A stretch of DNA of 64,000 bases, taken from positions 5,440,001 through 5,504,000 of the forward strand of contig OY762007.1 in assembly GCA_963665115.1 (NCBI GenBank). Direction: 5' to 3'. The notes beneath the pieces were generated by a model, which did not search any database, had not been told where the DNA came from, and was given only the letters and a program-made list of their open reading frames with translations. The translations under genes were made by a program, and so were the position numbers. Positions 1-64,000 of the stretch are shown here, in pieces. Within the stretch, counting starts at the first letter, position 1; each line of letters begins with the position of its first letter. This stretch comes from an uncultured Rivularia sp. GTDB taxonomy: Bacteria > Cyanobacteriota > Cyanobacteriia > Cyanobacteriales > Nostocaceae.

Positions 1-584
1 GTTCTGGTAAGTCTACTGCTATGAATATTATCGGCTGTTTGGATCGTCCCAGTTCAGGAAGTTATTATTTAGATACTGTGGATGTGGCGCAAATGGATGA
101 TGCCCAATTAGCACATATTCGTAATCGAAAATTAGGTTTTGTTTTCCAGCAATTCCACCTGTTACAGCAGCTTTCAGCATTAGAAAACGTCATGCTACCA
201 ATGCTTTACGCTGGCGTAGCTAATTCTGAAAGACGAGATAGAGGAATTGAAGCTTTAAAAAAAGTTGGTTTAGAAAACCGCGTCAATAACAAACCAAATC
301 AACTGTCAGGGGGACAACAGCAACGAGTGGCGATCGCCCGTGCTATTGTGAATCGTCCCGTTGTACTTTTAGCCGACGAACCTACTGGCGCACTTGATTC
401 TAAAACAACTCAAGAAGTACTAGATATTTTTACCGAGCTTAATTCTACAGGAATTACCGTAGTGATGGTAACTCACGAGCCAGAAGTTGCACGTCAAACA
501 CAGCGTATTGTTTGGTTTCGCGATGGCGAAGTTATACACTCAAATTTAACTGCTGATGATTTGAATACTGTTGCAGTTTCTTAA
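1..584 (+). CDS. ABC transporter ATP-binding protein (LolD/MacB/DevA type), 5'-truncated by window edge
   Basis: The frame is open from the window start (SGKSTAM, Walker A tail). It has the [14 protein letters not shown] signature, the [11 protein letters not shown]alker B and the VTHE H-loop. Confidence 0.9.
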
Positions 585-586
585 TC

Positions 587-617
587 AGGTCAAAGGTTAA
601 AGGTTAAAGGTTAAAAA
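587..617 (+). repeat. Heptameric STRR (AAAGGTT/AAAGGTC)n
   Basis: Tandem 7-mers just after the ABC gene stop. The reverse-complement unit recurs near 17922-17946 and 19735-19757. Confidence 0.75.
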
Positions 618-653
618 TTAGGGACAATCAAAAAATAATTTATTCAATAAGGG

Positions 654-703
654 TAGTGGGAGCATCTTGCTCCCTAGCCCGAGGGAGCAAGATGCTCCCA
701 CTA
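654..703. repeat. Palindromic small dispersed repeat (22-bp perfect stem); probable bidirectional terminator
   Basis: TAGTGGGAGCATCTTGCTCCCT-6nt-AGGGAGCAAGATGCTCCCACTA lies between convergent genes. Related copies occur at 58969-59020, 49606-49628, 10981-11003 and 24936-25151. Confidence 0.85.
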
Positions 704-771
704 GAAAATAGTTATGTTTCTATAATTTTTGAAATAACTAATTCCCATGCCCAATGCCCAATGCCCAATTC

Positions 772-1410
772 TCAACCAAAATTTTTAACAATTTCCACCA
801 ACTCTCGGGGATGATGAATTAAAAAATCTGGATTCTCTTTGGTTAATGCTGCTTCGGAATTAAAACCCCAAGTAACGCTAACTATTTTGATTTGAGATTT
901 TTTCGAGGCTTCGATATCTCTGGTTTCATCCCCTACATATATGACTTCTTGAGTTTTGATCTGTTTTTGTCTCAATATATTGTTAATTATTTTGGTTTTG
1001 CCAAAAATTGTGACTCCAGGATGAACAAACTCAAAAAGGTTATCTAAATTATTTACTTTCAGAAACTCTTTGACGTTATCTTTAGAATTGGAAGTTACGA
1101 TACCTAATCTATTTCCATCGTTTTTGAGTTCTGTTAAAGCTTGCGGAATTCCCTGAATCGGTTTTAGTTCAGGAATTTTATTCTTTAACTCTCTCTTAAC
1201 CTTTTTGAGTAGAAAAGGCATTTTAAATAAAGGAATCCCAGAATACTTAAATATTTCTCTAGAAGTTAAATTTTTAAGGATTACGAATTCTTCTGAAGTA
1301 ATTTGGGCGTAATTAAATTCTACAGCTAAATTATTAGCAATACTTACTAGCGCATCTACTGTATCCGCGATTGTGCCATCAAAATCAAAAATAATTACTT
1401 TCTGGATCAT
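772..1410 (-). CDS. HAD-superfamily hydrolase (phosphoglycolate phosphatase-like)
   Basis: Motif I FDFDGT, motif II VTSN, motif IV YVGDETRD. Confidence 0.85.
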   Translation of the reverse strand: MIQKVIIFDFDGTIADTVDALVSIANNLAVEFNYAQITSEEFVILKNLTSREIFKYSGIPLFKMPFLLKKVKRELKNKIPELKPIQGIPQALTELKNDGNRLGIVTSNSKDNVKEFLKVNNLDNLFEFVHPGVTIFGKTKIINNILRQKQIKTQEVIYVGDETRDIEASKKSQIKIVSVTWGFNSEAALTKENPDFLIHHPRELVEIVKNFG

Positions 1411-1555
1411 TCAATTTTGGATTTTGGATTCTAGATTTTGAATTAACCTTATGTCTAAAGCTAAGGGCTTGAAAAAACAATAAAAATAATTATTTTTTCT
1501 ATATATAAACCCTGTTAATAGGCAACCTTTAACTTACTTACTAAAAGCTCGGGGG

Positions 1556-2524
1556 TTATAACCGATTAGTAGTTGATGTGGGTTGACGCGATGCTTCAAG
1601 ATTAGCACGGGCATTCCTTCGTAACATTTGTGGCTTAATTCGCCGTAATGCCGATGCCGGAAATTGTTTGTCCCACTCTTCATCTGTGATTCTGGCTAAT
1701 TCTATCAGCTTGGGAGCAATATTCCCAGAGTAAGGTTGAAATTCTTGCACGTCAGTAGGATTCGCAAAACGTTGATTCCAAGGGCAAACGTCTTGACAAA
1801 TATCGCAACCTGCCACCCAACCTTCTAACTTGGGTGCAATATTTTCAGGTAATTCATCATCGCGATTTTCAATAGTATGATAAGCAATGCAGCGATTGGC
1901 ATCTACTACAAATGGTTGTCTAATTGCATCGGTGGGACAACTTTCAATACATTTAGTACAGCTTCCGCAATGCTGGGTATGGGGAGTGTCGGGAGTTAAT
2001 TCCAAATTTGTGAGAATTTCTGCCAAAAATACCCAAGAGCCGTATTCTCTTGTAATTACATTCCCATTTTTAGCAATCCAACCGATCCCCGCTTGCTGTG
2101 CCCAAACTTTATCTTGAATTGGTGCTGTATCTATATAATGTCTAGTTTTTATTTCTTCACCGAATGACTGCAACCAAATTGAAAAAGCTTTCAATTTTTT
2201 CTGCACAATTTTGTGATAATCCCTTCCCCATGCATACCGAGAAATTTTTCCGTATTCTTTTTCTTGGGGACGTTGATGCTCTGTATAGTAATTTAAGGCG
2301 ACACAAATTAGCGATCGCACTTCTGGCATAACTAATTTTATATTTTGACGCTTGGGATTTCGCATCCATTCCATGTCGGCATGATACCCCAGCGCTAACC
2401 ATGATTGTAATCCTTGCACTTGAGTCTCTGTATCATTTACAGCTGCTATACCAACTTTATGGAACCCCAAATATAGCGCTTTTTCTTTAATTTGTATGCT
2501 GCTTAAGGAGGATGATTGATTCAT
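1556..2524 (-). CDS. queG: tRNA epoxyqueuosine(34) reductase
   Basis: ISRYAWGRDYH, AGIGWIAKN, and the two Fe-S motifs CGSCTKCIESCPT and GCDICQDVCPWN. Confidence 0.93.
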   Translation of the reverse strand: MNQSSSLSSIQIKEKALYLGFHKVGIAAVNDTETQVQGLQSWLALGYHADMEWMRNPKRQNIKLVMPEVRSLICVALNYYTEHQRPQEKEYGKISRYAWGRDYHKIVQKKLKAFSIWLQSFGEEIKTRHYIDTAPIQDKVWAQQAGIGWIAKNGNVITREYGSWVFLAEILTNLELTPDTPHTQHCGSCTKCIESCPTDAIRQPFVVDANRCIAYHTIENRDDELPENIAPKLEGWVAGCDICQDVCPWNQRFANPTDVQEFQPYSGNIAPKLIELARITDEEWDKQFPASALRRIKPQMLRRNARANLEASRQPTSTTNRL

Positions 2525-2733
2525 TTATCTTATTTTAAGATTTGCCCGAAAACGGCACCCCTATCATATACCGCTATTATGATCCCCAGTTTTAAAATTG
2601 CAAATCGATTCATATGTAAATATTATTTGCAATTTGTAAAGTTTCTATGCACAATTACAAGTGGAAGGTAAAGCAACATACAAACACACCTTCCGAATGT
2701 GAATAGTTCGCTACAAAATTTACCGTCCAACAA

Positions 2734-3264
2734 ATGGTGCCTGATATGACTTTCTCTACAGATTCAATAAAGAACGGTTTTTCCAACGCTTTCGACTACG
2801 ACACTAAGTTGATTGATGCGGTAAATTCCACCGTGAATGTATTCAAAAGCCTTTCGGTAGACGATCAATTAGCAGTGTTGTGGTTTGCATATACCGAAAT
2901 GGGACGTTCGATTACTCCTGCTGCTACAGGTGCAGCACGCTTGCAGTTAGCTGAAGGTTTGCTTTCACAAATCAAGCAATTGTCTCACGGCGAACAGTTA
3001 CAGGCTATGCGCGATTTAGCTGCAAAAAATAACACTCAAATTTCTCGCTCTTACGGTATTCTCAGCGCAAACACAAAGTTAGCTTTCTGGTATGAATTAT
3101 CAGAATTGATGGTTAAAGGCTTAGTTGTGCCAATGCCATGCAATTATCAATTGTCTCGCGATGGCTCACAAGTATTGGAAGCTGTTAAGGAACTTGATTT
3201 TGGTCAACAAATTACAGTTCTTCGCAAGATTGTTACCGATATGGGCGTTGATTCTTTAGCGTAA
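2734..3264 (+). CDS. Helical carotenoid protein (orange carotenoid protein N-terminal-domain homolog, HCP)
   Basis: LSVDDQLAVLWFAYTEMGRSITPAA, NTKLAFWYEL and LDFGQQITVLR match OCP-NTD repeats. There is no C-terminal domain. The start may be 2746. Confidence 0.88.
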   Translation: MVPDMTFSTDSIKNGFSNAFDYDTKLIDAVNSTVNVFKSLSVDDQLAVLWFAYTEMGRSITPAATGAARLQLAEGLLSQIKQLSHGEQLQAMRDLAAKNNTQISRSYGILSANTKLAFWYELSELMVKGLVVPMPCNYQLSRDGSQVLEAVKELDFGQQITVLRKIVTDMGVDSLA

Positions 3265-3549
3265 TACCGCACCGCTATATTTTTCAATGCAGCTACAGGC
3301 ATATTTTTTAATCGTACTGCCTCAATCAAAACTTATTTCTTCTAGCTTAATACAACCGTAGATTGTGGGGTGGGAATTATTTTCCACCTTACAATAATTT
3401 TGGGGAACAGGGAATGCCGGATCTGGAAACATCTTTTTAATCCAAAATCCAAAATCCTGTTAGCGAATAGATTGCTTGCGTTATCTACCTATAGAAGTAG
3501 TTCGCTTAAAGTAGATTATCTCTCAAGCAGCTTTCGGAGTTGCTAGCAA

Positions 3550-3999
3550 ATGTATTCAAATAATCAAAATAAGCAATCGATACAGGAGATTTCATTTTGG
3601 CAGTACAATCGAAAGAATTTACCCAAATTAAAGGAATCAGCGAAACCAACGATACAAGAGTATTTTCAAAGTTTGAATGCAGGTGATTACGAAAAAACCG
3701 TTTCCTTATTTGCAGAAAACGGTGTAATGCATCCTCCATTTGAATCTGGAATTGTGGGAAGAGATGCAATTTTGAGTTATTTAAACAAGGAAGCAATCGA
3801 TATTAAAGCTTGCCCTCGTGAAGGTACAAGCGAAACCTTAGAAGACAACCTCACCCAAATTAAAATTGCGGGTAAAGTTGAAACTCCTTGGTTTGCAGTA
3901 AATGTATCTTGGTTGTTTATCCTAAATGAATTTCAAATTTTGGATGTGAAAATTAAACTTTTGGCTTCTCCGCAAGAATTGCTTTCCTTACGAAGATAA
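3550..3999 (+). CDS. NTF2-like OCP C-terminal-domain homolog (CTDH/CCP)
   Basis: YFQSLNA, PPFESGIVGRDAILSYL, GKVETPWF and LLASPQELL match the OCP-CTD. It lies next to the HCP gene. Confidence 0.88.
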   Translation: MYSNNQNKQSIQEISFWQYNRKNLPKLKESAKPTIQEYFQSLNAGDYEKTVSLFAENGVMHPPFESGIVGRDAILSYLNKEAIDIKACPREGTSETLEDNLTQIKIAGKVETPWFAVNVSWLFILNEFQILDVKIKLLASPQELLSLRR

Positions 4000-4085
4000 A
4001 ATTCTCCAATCAACGAATAAATCAACGAAAATCAGCGGATATTAAATAGTATGAAACATAAGTTAGTGTCAACAATCATCAACTA

Positions 4086-4532
4086 TTAACTTTTGGTTGC
4101 TGTAGCTTGCTGTAGAGAACGTACTAATAATCTCCGCCCTAACTCTATACCAGAAGGAGCGCATTGCCAGTCGGGATGAGCAGTCATTAGTAAGCTATCT
4201 AAAGTCTCTTGGTCGAATAAATGCCAAACTGGGGCATTATCTACTTCTATTTCGATGGCGTAGCAGTTGCTGCTAATACAGTGAATTATACAACTGCTAG
4301 CAACTCTTTCTAAAGTCATTTGTTCGCCGGGTTGAAGCGAGCGAAATTGTTTCATTGCCTGCTTGATTTCATCCATAGAAGAAACCAATAGTCCGGGAAT
4401 AGCCACTATTAAACTACTTTCCCCATTGACTTTAATCCAATAATGACGGCTGGGATCTATTCCTTCTAACCAAGGTGACTCATCATCTAAACGGTAGCGC
4501 GGTGACAAACAGAACGAGGCTTTCATACGCAT
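4086..4532 (-). CDS. Hypothetical protein
   Basis: 148-aa ORF with protein-like composition, downstream of the partner-switching genes on the same strand. No motif recognised. Confidence 0.65.
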   Translation of the reverse strand: MRMKASFCLSPRYRLDDESPWLEGIDPSRHYWIKVNGESSLIVAIPGLLVSSMDEIKQAMKQFRSLQPGEQMTLERVASSCIIHCISSNCYAIEIEVDNAPVWHLFDQETLDSLLMTAHPDWQCAPSGIELGRRLLVRSLQQATATKS

Positions 4533-4910
4533 CGTTAATAATTTTGGTATTAGGGACTCAAATAATTTTTAGCTTTAGACACTTGGTAAAGTACGAGAAC
4601 CATTTTTAAGTATTTTTAAGTATTTTTAAATAATTTATTTATGGTCGCGCATATTTAGCAGTACCTAACTCTTAACTGGTGAATTACGACGGTGCAATTT
4701 ACCGACTTAAAGCAATTAGTCAAAAGTGCAGCCACTTTCCCATTATTTGATGATTCCCAGACATAAATCAAACAAATTTAGTAAAAGTTATCATTTTAAT
4801 AAACTATTGTTAACTTAAGTGATTATTAGTGCTTACGCAAAACTCCCTAATTCCGAAGCGAAGTTAGGGGATTTGAGTATATATTTTATTGTGACGTTGA
4901 AAATTATGTT

Positions 4911-4966
4911 TTTAGTCCTCTTGAGAGGACTTTTACTGTTAGACAGGGACTTATAGCCCCTGACGG
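4911..4966. repeat. REP-like double-hairpin repeat
   Basis: AGTCCTCTTGAGAGGACT followed by CAGGGACTTATAGCCCCTG forms two short palindromes in intergenic DNA. Confidence 0.45.
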
Positions 4967-5095
4967 ATGGGAAAGCAGCCAAAAAACTTGTACAACTTAT
5001 TTGTCTTCAGATTTTAGAATTTAATTGGTGTAACACTTAGTATTCTAAAGGGGTTTTTTAAATTAAGGTGTAAGAGCGAACAGTAGTTTAACCAA

Positions 5096-5539
5096 TCAAT
5101 TGTTAACTTTCTGTTGTTGTGCTGTTTCTGGCAAACTAGCTTCTAATTTGAGACAATTACCGCCATCTACCTGTAGTTCGTACTCAACCTTGTCCATCAA
5201 ACGGTTCATAATCAACCAACCATAGCCTCCTTCTTGTTTTTCTACAGGAGAAGGAGGAAAGTAAGTTGACATATCATAACCTTCACCTTTGTCCCAAACT
5301 TCTAAAGCTAAATCCCTTTGTTTTAGTTCCAAGCGAATCAAAATGGGAACTTGAGGTTGTTCCTTGTGAGCGTGACGGACTACATTCGAGTATGCTTCGA
5401 CTAAAACTAAGCGCAAACGATTTGATTGTCGCTTCCAATCAACCGATTCTCCTAATTCTGCTTGTAAGCATCCAAGTAGCCAGTCTTCTACAAGATTTAA
5501 ATACTTCAAGTCACTTGGTACGTGAAGCTCGCTTTTCAT
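5096..5539 (-). CDS. Anti-sigma regulatory factor / Ser-Thr kinase (RsbW/SpoIIAB-like HATPase)
   Basis: N-box LVEAYSNVVRHA, G1 EVWDKGEG, G2 EGGYGWLIMNRLMD. Confidence 0.88.
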   Translation of the reverse strand: MKSELHVPSDLKYLNLVEDWLLGCLQAELGESVDWKRQSNRLRLVLVEAYSNVVRHAHKEQPQVPILIRLELKQRDLALEVWDKGEGYDMSTYFPPSPVEKQEGGYGWLIMNRLMDKVEYELQVDGGNCLKLEASLPETAQQQKVNN

Positions 5540-5542
5540 TAT

Positions 5543-7216
5543 TTATAAAACCTCTAGTGAAAGTATAGTTTGATCGTCCTCTTGAACTTCGGTATCAATA
5601 TGGATACGACTGAGTAATTTATTCAGGCTAAGTGGTTTTTCTTGCTCGAGTAATAATTGCCAAAGTCCTTCTTGGTTAAGCATAGAGCGCGTCAGCGATT
5701 CAATACCATCTGACGAAGAGTTACACAGATCAGTTTTCATTGAAACTTGAGCTTCAGTAATTCCATCACTTGCAAGCAGCAAAGTATCTGACTGAGCAAG
5801 AACCCATTCTCCAGCGTTTGCTTTCCAATCCGGTAATATACCCAAAGGAATTCCACGAGTTTTCAGAAATGATGGTTCTTCTAGTTTTGAATCTTTCTGG
5901 GAACAGACTATTGGATAAATATGACCGGCGTTAGCATATACTAGCTGTCCAGTAGTGGGAGAATATCGAGCTAATACCATAGTAATAAAGTAATTATTAC
6001 TAACGAGGTCATCACCTAAAGCCTCGTTTAAATTTTTCATGACGATATTTGGCATTGCAGGTGTTTCTTGAGATAATTCCCGACGCAGCACCGATATTGC
6101 ACTAGCCATAAACAGTGCAGCAGGAACGCCCTTACCGGAAACATCACCCACAGCCAACCATAAATCGCCCTTGGGATGAACGAAAACTTCAAAGAAATCT
6201 CCCCCTACTTCCCGAGCGGGGTAGCAGCAAGCTTGTACTTTTACTCCTTCTATTTCTGGTAAACTTTGCCGTAATAAATTGTGCTGAATTTGGCGAGCAA
6301 CTTCTAATTCAGCATGAATCTGTTCTTGCTTTTGCTGGAGACGTTGATAAAGTTTTGCCTGAGAAAGAGCTAACGCAGCTTGTTCGGCAACACCGGAAAT
6401 TAATTCAATATCTTCATCCTGCCAATTGCGCTCGCCATGTTGCTGATGAAGAACAAGTATTGCTTGTAAATGTTGTTGATAAATTAGCGGTACTGCTAGT
6501 TGCTGAAATTCCCCGTCATCTGAAGTAAATTGAGCTACTTCATAATTACGACTAGCGAGAACTTTTTCCATTAAAGAAGTAGGATTAAAGCTGCAATTTT
6601 CGGCATCAGTATTATCACTGCTATAGAAGAATTCATCTAGTGCTAATTGTTCATTTTCAATCGGTCTGAGTATACAACAAGCCGCTGCAAAAGTTTCTCC
6701 AATTGTTGCCACAATTTTTTGCAGCATACTGCGGTAATCTAAAGATTCCCGAATCGCTGTTGTGACTGCATTAACTAAGGATTCTCGCCGCAGAGAACGA
6801 CGTAAACTAAAAGTTCTTTTTTTTACTAATCGATAAGTTTGGGTAGCTTGTTCGACTAGGGAGCGGAGTTGATCTGGCTTCCAAGGTTTGGTAATGTACC
6901 TAAAGACTTGACCTGAGTTAATCGCTTCAACTAAATCTTCGACATCGGTAAAACCTGTAAGCAGAATCCGAATTGTATCTGGAAAAGGCTCTACAGTCAG
7001 ACCGAAAAATTCAGTCCCGTTCATCTCTGGCATTCGTTGGTCAGAGATAATCACAGCCATTTCGCCTTCTTTGTCTAAAATTTCAAGGGCAGTACGAGCA
7101 TCACTAGCCTTAAATACTTTAAAATCTCGCCTAAAAGTGCGGTAAAGTAAATCTAGATTATCTAGCTCATCATCTACCACCATCAATTTGAGTTTGCCTG
7201 CCTCAATCTCGGTCAT
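5543..7216 (-). CDS. REC-GAF-PP2C (SpoIIE/RsbU-like) phosphatase
   Basis: N-terminal receiver (VVDDE...ISDQRMP...KPW), a central GAF, and PP2C motifs VGGDFF, GDVSGKGVPAAL, ASDGITEA and EDDQT. Confidence 0.92.
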   Translation of the reverse strand: MTEIEAGKLKLMVVDDELDNLDLLYRTFRRDFKVFKASDARTALEILDKEGEMAVIISDQRMPEMNGTEFFGLTVEPFPDTIRILLTGFTDVEDLVEAINSGQVFRYITKPWKPDQLRSLVEQATQTYRLVKKRTFSLRRSLRRESLVNAVTTAIRESLDYRSMLQKIVATIGETFAAACCILRPIENEQLALDEFFYSSDNTDAENCSFNPTSLMEKVLASRNYEVAQFTSDDGEFQQLAVPLIYQQHLQAILVLHQQHGERNWQDEDIELISGVAEQAALALSQAKLYQRLQQKQEQIHAELEVARQIQHNLLRQSLPEIEGVKVQACCYPAREVGGDFFEVFVHPKGDLWLAVGDVSGKGVPAALFMASAISVLRRELSQETPAMPNIVMKNLNEALGDDLVSNNYFITMVLARYSPTTGQLVYANAGHIYPIVCSQKDSKLEEPSFLKTRGIPLGILPDWKANAGEWVLAQSDTLLLASDGITEAQVSMKTDLCNSSSDGIESLTRSMLNQEGLWQLLLEQEKPLSLNKLLSRIHIDTEVQEDDQTILSLEVL

Positions 7217-7416
7217 AGTTGACTTTTATTTTTATATATTTTTCCAAGGCAAGGAGGTATAATTTTGATTAAATTCATCTTGCCTGTTATACCAGTTGGG
7301 AACAAAAAGGTAGTTATTAACACCTCTCCACAGTCCTAACACAAAATTAAAAAAATGTAATTTTTTTATCTCGGTCGAATCTCCTTATATATACTTAGAC
7401 GATATTAAAGAAAAAG

Positions 7417-8133
7417 CTACCCTACCAATCCGGAACGTAAAGCACGGACAGCTGCTTGAGTGCGATCGTCGGCGCATAATTTGTTCAAAATATTACGAAC
7501 GTGAGTTTTCACAGTTCCCACTGTAATGTAGAGTCTTTCGGCAATAATCGCGTTACTACAGCCTTCTACAATTAGCTGCAATACTTCTAATTCTCTTTCG
7601 GTAAGAGTATAAGGTTCAATCGTATCTTCATTATCCTTCGCTTTGCCAAACTCAGATTTTTCCGCAAATTGATTAGTTCCCGACGCTGACTGAGATGTCG
7701 GTGGATTTTCTTGCGCTTGCTGCAACACAATGCGGGCGATCGCCGGGTCAATCCAAGCATTACCATTGTGAGTATGGCGCACCGCTTCAAGCAAGTTATC
7801 GTATTTGTCCTTCATGCAATAAGAATCTGCACCAGCCGCGAAAGCTGCAAGTACTGCTTCTTTACTATCGCGTAAAGTTAAAATCAAAATTTTAGTTAAC
7901 AATCCTGGTGCTATTGATTTGGCTTCTCGGGTTAATTCAATGCCATCTTTGTCAGGTAAACCGATATCTACGATTGCTACATCTGGTTGCAACGTTTTTA
8001 ATATTTGTAGTCCGTCGTTTGCATTAGCAGCTTCTCCTACTATTTCAAAATCAACATTACGCTGTAATGCCGTCCGAATACCCAAACGAGTTAGATCGTG
8101 ATCTTCAATTAAAGCAACGCGAATTTTAGTCAT
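7417..8133 (-). CDS. NarL/LuxR-family response regulator
   Basis: Receiver domain (IEDHD, DIGLPDKDG) plus a LuxR HTH (LTERELEVL...TVKTHVRNILNKL). Confidence 0.93.
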   Translation of the reverse strand: MTKIRVALIEDHDLTRLGIRTALQRNVDFEIVGEAANANDGLQILKTLQPDVAIVDIGLPDKDGIELTREAKSIAPGLLTKILILTLRDSKEAVLAAFAAGADSYCMKDKYDNLLEAVRHTHNGNAWIDPAIARIVLQQAQENPPTSQSASGTNQFAEKSEFGKAKDNEDTIEPYTLTERELEVLQLIVEGCSNAIIAERLYITVGTVKTHVRNILNKLCADDRTQAAVRALRSGLVG

Positions 8134-8845
8134 GATAAATTTTTGCCCATTAAACTATTAACTGTAAAATTGAGTTTACTAAAAAGTCTATTAAGATACA
8201 GTTTCCTTAATATCTGTACGATTGATGCCATAAAACTCACCTTCGACGATTGATATATTATTGATGTTGGTATTTATAACCCATTATTACAAACGCTATA
8301 TTTATACAATTTGATTTAGTTACGCCTCATTTAACAGCATCGAATGCAAGAAGAGAGTCTAAATAATATAGAATCAATCGGATGCGAGTTAATTAGCGAC
8401 AATACCCCTGAGTGGTTAATATTACCATTACAACCGTATTTGTGTCTTAAAAGATTTAGGCTAGCGGGTCAACTAAAATATATTTCTATTAATTTTTTGA
8501 CCTCCTTTGTTAAAAGTATACTGGCGTTTTGAAAGATGCCGTCAGTTTGTTTGCAATTACTTGTTTGAAGATGTGTTTCTAAATGCTACTTAGAATACAA
8601 AGTTATAAAATAATTGATGAATTTTAAAACTTAAGTATTTCTAATTATTTTTTGCTTAAATAATATGTAGTAAGTTCGGCTACAAATTACTGTCAAAATA
8701 ATTAGCTTCGTTTGTCAATATCAGTATGTCGATCTTTGCAGCAATTGATGAGGCTGTAGCCAAAACTGCAACACAAACAATAAAGGAACAAATTTGATAA
8801 ACTAGCTTCTTAGTTGACTTGGTGTGAGGCGAATTTGGATTAAAC

Positions 8846-9595
8846 ATGATTAAACCGCCTAAAGAATTTTCGGTTTTAGGACTACCAATTCATGTAGCTA
8901 CGAATTACCCAGGCTACTTGTTAGAACGTTTGCAACTTCATATTGGAACTCATGTAGTTACGCTGAATGCAGAAATGACCATGCAAGCGGAATGTAATGA
9001 AACCCTTGCGACAATAATTAAAGCCGCCGACTTGGTAATTCCGGACGGGGCTGGGATAGTTTTATATTTACAATTGCTTTTAAAACAAGATGTGCGTCGA
9101 ATTCCAGGAATTGAACTTGCAGAGGCACTGTTACGCGAAATTGGGCAAAATTCTCCTGATTCAACGGTGTTTTTCTATGGAGGGAAGCCCGGTACAGCAG
9201 CAGCAGCAGCACAATTCTGGCAAGGACAAATACTTAATTTAAATATAGTAGGAACTTACTCGGGATATCATTCCCCAGAAGAAGAAGAACAATTACACTC
9301 CACTCTGGCTAAAATACAACCGCAAGTTATTTATGTCGGTTTGGGAGTACCGCGTCAAGAATTATGGATAAAGGAAAACCGTCATTTGTGTCCCCAAGCT
9401 ACTTGGGTTGGTGTGGGTGGAAGTTTTGATATTTGGTCAGGAGCCAAAACCCGTGCCCCTGCTTGGTTAGGCGACAACAATTTAGAATGGCTATATCGTC
9501 TTTATCAAGAACCTTGGCGATGGCGACGAATGTTAGCTTTACCAAAATTTGCCTTTAAAGCTTTGATTTACGGCATTAAAACCAAAGGAGCTTGA
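8846..9595 (+). CDS. WecB/TagA/CpsF-family glycosyltransferase
   Basis: VTLNAE, PDGAG, GLGVPRQE, GVGGSFD and RAP...LEWLYRL motifs. Confidence 0.92.
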   Translation: MIKPPKEFSVLGLPIHVATNYPGYLLERLQLHIGTHVVTLNAEMTMQAECNETLATIIKAADLVIPDGAGIVLYLQLLLKQDVRRIPGIELAEALLREIGQNSPDSTVFFYGGKPGTAAAAAQFWQGQILNLNIVGTYSGYHSPEEEEQLHSTLAKIQPQVIYVGLGVPRQELWIKENRHLCPQATWVGVGGSFDIWSGAKTRAPAWLGDNNLEWLYRLYQEPWRWRRMLALPKFAFKALIYGIKTKGA

Positions 9596-9599
9596 AGCT

Positions 9600-9696
9600 G
9601 GGGAAATTCTAAAAGTAGAGAGTAGAGAGTAGAAAATGGACGGTTGAGCAACCAGCCTTATGATAATAAGAGCGGAGGAAGGCAATTACTTACTAC
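9600..9696 (+). repeat. Left copy of ~95-bp inverted repeat flanking ftsE
   Basis: The 51-bp core 9627-9677 is the exact reverse complement of 11066-11116, and similarity extends on both sides. Confidence 0.9.
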
Positions 9697-9898
9697 TCCT
9701 AACTCCTAAATCCTAACTCCCTACTCTCTACTCCTAACTCTCTACTCCCTACTCCCTACTCCTAACTCTCTACTCCTAACTCCCTACTCCTAACTCTCTA
9801 CTCCCTACTCCCTACTCCCTACTCCCTACTCTCTACTCCCTACTCCTAACTCCCTACTCCTACTCCTAACTCCCTACTCCTAACTCCCTACTCCCTAA
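9690..9898 (+). repeat. STRR array (CTCCCTA/CTCCTAA/CTCTCTA)n, about 30 units
   Basis: Directly visible tandem heptamers. Confidence 0.95.
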
Positions 9899-9995
9899 TA
9901 TTTTCAATTTAATAAATAAACATTTGATATTCCCAGGCTCGCTCTGGGAATACTTATTTTGTATTCAATTTTGTATTTAATTTTCGTAAAGAGCG

Positions 9996-10755
9996 ATGCC
10001 AGTAATTACACCCAATAACACAGTTAATAAATCCGTAGATTTCCATAATCAAAAGAATAGTAAAGAAAATAGCACTGAGTTTATGGTGCAGCTGCGTTCG
10101 GTGACAAAAACCTATGCTAATGGAGCGAATGCTTTAGTAGATACCAATTTAAGCATCAAAAAAGGGGAATTTTTGTTTATCACAGGGGCCGAGTGGTTCT
10201 GGTAAATCAACTTTATTAAAGTTGCTTTATGGTGAAGAATTGGCAACCCAGGGAGAGGTTATTGTTGACGAGTGCGATTTGTCAGGGTTGCGTGGTGATA
10301 ATTTGTCTTTATTGCGGCGACGTATTGGTATTGTTTTTCAAGACTACAAATTAATTCCTCAAAGAACGGTAACAGAAAATATCGCCGTCGTGTTGCAAGC
10401 TCAAGGCTACACGCGCAAGGAAATTCACAGACGTTTGGAACCTACATTAAAGTTAGTAGGTTTACTGGGTAAAGCTAATTATTTTCCAGATCAACTTTCT
10501 GGAGGAGAGCAGCAACGAGTGAGTATGGCACGAGCAATTGTTGCAACCCCACCGCTACTCTTAGCAGATGAACCAACCGGAAATTTAGATCCAGACAATT
10601 CTTGGCAAATAATACAAATATTGCGTAAATTAAATTCCTTCGGCGCTACAGTAATTGTCACCACTCACGACGAACATTTAGTAAGACGTTGCAACCAAAG
10701 AGTAGTACAAGTTCGCGATGGAAAAGTTTACGAAAAGTTAGGAGTTAGGAGTTAG
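9996..10755 (+). CDS. ftsE: Cell division ATP-binding protein FtsE (one-base frameshift, probably a sequencing error)
   Basis: Removing one G from GGGG at 10185-10188 restores [20 protein letters not shown]. Downstream motifs are [22 protein letters not shown] and [12 protein letters not shown]. Confidence 0.85.
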
Positions 10756-10934
10756 GAGTAGGGAGTGGAAAGTAGGGAGTAGGGAGTAGGGAGTAGGGAG
10801 TAGGGAGTAGGGAGTAGGGAGTAGGGAGTAGGGAGTAGGGAGTAGGGAGTAGGGAGTAGGGAGTAGGGAGTAGGGAGTAGGGAGTAGGGAGTAGGGAGTA
10901 GGGAGTAGGGAGTAGGGAGTAGGGAGTAGGGAGT
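10737..10934 (+). repeat. STRR array (GGGAGTA)n, about 28 units
   Basis: Near-perfect tandem heptamers in the opposite orientation to the array at 9690-9898. Confidence 0.95.
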
Positions 10935-11035
10935 TAAGCTGATGTGCAGCTAAGTTGTATTAAAAAAATTTGGAATTATTGTAGTGCGGGCATCTTGCCC
11001 GCTAGTACTATACAAATTAAGTGCGTAACAGCTTA
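10935..11035. mobile_element. MITE-like element (~100 bp) with ~27-bp imperfect TIRs and TA ends
   Basis: TAAGCTGATGTGCAGCTAAGTTGTAT...ATACAAATTAAGTGCGTAACAGCTTA. A second, inverted copy lies at 24959-25112. Confidence 0.7.
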
Positions 11036-11046
11036 AGAGTTAAGAT

Positions 11047-11149
11047 TAGTAAGTAAACTTCCTTGCTCCGCTCTTATTATCATAAGGCTGGTTGCTCAAC
11101 CGTCCATTTTCTACTCGCTACTCTCTACTCCCTACTTTTAGAATCTCCC
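11047..11149 (-). repeat. Right copy of inverted repeat flanking ftsE
   Basis: Reverse complement of 9600-9696, identical over 51 bp with one extra heptamer. Confidence 0.9.
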
Positions 11150-11168
11150 AATCCCCAATTCCCTAATA

Positions 11169-11936
11169 TCAACATGAAACGCGGTTTTTGGCTTTTACGG
11201 AAAACGGTACTAAAGTAGTCGGATTGCTTTTGGGTACGACTTTTTCGGCTGGTTCTAATGCTTGCAAACTATCAAAGGCTGCATCTCGAATTGCTGCTTC
11301 TGATTCATTTGTCAGCAACAGTTGCAAGCATTCAATAATACATTTCTTTGCGTCAGGCTCAAGTTGTGGAGTTGCTAATTTTGTTAACTGACGCACGCTA
11401 ATTAAACGTTTAAGGGGATCTGTATCTGTTAAATTCTCTAGCGATCGCTCTAACTCCAGTTGTTCTTGATTTCCATGTAAGCTTATCAGCAGTCGAGCTA
11501 ATAATATTAAAACCAATACGGTTGCTATACCTTGGACGATTGCACCTCCACCAATCCAAACATTTGGGGCATCAGCCCAAATTGTTACGGCGGTATAAGT
11601 TCCTAAGCAGGTGATTGCACCACTAGTAACTGATAATACTAAACGTCCGTTGGTAGTTTGCAGATAATTACGTAACTTATTCAAAAATTTCGACCAGTCC
11701 CATTGGGGCATCGAATAGACTAGCAACATGACAAAAATGCCCGAACCGCTTGCGAATAATAACTTCGGGTTCCACAAAAGCATAGCAACGATTATCGTTA
11801 AGAACCAAAGAAACTGAGATGGATTCTTACGTTGCAATATACTTCCCTTCGTGACTCCTGTTTTTAATTGCGGAAGCTCCCTTAACGGCATATTTTTGAT
11901 GAATCGCTGCCAAAAAGACGAAGCCAATTTTGCCAC
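11169..11936 (-). CDS. Membrane protein with C-terminal HEAT/armadillo-like helices
   Basis: Several hydrophobic segments followed by LTDTDPLKRLISVRQL...ESEAAIRDAAFDSL, a HEAT-like pattern. Confidence 0.65.
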   Translation of the reverse strand: MAKLASSFWQRFIKNMPLRELPQLKTGVTKGSILQRKNPSQFLWFLTIIVAMLLWNPKLLFASGSGIFVMLLVYSMPQWDWSKFLNKLRNYLQTTNGRLVLSVTSGAITCLGTYTAVTIWADAPNVWIGGGAIVQGIATVLVLILLARLLISLHGNQEQLELERSLENLTDTDPLKRLISVRQLTKLATPQLEPDAKKCIIECLQLLLTNESEAAIRDAAFDSLQALEPAEKVVPKSNPTTLVPFSVKAKNRVSC

Positions 11937-12075
11937 GTTATTTACCTGCCACTATAATTACAATTTACTGATAAAAACTAAGAATATATAATATTTCTAC
12001 TAGCAAATCTATCACTAAAAGGCGCTTATACAAAATTGCTAGCAATTATAAAAGTAAAATTTTCACTTAGCAATG

Positions 12076-12657
12076 CTAATAACAAAAACTTAAGTCGTCA
12101 ATGGTAAATTGACCGTCGAAAGCATGGAACCTAATAGAATGTATATTATCTGCCGATACAGATAACAAAGTATTCGCAACCAGTATTGAGTCGGAATTAG
12201 CAAGATTACCGGAGGGTAGTATTGCTTGATTTAACAGTTGGCGATCGCCATCATAAGCGGATAGCACTAATCGCTGGGAACTGGTAACGAAGGCACTAAC
12301 TGAGTTGACGGGATTTACAAAAGTAGCTTCTAATAATCCGCTTTTAGACGAACTCATTAATACTATTGCACCAGAATGAGGTGGAAATGCGGGATTGCTC
12401 GGCTCTATGGCGATACAATTATCAAAAATTACCCCTCTACTTTCGTACTGAAGATCCACTACTTCAAAGCACTGCAAATTCTCCAGTTGCAAAAAAGTAC
12501 ATTCAGTTACAGGGGAATCAACTGTATAATTTTGCGGACATTGAGAACTCGAATAGGTTGATGTAAAACTTTGAGAATAACTATTAAGGTTGTCAAGCTT
12601 AAAGAAAGGCTCCTCAAGCGTTGTTACACCTGATTGAAAACTAGCCTGCTTTACCAT
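12076..12657 (-). CDS. Hypothetical protein (probable beta-sandwich C-terminal region)
   Basis: 193-aa ORF with an alternating beta-strand pattern ending FTIDDLSF. No family recognised. Confidence 0.6.
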   Translation of the reverse strand: MVKQASFQSGVTTLEEPFFKLDNLNSYSQSFTSTYSSSQCPQNYTVDSPVTECTFLQLENLQCFEVVDLQYESRGVIFDNCIAIEPSNPAFPPHSGAIVLMSSSKSGLLEATFVNPVNSVSAFVTSSQRLVLSAYDGDRQLLNQAILPSGNLANSDSILVANTLLSVSADNIHSIRFHAFDGQFTIDDLSFCY

Positions 12658-13131
12658 TGCTCAGATAAAAATAAAAAATACTAATTATATGGGGAATAAT
12701 TGTCTGCTCCCGACTGCATTGGATTTAAGAGCGTACAAACAATTTAATCAACAAGCAGCATTCAGAACAATTACAGTAAAAGAGTAAATCAGTAAGGAAC
12801 GTTCTTCTTGCTTTATTGACGCTCACTTCCATCGCCGATCAATAGGAACAGATTACCATAAAAGTTTTATCGTAAACCTCTACCCGAAGTTATTGTAGAT
12901 ACCAGTACAATCCCCTCAAATATAGTATTATCAAGTATTAATTTTTTATGCAGTGAAAAAATAAACACCAAATCTTCATAAGTAATCCAGTAATTTTACA
13001 TCTGCTTAATCTCTCCAAAGTTAGAAGTAATAATGTGAAGATTTAGCTGATAATTGAATTGGTGGCAAGCTTTATCTTGGGTAACTCTTGTCCACTACGA
13101 AAAAAAATTACCATAATTAACACAAATATCT

Positions 13132-14033
13132 ATGTTTCAGCCATTGGGATTTGAGCGTTGCTCGGTAAATACATCATTGGGTAGGATGATTTACTATACC
13201 AATACAGGCTCCCTGTGGCAGGATGAAATGACTGCCATTACGGATAAGGAAACCTTGGTATTCTTACATGGATTCGGTGGTGGTTCTTCTGCTTACGAAT
13301 GGTCTAAAGTATATTCAGCCTTTGCAGCAGAATATCGCATCATTGCACCGGATTTGATCGGTTGGGGTGAGTCGGAGCATCCAGAAAGAAACTACGAAGT
13401 TGAAGATTATTTAACTACAATCAGGGAATTTTTACAACAAACCTGCAACGGTGCAGTAAAGGTAATTGCTTCTTCTTTAACAGCAGCATTTACAATTCGA
13501 GTTGCGATCGCTCATCCGGAATTATTCAAGTCTCTGATTCTCACAACTCCAGCAGGGGACTTTCCGATTTTGGTGAAAACTATTCCCGCAGCTTTTTCGC
13601 TCAGGTAATTAGTACACCCGTTCTGGATAAATTGTTTTACAGTGCGGGGGTTGCAAGTAGCGGCGGAATTCGTAGTTTTTTAGAGCAACGACAATTTGCT
13701 AATTCCAATCGGGTTTATGAAGAAATTATAGAAGCTTATTTAGAATCTGCAAAACAGCCAAATGCAGAATATGCGGCTTTGTCTTTTGTTCGTGGGGATT
13801 TATGCTTCGATTTATCGCAATATATTGAACAACTGACAATACCCACAGCGATTATTTGGGGACAAAAATCACAATTTACCGGACCAGAAATTGGTCAGCG
13901 TCTGGCGCAAATGAATCCCCAAGCCATCAAATTTTTTCAACAATTGGACTCGGTTGGTTTAACACCTCAGTTGGAATTACCAGGAGTAACAGTAGGTTTA
14001 ATCAAAAAGTTTATCGGTTTGTTTGATAAATAG
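13132..14033 (+). CDS. Alpha/beta-fold hydrolase (frameshift at G-run, probably a sequencing error)
   Basis: FLHGFGGG and APDLIGWGES motifs. Correcting GGGG at 13555-13558 joins the two ORFs (PAGLSDFGENYSRSFFAQ...). Confidence 0.8.
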
Positions 14034-14035
14034 TA

Positions 14036-14072
14036 ATAAGTCATCAGCCATATTAATAGTGACTGATGACTT
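14036..14072. terminator. Bidirectional hairpin between convergent genes
   Basis: Inverted repeat ATAAGTCATCAG...CTGATGACTTAT immediately after the stop at 14033. Confidence 0.6.
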
Positions 14073-14193
14073 ATAAACTTATACACATGGGAAGCTCCCT
14101 ATAAATGACCCAAAAAAACTATCTACCTCCCTTAGCTACTATTCAAAATTACTTATATTTAATAATCTTGAATTTCGCTAACTACTTCCGATG

Positions 14194-14505
14194 CTAGCCA
14201 GCTTTTTTACGCGAGTTTGTAACAACCAACTCAAACTCCCAGCCCGGAAGTTGCTGTACCGATTTGCTAATATGACGTAAATCTTCTGAACCGTTACAGC
14301 TAAGATTTTGTCGCGTCCTAACTTTAGCAGCAACAACCTTTTTATCGTTTACGGCTATCAAATCAAGCGAACAATCTGCCAGTACCGTAGGTAGTTTTTC
14401 GGAAGATGGATTAATAGTTACTGAATAACCTTGCTCTCGGTATTCTTTAGCAAGCTTTAAGAGTCGCCGATATTCTAAGGGATTTTGATTCTCCTGATAG
14501 CTCAT
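14194..14505 (-). CDS. Small restriction-endonuclease-fold protein (REase_AHJR-like), probably catalytically degenerate
   Basis: The pattern YREQGYSV...LDLIA...LPGWEFELVVTN resembles AHJR-like PD-(D/E)xK domains. The usual EVK reads KVR here. Confidence 0.55.
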   Translation of the reverse strand: MSYQENQNPLEYRRLLKLAKEYREQGYSVTINPSSEKLPTVLADCSLDLIAVNDKKVVAAKVRTRQNLSCNGSEDLRHISKSVQQLPGWEFELVVTNSRKKAG

Positions 14506-14774
14506 ATCTAATTACTGAGAGTTGCTCCGGTGAAGTTGAAGTATCGATCGCTTCACTTATTATAGAGCAAACCTATAAGAATAGTGCTGTTAAATGCGTT
14601 GCAATATTGATAATAACTTTCATTAATTAACCAAAATTTAATACTAGCTTTGATGCTTGAAAAGGATACTAAAAGATGCACTTATTATTTGATTTAATAA
14701 GCGCATTACAATAGTTATTTCATAGTTATATACACTCATAAAATGAGGTAGATGCAGTTAATAGCTTATCTTTA

Positions 14775-15197
14775 TTAAGATAAATCTCCAGGATCTGGTG
14801 CAGGTTCAACTTTAATGTGCAAAAATTCTTCACCGTTAGAAAATCCTTCGGCTAAAGCTGGAGAAATACCTTTGATTCTAAAAGAACCATTTAGATTCCG
14901 ACGACGGCTGATGAAATCAGTAATCTGATAGTCATCAACATAAATCAAACCGTTTAAAGCATCCCTGACTGGCTTTACTATATTGTCATTATCTGGAACG
15001 GCTGATTCGTCGCCAGTGGGATCTGCATCATAATAATGCGTAATAATTACTTGAACATAACCTCCAACAGGATTTTCTTGATTCCAATTATATAGGGCAG
15101 TTTCACGAACTTGTTGTTTCCAAGCATTCACGCGCTTGCGTTCTTTTGCTTGGTGAGAAACTGGTTTACCAATTACTACAAATTCAAATGGCAGCAT
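14775..15197 (-). CDS. RusA-family crossover junction endodeoxyribonuclease-like protein
   Basis: GKPVS near the N-terminus and the RusA-type acidic motifs PDNDNIVKPVRDALNGLIYVDDYQI. Confidence 0.75.
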   Translation of the reverse strand: MLPFEFVVIGKPVSHQAKERKRVNAWKQQVRETALYNWNQENPVGGYVQVIITHYYDADPTGDESAVPDNDNIVKPVRDALNGLIYVDDYQITDFISRRRNLNGSFRIKGISPALAEGFSNGEEFLHIKVEPAPDPGDLS

Positions 15198-15812
15198 TGA
15201 GAAAATCTCGTAGTTAGGTGTAAGCGTTAATTAGCTCGCATTCGATAATCTCGCAGCGGTCGTAGATTTAATCTTGACTTCAAGTCTTGGGCTTTCTATT
15301 ACCGGAAGTGCGGTTCATTACCCTGAACTTAAAATACATATTGGGATTACTTTGATGAAATAAGTAACAATAACTGGGTTGACTTTTCAGTAAGCGAACC
15401 CTATGATTATTCTGTGCAATTTAAGGGTACAAGGATAAATAACTGGTAAGATATACTTTCTGACTTCTCGATTCATTTACTTTGATGTATCTGTGCAAAC
15501 ACCCTTTTTTATTGTCGGGAATACTACCCTTGAATGGTTTGTTTACACTTACAAGCTAACATATCAAAATATTAAACATCAACATTTTTTAGTTACCGTG
15601 CGGTTAAATTTCGCTATAATAATTAGACTTTGTACTTAGCAAAACAATTATTTTAATCAAATATAAATTAAATCACTTTGTTGCATTAAAAACAATGTGT
15701 TTTGTATTAACAAAATTCAAAGTAAATAAACTTATTGCTACCCACTATAGATAGAATAAAAAGCTAAATTTATAATCTAAAGTTGTAAATTTCAGGCGAT
15801 AAATTTCTACCC

Positions 15813-17712
15813 TTATTTAAGGTTGCCGATAAACTTATAACCACCTGCTTCTATGCGAATTTCACCTTCTTTCCAAGCTTGATAAATAGGTGCTTTTCCT
15901 CCTGCGGCATTTTGGTAAACGGCAAAGTGATTCTTCCAATCGTGTAATTTACCATTTCGCCAAACTTTGGGTAAATCTAAAGCTTGATGCTGTAATTTTA
16001 CTTTTCCTGCAACACCTTGATATTCAACTATACCGCTATCAATTTTATTTATATCTAAACGAGATTTAGCAAGTACCGAACTTTTGAACTGCTCAAAATC
16101 TCCATGAGTTTGTTTTTCACCTATTTCTAAAGCAAATCCGCTGTAACTATTTCCCATTCCAGTAGCAGTTAAAATTTGACCTTCGGGATATCTTTTAGTT
16201 ATTTCGGAGGTTTTAGTCGCGTTAATTCCTTCAAAATTCAGATTTATCGGTGTTAAAGCCAACCATGTTTTTTCATAGCGAATAAAGGTGACGTTATTTT
16301 TAGTTTCTATTTTGGTCGATTTAGGTAAAAAGAATTGAAAAGGTGTTTGTTGTTTATCGTTGAGAAAGATTACTAAGTTGCGGTATTGGGCGATATTGTC
16401 ACCACCGACGCTAGATGTTGATATTTTCTTAGGTTTCGCTACCCGTCGCTGCAACAAAATAATCAACGCCACGCTTTTGATTAAAAGCCATCATCTTAAA
16501 ACCATTCCAATCACCACCGGAACCTTTAGCTAAAGTACCTATTTGAAAAGTGTTACCGAAATACAAAGTTTCATGAAATTGCGGTGCAGTATCATTACCT
16601 TGTTTCCAATTTTCATAAGTCGGTTTAGAGTTAAGTAATTCTGCGGGCTTGGAAAACTGCTTTTTTGCTAAAGCCACAATCGCCGGATGGGGACGATAGC
16701 TGCTGGTAATTACGTGAACTGAGTCGGGGGAAGGTTTGGGATCTTCAATCGGTGAATCATTGAAATACAGTCCTAATTCATGGGTAGATAAAGCACACCA
16801 AACACAATTTCCTTTGCCGTAGTCACGCTTAGTAGGGCCGCCAAATCCACCCCGCCAATATTTTAAAGCACCGGAAGCTAAAAGCCAGTCTAATCCAGCT
16901 TTTGCCATAGATTTCACCTCTTTATCTTTAGCAAAGTCATAAAGATTCAGATAAGCAGTAATAGTATGTCCGAGATAGTTTTCCGAATCCCATTCACCTT
17001 GTCCAATTTGATACAAAGTGCTGATATTTCGCCGGATGCGTTGTTTGTAAGCTTGTCTCGTTGCTTCGTTTCCCGTTTCTTCAGCAAACAAATACACCGC
17101 ACTATTCCGCATTGCTTTCAAATTATCGGTGTTGCGACAATCCACCCAGCTATCACAATTATCAGTCCCGCTAGCCCAAAATTTACGTCTCTGAGGAAAA
17201 CGACGCTTTAACGGATCTTCTGCTGTTAAAAGTTGCATTGCTTGTTTCATTCGCTGACGATATTCTGGATCGAGATATTCCCCAAAATAGAAATACTTGC
17301 GAACTTGTCCTTTAAGAGTAAAGCTTGAGTAAAAATCAATTCCTAAAGTATGGGAATGACTTTTAGCATCAGCATCCTCAGCTTGAAGAAAAGCGATAGA
17401 ACTTTCGCGATTTCCCGCAAGAAAATCAATCATCGCTTTGGGATAAGAACGTTTTTCGCTTTCAAAAGATGTAGTTCCATATTTCTTACCAGCGAATTGA
17501 GCAATTACTTGTTTTGCACGTTTTTGAAACTCTGCTTCCATTTGCGGTGTCCATTGGTTTGATGTTGACACCTGTTTTAAAGGTTTTGGAGATAGCTGTT
17601 CGGATTTAGTTTGTAATTGTAAGTTTGATTTGTTTTTTGCAACATTACTAGTGCAACCGAAAGGAAACACGAGTAAGCAGAGGGTTATGGTTTTAAAAAT
17701 TAAATGTTTCAT
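15813..17712 (-). CDS. Large predicted lipoprotein of unknown function (~630 aa; one-base frameshift)
   Basis: Lipoprotein-like signal MKHLIFKTITLCLLVFPFGC starts at 17712. Removing one base at 16434-16436 fuses the two ORFs (AATGSEPKKISTSS). Confidence 0.7.
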
Positions 17713-17807
17713 GTTAAAGGTTTTAGCACAATAAAGGTTCATAGTAAGTAGCTCTAGCTTTTGGAAGGAAAGGATTAAAATCTTTACTACAAACTCTTTT
17801 AATTCAT

Positions 17808-17845
17808 AAAAAAAATAGTCCCCTCGCTGCAAACGGGAGACTATC
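17808..17845 (-). terminator. Rho-independent terminator of the DUF4330-like gene
   Basis: The minus strand reads ATAGTCTCCCG...GAGGGGACTAT followed by a T-run. Confidence 0.65.
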
Positions 17846-17946
17846 ATGTATTTAAACAGAAAAGTTTATTCAGCTTTTTGAATAATTAGAGAAAGATAAA
17901 AAGTAGAAGATCGAGTAATTACCTTTGACCTTTAACCTTTAACCTA

Positions 17947-18480
17947 TTATTTATCTTCAATTCTGACATCAATAACGCTGGCATTAAAATTGTAATTAAA
18001 CCCTTCTAATTCAAACGGCATCCCGATTTTTACTTTACTGTTACCCAAAACAGGTCCGCTATCAGTAATTGTTGCTTTACCTGCTAAAGTCAAAAGCATA
18101 TCTGTACTAAAAATATTTTCTCTAGGATCTTCCATTAATTTAAGAGTACCGTCAGGTTGTGTAACTATGATTTTCCTCGGTAGTACTTGAATGGATTTAA
18201 TCGGAATTTGGCCGTAGGGTTGATTGCGGATGATAACGTTTGTTTTACCTGATTTTTTAAACCCTTGCTCGGACAATCTATCTATATCTTTTACTTTCAA
18301 TCCCCGGACAATCAAATCAACTTCAATAGGTTTTGTTGTGGTACCTACTTGAGCTACGGAGCCAGTGGTTCCAGGGAATAAAAAGATACCTCCAATTACT
18401 AGCAAAATTACTAGTAAAGCACCGATATCTAGAATATTGAATTTACCAAATAAGCGACCTTTGGAATCTAATATAGCCAT
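17947..18480 (-). CDS. DUF4330-family membrane-anchored protein
   Basis: The N-terminus MAILDSKGRLFGKFNILDIG plus a TM helix is typical of DUF4330. Confidence 0.75.
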   Translation of the reverse strand: MAILDSKGRLFGKFNILDIGALLVILLVIGGIFLFPGTTGSVAQVGTTTKPIEVDLIVRGLKVKDIDRLSEQGFKKSGKTNVIIRNQPYGQIPIKSIQVLPRKIIVTQPDGTLKLMEDPRENIFSTDMLLTLAGKATITDSGPVLGNSKVKIGMPFELEGFNYNFNASVIDVRIEDK

Positions 18481-18832
18481 AACTGATTTTTCCTATTTTA
18501 TTGATGGGATGGATGATTGATATTAGAACAATGAAACTGCTGGAGATAGAAGTTAATAGTATGTGAGATTAAGTATTAAAGATAAAGGTTAAAATAGTAA
18601 GATTATTTCCTTTATGTAGTTATAGGACAGTTTATTACTTACAGTAGTTTTCCTGGGTTTCATGAAAGAATGCATAATTAATTGCCATGTCTAACAGCAA
18701 AGCTACTGTTAAGTCAAGCAGACTGGATAACCGATTATGGCATGACTTAGTAATAACTTAGGCGTGCAACTTCTGCCAGCTATTTATCGTCTTATAACTT
18801 ACGTTCTTCTAAAAACCTCCTTGAATTCGATC

Positions 18833-19693
18833 ATGATTGACAAGACAAACTTTTATTTTAATTTCGGCTCTTTGCGAAAAAGATTCTTTTATCCGCTAAT
18901 TTCTGTAGCTACTGCTATAACTTTGTGCCTAAGTACACCTTCTCTGGCTCAGGGCTTCTCTATATGGGACGTACTCTTTCAGGGTGCCCAAATAATTCAA
19001 CTTTCTAATATATCAGACAAGCAAGAAGTTCAACTCGGTAGGCAAATAAATCAGCAATTGGTCAAAAGCGATATTAAACTTTCTCGCAATTCTCAAATAA
19101 ATAATTACATACAAGGAATCGGTAAACGCCTAGCAGCCCAAAATACCAGAACCAAAATTCCTTACAAATTTCAGGTAGTTGAAGATGACAGTATAAATGC
19201 CTTCGCTACTGCTGGTGGATATGTTTATATTAATACTGGTTTAATCAAAGCCGCCGACAATGAAGCGGAATTATCAAGTGTAGTTGCTCACGAAATCGCT
19301 CATATTGAAGGCAGACACGTAGTAGAGCAAATGAAAAAAACTGCGATCGCCAGAGGTTTAGCTACAGCAGCAGGTGTAGAAAATAGTAGGTTAGTCCAAC
19401 TTGGTGTTGAACTAGGTTATCGTCGCCCTAACAGTCGTGGAGCCGAGCGTGATGCCGATCGCCGTGGATTAAGAATACTCACTGATGCTGGTTATGCTCC
19501 TCAAGCAATGGTTTCTTTCATGAGCAAGCTAAAGAGCAAAAGCAGAAGTGGAGTTCCTACCTTTTTAAGTACCCACCCTTCACCCAATAATCGCGTAGAA
19601 TATCTTCAGAGTTGGGTTAACGCACAACGTAGTAAAGGTAACGACGGCTTAAGCAAAACTGCATACCAGAGAAATATCCGAGCATTAAAATAG
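18833..19693 (+). CDS. M48-family zinc metallopeptidase
   Basis: INAFATAGG, AHEIAH (HExxH), ERDAD and FLSTHP motifs plus an N-terminal signal. The likely start is ATG 18833. Confidence 0.9.
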   Translation: MIDKTNFYFNFGSLRKRFFYPLISVATAITLCLSTPSLAQGFSIWDVLFQGAQIIQLSNISDKQEVQLGRQINQQLVKSDIKLSRNSQINNYIQGIGKRLAAQNTRTKIPYKFQVVEDDSINAFATAGGYVYINTGLIKAADNEAELSSVVAHEIAHIEGRHVVEQMKKTAIARGLATAAGVENSRLVQLGVELGYRRPNSRGAERDADRRGLRILTDAGYAPQAMVSFMSKLKSKSRSGVPTFLSTHPSPNNRVEYLQSWVNAQRSKGNDGLSKTAYQRNIRALK

Positions 19694-19757
19694 AGAGTCA
19701 GAAGTTACGGGTTAGGAGTTAGGATTTTCCAACTTTTGACCTTTAACCTTTAACCTC

Positions 19758-20523
19758 TCAAGCCCATAACCTGCTGCTATTACGATTGACTTTCAGTGAA
19801 GTCACATTAACTTTAGCTGATGCTTCCTCTAAAGTTAAGGTGCGTACAGAGGATTTAAACATATTGGCTTGATAACAGAGACGATTTGTGACATCAAATG
19901 CTGTTAGCCAACCACTACGGGGATGATAAGCACCTGTATCTAGATCGAGCCAACCAGCACCTCTGGCTATTTTGCCCGGTGCAACTCCAGGAAAAGTAAA
20001 AGTAATAGTGTGACCGACGATAATTACTTTATCTGAAAAATAAGGCTTTTGAATGCTGTGAAATTTGTCTCTAATCCAGCAAAATTGTTCGGCTTTTTGT
20101 TCTTCTATAGTTTTCGTAGGATCAATACCTGCGTGAACTAAAAATATGTCTCCTAAATCTAAATATAAAGGTAAACTTTCAAACCATTCGAGATGTTCTG
20201 GAGGTATTTTGCCGTTTTTATAGCTTGCTAAGGTTGCTTGTCCGCCACTGTAAAGCCATCCTTGTACGCTGGGAGTGGAAGCATTCTTATCTGTGAGAAT
20301 TTTTATTAGCATATGCTCGTGATTTCCGAGCAAGCAAGGATAGGAATTTTCTTTAACAAAATCCACTACTTGGGAACTTTCGGGGGCCTCTGTCTATCAA
20401 ATCCCCGAGAAAATAAATTTTGTCTTCTGCCGTTGGGGCGATCGCCTCTAACAATTGCATCAAGCCTTGATAGTGACCATGCACATCCCCTATAACTATA
20501 CGACGGTGGCTAGTTGCACTCAT
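19758..20523 (-). CDS. Calcineurin-like metallophosphoesterase (PPP Ser/Thr phosphatase; one-base frameshift)
   Basis: GDVHG, GDLIDRGP, GNHE, VHAG, GHT and DTGA motifs. Removing one base at 20382-20386 gives DRGPESSQVVDF. Confidence 0.87.
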
Positions 20524-20883
20524 GGGTCTGGACTTCAATAAGTTTGTTTTATATTCCTGATTCAGTAGAAACTACTATTAATCAGTAAGAAAATGTAAAA
20601 AATTTTCTAAATACAAGTTTAATGAAATCAATTCCATAGATAAAGAAGGAAATGTTACAAACCTTACTTATCTATAGACAAGAGCCGATTCATTTTGCTG
20701 AAACTAATATCAGTATAATTACTAGCAATATTGATACAATGTACTCATAATTACAAATTGTCTTGAGTGAGAATACGATAATTCAGTTTAAATATTGGTT
20801 GATAGAAAAGTTTCTGCAAACTAGCTGCTATGAGCAATAAAGTTTTAAAATTCAGATTGATATTGAGAAAGCAGGAGTATGTA

Positions 20884-21159
20884 ATGTCAGAAGAATTTTC
20901 GACTCAAGTTAGCGATCGCATTTGTAAGCACATGAACGATGACCATGCCGAAGCGGTGGCATTTTACGCTAAGGCTTATGGCGATTTAGAGGATGCTACA
21001 GCAGCAAAAATGCTTTCTATTGATGCAGAAGGAATGAATTTAGAAGCTCAAGCAAATGGGCAAGAGGTACCTGTCAGAATTAAATTCGACCATACTTTGA
21101 AAAATGCCGAAGATGCTCATCATACATTGATTGATATGTTGAAGCAGGCAAGAAAATAA
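20884..21159 (+). CDS. DUF2470 domain protein (heme-utilisation / GluTR-binding-like)
   Basis: RICKHMNDDH, AKMLSIDAEGM and RIKFDHTL motifs. A CAGGAG Shine-Dalgarno precedes ATG 20884. Confidence 0.8.
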   Translation: MSEEFSTQVSDRICKHMNDDHAEAVAFYAKAYGDLEDATAAKMLSIDAEGMNLEAQANGQEVPVRIKFDHTLKNAEDAHHTLIDMLKQARK

Positions 21160-21197
21160 GGTTGTAGCGGTACTTGTTATGTTTGAAAAAGGGAATG

Positions 21198-21602
<405 letters not shown>

Positions 21603-21615
<13 letters not shown>

Positions 21616-22838
21616 CCTTCACATTTAAATTCAGATTTAAGCGTAAAAGCAAAGCAGGCTGTAAGAATAGTAAGCACACCAGTAATCCAGAAGGGAGTTT
21701 TGTAATCGAGACTAACCAGCATACCTGAAATTGGCGGTCCGATGGCGTTAGAAATACTTAGATAAGATGCATTAATTCCTAAAATTTCTCCTTGTTCCCG
21801 TTCGGTGCTATTCAAGGATAAAATTGAGTCTATTAAAGGCATTGGGAAGGAATTTACAAACCCAAAAATTCCAATAATGATAAAAAATGCAGTTAGATAG
21901 GGGAAAGTTGGAATCAATAGAAAGGTAATTCCACGGGCAAATAATGCTAAGGATAAAATATCAATTAAATTAAATTTTTTCCTCAGTGGATCGAGTGCAA
22001 CAACTTGAGAGATGAAACCCAACATTCCTACAAGAGCAAATGTAATTGCTAATGTTTTGGCATCTTGGTTGAGGACTTTTAGTACAAACGGTTGAAATGC
22101 AAAAGTAAAAATCGTAAAAGTAGAACCACTTAAAAAAGTTAGAACAAAGAGCTTACCTAATTTTGGTCGGGTTGCCGACTGAAAAACTTTGATAAAGCCA
22201 AAATCTCTCCAACTTAAATGAAATTGCTGTTTGTCAGAAGCTCTTAGAGTTTCCGGTAAGAAGAAAATAGCTAAAATAGTTGCGAACAAAGCCATACCCG
22301 CACCTACGATGAAACTCATTCCCAATGAAGTTACACCCTTAACTGTCGGTAACTGCTGCGCTACATAGCTTAATGCTGGTCCCGCCACAAAACCCAAACG
22401 AAAAACAGCACCGAAAATACCAAAAGCTTTAGCACGTTGATCGACAGTTGTAATATCGCTAACTACAGCCCTAGCAATAGAAGTATTTCCACCAGTTAAA
22501 CCATCAAAGATACGCGCTAAATATAACAACCAAGCTACGGGAGTTACGGCGGCAACAATACCAGATAAAACTGTTCCTAATAAACTTATTACTAGTAAAG
22601 GTTTTCTTCCCAAACGGTCTGAAAGCCTTCCTAAAATAGGAGTACCGATAAACTGTGGTAAAGCATAAGCTGTACTTAATAAGCTTGCTTGAAAATCATT
22701 TAATCCAAACTGCTTTGCATAGGGATAAAGTAGCGGAATAATTATCGTGAAGCTAACCGAATTGATAAAGGCAACTAGGGTAACAATCCAAAACTGGAGA
22801 GGTAATTTAGACTGCCCCCTGAAATTTTTCGAGTTCAT
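21603..22838 (-). CDS. MFS transporter (TetA/DHA1-like)
   Basis: Motif [22 protein letters not shown], and about 12 TM segments. Confidence 0.9.
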
Positions 22839-23042
22839 CTATTGAGTTAAAATCAATATTGCCAGAATTCGGTCTATTTTTTATAGAAATTTCTAACTGG
22901 CGGTTTCTTCTGTAGCTTATCCCATTGGTACTTTGTTAAACTTCCTCAAAAAGTAAAGAAATCCCTTCAGAAATTATTCTATCTATAGGTAGTTGACGAT
23001 TTTTTTACATAAAATGTATAGTTCAGCAACTAATAACAACTT

Positions 23043-23831
23043 TCAAACTTCTTGCAACAACCAAAAGCCAGTATAAGTCATTCCAGAATCATCAGGCTGT
23101 ACTAACAAAAAATGCAATCCTTGAGTGTCCTGCTTGCGCTGTTGATAGACTTTCGCCGCTTCTGAAACTTCTTCATCCTCGAATGTTGCCACAATCCATC
23201 TATCTACCAAACCCGCTTCCAATACCAAACCATCTGGGGCACCAGCAATATAATTTAAAGCCACTGGACGACTTTCTTTTAACCATCTTGCCAAAAACAT
23301 GGATTTACGTCCGCCATAAATGACCACACCCGGAATCGGCACCGTTGAAGCCAAACCCAAATTTATCGGTAATAAAAATGATGGTGTTTCTAAAATAGGA
23401 ATTGGACGCTCTGAGACAAAATCAGTAATATTACCAGCGCTGAGTGCGGCAAAACTCCATTGCTCTCCCCAAATATTTTCAGATAAAGGTGTTGGAGGTG
23501 GCTTATCTAAAGTCGTAAATTGCTGCTTTTGTTCCAGCCATTTTTTTAAAGCAGTAGTGCGTCGAGTTGCTTCAACTTTAACACCCAAGCTAATCCCAGC
23601 TTGTTCAATTAAACTTAAAGACTGGGGACGAAACACTTGAATACCTAACGGTAAATTATCCGATGCTGCTTGCTTAATTTGGGAAGCTACCCAACTAGAA
23701 TTAGCTTCTGACTGGAGACAAGTCGCTTCATATTTAAACTCAAGATTGGAATCGCAAATCGATAGATCCCATAAAACCTGTCCCGATTTATCCGGTTGCG
23801 AACGACGATAAAAATCAGCTTGCCAAAACAT
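23043..23831 (-). CDS. Tab2/Atab2-family RNA-binding protein (DUF1092)
   Basis: N-terminal WQADFYRR...W.L.ICD and C-terminal GLHFLLVQPDDSGMTYTGFWLL. Confidence 0.85.
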   Translation of the reverse strand: MFWQADFYRRSQPDKSGQVLWDLSICDSNLEFKYEATCLQSEANSSWVASQIKQAASDNLPLGIQVFRPQSLSLIEQAGISLGVKVEATRRTTALKKWLEQKQQFTTLDKPPPTPLSENIWGEQWSFAALSAGNITDFVSERPIPILETPSFLLPINLGLASTVPIPGVVIYGGRKSMFLARWLKESRPVALNYIAGAPDGLVLEAGLVDRWIVATFEDEEVSEAAKVYQQRKQDTQGLHFLLVQPDDSGMTYTGFWLLQEV

Positions 23832-23832
23832 A

Positions 23833-23917
23833 TCAATTATCAGTTATCAGTGATCGGTTATCAATTATCGCTACTATTCATTGTTCATTGTTCATTGTTC
23901 ATTGATAATTGTTCATT
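23833..23917. repeat. STRR tracts (TTATCAG/TTCATTG)n
   Basis: Tandem heptamers fill the spacer between fghA and the Tab2-family gene. Confidence 0.75.
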
Positions 23918-24758
23918 GATTCAAAGCTTTTGCATGATGACGAATATGGTCTTCCATAAAAGTGGAAATGAAATAATAACTGTGGTCGTAGCCTTGCTGA
24001 TAACGTAGATTCAAAGGTTGATTCACTTCCTTGCAGGCTTTTTCAAATATATTTGGGAGCAATTGCTGCTGTTGAAGAAATTGATCGTCGTTGCCTTGAT
24101 CGATTAAAATTTCACCATTAAAACCAAATTGCTTGATTAATTCACTTGCATCATATTCGCGCCAAATTTCTCTGTTTTCACCTAAATAATTATTCAAACA
24201 CTTTTCTCCCCAAGCGGACTGCATGGGTGCAGCTATAGGTGCAAAAGCTGAAACAGATTTGTATTTTTGGGGGTTTCGTATGGCACAAACTAAAGCACCA
24301 TGTCCGCCCATTGAATGACCAAATATACTTTGTTTATCTTGTTGTATCCGAAAATTAGCAGCGATCAAATCAGGTAATTCTTTGACAACGTAGCTATACA
24401 TTTTGTAGTGAGATGACCAAGGTTTTTCGATTGCGTCAACGTAAAAACTCGCACCCGTACCGAAATCGTAGTCATCATCTTCGCCCTTTATTCCTGTATT
24501 CCGGGGGCTAGTATCTGGGGCAACTAAAATTAAACCATGCTCTGCTGCATATTTTTGCGCTCCGGCTTTAACCATAAAGTTTTCTTCGGTACAGGTTAAA
24601 CCGGAGAGAAAATAAAGAACTGGTAAGCTTTGGGATTCCGCTTGGGGTGGTTGGTAAACACTAAAGCGCATTTCACTATTACAGGTAGCTGAGGAATGAG
24701 AGTAAAAACCAAGTTTTCCACCAAAGCTTTTATATTCTGAGTTGAGGTTGAGAGACAT
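23913..24758 (-). CDS. fghA: S-formylglutathione hydrolase
   Basis: LSGLTCTEENF, PDTSPR, GHSMGGHGAL nucleophile elbow and GYDHSYYFI. Confidence 0.93.
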   Translation of the reverse strand: MSLNLNSEYKSFGGKLGFYSHSSATCNSEMRFSVYQPPQAESQSLPVLYFLSGLTCTEENFMVKAGAQKYAAEHGLILVAPDTSPRNTGIKGEDDDYDFGTGASFYVDAIEKPWSSHYKMYSYVVKELPDLIAANFRIQQDKQSIFGHSMGGHGALVCAIRNPQKYKSVSAFAPIAAPMQSAWGEKCLNNYLGENREIWREYDASELIKQFGFNGEILIDQGNDDQFLQQQQLLPNIFEKACKEVNQPLNLRYQQGYDHSYYFISTFMEDHIRHHAKALNQ

Positions 24759-24890
24759 GAAAGATTTAGGACTATATTCTTTTTGCTGCCATTAGTCATC
24801 CTATATCATTTGGCAGTTAGAGGTGAATGGGGAGTAGGGAAAAGAAAAGATGTATCTAAAAGCTAGCGCTTCATACCCCATCGATGAAAA

Positions 24891-25194
24891 CTAGTACTCC
24901 GCCACAGTAATTTTGCGGTGCAAGACATTTGTCTTGGGAGCGTCTCGCTCGCTCGTAGTAAGTTGTTACGCATTTAATTTGTATAATACCCTTCGTGCAA
25001 GATGCTTCTCCTAGCGGACACGCTGCGTTAGCGGAGCGAGACGATAGTCTTAGGCAGCACTACAATGTTTTCAAATTTTGGGCATTATACAATTTAGTTG
25101 CACATCAGCTTATCGCTTTTTATTAGTAGCTAGCGAGCAAGATGCTCGCACTCCCGAATAGTCCTCACAACTTATGTATGTGGGGGAGTACTAG
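24891..25194. mobile_element. Nested composite of small repeat elements bounded by CTAGTACTCC(G/C)CCACA TIRs
   Basis: Outer 16-bp TIRs (15/16 identical) enclose palindrome arms, a MITE copy (24959-25112) and an inner ~49-bp insert. Confidence 0.7.
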
Positions 25195-25221
25195 TAACTG
25201 TTAACTGTTAACTGCTAACTA

Positions 25222-26163
25222 TTAACTGATTCTCGTTCTTGCTTTCACTCTTCCGTGTCTTCGATCGGGTAATTCTTTTATCCCAACTTCTTTAATTTCT
25301 AAATTTTCTAAACATATTTGTTGTTCTTCTGGTCGTTCGTGTTCTATAACAAATACATTTGAGTACAAATTCGCAATTATCTGTTTTCCTTGTTGCGTTA
25401 AGGATAAGTAACGCAATCCATCCTTTATATAGGGATAAACACCATTCCAATAAAACTTTGGATAGTTGTTACGCAAATCTGCTGGATTGTTATAACCCAA
25501 AATTTTATTCATGCCAGTTTCTTCAAATTCGTAAAATAAAGAAGTAATTTTCTTTAAGTAACGTGGATCGCTTAATTGTCCAATTAGATCGGCAGCGCGT
25601 ACTAAACCGGCATAATTATTCGTCTCTTGATGATCTTCTGCTGCGGGTACGGGGAAGCGAGTTAATTCTATATTGGATTTTATAACTTCAGAATCGATTA
25701 ATTTATGACCCCCAAAACGCTCGTCAATAAAAAGTTTTGCTCTGTCAACATGATATGGTGTAAGACTTGCATCTGAAGCGCCTGATGGTAAAGAAATCAT
25801 CGCTTCATCTTTACCTGTAGCATACAAGCTTTCTTCTTCTCTATCTTGACGACAAACTCCTTTTACATAACCAATATCATGACATAGTAAAGAGATAATA
25901 TAATGCAGCCAATCTTCGCTAGAAACGCCACCTTCTCGTATATGTTTTCCACGCAAAACTTCTTGTCCTACAAGGGTTACTAAGATTGAGTGTTCTACGT
26001 TGTGGTATAGAGCATCGCTATTGGCAATATTTTCTAAAGCCATGCTTCCTACCCAAGCGATGATATCTTGATAGTCAGTTTTTAAGCTTCCATAAGTACG
26101 ATGGTATCCTTCTCGCACTCTATTTACAAAAGCATCTATCAAAACTTCAGTTGCATTAAACAT
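25222..26163 (-). CDS. HD-domain metal-dependent phosphohydrolase (Npun_R2479-like)
   Basis: YHNVEH, LCHDIG, YHVDR and AADLIGQ motifs. Confidence 0.8.
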   Translation of the reverse strand: MFNATEVLIDAFVNRVREGYHRTYGSLKTDYQDIIAWVGSMALENIANSDALYHNVEHSILVTLVGQEVLRGKHIREGGVSSEDWLHYIISLLCHDIGYVKGVCRQDREEESLYATGKDEAMISLPSGASDASLTPYHVDRAKLFIDERFGGHKLIDSEVIKSNIELTRFPVPAAEDHQETNNYAGLVRAADLIGQLSDPRYLKKITSLFYEFEETGMNKILGYNNPADLRNNYPKFYWNGVYPYIKDGLRYLSLTQQGKQIIANLYSNVFVIEHERPEEQQICLENLEIKEVGIKELPDRRHGRVKARTRIS

Positions 26164-26877
26164 ATTTAACCCTGTTAGTAATTTTTTTAATCCTGGTTTT
26201 TCGAGTTAATTAAAAAGTTATGAATTCTAAATTCAATCTTTAATCATTTTGAATTTTATGCAGATTACGGCATGAAATTAACTCTTCGTACAAATGCTTT
26301 ATTAATTCTCTACTTATAGAGTAATCTCAATCAAAACGTAAAGGGAATACTAATAAGCATAGTTACTATTAGTATGCAAAAATATCCTGTCCTAATATTA
26401 AAACTGCAAACTGAAAAGAAATTTTTCTATAATATTGCTATTTTTTGGCAAGCGACAAATTATACCTGAGACAACATAAATAGAGCTTACCCAAATTACG
26501 CCAAATATATACATCAACTTTAACAGGAACTTCCGGACGACATAAAGAGACTATACGATAGCTTATTTTCTATTTTTTCACATTCAGGTGATTAATGGCG
26601 GTGATCTCAATACCCCCAATGGTGTGATGTAAAGTATTCAATTATGTGTATTTATCTATCGTAAGCCTGTAATGCTAAGTTTTTCAGCCGATAAACTACT
26701 CATCATAAATCCCTAATAAATATATTTAGCTTCAAATATATGACTTTTGTCATAGGCAAAATCAGTCTGAGACTACAGCCATTACACCAAAAAATAGGTA
26801 ATAGTTAAGATACAGTAATAAATTTAAAGTTTTCTTAAGTTAAACCGTATTCTCGCGGTTGGGTAAAAGGTGGAGCA

Positions 26878-28386
26878 ATGACAGCAGGGGACTCGAATTT
26901 TTCAGATATTCCAGCAGAAGAAGAAACACAAATCGAAGAAACAACTTTCAAAGATTATCCCGAAAGCAGGAAACAGCGCCCCTGGTGGACAATTATGCTT
27001 ATGGGTATGGTTTTAGGTATTGGGATAACTATGGGAGGAATGCGTTTGTTGAGCAATCGTCCCAAAGACCAACCAAAAGTAGCAAATCTATCTACCACTG
27101 AAGTTACTCCAGCAATGACTGTTACTCTTGCTTTAGTGGAACTTACTAAAGTTGCTCGGAATCTCAACGTTACTGGTACTGTTGCAGCTAGTGAATTAAC
27201 TCCGGTATTACCTCAATCTAATGGTTTGCAAATTAAGCAAATTTTGGTAAAGCAGGGAGATTCCGTCAAAGAAAGTCAAGTTATGGCGATTTTGGATGAC
27301 TCGCTGTTACAAGGTCAAATTCTTCAAGCCAAAGCGGAAGTAGAATCTCAAGAAGCTGAAGTTGCTTCAAGAGTTGCTGATTTAGCTTCCAAACAAGCAG
27401 CTTTAGAATCAAGTAAAGCAAATGTAATCTCAAATCAAGCAACAGTCCAACAAAGACAAGCCGATTTAGCACAAGCAAAAGCTAAATTAAAAGAAAGCGA
27501 GAGAAATTACCAGCGCAATCAGCAACTTTCCGAACGAGGCGCAATCAGCAAGCAACTATTTGAAACTGCTGAAACTAATTTTGAAACTGCAAAAGAAGCT
27601 GTACGCATTGCACAAGCAAATATTCGTAGCGCGATCGCCAATGTAAGTAGCGCCGAAGCAAATATCAGCAGTGCCGAAGCAGGTGTAAGCAGTGCGATCG
27701 CCAAAGTTAACAGCGCCAAAGCAGGAGTTCGTAGCGCTACAGCTAGAGTGCAACAGTTAAAAACTCAGTTGGGGCAAACCGTAGTTCGCGCTCCCGTTTC
27801 AGGAATCGTTGCCGAAAAACTAGCAAGAGTAGGAGATCTCACCGGCGTACCACCGCAAACCCAAGTAGGAAACGTAGTTGGTGGAACTCAAAAGTTATTT
27901 TCGATTATTCGTCAAGGAAACTTGGAATTACAAGCAAAAGTTCCTACAGTTCAGCTATCACAAATAAAAGTTGGCGCACTAACCCAGATTACAACTGATG
28001 CGGATAACCGGGTTAAATTGCGAGGAAAAGTGAAAGAAATAGAACCCGTAGTCAATCAACAACGCCGTGAAGCGACAGTAAAAATTGATTTACCAGCCAC
28101 AAATTTACTTAAACCGGGAATGTTCGCTCGCGCCGCAATTGTCACCGATACAAACATGGCTGTAGCAATACCGCAAAAAGCAGTACTTCCCCAACCCGAC
28201 GGCAGCGCAATTGTATTCACAATTAACGAAGACAAAATCGCCAGCAGTAAAAAAGTAGATACAGGAGAAATTCTTAAAGGTGGAAAAATCGAAATCAAAA
28301 ATGGTTTAACACCTGGAAAAAGCGTAGTAGTTAACGGTGCGGGATATCTCAAAGATGGCGATAAAGTACGAGTTGCCCAGAAATAA
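26878..28386 (+). CDS. RND efflux periplasmic adaptor (membrane fusion protein)
   Basis: N-terminal TM segment, lipoyl halves (ILVKQGDSVK; VRAPVSGIV), a long coiled-coil hairpin and LKPGMF. Confidence 0.9.
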   Translation: MTAGDSNFSDIPAEEETQIEETTFKDYPESRKQRPWWTIMLMGMVLGIGITMGGMRLLSNRPKDQPKVANLSTTEVTPAMTVTLALVELTKVARNLNVTGTVAASELTPVLPQSNGLQIKQILVKQGDSVKESQVMAILDDSLLQGQILQAKAEVESQEAEVASRVADLASKQAALESSKANVISNQATVQQRQADLAQAKAKLKESERNYQRNQQLSERGAISKQLFETAETNFETAKEAVRIAQANIRSAIANVSSAEANISSAEAGVSSAIAKVNSAKAGVRSATARVQQLKTQLGQTVVRAPVSGIVAEKLARVGDLTGVPPQTQVGNVVGGTQKLFSIIRQGNLELQAKVPTVQLSQIKVGALTQITTDADNRVKLRGKVKEIEPVVNQQRREATVKIDLPATNLLKPGMFARAAIVTDTNMAVAIPQKAVLPQPDGSAIVFTINEDKIASSKKVDTGEILKGGKIEIKNGLTPGKSVVVNGAGYLKDGDKVRVAQK

Positions 28387-28537
28387 TGAGGAGATAGGGA
28401 GACAAGGAGAGTGAGGGAAGAATAATTAATTATTAAGTTAACTACTCACTACTCTATACTCGCTACTCGCTTATAACTCCTAACTCTTTTAATTCAAAAT
28501 CTAAAATCTAAAATCTAAAAACTAATTTTTAAATTCG

Positions 28538-31500
28538 ATGGATTTCAACGTTTCTGCTTGGTCGATTAAAAAACCAATTCCTACAATAGTTTTATTCTTA
28601 ATTTTGACTATAGTTGGCTGGTTTTGTTTTGGTAATTTGGGTATCGATACCAGCCCTAATATTGATATTCCGGCGGTTCAAGTTACGGTAACTCAACCTG
28701 GTGCGGGACCTACTGAACTTGAGTCTCAGGTGACGAAGAAAATTGAAGATGCGGTTGCTGGTTTGGGCAATATTGATGAATTACGCTCGGTTGTTAGGGA
28801 TGGCGTTTCTAATACTACTATTAACTTTGACTTAGGAACCGATAGCGATCGCGCTACTAATGATGTTCGTAATGCTATAGCCCAAATTCGTCAAAGTCTT
28901 CCTCAAGATATTAACGATCCAATCGTGCAGCGTCTGGAATTTTCCGGTAGTGCTGTTATGACTTATGTGGTTAGTTCGGATAAACGCTCTGTGGAAGATT
29001 TGAGCAATCTGGTTGATGAAACTATTAGCCGCGCTTTGTTATCGGTAAAAGGTGTGGCTGAAATCCGCCGGGTGGGCGGTGTTGACCGAGAAGTTCGCGT
29101 AAACTTAGATCCCGAACGTTTGCAGTCGCTGGGTATTACTGCGACTCAGGTAAACGATCAATTACGAGCTTTTAATATTAATTTACCGGGTGGGCGCGCC
29201 GAAATTGGGGGAAGCGAACAAAGCATCCGTACTTTAGGTAGTGCCCAAAGTATAGATGTTTTGAGAAATTATGAAATTATCCTTCCTAATGGTGGTTCGG
29301 CTGCTTTATCAACTTTAGGAAATATAGAAGATAGCTTTGGTGAAGTACGTCAAACTGCACGGTTGAATAACAAACCAGTGGTTGCTTTTGAGGTATTGCG
29401 TAGTACTGGTAGCGTCATGGTAACGGTGGAAGAAGGAGTCAAAAAACAGGTTGAAAAGCTGGAAAAAACTCTTCCTCCAGACGTAAAAATGGAATTAATT
29501 TTTACTAGAGCTACTTTTGTTCGCAATTCTTACGAAAGTACGATGAACGAGCTGTTAATAGCTTCTGTATTAGCCGTAGCAGTAATTTTAGTTTTTTTGC
29601 GCGACTGGCGAGCAACTTTAATTACAGCAGTAACTTTACCTTTATCAATTATTCCTACCTTCGGCGTAATATTTGCTCTGGGCTATACACTCAACAATAT
29701 GACGCTGTTGGGTTTGGGGTTAGCAGTAGGTAACTTAGTAGATGATGCCGTTGTCGAAATTGAAAACATGGAACGGCATTTAGGAATGGGTAAAGAACCC
29801 AAGCAAGCAGCTTTTGACTCATCAGCAGAAATGGGTTTAGCAGTAATTGCAACTTCGGCGACAATTATTGCCGTATTCCTTCCCGTTGCATTTATGGGTG
29901 GAATTCCCGGTCAATTTTTCCAACCCTTCGCCATGACAGTTACCGCCGCCACTGTATTTTCCACAGCAGTAGCGCGGATGGTAACGCCGATGATGGGAGC
30001 GTATTTACTTAAGTCAAAGGAGGTTGAAGGGCAAAGGTTAAAGGTTAAAGGTCAAAGGTCAAAGTTCAGAGAAAATAATCCAAAATTTTCCCCTTACGCT
30101 TCCACACTCAGATGGGCGTTACGACATCGCATCACAACTTTACTGCTCGCTTTGGCTTTCTTTATTGGTAGCTTGATGCTGGTACCGATGATTCCCAAGG
30201 GTTTGGTTGATGGTGCAGATGTAGGTATTTCTGCGGTATCTATAGAATTAGCACCTGGTTCGACTTTGGAAGACACTAAGCAGGTTGTGACGCAAGCAAC
30301 AAATTTAATTAGACAAAATCCTGCGGTTGAAAGTGTTTTATCTACAGAAAATGTTGGTTCGGCCAGTCTTACTGTTAGATTGAAATCCAAGGAAGAAAGA
30401 AAAGTTGCTCAAAGCGAGTTTGAAGAACAAGTACGTCCGCAGTTTACAAAAATTCCTGGGGCAAGAATTAGTTTTCAAAGTACTGGTGCAGTGGGTGGTA
30501 GAAAGGATTTAACTATAGTTTTGCAAAGTGAAAATCCCCAAGCCTTGAAAAAAGCTGCTGATGATTTGGAAAAGCAGATGCGAAGCTTACCGGGATTGGT
30601 GGAAGCATCTTCTACCGCTAGTTTGGTGAAACCAGAAATTTTAGTAGTACCCAACCCGCAACGAGCCGCAGATTTGGGCGTAACCGTGCAGTCAATTGCA
30701 CGTACTGCAAGTCTTGCGACTATCGGCGATAGCGATGCTAACTTAGCAAAATACAATCTTCCAGATCGTCAAATTCCTATTAGAGTACAAATCGATCCCG
30801 AAGCGCGAGAAGACATCACAAATATTAAAAATCTCCAAGTTCCCAGTCAGAATGGCGGTTTAGTTCCTTTATTAGCAGTTGCAGATATCCGTTTTGGCAG
30901 CGGTGCGGCGACTATCAACCGCTTCGATAGAATGCGTCAAGTTTCAGTGGAAGCTAACTTGCAGGGTATTTCTTTAGGAGACGGATTGGATGCTGTGAAC
31001 CAGCTAGAAGCTATGAAAACTTTATCACCAGAGGTAACGCGACGTTCGGCTGGCGATGCAGAAATCATGGAGGAAATTTTCGGACGCTTCGGTACTGCAT
31101 TGGGTTTAGCAGTAATGATGATTTACGCTATTTTGGTGATTCTGTACAATAATTTTCTTCACCCAATCACTATTATGGTGGCGCTTCCCCTGTGTTTGGG
31201 CGGTACTCTTTTGGGGTTGATGATTGCTCAAAAAGCCTTGGGACTATATGCCTTAATTGGCATCGTTTTACTGTTAGGAATTGTCACCAAAAACTCAATC
31301 TTATTAGTAGACTATGCAATTATCGGTTTAGAAAAAGGTAAAAAACAACGTCAAGCACTTTTAGACGCTGGTATATCTCGCTTGCGTCCGATTTTGATGA
31401 CTTCTCTTTCTACAATCGCTGGTACTTTTCCTTTAGCATTAGGACTCGGTGCTGGTGCGGAAGTCCGCCAATCAATGGGTGTTGCTGTTATCGGTGGTTT

Positions 31501-31666
31501 CACAACTTCTACACTATTAACTTTGGTAGTGGTGCCAGTGTTGTTCACCTACATTGATAACTTTCAACATTGGATTATTAATACAGTGAAATACGGTTTT
31601 AAGAAGAAACCTCGCCGTCAAGTTATCGAAGAAGATAAAACACTTAAGTTTCCACCAGCAAGTTAG
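28538..31666 (+). CDS. RND efflux permease (AcrB/AcrD/AcrF family)
   Basis: 1042 aa, with GNLVDDAVVEIEN, GIVTKNSILLVD and RLRPILMTS motifs. Confidence 0.95.
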   Translation: MDFNVSAWSIKKPIPTIVLFLILTIVGWFCFGNLGIDTSPNIDIPAVQVTVTQPGAGPTELESQVTKKIEDAVAGLGNIDELRSVVRDGVSNTTINFDLGTDSDRATNDVRNAIAQIRQSLPQDINDPIVQRLEFSGSAVMTYVVSSDKRSVEDLSNLVDETISRALLSVKGVAEIRRVGGVDREVRVNLDPERLQSLGITATQVNDQLRAFNINLPGGRAEIGGSEQSIRTLGSAQSIDVLRNYEIILPNGGSAALSTLGNIEDSFGEVRQTARLNNKPVVAFEVLRSTGSVMVTVEEGVKKQVEKLEKTLPPDVKMELIFTRATFVRNSYESTMNELLIASVLAVAVILVFLRDWRATLITAVTLPLSIIPTFGVIFALGYTLNNMTLLGLGLAVGNLVDDAVVEIENMERHLGMGKEPKQAAFDSSAEMGLAVIATSATIIAVFLPVAFMGGIPGQFFQPFAMTVTAATVFSTAVARMVTPMMGAYLLKSKEVEGQRLKVKGQRSKFRENNPKFSPYASTLRWALRHRITTLLLALAFFIGSLMLVPMIPKGLVDGADVGISAVSIELAPGSTLEDTKQVVTQATNLIRQNPAVESVLSTENVGSASLTVRLKSKEERKVAQSEFEEQVRPQFTKIPGARISFQSTGAVGGRKDLTIVLQSENPQALKKAADDLEKQMRSLPGLVEASSTASLVKPEILVVPNPQRAADLGVTVQSIARTASLATIGDSDANLAKYNLPDRQIPIRVQIDPEAREDITNIKNLQVPSQNGGLVPLLAVADIRFGSGAATINRFDRMRQVSVEANLQGISLGDGLDAVNQLEAMKTLSPEVTRRSAGDAEIMEEIFGRFGTALGLAVMMIYAILVILYNNFLHPITIMVALPLCLGGTLLGLMIAQKALGLYALIGIVLLLGIVTKNSILLVDYAIIGLEKGKKQRQALLDAGISRLRPILMTSLSTIAGTFPLALGLGAGAEVRQSMGVAVIGGFTTSTLLTLVVVPVLFTYIDNFQHWIINTVKYGFKKKPRRQVIEEDKTLKFPPAS

Positions 31667-31890
31667 GAGTGAGTAGTAAGTAGGGAGTAGGGAGTAGGGA
31701 GTAGGGAGTAGTAAGTAGAGAGTAGGGAGTAGTGAGTAAAGAGTCAGTAGTAAGTAGGGAGTAGGGAGTAGTGAGTCAGTAGTTAATTAAATAATTAATG
31801 ATTCTTCCCCCCGCTCTCCCCATCTCCTTGTCTCTTACTCTTCCCAATGCCCCATGCCCCATTATGCACCATGTCCAATTCCTAATGCCC
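31664..31890. repeat. STRR tracts (GGGAGTA/GTGAGTA; CCCAATG/CCCCATG)
   Basis: Tandem heptamers between convergent genes. Confidence 0.8.
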
Positions 31891-31893
31891 TAT

Positions 31894-32226
31894 CTATAAT
31901 CTCTCAGCAAGTTCTTTACCGACATACCAAGAAATTACTCTATCTTTTCGCCATTGATAACCAAACCATGCTTGATGTTTTGTAATTGTTGTTTTGCAGA
32001 AGCATCTTGGATTGTTGCATTCATATTTCTCTAAGGCATAGGCTTCATTACCCATACGGCGAATTTCTACAATTTCACGCCCTGGTTTTTTCGGAATCTC
32101 GAATTTTTCTTCTAGCTCCCGTTTCGCTATGTGCGAACCCAGCCAGGAGAACAAAGATTTTTGTTGACTTAAAGGCAACTCTATAATACGTTTCTGAAGG
32201 TCGAAATTTTGAGAAATATGATTCAT
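31894..32226 (-). CDS. Small Cys/His-containing protein (DUF6788-like)
   Basis: The pattern YALEKYECNNPRCFC...H...W.GY...SWYVGK resembles the C-x4-C-x-C...H...YVGK family. Confidence 0.5.
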   Translation of the reverse strand: MNHISQNFDLQKRIIELPLSQQKSLFSWLGSHIAKRELEEKFEIPKKPGREIVEIRRMGNEAYALEKYECNNPRCFCKTTITKHQAWFGYQWRKDRVISWYVGKELAERL

Positions 32227-32544
32227 AAAACTTAATAGATAGCAACCCCTGAATCAAATCTCATCGTATCAATAATTGGATGTTTTTCGTAATCACATTA
32301 TTTATAGGTATTAAAAGAATATTACATAGTCATAACAATAGCAAAGTAATATTTATCCAAAAGTCGCAAACTTATATGGTTCTTCGATAGAAAGCTAATT
32401 ACTGATTTTTATTTAGATTAAACATATAGTTTTGTAAATAAACTCAATAACGGTAATTAAATTATTTCAAGTCCGATTTATATATAGTATTTTTATTGTG
32501 AGTGTTCGCACCTATACTTATTTTAATTGCTAACCGTAAAAAAT

Positions 32545-33037
32545 ATGCCACAGCTTCCCAGTATTCCTTTATACGGGTGAAAAAGCGCCATCCTTTAGCG
32601 CAAAAAATCAAGCTGGAGACTTGGTGAAGCTTGAAGATTTTCAATCTAATTGGCTTGTTCTTTACTTTTATCCCAAAGATGACACACCTGGTTGTACTGT
32701 TGAAGCGAAAGATTTCAGCCAATACTCACCACAATTTGATGCTAAGGGAGCTGAAATTTTGGGAGTTAGTCCCGATTCAGAAAAGTCTCACTGCAAATTC
32801 ATTCACAAACACGATTTATCAATTCAGCTTTTAAGCGATCCAGAACATCAACTGTGCGAAGCTTATGGTGTTTGGCAATTGAAAAAGTTTATGGGTAAAG
32901 AATATATGGGTGTTGTACGCTCAACTTTTTTGATTGCGCCTGATGGTAATTTAGCTCATACATGGTCTAATGTGAGAACTAAGGGTCATGTTGAAAAAGT
33001 TCTAAGCAAGTTGCAGGAATTGCTTGCTGGGGTTTGA
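32545..33037 (+). CDS. bcp: Peroxiredoxin Q / bacterioferritin comigratory protein (one-base frameshift near the start)
   Basis: FYPKDDTPGCTVEA, SHCKF and RSTFLI motifs. Removing one T at 32568-32570 gives the expected N-terminus MPQLPSIPYTGEKAPSFSAKNQAGDLVKLEDF. Confidence 0.88.
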
Positions 33038-33276
33038 TTGCTATTGGTTTTCTAAGTAATTGGGTGTTAAATGCGATATTAAAGTGATGCGTATCGCTTT
33101 CATTATCATACCAATAAAAAATTTTAGCGATGACAAACCATAAAGGTACCCGCGCCGTCAATACTACTTTTTGTATTATATGTAATTAGCTTTAATGAGA
33201 ATAAAAATTTAAGCAACTATTTCAACTTCAATGTCAAATATTTGAAGAAGCAGCGTTCCAGATAATCTTCGTACTA

Positions 33277-33471
33277 CTATAAACTGGGAACCAGCTTAAT
33301 TCTACCGGCATCCATTTCAGCCATTAACAGTTCTAATGCTTCATAGTCAACGTCAGATATATAACCCATCTGAGTCAGTTCTGAATTTATTTCATTTTCT
33401 ATTTCGGGAGTTAATTTCTTGATAACCAACGCCCTTTCAACTAATTGACGAATAGCGAACTTAGTTCTCAT
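33277..33471 (-). CDS. Small helical hypothetical protein (64 aa)
   Basis: Amphipathic, protein-like ORF (IRQLVERAL...LTPEIENEI...DYEALELLM...G.I) in an otherwise non-coding spacer. Confidence 0.65.
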   Translation of the reverse strand: MRTKFAIRQLVERALVIKKLTPEIENEINSELTQMGYISDVDYEALELLMAEMDAGRIKLVPSL

Positions 33472-33956
33472 AGTAAGTAACCGTTATGTATTTAATACCA
33501 ATTATCTCAGATATATTTAAGTATAAAACGTGATCCAAGCACTACTTAAGAAGTGATCTAGATCACAGATATAGCGGACAAGTCACTTGCCATCTCAAAA
33601 AGATACAAGCCAATGATTAAGGAAAAAATAAGGATACTTTATATTTAATTAGCCTCTCTCGACTATATTAGGCAAGATTAGGCAAGAATGCTTAAAGGGC
33701 TAATAATCTACAGATATCTTTTTCCATACCCCGGCACGAAGGCATACTGGTTATATAGATTATTTTTGAACTTGAATTAGAAAAAAGTATATTTAGCTAC
33801 TGTTTTCTTAAGTATTGTGACAATCTTTAAACAGAAGTAGTGGAAGGGTGAAGATTCGACAAAGACAGCTAATACGAATGGTCGATGCGATAAAAAAAGG
33901 ATTATGGTCGAATACATCTATCCCTCAAGTAAAGAATATTTGAATAGGATGTAATT

Positions 33957-34283
33957 ATGCAAGCAATACTCGATAATCCTCAAATTACCATTATTCGTCC
34001 GAATGGTTGTTTAAATGCTGTAAATGCCGCAAAACTTGAATGCGAATTGGGTACAGCCCTGAATCAAAGTAATAATACAATTGTATTGATAGACCTCGAA
34101 AAAGTTGATTTTATAGACAGTGCGGGTTTGATGGCATTAGTATTTGGAGTAAGAGAAGCAAAGCAATTAGAACAACGACTTTGTTTTTGCTCGGTTGCTC
34201 CTGCTCACAGAATTATTTTTGAACTTGCTGGTTTAGATAAAGTCTTTGAAATATTTGATGCAGGAAAAACTTTTAATAGTTAA
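33957..34283 (+). CDS. STAS-domain anti-sigma factor antagonist (RsbV/SpoIIAA-like)
   Basis: IDLEKVDFIDSAGL contains the phospho-acceptor Ser; also IFELAGLDKVFEIF. Confidence 0.9.
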   Translation: MQAILDNPQITIIRPNGCLNAVNAAKLECELGTALNQSNNTIVLIDLEKVDFIDSAGLMALVFGVREAKQLEQRLCFCSVAPAHRIIFELAGLDKVFEIFDAGKTFNS

Positions 34284-34454
34284 TATAAACGTCTTAGAAA
34301 GCTGCGAAAAAGTTCCTCTTTATCTTCCATTGAAAATAACTCTCGTAGCTATAAGAGGAAAATTTGAATCACTTTCCTAATACACTGCTACAAATCAATG
34401 CTAATCTTGGAGGTGAGTAGCTGTAATTACTAGAAGTAGCTAGAAAATAGCATA

Positions 34455-37052
34455 GTGTCTATTGCAGTAGATAAATTAATCACGTCGGATATTTCAAAAC
34501 CATCCCGTTACCTGGGTAATGAGCTTTTAGCTAAACATAAACCTTGGGATACGGCGACGATACGCTGGGTATTAACGTACCCAGAGGTATATGAAGTTGG
34601 TGCTTCTAATTTAGGGCATATCATTCTTTACAATATATTGAATGTTCAGCCCCGCCAGTTGTGCGATCGCGCTTATCTACCGGGTGCGGATTTAACGGCA
34701 AAGTTAAGAACGACTCAAACACCTTTGTTTGCGGTAGAGTCAAAGCGAAGTCTAGTTGATTTCGATATTTTAGGTTTTAGCCTCAGTTATGAATTGGGGG
34801 CTACCAACATTTTGGAAATGTTGGATTTGGCTGGCATTCCTTTCACTTGGGAAGAAAGATTGCAGGGAGATTACCCGTTGATTTTTGCGGGGGGACAAAC
34901 TGCTACATCTAATCCCGAACCTTATGCTGATTTCTTCGATTTTATCGCTCTGGGAGATGGTGAAGAACTTTTACCAGAGATTGGTTTAATTTTAGAAGAA
35001 GGTAAAAAAGCGAAGTTAAGCCGTCAGGAATTATTGCTGGATTTGGCACAGGTACCTGGCGTATACGTACCGCAGTTTTACGATATGGCTGCTGACGGTT
35101 CGGTTCATCCCAATCATCCAGATGTGCCGGAGCGGGTTATACGAAGAGTTTCGAGTCCCATCCCAGCTTATTCTATCGGTTTGGTTCCTTATGCAGAAAC
35201 CGTACACGACCGTTTAACGATTGAAATTCGGCGTGGATGTACCAGAGGCTGTAGATTTTGTCAACCAGGAATGTTAACTCGTCCGGCGCGAGATGTAGAA
35301 CCCGACAAAGTTGTGCAAACAATTACAGAGGGGATGCGCCAAACTGGTTACAATGAATTTTCTTTGTTGTCTCTTTCTTGCTCCGATTATTTAGCTTTAA
35401 GTTCGGTAGGAATGGAAATTAAAAATCGTCTTAAAGATGAAAATATTTCCCTTTCTCTACCAAGTCAGCGAGTAGATAGATTTGATGACAATATCGCCAA
35501 TATCCTTGGTGGAACCCGGAAAGGTGGTTTAACTTTTGCCCCAGAAGCCGGTACTCAAAGGATGCGGGATATTGTTAACAAAGGTTTGACGAATGAAGAA
35601 TTATTAAGGGGGGTGAAAACAGCTTGGAAACGAGGTTGGGATAAGGTAAAGCTATATTTTATGATTGGCTTACCCGGTGAAACTGATGTTGATGTAGTAG
35701 GTATCGCTCAAACCGTAAGTTGGCTGAAGCGGGAATGTTGGGCAACAGGTAGAAAGCCCGTGAACTTTAACATCACAATTTCCAACTTTACGCCCAAACC
35801 CCATACACCATTCCAATGGCACTCAGTTTCTACTAGCGAATTTAAACGCAAGCAAGAATTGTTACGTTCTGAATTTCGTCGGATTCGGGGAGTTAAAGTT
35901 AATTTCACCGATGTGCGGATTTCGGCAATGGAAGATTTTGTCGGTAGAGGAGACAGAACTCTTGCGAGCGTGTTACGTCGTGCTTGGGAATTGGGCGCGG
36001 GCATGGATTCCTGGTTTGACAATTTGGATAAAGCTTTTGCAGCTTGGGAGCAGGCGATCGCCGAAGCTGGTTTAGATTGGAAATACCGCAAAGTGCAAGC
36101 TGGCGAGTGGAACGTTATGGAAGGCAGCAGTGTTCCGGAGCGCCTTGATTCGCCACTGCCTTGGGAGCATATAGATACGGGGATTGATAAAAAGTGGCTC
36201 AAAGAAGATTTGCAACGCGCTCTTGATGCCGCCACCGTACCCGATTGTTCCTTTGACGGTTGCTCGCATTGTGGAGTTTGCGGTACCGATTTTGGTCATA
36301 ATGTGGTAGTGGAACCCCCGCCGATTCCGGAATTTGCTGGAGATTTCGTTCCCGATACTACCAAAGCTTTACGATTGCGAGTACGGTTTGGCAAACAGGA
36401 TGATATGGCATTAGTCGGTCATTTAGATTTAATGAGAGTCTTCGATCGAGCCGTGCGACGAGCCAAATTACCAGTATCATTTAGCGGTGGGTTTAATCCA
36501 CAACCAAGGATATCAGTAGCAAATGCTTTAGCCTTGGGAGCTACTAGTAATTCTGAAATTGTAGATTTTGAATTAACGCGCATAATTGATATTGATACTT
36601 TTCAAAGGGATTTAAGTTCTGCATTACCGAACGGCATACCTATATATGATGTAGTGCAGCTAGATTTAAAATCTAAAAGTGCATCACAACTTCTCGAAAC
36701 TGCCGAGTATTTGATTACTGTAAGAGTAGATCGAGAAACAACTTCATCTGAATGGCAAGATTGGATTAATGCAATCAAACAAGCAGATGAAATTTGGACA
36801 CAGCACAAAACCAAGAAAGGTAAAATCAAAAATGTAAATCTGCGCGAACGTTTGTTTGAGTTAGAGCTTGTCGAGACAGCGAAGGTTGAAACGAGCCAAA
36901 ATAATGCTGTCAAATTGCGTTATTTGGGAGCTTGTCGCAATGATGGTACTTTATTGCGTCCGGAACAAATTCCATTTATGCTTGAATCTGTCACAACAAC
37001 AGAATTCGATCTCCTGCACATACATCGGAGCAAGCTAATTTTGGCAGTTTAG
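34455..37052 (+). CDS. B12-binding radical SAM protein (TIGR03960) fused to radical SAM-linked domain (TIGR03936)
   Basis: KPSRYLGNE and RGCTRGCRFCQ (CxxxCxxC), plus a C-terminal GHLDLMRVFDRAVRRA..P..FSGGFNP domain. It lies upstream of rne as in other bacteria. Confidence 0.9.
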   Translation: MSIAVDKLITSDISKPSRYLGNELLAKHKPWDTATIRWVLTYPEVYEVGASNLGHIILYNILNVQPRQLCDRAYLPGADLTAKLRTTQTPLFAVESKRSLVDFDILGFSLSYELGATNILEMLDLAGIPFTWEERLQGDYPLIFAGGQTATSNPEPYADFFDFIALGDGEELLPEIGLILEEGKKAKLSRQELLLDLAQVPGVYVPQFYDMAADGSVHPNHPDVPERVIRRVSSPIPAYSIGLVPYAETVHDRLTIEIRRGCTRGCRFCQPGMLTRPARDVEPDKVVQTITEGMRQTGYNEFSLLSLSCSDYLALSSVGMEIKNRLKDENISLSLPSQRVDRFDDNIANILGGTRKGGLTFAPEAGTQRMRDIVNKGLTNEELLRGVKTAWKRGWDKVKLYFMIGLPGETDVDVVGIAQTVSWLKRECWATGRKPVNFNITISNFTPKPHTPFQWHSVSTSEFKRKQELLRSEFRRIRGVKVNFTDVRISAMEDFVGRGDRTLASVLRRAWELGAGMDSWFDNLDKAFAAWEQAIAEAGLDWKYRKVQAGEWNVMEGSSVPERLDSPLPWEHIDTGIDKKWLKEDLQRALDAATVPDCSFDGCSHCGVCGTDFGHNVVVEPPPIPEFAGDFVPDTTKALRLRVRFGKQDDMALVGHLDLMRVFDRAVRRAKLPVSFSGGFNPQPRISVANALALGATSNSEIVDFELTRIIDIDTFQRDLSSALPNGIPIYDVVQLDLKSKSASQLLETAEYLITVRVDRETTSSEWQDWINAIKQADEIWTQHKTKKGKIKNVNLRERLFELELVETAKVETSQNNAVKLRYLGACRNDGTLLRPEQIPFMLESVTTTEFDLLHIHRSKLILAV

Positions 37053-37109
37053 TAATTTGGGGGCAATTGTAGTTGTCATTGCCCTCTAATTGAACTTCAA
37101 CCTTCTTAA

Positions 37110-37137
37110 TTGATTTTTTACGACCTTGCGCTAGAAT
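37110..37137 (+). promoter_or_regulatory. Putative sigma70-type promoter for rne
   Basis: TTGATT-16bp-TAGAAT just before the structured leader. Confidence 0.4.
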
Positions 37138-37143
37138 TATATG

Positions 37144-37935
37144 AAGAGAAATTATAAGAGCGCTGCAACGGAACGAATTGATTCACTACCCGCTATGTAC
37201 GGGGCGTTAAAGCAATAATATTTTAGAGTGCAACTCGACAATACTGAGGTATTATCTCAGATAAAGCCGACAGCATCCGCAGAGAAGTCTCTCTAGGAGC
37301 GTTTTTTGCAACTAGGAAAGCGGTGAATCAGTTCCGACTCGTAAAGCGCGTGGGTCTAATTGCTTCTCTCACCATTTATGATGGCGGAAATAGTAGAGTA
37401 AGCTCTAATTTTCCAGCTAACAGGGTTCGGATATGTAGAGTCGCATAGGCACTCAAAAGTACCACTTACGGGTAAACTTTTAAAGTCTACTTTGAAACGG
37501 GCAAGGAAGTATGCACCCCTACTTTTGATTTGCTCGCGCAGTCAGCCCGCGTCTTAAGAAGAGGCGCAGTTTCAGTTTCGCACTCGCGAAGATATTCGAG
37601 GTAATACTGCCCGATTATTAGAATAATCTCTTGCATCAGATGCGCGATAGTGTAAAAAAGCAACACTGTAATTGCTTTTTTACCTGACACATTAATTAGG
37701 AAGGGAAAGGTGTAAAAAATTGACCCTTAACGGGCGATTTTATTCATAAAAACATTCAACCGTTTTGATATCGGAGTTGCGTAAACGCAATTCAAGAAGG
37801 TAAATAGCTCGTGTTTTTTTGAGCGAAAGTAAGTGCAATTTTTATTACAGCAGCGCCTTTGAAGGAGGAGACAGGGTAGATTGATGAAAACTCCTCTCAG
37901 TAAGGATTTGAGCTGCCAATTTTTGAGGAAATTGA
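37144..37935 (+). ncRNA. Long structured 5' leader of rne
   Basis: Helices at 37175-37187/37322-37334, 37652-37663/37672-37683, 37774-37793 and 37865-37870/37891-37896. No credible ORF. Confidence 0.55.
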
Positions 37936-40026
37936 ATGCCGAAACAAATTATCATCGCCGAACAGCATCAAATTGCTGCGGTGTTCTCTGAAGACCAAAT
38001 ACAAGAACTTGTCGTAGCTACTGGCCATCACCAAATTGGTGATATTTATTTAGGGGTAGTAGAAAATGTATTGCCTGGGATAGATGCGGCCTTTGTGAAT
38101 ATTGGCGACCCGGAGCGTAATGGTTTTATTCATGTAACCGACCTTGGACCATTAAGGTTAAGACGTTCGTCAGCAGCAATCACGGAGTTATTAACACCAC
38201 AACAAAAAGTTTTGGTGCAAGTGATGAAAGAGCCGACGGGTACCAAAGGACCCAGGCTTACAGGTAACATTACTTTACCGGGTCGCTACGTAGTCTTGAT
38301 GCCTTACGGACGAGGCGTTAATTTATCCCGCAGAATCAGGAACGAAAACGAACGCAACCGTTTGAGAGCCTTAGCAATCTTAGTTAAGCCTGCCGGAATG
38401 GGTTTATTAATCCGTACTGAAGCCGAAGGTAAACCCGAAGAAGCTATTATTGAAGATTTAGAATTTCTGCAAAAGCAATGGGAGTCAATTGGCGAACAAG
38501 CTCAAACCAGCCGTGCGCCTGCCTTGCTCAACCGTGACGATGACTTTATCCAGCGCGTTTTGCGGGATATGTATGGTGCCGATGTAAATCGGATTGTTGT
38601 TGATTCGAGTACTGGTTTAAAGCGAGTAAAGCAGTATTTACAGAATTGGAGCGGCGGACAGGTACCCCAAGGTTTATTAATCGACCACCACCGCGATCGC
38701 ACTGCAATTTTAGAATATTTCCGGATCAATGCTGCGGTAAAGGAAGCTCTGAAACCAAGAGTAGATTTACCTTCTGGTGGTTACATTATTATTCAACCTA
38801 CCGAAGCATTAACCGTAATAGATGTCAACTCCGGTTCGTTTACTCGTTCGGCTACCGCAAGAGAAACCGTATTGTGGACAAACTGCGAAGCTGCCACGGA
38901 AATAGCACGTCAGTTACGGTTGCGTAATATTGCTGGTGTCATTGTTGTTGATTTCATTGATATGGAATCGCGGCGAGACCAGTTACAGGTTCTCGAAAAT
39001 TTTAATAAAGCCCTGAAATCGGATAAAGCTCGTCCTCAAATTGCTCAGTTAACTGAATTAGGTTTGGTAGAGCTTACCCGCAAACGTCAAGGTCAAAATA
39101 TTTACGAACTTTTCGGAGAAACTTGTCCTACCTGTGGAGGTTTAGGGCATATCGTACATTTACCAGGGGAAAACGAATCCCGAGTCGCACCACCACCAGT
39201 AGAAGTACCAGATCGTGTAGTACCTTTACCCCAAAGAGAACCCCGTTTGTCAGCTCCTCGATTGAGCGAACCAAGAGAAATCGTAGATGGATTCGCAGAT
39301 GGTGATGAAGGTGAAGGAGATTTTGCAAACTTAAACTTGGTCAATCATCCGAGCTATCAAGAATTAGGCGATCCGAACAAACGTCGTCGTCGTCGTCGCT
39401 TGGGGATTAATACGGGGAATGGCAAAGATGAACCAAGGATTAATGGGAGTCCGGTAACATTAGTTAATGATGATTTAGATACCGATTCAGAACCAGAACC
39501 AGAACTTAGAAGAACCGAAACACCATCGGCATTAAATAAAGGCTGGAGCGAAAGACCGACGGAACGTACTAGTAGAACTAGAGTCGAATCGGTCAAAGGA
39601 GTACTCGAACCACCAGAAATTGTTTCGGTGGAAATGACTTCGGAGGAACAGGATGTTTACGCTTTAATGGGTGTTACACCTTTAAAGAAGTTGGAGAAAG
39701 ATTTCAAAAATGAAAAATCTGTAATTATCAATGTAGTTCCACCTGGTGAAGATGAAGATGAAGATGAAGATAGCATCTCAGAATCTGAATCATATTCGCT
39801 GACTCCAACTCCAAAGATAGTGAGAATAAACAATGTAGATAATGAAGTTACACTCGAAGAGGAAATAGAAGAAATAGAAGAAGAAGTAGAAAAAGCAGAA
39901 GAAGTAGAGCAACCAGAGCAAGTAGAATCTAATCAAACCATAGATAATACCGAAACCGAAACCGCGACAGTAGATACACGTCGCCGTCGCCGTCGTCGTA
40001 CTTCCTCAGAAGCACCATCTAGCTAG
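37936..40026 (+). CDS. rne: Ribonuclease E
   Basis: S1 domain, TVIDVNSG, DFIDM and the CPTCGG Zn-link. The disordered C-terminus ends in the Arg-rich RRRRRRRTSS motif, a cyanobacterial PNPase-binding-type microdomain. Confidence 0.95.
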   Translation: MPKQIIIAEQHQIAAVFSEDQIQELVVATGHHQIGDIYLGVVENVLPGIDAAFVNIGDPERNGFIHVTDLGPLRLRRSSAAITELLTPQQKVLVQVMKEPTGTKGPRLTGNITLPGRYVVLMPYGRGVNLSRRIRNENERNRLRALAILVKPAGMGLLIRTEAEGKPEEAIIEDLEFLQKQWESIGEQAQTSRAPALLNRDDDFIQRVLRDMYGADVNRIVVDSSTGLKRVKQYLQNWSGGQVPQGLLIDHHRDRTAILEYFRINAAVKEALKPRVDLPSGGYIIIQPTEALTVIDVNSGSFTRSATARETVLWTNCEAATEIARQLRLRNIAGVIVVDFIDMESRRDQLQVLENFNKALKSDKARPQIAQLTELGLVELTRKRQGQNIYELFGETCPTCGGLGHIVHLPGENESRVAPPPVEVPDRVVPLPQREPRLSAPRLSEPREIVDGFADGDEGEGDFANLNLVNHPSYQELGDPNKRRRRRRLGINTGNGKDEPRINGSPVTLVNDDLDTDSEPEPELRRTETPSALNKGWSERPTERTSRTRVESVKGVLEPPEIVSVEMTSEEQDVYALMGVTPLKKLEKDFKNEKSVIINVVPPGEDEDEDEDSISESESYSLTPTPKIVRINNVDNEVTLEEEIEEIEEEVEKAEEVEQPEQVESNQTIDNTETETATVDTRRRRRRRTSSEAPSS

Positions 40027-40042
40027 GTAACATAACTCTTTT

Positions 40043-40721
40043 ATGGTAAATACTGGGCAAGCTATCACTGCAATGGACGCGCCAAAACTCCCCCTCAAAC
40101 AAAATTGGCTAGAATTTTCTACGTATTGCAATCCACAAAGAGGGTTAATTGCAGGTGTAGATGAAGTGGGGAGAGGTGCTTTGTTTGGTCCCTGTGGTAG
40201 CAGCAGCAGTCATCCTACCAAATAGTAATAGTTTGCCCCAACTCCTCACAACCAAAATCAAAGACAGCAAAAAGCTATCTGCTTCTAGAAGAACTCAGTT
40301 AGCCAAGCAAATTATTGATATTGCAATAGACTGGAAAATCGGTTTTGCAACTACGGCTGAAATAGACTCTTTGAATATTTTGCAAGCATCCCTTTTAGCA
40401 ATGAAGCGGGCTGTTCTGAAATTAAAGGTACAGCCCGCACTTTGTTTAATTGATGGAAATCAGCGGATAAAAAATTTTCCCTTACCACAAGAAACAATAG
40501 TTAAAGGAGATTCGCTTTCGCTTACGATAGCTGCCGCGTCTATTCTTGCTAAGGTTTGGCGCGATGAACTAATAATTCGTCTTGCTAACAAGTACTCGAT
40601 GTACGGCTTAGAACAAAACAAGGGTTATGGTAGCAAAAAACATCTATTAGCAATACAAAATTACGGTATCACGCGCTTGCATCGTACATCTTTTCGTCCC
40701 TGCCAAATCGAAGAAAAATAA
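40043..40721 (+). CDS. rnhB: Ribonuclease HII (one-base frameshift)
   Basis: AGVDEVGRG, DSKKLS, KGD...AAASILAKV.RD and KGYG motifs. Removing one C at 40190-40192 gives GPVVAAAVI. The rne-rnhB order is typical of cyanobacteria. Confidence 0.9.
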
Positions 40722-40947
40722 GTACTTGTGCTTTCGTTTGGATAGAAAATTATTGACAGGGAACGGCTATATAACTAAGTAGTAATTGCAATAATGATGT
40801 TGGTTAACTACTTAGCATTCTAATACCATTTATTCTAATAGCTGCTTCTTCAATAGTTGGGATGCTAAAATACCCAAAAAAAGCTCTAAAAGGCTTGAGA
40901 TAAAAGTATTAATACAGTGATTGATTAAAGTTATTAACGCCTTTTCC

Positions 40948-40990
40948 CAGTTACCAATTATCAATTATCAATTACCAATTACCAATTATT
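40948..40990. repeat. STRR (TTACCAA/TTATCAA)n
   Basis: Tandem heptamers. Confidence 0.75.
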
Positions 40991-40999
40991 TAATAGCTT

Positions 41000-41587
41000 T
41001 TATTCAGGCTTGAAAACCTTGAAATCATTATTATCCGGATCGAAGCTGCTATCTTTAGTTTGCAATTCAACCCAATGTCGATAATCAACCAGCAGTTGTC
41101 GTAGCAATCTCTGCTTTATTGTTAGCAACACGCTTTTGAGCAAGCCATTACCAGTAGTTTCCAAAATTGATTTAGGTGTAAAACAAAAAGGTGGCGGTAA
41201 TTCCACCTGCACTTCTAAATTTACTATACCTTTAAGGCGAGTATTTTCATTTGTTTCGTAACTTGATAAATTACCTTTTAAATCAAGCTGAAAACGACGA
41301 TCGATGTATTCTAAACCACGAATTTCACTACGAACTGATTCTAAATAAATTGCTCCATCTGAAGCAGCCCATACTCTCATATCTACAATTGGTTGAATAC
41401 TCAACGACATAAAAGTGAGGGGACGCATTTTTAAACGAAAAACTTCTGTGTTTAGCTGTTCAATCCGGCTCGAATCAGCTAAAGCCTTAACTAAACGTTG
41501 GGGTTGTCGTAAATAATGCTTAATTGGGATAGGCTGATATGGAACGGGAATTTCTACAGATTGACAGGCTTTAAATTTAGTCGCCAT
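41000..41587 (-). CDS. DUF1997-family protein
   Basis: YLRQPQRLV, FRLKMRPL and LETTGNGLLKSVL...KQRL..QL..DY..W. Confidence 0.8.
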   Translation of the reverse strand: MATKFKACQSVEIPVPYQPIPIKHYLRQPQRLVKALADSSRIEQLNTEVFRLKMRPLTFMSLSIQPIVDMRVWAASDGAIYLESVRSEIRGLEYIDRRFQLDLKGNLSSYETNENTRLKGIVNLEVQVELPPPFCFTPKSILETTGNGLLKSVLLTIKQRLLRQLLVDYRHWVELQTKDSSFDPDNNDFKVFKPE

Positions 41588-41765
41588 AGTTAAACGACAA
41601 TAATTTGTCGATAATTGTATTTTTGAACAAAATATAGTTGTTTGTATTGTACAAAACCTATACCCTTTTTAATTATAAAAATTATTGTTACTTTATAATA
41701 TCTATTTTAGGTAAAAATGTATTGTATTCTGTTTGCTATCTTCATTATTAAAGGTTTTGTAAATT

Positions 41766-42635
41766 ATGATATCTATTGCACATTTGGGACCTAGCGGTAC
41801 TTATGCAGAACAAGCAGCTTCATATTACCTTAGTTGGCTGACGAAAAATACTAAAACGGAAGCTTCATTATGTCCTTATCCAAGCATTTTTCAAACACTT
41901 TATTCTGTAGCTAAAGGGCAAGCAGATTTAGCAGTGGTACCTGTAGAAAACTCTATTCAAGGAGGAGTTACTGTTACATTAGATACGCTCTGGCAACTAG
42001 ATAATTTGCAAATTCAGTTAGCTTTAGTTGTACCAATTACTCACGCATTAATTTCTTGTTCGGAAAGTTTAGATAATATAAAAACCGTTTATTCTCATCC
42101 GCAAGCATTAGCTCAATGTCAAAAATGGTTGGAGAAGTTTCTTCCACAAGTACAGTTAGTTCCGAATAATTCCACAACAGAAGCACTGCAAAAATTAGAA
42201 AGTGACAAAGCAGCAGCAGCTATTTCATCGCTTAGAGCCGCGCAACTATATAATTTACCCGTACTTGCAAACGGTATTAATGACTACCCGGAAAATTGTA
42301 CTCGTTTTTGGGTAGTTAGTCAGCCTGGTAATTGTCCCACCCACGAAATATTGAACAATACTGCCTTCTACACTTCATTAGCGTTTAGCGTACCGGCAAA
42401 TTTACCTGGTGCATTAGTTAAACCATTACAAGTTTTTGCCGAGCAAAATATTAACCTTAGCAAGATTGAATCGCGTCCAACTAAACGTTCTTTAGGAGAA
42501 TATTTGTTCTTCATGGATCTAGAAGCAGACGTTTCCTCTACTAAAATGCAATCTGCTTTAACTAAATTATCCAATTATACGGAAATTCTGAAAATTTTTG
42601 GTAGCTATAATGTTTTACCAACTGAATCGTTGTAA
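41766..42635 (+). CDS. pheA: Prephenate dehydratase
   Basis: LGPSGTY, PVENS, SHPQALAQC, NCTRF and the ACT-domain motif NLSKIESRP. Confidence 0.93.
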   Translation: MISIAHLGPSGTYAEQAASYYLSWLTKNTKTEASLCPYPSIFQTLYSVAKGQADLAVVPVENSIQGGVTVTLDTLWQLDNLQIQLALVVPITHALISCSESLDNIKTVYSHPQALAQCQKWLEKFLPQVQLVPNNSTTEALQKLESDKAAAAISSLRAAQLYNLPVLANGINDYPENCTRFWVVSQPGNCPTHEILNNTAFYTSLAFSVPANLPGALVKPLQVFAEQNINLSKIESRPTKRSLGEYLFFMDLEADVSSTKMQSALTKLSNYTEILKIFGSYNVLPTESL

Positions 42636-42898
42636 TTATGGCTATTGTCGTCAAATCAGCATAATAGCTGCTAAAAAACCGTAATTATTAAAAGGGAATT
42701 GGGAATGGGGAACAGCGACTATTTGCAGTTGGAATAATTTTATTAATTTATTAATTTAAACAAGCATATTTTCAACATAAAAGTAAGCTCAATTTTCTAC
42801 CTATTAAACAACTATAGTTTTCCACTACTTTCTATGCTTTGCTGCTAAAACTATTTATTATTTTTTACTTTTTCACACTATTCCCTACTCCCTATTTA

Positions 42899-43550
42899 TT
42901 AAGACTTTTGATCTAATGTATCTTTAAGTACAGTGCGAGCTGCTAAATGGTTGCGAGTTGAAGTTAAAATTTCTGTTTCTCGTTCTAAACGAGCGGCTGT
43001 ATCTTGCATTTCTAATAATGACTGTTGCTCTGGAGCTACGCGGTAAAGGTTGCTTGCTACCCAATAAGATAATTCTTTTGGTAGAGCTGGTAAATCTTGC
43101 GGTAACTCGATATTTTGTTCGGTCAATTTGGCACTTAAGCGCACTACGTCACGCAGTAGCTGTTCTACTTCAGATGCTTCATGTCGTAAATCTTTAGTCG
43201 GTTCTTCGTCATCAATCCATTCGACTAACCCAACAAAATAAGGCTTTTCACGAACATATTCTAAAACACGGAACCTTTGCTGTCCCAAAGTTAGCATTTT
43301 CATTCGGTCATCTTTCAAACGTTGATGATGAATAATTTCCGCGCAACAGCCAACATTAGCAACAGTACCCTTTGCTTGGTCAACCATCAATACACCGAAC
43401 CTGCGATCGCTATCCAAAATCGTGTTCATCATGATTCGGTAGCGGAATTCAAAAATATGTAGTGGTAACGGGCCTGGTAGGAAACAGAACCACATCCGGT
43501 AAAGGGAAGAGAGGTATTTCGCGAACTGCAATTCTAGAGGAGGATGTCAT
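42899..43550 (-). CDS. LON peptidase substrate-binding (N-terminal) domain protein (one-base frameshift)
   Basis: Removing one base at 43470-43472 gives MTSSSRIAVREIPLFPLPDVVLFPTRPLPLHIFEFRYR from ATG 43550. Confidence 0.85.
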
Positions 43551-43814
43551 ATTTACCGTGATATATAACTGTACTAATATTTGTACTACTTATAAAAGTA
43601 TTTTTGCCGAGACGAACGGCAGTCATTAATATAATTATGTCATTAAGAGCAATAATGTAGTCTGCCAAGCTGGTATTACTTCCCAACACAGAGCCTTTAT
43701 TCGCTGTGTGTGGGTTTGCGATCGCAATGGAAATTTAGTTCCGCGTAAGTTTTTTATTTGTGAAAAAACCCGTATATTCTTTATATTTTACCGTAAAGTC
43801 GTTTTGCAGCGAAT

Positions 43815-43843
43815 AAAAAGCCCTTAGAAATTCGTCTAAGGGG
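43815..43843 (-). terminator. Rho-independent terminator of the str operon
   Basis: The minus strand reads CCCTTAGACGAATTTCTAAGGG-CTTTTT downstream of rpsJ. Confidence 0.65.
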
Positions 43844-43935
43844 ATGACCGTATCTATTAACACGCTTGTATTTCTTATTAATTGTTGTTTTTGGATTAAT
43901 TATTTATCGAAATACAATTAATCCTTAATCAATAA

Positions 43936-44253
43936 TTACAGCTTAACTTCAATGTCCACACCAGATGGTAAATCAAGTTTCATCAAAGCATCAATGGTTT
44001 TAGAAGAAGGCTGATGGATATCGATAATGCGTCGGTGGGTACGGGTTTCAAAGTGTTCTCGTGAATCTTTATCTACGTGAGGAGAACGAAGTACGCAGTA
44101 GATACGGCGTTTTGTAGGTAAAGGTATCGGACCAATTGCCGTTGCATTAGTGCGGTTAGCAGTATCAACAATTTTCTCGCAAGATGTATCAAGCAAGCGA
44201 CGGTCAAAAGCTTTTAAACGAATTCTAATTTTCTGCTGCTGTAAAGTAGCCAT
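43936..44253 (-). CDS. rpsJ: 30S ribosomal protein S10
   Basis: [17 protein letters not shown] and [13 protein letters not shown]. Confidence 0.98.
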
Positions 44254-44375
44254 TTGTTCAGTTTTCCTGGTTCAGATGATTTGTAAAAAGGAGGGATGGA
44301 AATTTTTATTCACGAGCGTCAAAATTTTAATTTTGACTTCTATTTTGACCTTTGTGTTTCCAACCAAAGACAGTT

Positions 44376-44409
44376 AAAAAGCAGAGAGGCATTATACCAT
44401 CTCTGCCCG
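44376..44409 (-). terminator. Hairpin + T-run after tuf (partial terminator or stabiliser)
   Basis: The minus strand reads GCAGAGATGG...CCTCTCTGC-TTTTT. Confidence 0.5.
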
Positions 44410-44434
44410 TATTCTAGTTAAAGTCCGCGCTTAT

Positions 44435-45664
44435 CTACTTGACGATTTTAGAAACTACGCCAGCACCGATAGTACGACCACCTTCACGAATTGCGAAGCG
44501 CATTCCTTGCTCAATCGCAATTGCGTTGATAAGTTGTACGTTCATCTTGATGCGGTCTCCAGGCATTACCATTTCCGCAGCACTGCCATCATCAGCAGTA
44601 AAGGATTGAATAGTGCCAGTTACATCGGTTGTACGCACGTAGAACTGAGGACGATAACCGGAGAAAAATGGGGTTTTACGACCGCCTTCTTTCTCAGTTA
44701 AAACGTATACTTCACCTTCAAATTCGGTATGAGGAGTAATGCTACCGGGCTTTGCAATTACCATGCCACGCTCGATATCATCTTTCTGCATACCGCGTAG
44801 TAGGATTCCGGCATTATCTCCAGCCATACCTTCATCGAGACTCTTCTTGAACATCTCGATACCAGTTACGGTGGTAGGACGAGTATTTCTGATACCAACC
44901 AATTCAACTTGGTCGCCAACTTTGACTTTTCCACGTTCGATTCTACCAGTTGCTACGGTACCACGACCTGTAATGGAGAATACGTCTTCTACTGCCATCA
45001 AGAAAGGCTTATCTACAGCACGTTCGGGAGTAGGAATGAAAGCATCTACCTGTTCCATCAAGTCGTAGATTTTATCTACCCACTGGTCTTCACCTTTCTT
45101 CATGGTGGGGTTAGCAATCATTTTTTCCAACGCTTGCAAACCAGAACCTGAAACTACAGGAATATCGTCACCGGGGAAATCGTAGTCGCTAAGAAGTTCG
45201 CGGACTTCCAATTCCACCAACTCCAATAATTCATCATCATCCACCATGTCTTGCTTGTTCAAGAAGACTACGAGGCTAGGTACACCAACTTGCTTCGCTA
45301 ACAGGATGTGTTCGCGGGTTTGAGGCATGGGACCGTCAGCAGCAGACACCACGAGAATTGCACCGTCCATTTGGGCTGCACCAGTGATCATGTTTTTCAC
45401 ATAGTCAGCGTGTCCGGGACAGTCTACGTGAGCGTAATGACGACCATCAGTTTCATATTCCACGTGGGAAGTATTGATGGTAATACCCCGTGCCTTTTCT
45501 TCAGGAGCGTTGTCAATATCATCGTACTTCTTTTGTGCTGACTGACCCAAAGCGGATAAAGTCATGGTGATGGCTGCTGTCAACGTGGTTTTACCGTGGT
45601 CAACGTGGCCAATAGTACCGATATTAACGTGTGGTTTATTTCTTTCAAATTTTGCGCGTGCCAT
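44435..45664 (-). CDS. tuf: Elongation factor Tu
   Basis: [21 protein letters not shown] and the NKxD G-motifs; 409 aa. Confidence 0.99.
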
Positions 45665-45682
45665 GTATCCTCGTTTCCTTTT

Positions 45683-47764
45683 TTAACTATGCGTTCCCTT
45701 GTTTTTCGCGATTATTGCCTCAGCCACGTTGCGAGGCACTTCTTCGTAGTTACTAAACTGCATCGAGAAAATACCCCGACCTTGGGTGTTTGACCGAATG
45801 TCAGTTGCGTAACCAAACATTGCTGCCAATGGAACTTTAGAAGTTACCTTGGCTAAGCCATCTTCGGACTCCATGCCTTCAATTTGACCGCGACGAGAGT
45901 TAAGGTCGCCGATGACATCCCCAAGAAATTCTTCGGGTACTTCTACCTCAACTTCCATCAATGGCTCTAACAGCACTGGTGAAGCTTTCATCACCGCTTC
46001 TTTCATCGCCATTGAACCGGCAATTTTGAAAGCCATTTCCGAAGAGTCTACATCATGATAAGACCCATCAACCAATGTTGCTTTAACATCAATTAACGGA
46101 TACCCAGCTATAATACCGGATTCGCTGGTTTCTTTCATTCCCTGCTCGACGGGATTAATATACTCTTTGGGTATCGAACCACCGACAACCTTGGAAACGA
46201 ATTCAAAACCGCTTCCTTGTTCTCCAGGCTCCAAGTTTACAACTACGTGACCGTATTGACCTTTACCACCGCTTTGACGGATGAATTTACCTTCAATTCC
46301 GTTAACTTGTTTGCGGATGGTTTCGCGATAGGCAACTTGCGGCGCACCAACGTTAGCTTCCACCTTGAATTCTCGCAGCATTCTATCTACCAAAATTTCT
46401 AAGTGTAGTTCGCCCATGCCCGCAATCACTGTTTGATTGGTTTCAGGGTTCACGCTAACTCGGAAGGTTGGATCTTCTTCCGAAAGTGACTGCAATGCTC
46501 TACCTAACTTCTCCATATCAACTTTGGTTTTGGGTTCAACCGCAACTGATATTACTGGTTCTGGAATATAAAGCGATTCCAGAATTATTGGAGAATTCTG
46601 TTCGCAAAGGGTGTCACCTGTAAGAGTATCTTTTAGACCTACAGTAGCTCCTAAGTCCCCCGCAGAAAGTTGTTCGACATCTTGCCGGTCATCTGCCTTC
46701 ATCACTACCAAGCGAGAAATTCGTTCTTTTTTCCCTTTGGTAGAGTTGTAGACGTAGCTGCCTTTCTTCAGCACGCCAGAGTAAACCCGGATAAATGTCA
46801 AACGACCGTAGGGATCGGCCATCACTTTGAAAGCAAGAGCAGCTAAAGGTGCTTCATCGTCAGCAGGTCTTTCAACGGTTTCACCATTGGGTAAGGTGCC
46901 TTGAATTGGAGGTACTTCCAATGGAGATGGCAAATAATCTACCACTCCATCAAGCAATAGCTGTACGCCTTTATTTTTGAATGCCGAACCGCAAAGCATC
47001 GGCACCATAGTTCCGGCAATTGTACCTTTACGTAAAGCAAGACGAACTTCCTCTTCGGTAAGCTCTTCGCCCTCGAAGTACTTAGTCATTAAGTCATCCG
47101 AGGTTTCAGCTACTGCTTCAACGAGCTTAGTACGATATTCGTTAGCAAGTTCAACCATTTCACTTGGTATATCTTGCTCTTCGATATCAGTGCCTTGATC
47201 GTTGTTATAAATAAAGGCACGCATTTTCACCAAGTCAATAATGCCGCTAAACTCGCTTTCGCTACCTATAGGCAATTGAACGGGAATGGCATTAGTTCGC
47301 AGGCGATCGCGTACTTGTTCGTAAACCTTATAAAAGTTTGCGCCAGTGCGATCCATCTTGTTAACAAAGATGATTCTGGGCACATGATAGCGGTCTGCTT
47401 GCCGCCAAACCGTCTCTGTCTGAGGCTGCACGCCGCCTACAGAACATAAAACCGTAATTACACCATCCAATACCCGCATAGAACGTTCAACTTCCATCGT
47501 GAAGTCCACATGACCGGGGGTATCGATGATATTAATTTGATGGTCTTTCCAACTGGTACTAATTGCAGCGGCGGTGATAGTAATTCCCCGCTCCCGTTCT
47601 TGTGCCATCCAGTCGGTCACAGCCGTTCCCTCGTGAACTTCACCTATTTTGTGAATGATGCCGGAGTAAAACAGTATTCTTTCTGTTGTTGTAGTTTTTC
47701 CCGCATCAATATGGGCCGCAATACCCATATTGCGAACTTTTTCTAGCGGGTTGGTACGTGCCAA
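45683..47764 (-). CDS. fusA: Elongation factor G
   Basis: [17 protein letters not shown] and NKMD motifs. The true start is likely TTG at 47764, behind an AGGAGG Shine-Dalgarno (693 aa). Confidence 0.97.
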
Positions 47765-47913
47765 AAGCAGCCTCCTATGGCTTTTGCCTCTTGATATCTT
47801 GTATATTACACTCTGCTTTAAGTTTCTATACTGACGAACCCAAAACCGTCCGACTTTACAGTAATAAAGATGATATAACACCGATTCAATTCGGCAATAT
47901 ATCTGTCTTCAAC

Positions 47914-48384
47914 TTAATAACGATAATGTGCAAAGGCTTTATTGGCTTCTGCCATCCGATGTGTTTCTTCCCGTTTGCGAATTGCGCTACCTGTTTCGTT
48001 AGACGCATCCATTAATTCGTTTGCCAGCCTGCTTGCCATTGTCCGGCCCGGACGCTGACGAGAATACTGCACTAACCAACGCAGTGCAAGGGTCGTACCC
48101 CTTTCCGAACGTACTTCCATTGGTACTTGATAAGTTGCTCCACCAACTCGTCGAGCTTTGACTTCTACCAGTGGAGTCAGATTGCGTATTGCTCTCTCAA
48201 AAACTTCTGTGGGTTCTCCACCAGTTCTTTCTTCGATAATTTTCATTGCGTCATAAACAATCCGCGCGGCAAGAGATTTCTTGCCATGACGCATGATTCG
48301 CCTGATTGTCATACTAATCAAGCGACTGTTGTAAACTGAGTCAGGCGGAACTGCGCGCCTTTGAATAACACCACGACGAGACAT
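47914..48384 (-). CDS. rpsG: 30S ribosomal protein S7
   Basis: [11 protein letters not shown] and [14 protein letters not shown]. Confidence 0.98.
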
Positions 48385-49023
48385 ACTTAACCTTTAATTC
48401 AATATAGCAACTACAAAGAAATGCTTTGATACTTCCGGGAATTATATAGTATGAATTCTCCTGCTTCATTTATGAGCTACGAACAACATTATTAATTGCA
48501 ACTCGGTTTTCGGATATGCCCTTACGCTCATAAATTAACGTCGGAATACTGCTCGCGATTGAGATTTTAAGCGAGCAAGATTCATTATTAGAATCTATAC
48601 TACCCAGATTAACCGCTCAAAAAATTTAAGTTGCTGTGGACTTTCTCAACTTTATCAGTATACAGATAACGCCCCGAATAGTTGAAAAACCGCTCCAACC
48701 ATACATATGAAGCGCCATCGTTTATACGTTGATATTTAAACGGAAATCCTGCGCCATAAAATGTTTTGGGCTTTTTCTAACGTCTATCCCTTGTGCTTCA
48801 TGCAATCCCTGGGTGGTGCAGTTGTTTTCCTTGCTGATTTGATGGCTTCCACTTGGGTTCGCAGACCAAAAGCAACACCTTAGAAAACAACTACAGCCCA
48901 CCCACAAGGATAAACTTGAAACACATCGCCCGCGTTTTGGGTAGCTGTAGACTTTTAGAACTTGAATTATATACAAACATCGCAAGTGAATCTAAAAAAC
49001 AATGCGAAAAACCACAGCGACGA
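48385..49023 (-). ncRNA. Putative large structured RNA in the rpsL-rpsG spacer
   Basis: 639-nt spacer with many complementary segments, both local and long-range (see findings). No credible ORF. Confidence 0.5.
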
Positions 49024-49404
49024 TTACGATGCTTCCTTCGGACGCTTCGTTCCGTACTTTGAACGACCTTGCTTGCGATCTTTTACTCCGGCAGTATCCA
49101 GAGTTCCACGAATAATGTGATATCTCACGCCCGGTAAATCCTTAACCCTACCGCCACGAATCATCACAACAGAGTGTTCCTGTAAGTTGTGACCAATTCC
49201 TGGAATGTAAGCAGTTACCTCGAATCCAGAAGTTAATCTTACCCTTGCAACTTTTCTTAGGGCAGAATTCGGTTTCTTAGGCGTTGTTGTATAAACCCTG
49301 GTACAAACGCCCCGTCTTTGAGGGCATTGCTTCAGAGCCGGGGACTTGGTTTTCTGACGCGCTTTAGAGCGCTCGTTACGAATTAATTGCTGTATTGTTG
49401 GCAT
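49024..49404 (-). CDS. rpsL: 30S ribosomal protein S12
   Basis: [19 protein letters not shown] and [12 protein letters not shown]. Confidence 0.99.
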
Positions 49405-49528
49405 GAGTTACAGCACGTGAAGCTGCTGATTGTCTAAGTTTTTACAAATCCTGATTATATCTCTTTTTTGAAAAGATTATGTCAACTTTCTAGAAAAAAT
49501 TTAGATTTTTTTAATATATATTTTTTTT

Positions 49529-49690
49529 AATTGGGGATTGGAAATTGGGAATTGGGGATTGGGAATTGGGAATTGGGGAGTAAAGCGTTGATGGGGAAGA
49601 CAATAAGGGAGCAAGATGCTCCCACTACAAATGTTTTTAGAACTAACTTCTAACTCCTAACTCCTAACTCCTAACTCCTAACTCCTCACT
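49529..49690. repeat. STRR tracts (GGGAATT)n and (CTAACTC)n with a half copy of the palindromic repeat
   Basis: Tandem heptamers, plus AGGGAGCAAGATGCTCCCACTAC at 49606-49628. Confidence 0.8.
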
Positions 49691-50016
49691 GAAAAAGAGT
49701 TGCCACAACCGCAAACGGTTACTGCTTGGGGGTTATAGAAGCGAAAGCCTCCACCCATGAGGTCTTCGGAGTATTCGATGGTTAAGTCTTGAGTGCGTTC
49801 TAGGGTTTCGGCATCTAGAACTACTTGTATATTTTTACAGGCGAAAACGCGATCGCAATCTGTTAGTGCTTGTTCGTCTTTAAAAGACATATCGTAAAAC
49901 CAACCGGAGCAACCACCGGGTTTGACAGTTAATCGAAATAACAGGTTGGGTTGTTTTTGTTTTGATTTTAATCTCTGTATCTCGTCTGCTGCTGCCTGAG
50001 AAAGTTTAATCATCAA
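49678..50016 (-). CDS. HesB/IscA-family Fe-S cluster assembly accessory protein
   Basis: GGCSG and the C-terminal CGCGNSF. Confidence 0.9.
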   Translation of the reverse strand: MMIKLSQAAADEIQRLKSKQKQPNLLFRLTVKPGGCSGWFYDMSFKDEQALTDCDRVFACKNIQVVLDAETLERTQDLTIEYSEDLMGGGFRFYNPQAVTVCGCGNSFSVRS

Positions 50017-50258
50017 ATTAATTTTAGATTTTAGATTTTAGATTGAAAGACAGGAGTTGGGAGTTAGGAGTTAGGAGTTAATTGTTTATAACTTATAACC
50101 GATCGCTGGTAATTGATAATTGATAACTGTTCCTAAAAGTATCGCACGGAAACTTCAGAACCAGAAAAGGTAGGAAGTTTCCGTGCGGAATTTAGACGAA
50201 CACAATATATTTTTTAAATGAAACTCATGACGAAAGGTAAGATATCATATCCCCGATT

Positions 50259-50699
50259 TTATTTTTCAGCGCGAGCATAGTCGTCTTGATAACGAACGAT
50301 ATCGTCTTCTCCTAAGTATTCCCCATTTTGTACTTCAATTAATACTAAAGGAATCACTCCGGGGTTTTCTAGACGGTGTGCGGTGCATTGTGGCACGTAG
50401 GTAGACTGGTTGTTGCTCAAGGTAATTTCTTCTTCACCGCAAGTAACTTTAGCGGTTCCAGAGACGACAATCCAGTGTTCGCTACGGTGATGATGCATTT
50501 GTAAGCTTAAGCGGTGTCCCGGTTTCACTTCAATGCGCTTGATTTTATAGCCGCGTGCTTCTTCCAAAATGGTAAAAGAACCCCAAGGACGTAGTTCAGT
50601 CGCAGCCACACCTTCTGGAGTAACCGCTGGGGGTAGGGTAAATGCGTTTGCTTCTGCTGTTTCTTGGAATTGAGCCATAGTTACCTCGTTTGAAGACAT
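50259..50699 (-). CDS. Mannose-6-phosphate isomerase type II C-terminal cupin protein
   Basis: RPWGSF, SLQMHHHRSEHW, HRLENPG and EVQNGEYLGEDDIVR. Confidence 0.9.
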   Translation of the reverse strand: MSSNEVTMAQFQETAEANAFTLPPAVTPEGVAATELRPWGSFTILEEARGYKIKRIEVKPGHRLSLQMHHHRSEHWIVVSGTAKVTCGEEEITLSNNQSTYVPQCTAHRLENPGVIPLVLIEVQNGEYLGEDDIVRYQDDYARAEK

Positions 50700-50989
50700 A
50701 AAAAAATTTACACAGTACTCTTAACTATTGTTGGAAAAAAGTAGCGTAATATTGCAACCGTAATTGTCTGCAATTGAGTCCAGCTTAGCCAAACATACCA
50801 AAGCTAATTGTGACGGTGGAATCAACAGGTAACAATTCTCGTATGTTTACACCAATTCTTCATCAATCGTATAGGTAGCTTTTTACAAGCTTTAAAAAGT
50901 CTTCAAATATTAGTAATTTATTCCTACTAAATACGTACAATCAATAGTTAATTAAGTTACTACTTCTGACTCAGTAATAGAGTTGGGGA

Positions 50990-51132
50990 TAGTTAGGAGT
51001 TAGGAGTAGCAAGTAGAGAGTAGCAAGTAAATCACTTTTTATTCTCATTGACATAAATGTCGCTGCCGTAGAGACCTCTATTTTTACCCGCTACTTATTA
51101 CTTATTACTCACTACTCGCTACTCACTACTTT
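50990..51132. repeat. Opposed STRR arms around a ~60-bp unique core
   Basis: GTTAGGA/GTAGCAA heptamers, then unique sequence, then CTACTTA/CTACTCA heptamers. Confidence 0.7.
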
Positions 51133-51161
51133 AATAATGTCTCCCCATCCCCCATCCCGAC

Positions 51162-53223
51162 TCACGGACGCGGTAAGAAAATACCAATGCCGTTATGAAC
51201 GCTTGCAGCAGTGTTGGGTGAGCGATCGAGTAATTGTCCCCCCAGATAAAGGCTTGTGGAACTACCACCGTCTAAATTTAGGGCGTTGACGCATCCTAGT
51301 TGCTGCATTAATTGAGCGTGTTCTGGTAAGCTGGGTCCTTTTCCACCAGCGCGATCGTGTACCGCAGCAATTATGAGTTTCCCGGTTGAGGTGGTACAAA
51401 TGGCGCTACGGATAGCTCTTTGTTCTGCGAAGGCTTTACTGAATTTTTCGGCTTCAGCATCGAGAACTATTCGATTGTCTTTTAGTAAAAGGGGGTCCGG
51501 CTCCTAATATATGGGGATAGCGATTGAATTCTGGAGAAACTGTGGAACTGGCTATACGTAAAGGAGTTCCAATTTGTAATTGAGCGGCGTTACTTACGGC
51601 ACCAGCACGCAAAGCTAGTAGATAGCCATTTTTTGGAATGGGAGCAAAGCCAACTCCAGCTTTACTTCCTGCATATTGTTGGGTAACTTTATTGTTTTGA
51701 ACGGCTACAATTATTTCGTTGTCGGTAAGAGGTGTATAGTTTTCTCCCCATTGATCGGTGTATCTAGCTATTCCTTGCTGTACGTATCCACTGTTTAAGT
51801 GAGAAATTGGCAGATTTTGATTGCCGGGAATTATTAAATTTTCTTGTAAAGAAAGCCGGTTCATGTAAAATTTTCCGGCATCGTCCCAAGCAATTGCTCC
51901 TCGATTAAGAATTGGCCCGGAGAGCCACTGACCATCTTTACGAATTGCACCCAAGGGTAAACGGTTTTTTCGATTGAAGAAACCACCGTTAATTGCGGCA
52001 GATGCTAAATATTTTCTCGCAGTTTTGATTAGTGGTGCGGTACCTTCTTGTTTTCCTTGGTTGGTAGCAACTGGTCTTATTTGTGCTTTGGAAGTTCGGG
52101 GATCGATTTCTAACCATACTACTGGAAAACGGTCGTTGCCCAAGGATACGAGTTGCTGTCTCCACAGCAATCCCGGTGCCCAATCGATTGAGCGTTCGAC
52201 TAAAGCATCCGGGCGAACATCTACAACTAAACGATTTGGTTTGGGTAAAGTGCTGACTTTTGGAGTTAAGCCGAAAGGAACTACTAGTCGAATAACTGTT
52301 TGATTGTTGACTACTTCGACTTGCTTAATAAGCGGTTCGGGAGTTTCGGTTGATATTGATGGCGGTGTCTTTCTGAAAAGATTGTCTAACTGTACAGGTT
52401 GCGGTATTGGTGGTGCAGGAGTATAACGGCTGATTAAATTAGGATTTGCGATTCCATCAATGGTAATTATCCACTCTCTTGCTGGGGGGGTTGGTTTGGG
52501 AGCGGGAATATCAATATCAGTATCGGTGTTGATTACAACACTTTTAGGTGGAAATGGTAGTGATGGTACTTTAATAGAGGGTTTTAGCTCGGGTTTTGGT
52601 TGAATTTTAGGTTTTGGTTTTTTAATCAAGGAACCCGCAGTCAACTTCCAAGGTGTTGGACGATCCAAATCAATAACTAACTGCTGCTGTTGAGATGAGG
52701 ATTTATCTTGTTTAATTGTTTTTACTTTTGCTCTTGGTGTAGAAATTACTAAGGTATTATCCTTTGCTTGTACTTTCCATCTTGCTTCCCGAGCAAATTT
52801 AGTAATGTCTAAATAACGATATCCCTGCTCTAAGAAACCAGTCAACACTTGCGGTTTAGATAGCGAAGAAAACCACTGTACTGGCTGTAGTTGCGGACTG
52901 TTAGTGCTTAATAAATCTACTCCTATTAGCTGGCGAAGTGCCCCATCACTGATATAAATCGCATCGCCTCGATCTTTATTTTTACCTTTTTGTTGAACCC
53001 AAGTTCCTGGTAAGGTGCGACCATTTACGGATATTTGATCGCCCCCAGATAATAATCCTTTTGAAGTGGATACAACCGACGGTTGATTTGATTGAGCTAT
53101 CTTTGGAACTTCTTTATAAGTTGGTTTAGCTTTAGTAACAGAAGTCGCAGTCAAATTTAGAATTATTGCCAAGGTTGGTAACGTCATAGCCTTGACAAAA
53201 AAGCGATTATTTTTATTAACCAT
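51162..53223 (-). CDS. Secreted phosphodiester glycosidase (NAGPA-like) family protein (one-base frameshift)
   Basis: Signal peptide, Pro-rich linker and AAINGGFF. Removing one base at 51491-51495 extends GAGPLL...IRSAI...ALNLDGGSST to TGA at 51162. The start is uncertain. Confidence 0.83.
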
Positions 53224-53813
53224 AGCAGTGCGGATTTTTCCTCGATCCAAAGTTAGATTTTTGACCATAATGTTGGTTAAGTAATAACTGCAAAAACTTA
53301 GTTTTCTGGCATATTTTCTGGCATAGGAATAATCATCTTCATAGTGCATAACACTAACGTGTTAAGGTATAAATACCCTTCTGTAAAAAGTTAATTCAGT
53401 GCGGGCAAGTTATAAGCAATGCATCAAAAAACAGATTTCTACTGCCAGAAGTTTTCAATATTTTTTACCTTGAAAAGATAAATCGAAATGTTTAATCGTT
53501 TTTGATACGACGCTACTTGTGCAGTGTGTAGCAGGTATTAATCAGATTTGTAAGTAGTACTTGCTCTCTTAGAGTGGGCGTAATACGACAAAATTTGCTC
53601 AAATCGGGAATTGCAAATCGACAATTAGTGTAATACGCTGGCTTTAAGGCACCCTATCAGCGGAATTTTGGTATTGAAAATATTGAACCATTACATAGAA
53701 GTTTTGTTTCATGCCGGCAATATATAACTCAATCTGTAAAAAAAACTTGCATTTCAGACAACCTAATTGAGAGAATATATAGCCTCAAGATATAAAGTCG
53801 GAAACTGGTAAGC

Positions 53814-53945
53814 CACTACGTTGCGGTGAAGTAGTGTGGTCTTGGGGGTTTCCCCCATGAACAACTACTGAACCCGTTCACGCGGAGCGTGCGGCTCAGG
53901 GAGGAACACGACCGTTGTAGTAAGTGGCGCAACCCGAAGGGCGAT
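53814..53945. repeat. GC-rich small dispersed repeat composite upstream of glsF
   Basis: A GC-rich island in an AT-rich spacer containing the hairpin GGGGGTTTCCCCC and a terminal CCCGAAGGG. Confidence 0.5.
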
Positions 53946-54146
53946 ACAATTACTAACTCGCTCAATTCAGCATAAACACATAAAAAATAACCGGATAAGT
54001 TTAACACAAACGTGCAAAAAATCAACTGTGCGTAGTAAAATCTTTCTCCCGGCATTTTGGTAACTCGGTTTTCTCGCTTTTAGGAAAGTGAATAGTTTTT
54101 TTATCGGGACAATATCAAGAAAATTATTGCTATCGGGGGACATTCT

Positions 54147-57100
54147 ATGAATAACGAACAGATGAATCAAGACAAAAACATAGCATTTTCAGATACTTTT
54201 TTAGGACAAAAGTGGTTAGTTGAAGAAAGAGACGCTTGCGGGGTAGGTTTCATTGCCCATCGCCAACAGCATGAAAGTCATGAAATTTTGGCGAAAGGAT
54301 TAGTTGCGTTAACCTGTTTGGAACATAGGGGTGGTTGCAGCGCCGATCGAGATTCTGGTGATGGTGCGGGAATATTAAGCGCGATTCCCTGGGAATTGTT
54401 GCAGGGAGATTGGAATGAAAGGGGAAAGGGGACAGCAACCGATAAAAATATCGCTGTAGGGATGTTGTTCTTGCCCCGTGACGAACAAGCTGCTCATACT
54501 GCTCGGGGTATTGTCGAACAGATTGCACTTTCTGAGAATTTGCAGGTGTTAGGATGGCGCGTAGTTCCGGTTGATTCGAGTGTGTTAGGAGTACAAGCCA
54601 AAGAAAATCAGCCGCAAATTGAGCAGATTTTTCTGAAATCAGAAGATGTCACCGGGGATGAGCTAGAAAGAAAGCTTTATATTACGCGCCGTAGAGTTCA
54701 TAAAGCTATTTGCTCTCAACACAGCGAGTGGATGGAAGAGTTTTATGTTTGCTCGCTATCGAGTCGGACGATTATATACAAGGGTATGGTACGTTCGGCG
54801 GTTTTAGGAGATTTTTATCACGATTTAAAGAATCCTGCCTATAAGAGTAGTTTTGTTGTTTACCATCGTCGTTTTAGTACGAATACATTGCCTAAATGGC
54901 CCTTAGCTCAACCGATGCGGCTTTTAGGTCACAATGGAGAAATTAATACTCTGTTAGGTAATATCAACTGGATGAAAGCCAGACAGGCAAGTTTGAGCCA
55001 TCCAGTTTGGAAAGAGCGGTTGGAAGAATTAAAGCCGTTTGTCAGTATGGGAAACAGCGATTCTGCAACCTTAGATAACGTCTTTGAGTTACAGGTGCGT
55101 TCCGGGCGCAGTCCATTGGAAGCTTTGATGATAATGGTTCCGGAAGCTTATGGAGATCAACCTGCTTTAAGTAATTATCCGGAGATTGTAGACTTTTATG
55201 AATACTACAGCGGATTACAAGAAGCTTGGGATGGTCCGGCGCTTTTGGTATTTAGTGATGGTAAGACAGTTGGTGCAGCTTTAGACCGCAACGGCTTAAG
55301 ACCGGCGCGTTACTGTATTACCAATGACGACTACATTGTGGTTGCTTCAGAAGCTGGTGTAGTTGATTTTCCAGAAGAAAATATTATTGAGAAAGGTCGT
55401 TTGGGTCCCGGACAGGCGATCGCCGTGGATTTGCAAAACCATGAAATTCTCAAAAATTGGCAAATCAAGCAGCGGGTTGCGAAAAGTCATCCTTATGGGG
55501 AATGGTTGCGACAGCATCGGAAATCAATTAACAATGAACAATTAACAATTAACAACGGTAATGGTGCGAATGGGAATGGTGTTAATGGTAATGGACATTC
55601 AGCAACTAACAACCATCAACTAACAACCAACAACTCACAACCAACAACTAACCCAATAGATAGAAAAGCTTTACTGCGGAATCAAATGGCTTTTGGCTAT
55701 ACCACAGAAGATGTGGAAATGATCCTTCAGCCAATGGCGATTGATGCTAAAGAGCCGACTTTTTGTATGGGTGATGATATCCCTCTAGCGGTACTTTCAG
55801 GAAAACCACATTTACTATATGACTATTTCAAACAGCGGTTTGCTCAAGTAACAAATCCACCTATCGATCCTTTACGGGAAAAATTGGTGATGTCGTTAAA
55901 GGTGGAATTAGGCGCAAGAGGTAATTTACTCGATCCTAAACCCGAATATGCTCGCCGGTTTAAGTTGGAATCGCCCGTATTAACTGAGGCTCAGTTACAA
56001 GAAATCCAAAAGTCGGATTTCAATACGGTTGAATTATCGACGGTGTTTCCAATTGAGAGCGGAAGGGAAGGATTAAAAGCGGCTGTGGAATCTTTGCAAA
56101 AGCAAGCTGTGGAAGCAGTACGCAATGGTGCAAAGATTTTGGTATTGAGCGATAAAGTTGCTCCGAATTCCCAGGAGTGGGAAGACTATGGAGCGATAAA
56201 CGCAGAAAATACTTATATTCCTCCTTTGTTGGCTGTCGGTGCGGTTCACCACCATTTAATCCACGAAGGATTGCGAATGAATACTTCTTTGGTGATGAAT
56301 ACCGCTCAATGTTGGAGTACTCATCATTTCGCTTGTTTGATTGGTTTCGGTGCGGCTGCAATTTGTCCTTACATGGCTTTGGAAACTTTGCGTAACTGGT
56401 GGTTCGATCCTAAAACACAGCAGTTTATGGAGCGCGGTAAAATTGAGAAAGTCAGTTTGGAGCAATCATTAGCTAATTACACCAAAGCTGTAGAAAACGG
56501 TTTGCTGAAAATCCTTTCTAAAATGGGAATTTCGCTGTTAACAAGTTACCAAGGAGCGCAAATTTTTGAAGCTATTGGTATTGGTAGAGATTTATTAGAT
56601 TTAGGATTTTACGGTACTACTTCCCGGATTGGTGGAATTAATCTTAGCGAATTGCAATCAGAAGTTTTATCTATCCACTGCAAAGCCTTCCCCGAATTAA
56701 GCGGTAAAAAATTAGAAAATTTAGGTTTCGTCCAGTATCGTCGCGGTGGCGAATACCATATGAACAGCCCGGAAATAGCGAAAGCGCTGCACCAGGCTGT
56801 AGAAAGTAAAAATCACGACCACTACGAAGTTTACCAGAAGCATTTGCAAGGTAGACCGATTACCGCACTACGCGATTTGCTCGACTTCCAAAGCGATAGA
56901 GAGGCGATTTCGATTGAAGAAGTAGAGCCTGTCAGCGAAATAGCTAAGCGCTTCTGTACTGGGGGAATGTCACTAGGAGCATTGTCACGGGAAGCACACG
57001 AAACATTGGCGATCGCCATGAATCGGCTTGGCGGTAAGTCGAATTCTGGGGAAGGTGGTGAAGATCCGGTGCGTTTCAAAACTTTAAATGATGTTAATGA

Positions 57101-58892
57101 AACGGGTAATTCGGCAACTTTACCTCATCTAAATGGTTTGCGTAACGGCGATACTGCTTCGAGTGCTATCAAGCAAGTTGCGTCTGGACGCTTCGGTGTA
57201 ACTCCACAGTACCTGATGAGCGCCAAACAAATTGAAATCAAGATGGCTCAAGGTGCGAAACCCGGAGAAGGGGGACAGTTACCAGGTAGAAAAGTTAGTG
57301 AATATATTGCTGGTTTAAGACGTTCCAAACCTGGAGTAACTTTAATTTCTCCACCACCGCACCACGACATCTATTCGATTGAAGACTTAGCGCAGTTAAT
57401 TTTTGATTTACATCAAATTAATCCCAAAGCTCAAGTTTCGGTGAAACTGGTATCAGAAATCGGTATCGGAACCATTGCTGCGGGTGTAGCCAAAGCTAAT
57501 GCCGATATTATCCAAATTTCCGGTCATGATGGCGGTACGGGTGCATCACCTCTAAGTTCTATTAAACACGCCGGTTCTCCCTGGGAACTTGGTTTAAGTG
57601 AAGTACATCGAGTTTTGATGGAAAATAGCCTGCGCGACAGAGTAATTTTGCGCGTAGACGGCGGTTTAAAGAGCGGTTGGGACATTTTGATGGGAGCAAT
57701 GATGGGAGCCGAAGAATTTGGTTTTGGTTCCATTGCCATGATTGCCGAAGGTTGTATTATGGCGCGGATATGTCATACAAATAACTGTCCTGTAGGTGTT
57801 GCTTCGCAGAAGGAAGAATTGCGAAAACGCTTCCCCGGCACTCCCGAAAAAGTTGTTAATTTCTTCTACTTTATTGCTGAAGAAGTACGCAGTCTGTTAG
57901 CAAGATTTGGTTATCGAAGCCTATCAGAAGTAATCGGACGTGCTGACTTGATGAAAATGCGTGAAGGTGTGGAATTAACTAAGACACGAGCATTAAATCT
58001 TGACTGCTTGTTGAAATTACCCGATACCAAAGAAAATCGTAGCTGGCTGCAACACGAAATAGTTCACAGTAATGGTGCGGTACTCGATGATGATTTATTA
58101 GCGGATGCTGAAATTCAAAAAGCTATTAACGAGCATTCTTTGATAAATAAGACAGTTAATGGGGTTAACACGGATAGAACCATAGGTTCGCGGATTTCTG
58201 GGGTAATTGCATCTAAATACGGCGACACTGGTTTCCAAGGTCAAATTAACCTTAACTTTAAAGGAAGCGTCGGACAAAGCTTTGGTGCTTTTCTCCTCAA
58301 CGGAATGAAGCTGACATTGATGGGAGAAGCCAACGATTACGTCGGTAAAGGAATGAATGGTGGCGAAATTATTATTAAACCATCCAGTATGGCAACCTAC
58401 GAACCATCAGAAAACACCATAATCGGTAATACCTGCCTTTACGGTGCAACTGGGGGAATGTTATTTGCTACAGGTAAAGCTGGCGAACGTTTTGGGGTGC
58501 GTAACTCTAAAGGTACGGCAGTAATTGAAGGAGCCGGGGATCATTGTTGCGAATACATGACTGGCGGTGTAATTGTAGTCTTAGGTCAAGTTGGGCGTAA
58601 CGTTGGTGCTGGAATGACTGGTGGATTGGGATATTTTCTAGATGAAGATGGTAATTTCCCCGAACTAATTAATCCGGAAATCGTGAATATCCAACGAGTT
58701 GTAACGGATGGAGGAGAAAAGCAACTTAAAGATTTGATCGCCGCTCATTTTGAACGTACCGAATCGGCTAAAGCGAAAATGATTCTAGATAACTGGCAAG
58801 AATTTCTACCAAAATTCTGGCAAGTGGTACCGCCTTCTGAAGCTGATTCTGCTCAAGCCAATTCTGAAGAAAAGCAGTTGAGTAAGGTTTGA
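54147..58892 (+). CDS. glsF: Ferredoxin-dependent glutamate synthase (large-subunit family)
   Basis: [10 protein letters not shown]-terminal nucleophile Cys, [17 protein letters not shown] and [13 protein letters not shown]. No gltD lies adjacent. Confidence 0.92.
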
Positions 58893-58896
58893 TTGC

Positions 58897-58937
58897 TAGT
58901 GGTTAGTTGTTAGTTGTTAGTTGTTAGTTGTTAGTTG
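58897..58937. repeat. STRR (TTAGTTG)n
   Basis: Tandem heptamers after the glsF stop. An opposed tract lies near 59198-59226. Confidence 0.75.
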
Positions 58938-58968
58938 TCTGTCTCATTAATTTTGCTTTTGTTAATGG

Positions 58969-59020
58969 AGTGCGAGCATCTTGCTCGCTGGTCGTAGCTA
59001 GCGAGCAAGATGCTCGCACT
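58969..59020. repeat. Palindromic small dispersed repeat (21-bp stem)
   Basis: AGTGCGAGCATCTTGCTCGCT-10nt-AGCGAGCAAGATGCTCGCACT, the same family as 654-703. Confidence 0.85.
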
Positions 59021-59083
59021 ACGCAAACCCGTCAGAATTAATGTGGTTGACTACTAGTAGTTTGTTTGATTAATTTAAAATTA

Positions 59084-59118
59084 ATAAGGGTACGGCGAAT
59101 ATTGCCGTACCCTTTATT
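59084..59118. terminator. Bidirectional terminator-like palindrome
   Basis: AATAAGGGTACGGCGAATATTGCCGTACCCTTTATT between convergent genes. Confidence 0.6.
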
Positions 59119-59223
59119 TATTAGCCATGAACACTTAATTATGTATGTGAAAATCAATTAATAGGGATTCTAACTTAGGCATTGATCGGAGGTTAATAGC
59201 AACTAACCACTAACAACTAACAA

Positions 59224-60177
59224 CTACTTCTTATTTTGCGCCGTTACCGTCGTCTTTTTCTGCTTCTCTTCATGTTCGAGCAATTCTGGAATAGTTACAA
59301 AACGATAACCTTTCTTTTTCAACTTGCTTATCATTGTTGGTAAAGCAGCAACGGTGTTTTTGCGAGGGCCACCACCATCATGCAACAGCACAATACCACC
59401 GGGGCTTGCTTGTCTTACAACTCGGTTTACCAAAACAGGAGGTGAAGGAAGTGCATAATCAATGGAATCAGCAGACCACATGATTACGGTATAATCTTTA
59501 CTTTTTGCATAGTCTGCTAAACCATTATGCAACATTCCACCGGGAGGGCGAAATAAAGTAGTTTTGGTTCCCGTAGTTTTATAAATTAAGTCTGAAGTAC
59601 GGTCAATTTCTAAAGCTGCGGCTTTTTTATTGAAAAAATGGTACCAATGATTCCAAGTGTGATTGCCGATAATATGCCCTTCAGCTACTATTCGCTTTCC
59701 TAAATCGGGATAGTTATTCAGTACTTGTCCGACAACAAAAAACGTCGCCTTAATCTTATTTTTTTTCAGTATTTCCAATATCTGGGCAGTATATCCCGGC
59801 CAAGGGCCATCATCAAAGGTTAGAGCAATTAATTTATCGTTTGCACCAAGTTTTGCTTGCTTTAATGTTTTGCCACGAAAGCTTTTTGGCACTGTATGGA
59901 AGACACCTTTAGATATTGCTTCCTGTTCCCAGGAAGCAAGCATGGCACCTTTAAAATCTTTAATGCTAGATAGCGAAACAGATGTAGCTTTAATATCTTC
60001 GCTTTTTACTTGCTGCCTACTAGTTGCATTGGTAGCATCCCGATTAATAGGCAACAAAAATCCAAGCGCAAAACTACCACATAAGGCGGTAAGGGCGATT
60101 AATATTCCTTGAGGTAAACCTAACGACTTCTTATTTTCCACTACACACGGCTCCTTCATGACCAAACCGTCATTCAC
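59224..60177 (-). CDS. Membrane-anchored polysaccharide deacetylase (NodB/CE4)
   Basis: TFDDGP, GNHTWNH, FRPPGG and IVLLHDGG motifs plus an N-terminal TM segment. Confidence 0.92.
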   Translation of the reverse strand: MNDGLVMKEPCVVENKKSLGLPQGILIALTALCGSFALGFLLPINRDATNATSRQQVKSEDIKATSVSLSSIKDFKGAMLASWEQEAISKGVFHTVPKSFRGKTLKQAKLGANDKLIALTFDDGPWPGYTAQILEILKKNKIKATFFVVGQVLNNYPDLGKRIVAEGHIIGNHTWNHWYHFFNKKAAALEIDRTSDLIYKTTGTKTTLFRPPGGMLHNGLADYAKSKDYTVIMWSADSIDYALPSPPVLVNRVVRQASPGGIVLLHDGGGPRKNTVAALPTMISKLKKKGYRFVTIPELLEHEEKQKKTTVTAQNKK

Positions 60178-61060
60178 GGATATGACGGTAAGTTATAACA
60201 CAATTCCTCTATTTCCTTGCTACCCGATTAATCTCTAATAATCCTGAAAAATTAAACTTATTGTTAACAAAAGTTCGCCTTTAGAGGCAGACGGATTTTG
60301 CTAACTCATGTCTAAATTTAAGATTTAATTAACGAAAATTTTCTACAGCTAACAATAAGCAGATACACTATACATTGAGTATAAGTTTCACCATTCGTCT
60401 GATTCATTTTACCTTTCAGGAATAATTTGTCCATTAAACAAAAGGTCAAACTTTTTACCAGATAATGCTCACTTCGTAAACTCAGCATTCCCACAAGACG
60501 TTTAGCGAGATAATTTGGTTTCACATAGCTAGAAGATATGCGATTAGTCCAATATAGATGCTTGCAAAGTCATTTATGCTTAAAGTTTTTATTATTTGCA
60601 GCAATTATATAAAATACATAAGTATTATTTGTTTATACTTTCAACCGATAGATTATCTACTGGTATCGAAAGATAAGAAGTAATTATTTGATACATTTAC
60701 AAATAGTAATATAAAGTCATAGTTGTAACATATAAATAATGACAAATACCTGTGTCAATGCAGACAGTAAAAACACTGAAATTATCAATATAGAAAGATA
60801 TCTCTATAGAATTGCGTTTTTATATAAGCTCATTTAAGCATTTTAAAGTCAGTATTCTTGTAATGCAAAGTACATATAAGATTTTATTTCTCAAAAGAAT
60901 TTAATGCGATCGCGCATTGTGGCGGTATCAGTATTATTGATAGATATATAACTTCTAATAACAGGATTATATTAATGTTGTTAATTTAATGTCTGTTAGC
61001 GCAGCTCGATCTTCAGGTTATGGTTTATTAACAAGCTATATCCGTATGTTTAGTAACCTG

Positions 61061-61171
61061 CTAGTACCGCTGCGCGGAAGTAAAAAGTCAAAAGTAAGAA
61101 GTAAAAAGTATTATGTGATAAGGCTTTCAAACTTTTTAAATGGGTGCTTTATTTACGCCGTACTGTACTAG
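61061..61171. mobile_element. CTAG-ended MITE-like element with internal STRR
   Basis: Imperfect TIRs CTAGTACCGCTGCGCGGAAGTAAA ... TTTACGCCGTACTGTACTAG enclose (AAAAGTA/AAAAGTC) heptamers. Confidence 0.55.
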
Positions 61172-61248
61172 ATAGAAACACTGCGGAAAGTATACAACAA
61201 AACATCGCTTTTGATAAGCAAGTTAAATATTTATTTATAGTTAGACTT

Positions 61249-62526
61249 TTACGCAACCCACTGATTTTGGGCAAACTGTACAGCCAAACTAGCTAGTATA
61301 ACTGCGAAAAATCCCAAAATGGCATATCCCCAGTTGCGATCGCGATTTAAAAATAATCCCAGCGCAAAGGACAAAGAAACAATACCGTAAGCGTAGCGCT
61401 CCACAGAAGCCGTAAGTCCGGTATTAAGTATTAAAGCGTATGAAAAGAAACCGTAAACAGCAGCAGTTAAAGGAATTTTGGCTCGCGAATGCCATAACAA
61501 ATAAAGTCCACCAAAGATGATGACTATTTTAACTAAAGGAATTTTTCCAAATGGATTTCCTGCTGTTGCCCATAACGGTTCACCTATACCCAACCATAAC
61601 AATAACCATGAAAAATAAAATAGACCGCGCAACTTCAGATCGACTAATTGTTGACGAAAGCGCCATAGTAAAAAACCAATGACAATAATTAATCCAAATA
61701 ATAACGGAGAACCTAGAACAATTTGCGTTAGCATATTCCACCAACCTTGCCAAGCAAATCCTGTGGAATCTCGCCAACCTTTTTGAACGTGGACAAATGC
61801 TAAAGCGTCGCCAAATTTAATTAGACAATACAAACTAAATAGAATTGCACCAATACCAACAGCCAAACTAGAAAGATAAGCTTTTACCCCCCTACGTTGT
61901 TTCCAGGCAACAAATAAAAAAGCTGGAATCAACATAACTCCAGTGATTCTGGTTGCTGTAGATAAAATTCCCCAAATCGCTGCCCATAAATGCTGTTTTT
62001 TCTCAAAAGCACGTAAAGCAGCAGTACTAAATAATAAGAATAATCCTTCAGTATAAATAACGCTTCCGTAAAGAGAATAAGGACACCAAGCTAAAGCAGC
62101 AGTACACCAGCGAGCAGCACTACTACCATGACTTTCTTTTACCCAATAATATAAAACAATTAAAGCACCTAAAAACGCGGCATTATTTATTAAGCTGGCT
62201 GCCATTTGAAAAGGCAAGCCGAAGTACATAATTGTACGAGTTAAGAAAGGTAAAAGTGGAAAAAAAGCTACAGAATATTGTTTGCCATCATTAATAAATT
62301 CGTAACCAACAACTACAATTCGGTGATACCAGATGCTATCCCATGCGTAGAAAACATCCCAGCCAAAAGTAGGAGCTGGAGCATTTTCGGCAATAGGAAG
62401 TGAAGGAGCAATTAACAACATTGCCACAATTATTACTATTCTGCTCAACAGCCACATTGCTGTAGCAAAAAAGAAACCATGATCTAAAATATTTTTAGAT
62501 TGAGCCATTCGATTTTGGATTTGCAA
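61249..62526 (-). CDS. GT-C membrane glycosyltransferase (PIG-V/mannosyltransferase-like)
   Basis: WDSIWY..I...GY, AFFPLLP, YTEGLFL and ATRITG motifs; multi-TM protein. Confidence 0.82.
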   Translation of the reverse strand: MQIQNRMAQSKNILDHGFFFATAMWLLSRIVIIVAMLLIAPSLPIAENAPAPTFGWDVFYAWDSIWYHRIVVVGYEFINDGKQYSVAFFPLLPFLTRTIMYFGLPFQMAASLINNAAFLGALIVLYYWVKESHGSSAARWCTAALAWCPYSLYGSVIYTEGLFLLFSTAALRAFEKKQHLWAAIWGILSTATRITGVMLIPAFLFVAWKQRRGVKAYLSSLAVGIGAILFSLYCLIKFGDALAFVHVQKGWRDSTGFAWQGWWNMLTQIVLGSPLLFGLIIVIGFLLWRFRQQLVDLKLRGLFYFSWLLLWLGIGEPLWATAGNPFGKIPLVKIVIIFGGLYLLWHSRAKIPLTAAVYGFFSYALILNTGLTASVERYAYGIVSLSFALGLFLNRDRNWGYAILGFFAVILASLAVQFAQNQWVA

Positions 62527-62733
62527 TTTAGGGTTTTAAATAAAGATTTATTTGATTACAGTATTTTAAATTATCACCTGCTTAAAATCTAGGAGCTTGC
62601 GGAGGTTTCACTAAATTTATGGCTCTGTTTTATTCAATTTACTATTTAATTTATAAAATTTGCGAAGCTAGCATTTTTAATTTTCTTCTTATTCTCTACT
62701 CGCTACTCTCTACTCCCTACTCACTAATTTTTC

Positions 62734-63103
62734 TTACTTCTGCCAAACAACCAAAATAACTCCACAAACAATCAAACTTAAACCAGCAAGACGCATCAAA
62801 GGAATAGATTCTTTAAAAACGAAGTAGCCTAGCAATACTGAAAAAACGTAAACCAAAGAAGCCGATGGCCCCAGCAACACTTAAATTGACTCTAGTTAAT
62901 AGAAGAATATAAACAACAGCACCCACACCATAACAAGCCAAACCCATTAATAGTTCCGGAGTAGTAATAATTCCTAAAACTTGTTGTAGAGCATTTGTTG
63001 CATCAACTCTCCCTAACTTTCCCGCACCTATTTTTAAAAATAATTGTCCCGTTACGCTTGCAGAAACCGACAAAAGCAGCAAACAAAATTCTTGCCAAGA
63101 CAT
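62734..63103 (-). CDS. Small EamA/SMR-type (ArnE/ArnF-like) membrane transporter (one-base frameshift)
   Basis: Reads MSWQEF...GQLFLK.G... from ATG 63103. Removing one base at 62869-62872 gives LSVAGPSASLVYVFSVLLGYFVFKESI...GVILVVWQK*. Confidence 0.8.
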
Positions 63104-63137
63104 ATAAATTTTGGATTTTATATTTGAGATAAATATT

Positions 63138-63277
63138 GGGGTTGGGGCATAGGGCATAGGGCATAGGGCATTAGGCATGGGGAACAGTAAACAGTTATCA
63201 ATTATCATATTACTAACTATTTCTGATTCCAATCCCCAATTACCAATTACCAATTACCAATTACCAATTACCAATTC
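63138..63277. repeat. STRR tracts (GGGCATA)n and (CCAATTA)n
   Basis: Tandem heptamers between the GT2 and transporter genes. Confidence 0.85.
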
Positions 63278-64000
63278 CTAACTCTTAACTTTCTTCCTAT
63301 TCGTAACTCCTCTCATTTCTTTTACAGTGTAAATTGGTCGTCCTTTAACTTCTTCGTAAATACGACCAATATATTCGCCTAAAATACCTATACAAAATAG
63401 CTGCACCGAACCTAAGAAAAACAGTGCAATTGTAATTAAGGTGTAGCCAATTAAAGGAGAAGCAGGGTCAAATAAACGCCAATATAAAACCAAAAATATC
63501 ATTAACAAAGCTGCTACTGCTGAAAGCATTCCTAAATAAGTAGCCAGTTTTAGAGGAACTCTTGAAAAGGAAATAATTCCATTAATAGCTAATGCCCAAG
63601 ATTTAGCAAAAGAATACTTTACTTTACCAGCGAAACGCGGATCTCTTTCAAATGGGATTGCTGTTTGCCGAAAACCAACCCAAGCTCGCAAACCGCGTAT
63701 ATAACGATTGCGTTCGGGCATGGCATTTAAAATATCAACTATCTCCCTATCCATCAAGCAGAAATCACCAGTATCTGGAGGTATATTTACATCAGCTAAA
63801 CGCCTTAAAATGCGATAAAAAGCATAGGCTGTAAATCGTTTTAATGCACTTTCTTTTTTACGAGAAAGACGTTGGGCATAAACTACTTGATAGCCTTGTC
63901 GCCATTTTTCAATCATTGGCAAAACTAGTTCTGGCGGATCTTGTAAATCGGCATCCATTACAATTACAGCTTCACCTTTAACATTATTTAAACCAGCAGT
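63278..64000 (-). CDS. GT2 polyprenol-phosphate glycosyltransferase (GtrB/ArnC-like), 5'-truncated by window edge
   Basis: [29 protein letters not shown], two C-terminal TMs and [15 protein letters not shown]. Confidence 0.9.

Follow-up and report, generated by a model that had tools for sequence, protein, structure and literature searches.

The spacer between rpsL and rpsG in this cyanobacterium is under selection at the RNA level, specific to the RNA strand, in both the genus and the family. We favour, tentatively and at slightly less than an even chance, the reading that the spacer holds an mRNA element, folded differently from that of E. coli, by which translation of rpsG is likely coupled to rpsL and which likely answers to S7 feedback. 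Its conserved stems are likely the genus's rebuilt version of a structured element that most related cyanobacteria carry in the same position; the newness is carried mostly by this family-wide motif, not by the 639-nt RNA that a first-pass annotation had proposed. The cis-regulatory role suggested there is likely, in view of conserved islands and RNA-level selection, but the discrete 639-nt RNA and its specific switch model were not supported.

The gap between the two genes is real and occupies 48385-49023 of the window (the whole stretch analysed, 64,000 nt); it lies on the minus strand, as do the spacer features, boxes and genes described below. It is flanked upstream by rpsL (S12, 49024-49404), a 126-aa ORF that is 95-100% identical in relatives, and downstream by the putatively regulated cistron rpsG (S7, 47914-48384), a 156-aa ORF present in 46/46 genomes searched and followed by fusA, tufA and rpsJ (gene names from translations). 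The spacer is single copy in the 8.69-Mb genome. Spacers of the genus measured 527-978 nt in 22 genomes, a set made up of 23 loci minus two truncated ones plus one locus from a DNA search. In 45 other genera of the family (one genome each) the median was 408 nt (range 192-903), with 13 spacers of at least 500 nt and four of at least 639 nt. Shorter spacers (42-322 nt) were found in the 16 genomes of other cyanobacteria sampled: the nine cyanobacteria among 80 loci of an S7-based contig scan (42-211 nt) and seven genomes of other families (108-322 nt). The E. coli spacer, put at about 100 nt in the annotation, measured 96 nt. Within the source genome, 13% of 3842 co-directional gaps were as long as the spacer, an overestimate given that crude gene calling misses short genes. 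The 639-nt length is a lineage trait and ordinary here. A DNA search outside the genus returned short matches only, in 7/274 genomes.

Overall, the spacers of the genus diverge about as fast as four-fold sites, with whole-spacer identity at or below that of such sites. Conservation is concentrated in islands, at 48663-48634 (93% identity) and 48453-48385 (85-99%), compared with 45-58% in the arms, and the first of these sits 250 nt from the start codon. The main structure is an irregular rod of about 110 nt (helices N2-N6, 48638-48749), which was recovered in the MFE, centroid and RNAalifold consensus structures, with pairing probabilities of 0.78-0.98 for N2-N5 and 15-18 of 22 rows keeping each helix. 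Its 5' arm spans 48690-48765; its near-invariant, genus-specific 3' arm (48634-48663, 93% identity) carries a TATACT box. Just after the rpsL stop codon lies a hairpin, N1 (48980-49007), which keeps at least 80% of its pairs in 12/22 rows. RNAalifold also predicted two helices that reach the rpsG ribosome-binding region. The long-range helix N7 pairs 48635-48629 with 48412-48406 and shows two-sided changes, C-G to U-A in two genomes and A-U to G-C in four. The bridging helix N8 pairs 48969-48962 with 48402-48395; 19/22 rows keep at least 80% of its pairs, its probability is 0.03-0.46, it shows almost no covariation, and its 5' strand overlaps a TATAAT at 48971-48966. The 3' strands of N7 and N8 together form an 18-nt segment (48395-48412, 92% identity) directly 5' of the rpsG Shine-Dalgarno-like AAGG (48391-48394, read from sequence). 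The N8 part contains UGAAU, and TGAAT precedes the SD in 20/22 genus spacers, as in the E. coli spacer.

Covariation was scored on a genus alignment of 14 of the 22 spacers, the eight with large indels being left out. For the rod, N7, N8 and three smaller helices, 95.6% of positions were paired; the covariation score was reached by 2/500 shuffles and the count of two-sided cells by 9/500, but the number of pairs with a two-sided change was not in excess (3 vs 2.3; 211/500 shuffles). These statistics are support and not proof, because the structure was derived from the scored alignment and the genomes are kin. Changes to G-U outnumbered changes to A-C in the rod, N7 and N8 (12:0 in 14 rows, 24:9 in 22 rows), as against 123:132 and 179:176, respectively, outside these helices. 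In the eight held-out genomes, N5 was kept in all four that retain the arm and the 6-bp core of N7 in five, with A-U to G-C in four of these five, all of one clade. A helix from the first 80 nt of the spacer to the pre-SD strand beat control windows in 18/22 genus genomes, and clades used different positions for it; the bridging helix was weak in 7/22. This bridging signal was absent in the family, where 25/45 spacers beat control windows.

The fold drawn in the first-pass annotation fared less well. Every helix named there is present as complementary sequence, and the spacer folds better than shuffled sequence (z -3.5, 0/20 shuffles as good). It is nonetheless not exceptionally 'densely structured', since 7/29 co-directional gaps of 500-760 nt in the source genome, sampled out of 420 candidates, reached z of -3.5 or below. 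As length and folding energy are both ordinary, neither is evidence for a special RNA. Several of the named helices had ensemble probabilities of 0-0.07: the arm base 48782-48795/48903-48915, 48831-48835/48871-48875, CGTTTA/TAAACG, TTTTTCAACT/AGTTGAGAAA and TTATC/GATAA. Probabilities of 0.93-0.99 were obtained for the arm 48810-48904 and the hairpins at 48550-48577 and 48468-48535. In the 14-row alignment the annotated structure was 83.9% paired, without an excess of two-sided changes (12 vs 9.4 in shuffles; 91/500 as high). Both TTTTTCAACT/AGTTGAGAAA (17/22 rows) and TTATC/GATAA (21/22) stay pairable, since their strands belong to the conserved core; forming them is incompatible with the rod and, with CGTTTA/TAAACG added, costs about 8.6 kcal/mol relative to it. 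The long hairpin arm (48810-48904) is stable in this strain (0.94-0.99) and variable between lineages (kept in 6/22 and 11/22 rows; 46-62% identity). Hairpin R8 (48550-48577; 0.98) was kept in 18/22 rows without two-sided change, and hairpin R9 (48468-48535; 0.93-0.98) in 11/22, being variable and deleted in some relatives.

The proposed closing helix, R1, has moderate support across the genus. Its two halves are kept in 10/22 and 15/22 rows; its 5' strand lies at 48938-48953, and its 3' strand (48592-48606) is retained even where the partner is lost. R1 excludes N7. The competing pair GCTGTGG/CCACAGC, on which the switch model depended, was kept in 11/22 genomes, with A-C changes outnumbering G-U. 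The ensemble probabilities of R1 (0.01-0.72) and of the competing pair (0.09-0.48) both depended on the flanks included. When N7 and N8, R1 or the competing pair were enforced, the ensemble energies were equal, at -199.7 kcal/mol each. With N7 and N8, predicted unpairedness was 0.94 for the SD and 0.53 for the AUG region, and with R1 it was 0.75 and 0.20.

Relatives carry large, independent insertions and deletions (240-340 nt) in the spacer. In L101-L103 about 240 nt of other sequence (e.g. L102:1850-2110, minus) replaces the rod 5' arm; this replacement had only one weak second match, in G008, and its 3' end, we presume, resembles an IS200/IS605-type end. The rod apex is missing from L100. 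In L098 and L099, about 300 nt are inserted beyond hairpin R8, and a second block sits close to the 5' end. In L094 a HEARO-like insertion (1197-1403, E 0.026, below the gathering score) interrupts the conserved core and has displaced the N6/N7 strand; the HEARO-like element is multi-copy in that genome, with further copies in G002, G022 and G024. Each element is thus lost in some relative (the rod 5' arm in L101-103, the rod apex in L100, N6/N7 in L094), which counts against the reading we favour. The tolerated large indels argue against one compact 639-nt RNA and indicate that no single stem is indispensable.

At the level of the family, which we take to be the heterocyst-forming Nostocaceae as GTDB defines them, the 45 spacers of other genera have in common a covarying 5' hairpin, a core of about 120 nt and a pre-SD segment. 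The 5' hairpin was 88% paired, a value matched by 0/500 shuffles, and N1 is possibly related to it. The core was aligned in 38/45 spacers, leaving out three without it and four of extreme length; in this alignment 83.6% of it was paired and two-sided cells numbered 26, compared with 11.6 in shuffles (0/500 as high). A covariance model found the core in 129/150 family genomes, including 89/102 non-genus genomes absent from model building, and once per genome in all but one. All 32 hit loci that were checked fall in the rpsL-rpsG spacer (examples of motif loci are L163:1313-1437, L160:2026-2149, minus, and L189-L218). Across 96 genomes from the order's other families the model had no match, and the motif is absent from Rfam. 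Two further candidate structures were unsupported, namely a three-way junction closed by ATGCTG/CAGCAT (61% paired) and a local GCTGT/ACAGC hairpin (66% paired).

Some family spacers depart from this pattern. In L143, L152 and L178 the core is diverged and preceded by a common block of about 120 nt, which marks a distinct sub-type of the motif. Short spacers of 155-219 nt without the core were seen in L154 and L219 (genus g37), L220, L221 and L186; those of g37 carry STRR-like hairpins in place of the core. In L186 (G042:C6:2039191-2039659) rpsG has an apparent frameshift around codon 107-112; as the gene is essential, an error of assembly is the probable cause.

The rod 5' arm is likely a diverged homologue of the family core; the match is reciprocal, but it is weak in any single sequence, which counts against the favoured reading. 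The second-ranked of 10 covariance-model hits in the window lies at 48765-48624, with 15.6 bits and E 0.51 (family members score 31-140 bits); the model hit the same place in 9/21 genus loci, with three hits elsewhere. Searched genome-wide, it had no match in four genus genomes (the source genome and three others), and an HMM of the family core ranked the spot third in the source genome (E 1.1). In the reverse direction, an HMM of the rod 5' arm placed 14/17 best hits inside the family core, and one of the rod 3' arm matched 0/45 family spacers. The 3' arm is probably an addition of the genus, an apparent inverted duplicate. Family motif and window occupy the same position and have in common about 60 nt of collinear sequence (48752-48694), the pre-SD segment, the proximal TATAAT and a helix of the GCAAC/GTTGC type resembling N7 (80% paired in the family). 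In contrast, the family motif has short helices only, unlike the rod of the genus. The ancestral helices are largely broken in the genus, with the rod in their place: the ancestral GCGACAGCA/TGTTGTCGC helix and the hairpin that follows are mostly mispaired, and the strand now pairs within the rod. All genus members fall in one clade, which has a long stem.

In the reading we favour, a few conserved stems set in variable filler of the read-through mRNA would form a translational control site for the synthesis of S7 and EF-G. N8 and N7 are predicted to close the spacer into loops, which would set the rpsL-proximal strand next to the ribosome-binding site of rpsG, with the SD unpaired; the R1 state, predicted to be isoenergetic, would bury the AUG region more deeply. 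Ribosomes that finish rpsL could pass the looped-out 600 nt and start again on rpsG. As in E. coli, free S7, possibly bound near the N6/N7/N8 junction, could tip the balance and break the coupling. A bypass transcript free of the structure may come from an internal promoter near 48446; one starting from the proximal box (48446-48441) would lack every partner strand. We infer that on the stem branch of the genus a complementary 3' arm was added to the ancestral motif, an inverted duplication being the likely source, and took the place of the ancestral pairing.

The main rival explanation, rather unlikely in our view, is that the islands are mainly internal promoters for rpsG-fusA-tuf-rpsJ, working apart from rpsL, and that the stems are secondary. 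Three boxes could serve this purpose: the TATAAT at 48971-48966, correctly annotated at first pass, and two that had been missed, TATAAT at 48446-48441 and TATACT at 48662-48657. The proximal -10-like box (48441-48446) keeps T-A-n-n-n-T in 21/22 genus rows, is conserved in the family (aligned hexamer TATAAT in 25/45, TATAGT in 6/45) and is the best candidate internal promoter for rpsG-fusA-tuf. The TATACT is likewise kept in 21/22 and outlasts the loss of the rod 5' arm in L101-103. In Nostoc PCC 7120, where coordinates imply a spacer of about 500 nt, rps7 rose 5.9-fold and rps12 2.2-fold after 21 h without nitrogen, as given in the available part of the source and with replication unchecked (PMC3141674). 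A search for sigma-70-like sites, however, found none on the minus strand of the spacer, and the region had 4 vs 4.1 expected. The available portion of a PCC 7120 transcript map gives rpsL-rpsG-fusA-tuf-rpsJ as one unit with one listed start, upstream of rpsL; its rows give one start per unit, and PCC 7120 may have internal starts besides (PMC10287535). A search for start-site data in two supplements gave no match (PMC4734099, PMC3610870). Promoters would also leave the G-U bias and the two-sided changes unexplained. RNase III cuts intercistronic stems, and the rod might instead be a processing or stability element of the RNase III or RNase E type, parting the rpsL mRNA from the cistrons behind it and fixing the ratio between them with no sensing of S7. 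This is improbable: a long irregular duplex with probabilities of 0.78-0.98, kept in up to 18/22 genomes, would suit such a role, as would the differing responses of rps12 and rps7 in PCC 7120, but L100-103 lack the rod and the family motif consists of short helices.

We give a similarly small chance to neutral filler: in this large, repeat-rich genome most of the spacer would have no function, the ribosome-binding region alone would matter, and the stems would be left over from an inverted duplication. The low overall identity relative to four-fold sites, the tolerance of insertions and deletions, and the 13% of crudely called gaps that are as long and 7/29 that fold as well are what filler would predict. 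An island of 93% identity 250 nt from the start codon is not, nor are the two-sided changes in N7, found also in held-out genomes, or the covariation of the family motif. Least probable, and very much so, is an independent trans-acting ncRNA, transcribed from the box at 48971 or excised from the mRNA. The z of -3.5, the sequence-invariant core and the blank Rfam search could be cited for it. Yet the spacer has a single terminator-like hit, formed by the base of the variable arm, and relatives differ widely in spacer size and content. The long-range helix with the best support has the pre-SD strand as its partner, an indication of cis action. The available part of the PCC 7120 map has no separate or antisense unit in the spacer, its rows giving one start per unit (PMC10287535). 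The indel tolerance in relatives and the single PCC 7120 transcript together make a stand-alone ncRNA, including the discrete 639-nt one first proposed, unlikely.

Other identities for the spacer were rejected. A mobile element, repeat or MITE does not fit a single-copy sequence in which neither a tandem repeat nor a tRNA (ARAGORN) was found. A group I or II intron was dismissed given the single copy, the lack of an Rfam match and RNA-library contigs that cross the spacer unspliced. These are metatranscriptome contigs of relatives (X3/X4) that show neither ends nor strand and lend weak support; run X1 covered all 30 bins of a 15-kb stretch and may hold DNA. The annotated absence of a credible ORF needs a qualification: an 87-codon TTG ORF exists at 48722-48985, but it is not kept in relatives, and the longest ORFs vary in frame and length across the 22 spacers, which speaks against a small protein gene. 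The Rfam search, run as had been suggested, gave no match in the window or in 16 relative loci. This blank is uninformative as a sign of novelty, because E. coli's own S7 operator was also unmatched. The spacer is free of STRRs, as annotated. Two heptamer (STRR) arrays lie outside it, at 49529-49579 and 49643-49690, between the rpsL promoter region and an upstream ORF that we take to be iron-sulfur-assembly-like. Elsewhere in the window, a frameshift may affect the 631-aa ORF at 51454-53349, whose tail is atypical while protein-like sequence goes on in short ORFs at 51137-51308.

Should the favoured reading of a coupling element be true, the element would govern EF-G supply in nitrogen-fixing filaments. 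The family by inference includes the tractable Nostoc PCC 7120, which makes the motif directly testable; it is a candidate ribosomal leader worth separate study, and the genus offers a natural experiment in how the regulator of an essential gene is refolded in evolution. A bolder version, which we consider unlikely as a whole, would be an undescribed S7-operon riboregulator of heterocyst-forming cyanobacteria, with a fold unrelated to that of E. coli, rebuilt here by inverted duplication as a two-state RNA that loops out 600 nt for ribosome handover from rpsL to rpsG. S7, without rRNA mimicry, might be the ligand, or else S12, S10 or EF-G, and an internal promoter might bypass the switch when nitrogen is withdrawn.

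Comparison with known systems places the element beside, but outside, the gammaproteobacterial S7 autogenous operator known from E. coli. Structured cis-elements adjacent to r-protein genes are also what Rfam and recent screens describe as ribosomal leaders (available passages of PMC7247131, PMC12873609). Literature searches gave no description of the motif, nor did the passages available of PMC2662882; those of PMC12873609 and PMC7247131 contain no cyanobacterial rpsG/S7 element, and the supplement of PMC12873609 (202 cyanobacterial genomes) may list one. A likeness to 16S rRNA is reported for the S12-S7 spacer of the cyanobacterium Anacystis nidulans (Meng et al. 1989), and S7 feedback similar to that of E. 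coli has been proposed, according to the available passages of PMC3616713 and PMC10931766. The Anacystis spacer agrees with ours in its cyanobacterial str operon, its position and the proposed feedback. It differs in that the genus spacers lack 16S similarity, sequence and not structure being compared: against the 16S S7 site the mean z was 0.0 in the genus (2/22 above 2) and, weakly, 0.76 in the family (8/45 above 2). Words resembling h43 were seen by eye in some family members, but 16S mimicry was set aside, as the shuffle test was not convincingly passed.

For E. coli, the proposal is that the spacer structure helps to couple S12 and S7 while unbound and is disrupted once S7 binds; the determinants are AGUAA/UGAAN and CCA/UUGGR (PMC3616713, passages available). 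Position between rpsL and rpsG in the str operon, UGAAUUAA just 5' of the SD and a predicted helix joining the rpsL-proximal to the pre-SD strand are features of both systems. The differences are as clear. The E. coli operator is 96 nt vs 639 nt here, where a long rod and -10-like boxes are found instead. The AGUAA/UGUAA partner is absent from the window spacer, though UGAAU is present at 48401, and occurs in the first 40 nt of 1/22 genus spacers; S7 binding here is only proposed. The order of CCA/UUGGR is reversed, with TTTTGGA 5' of CCA in 15/22 relatives and CAGGA at that place in the window. Taken together, the spacer element likely works like the S7 operator, yet it stands outside the E. 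coli structural family.
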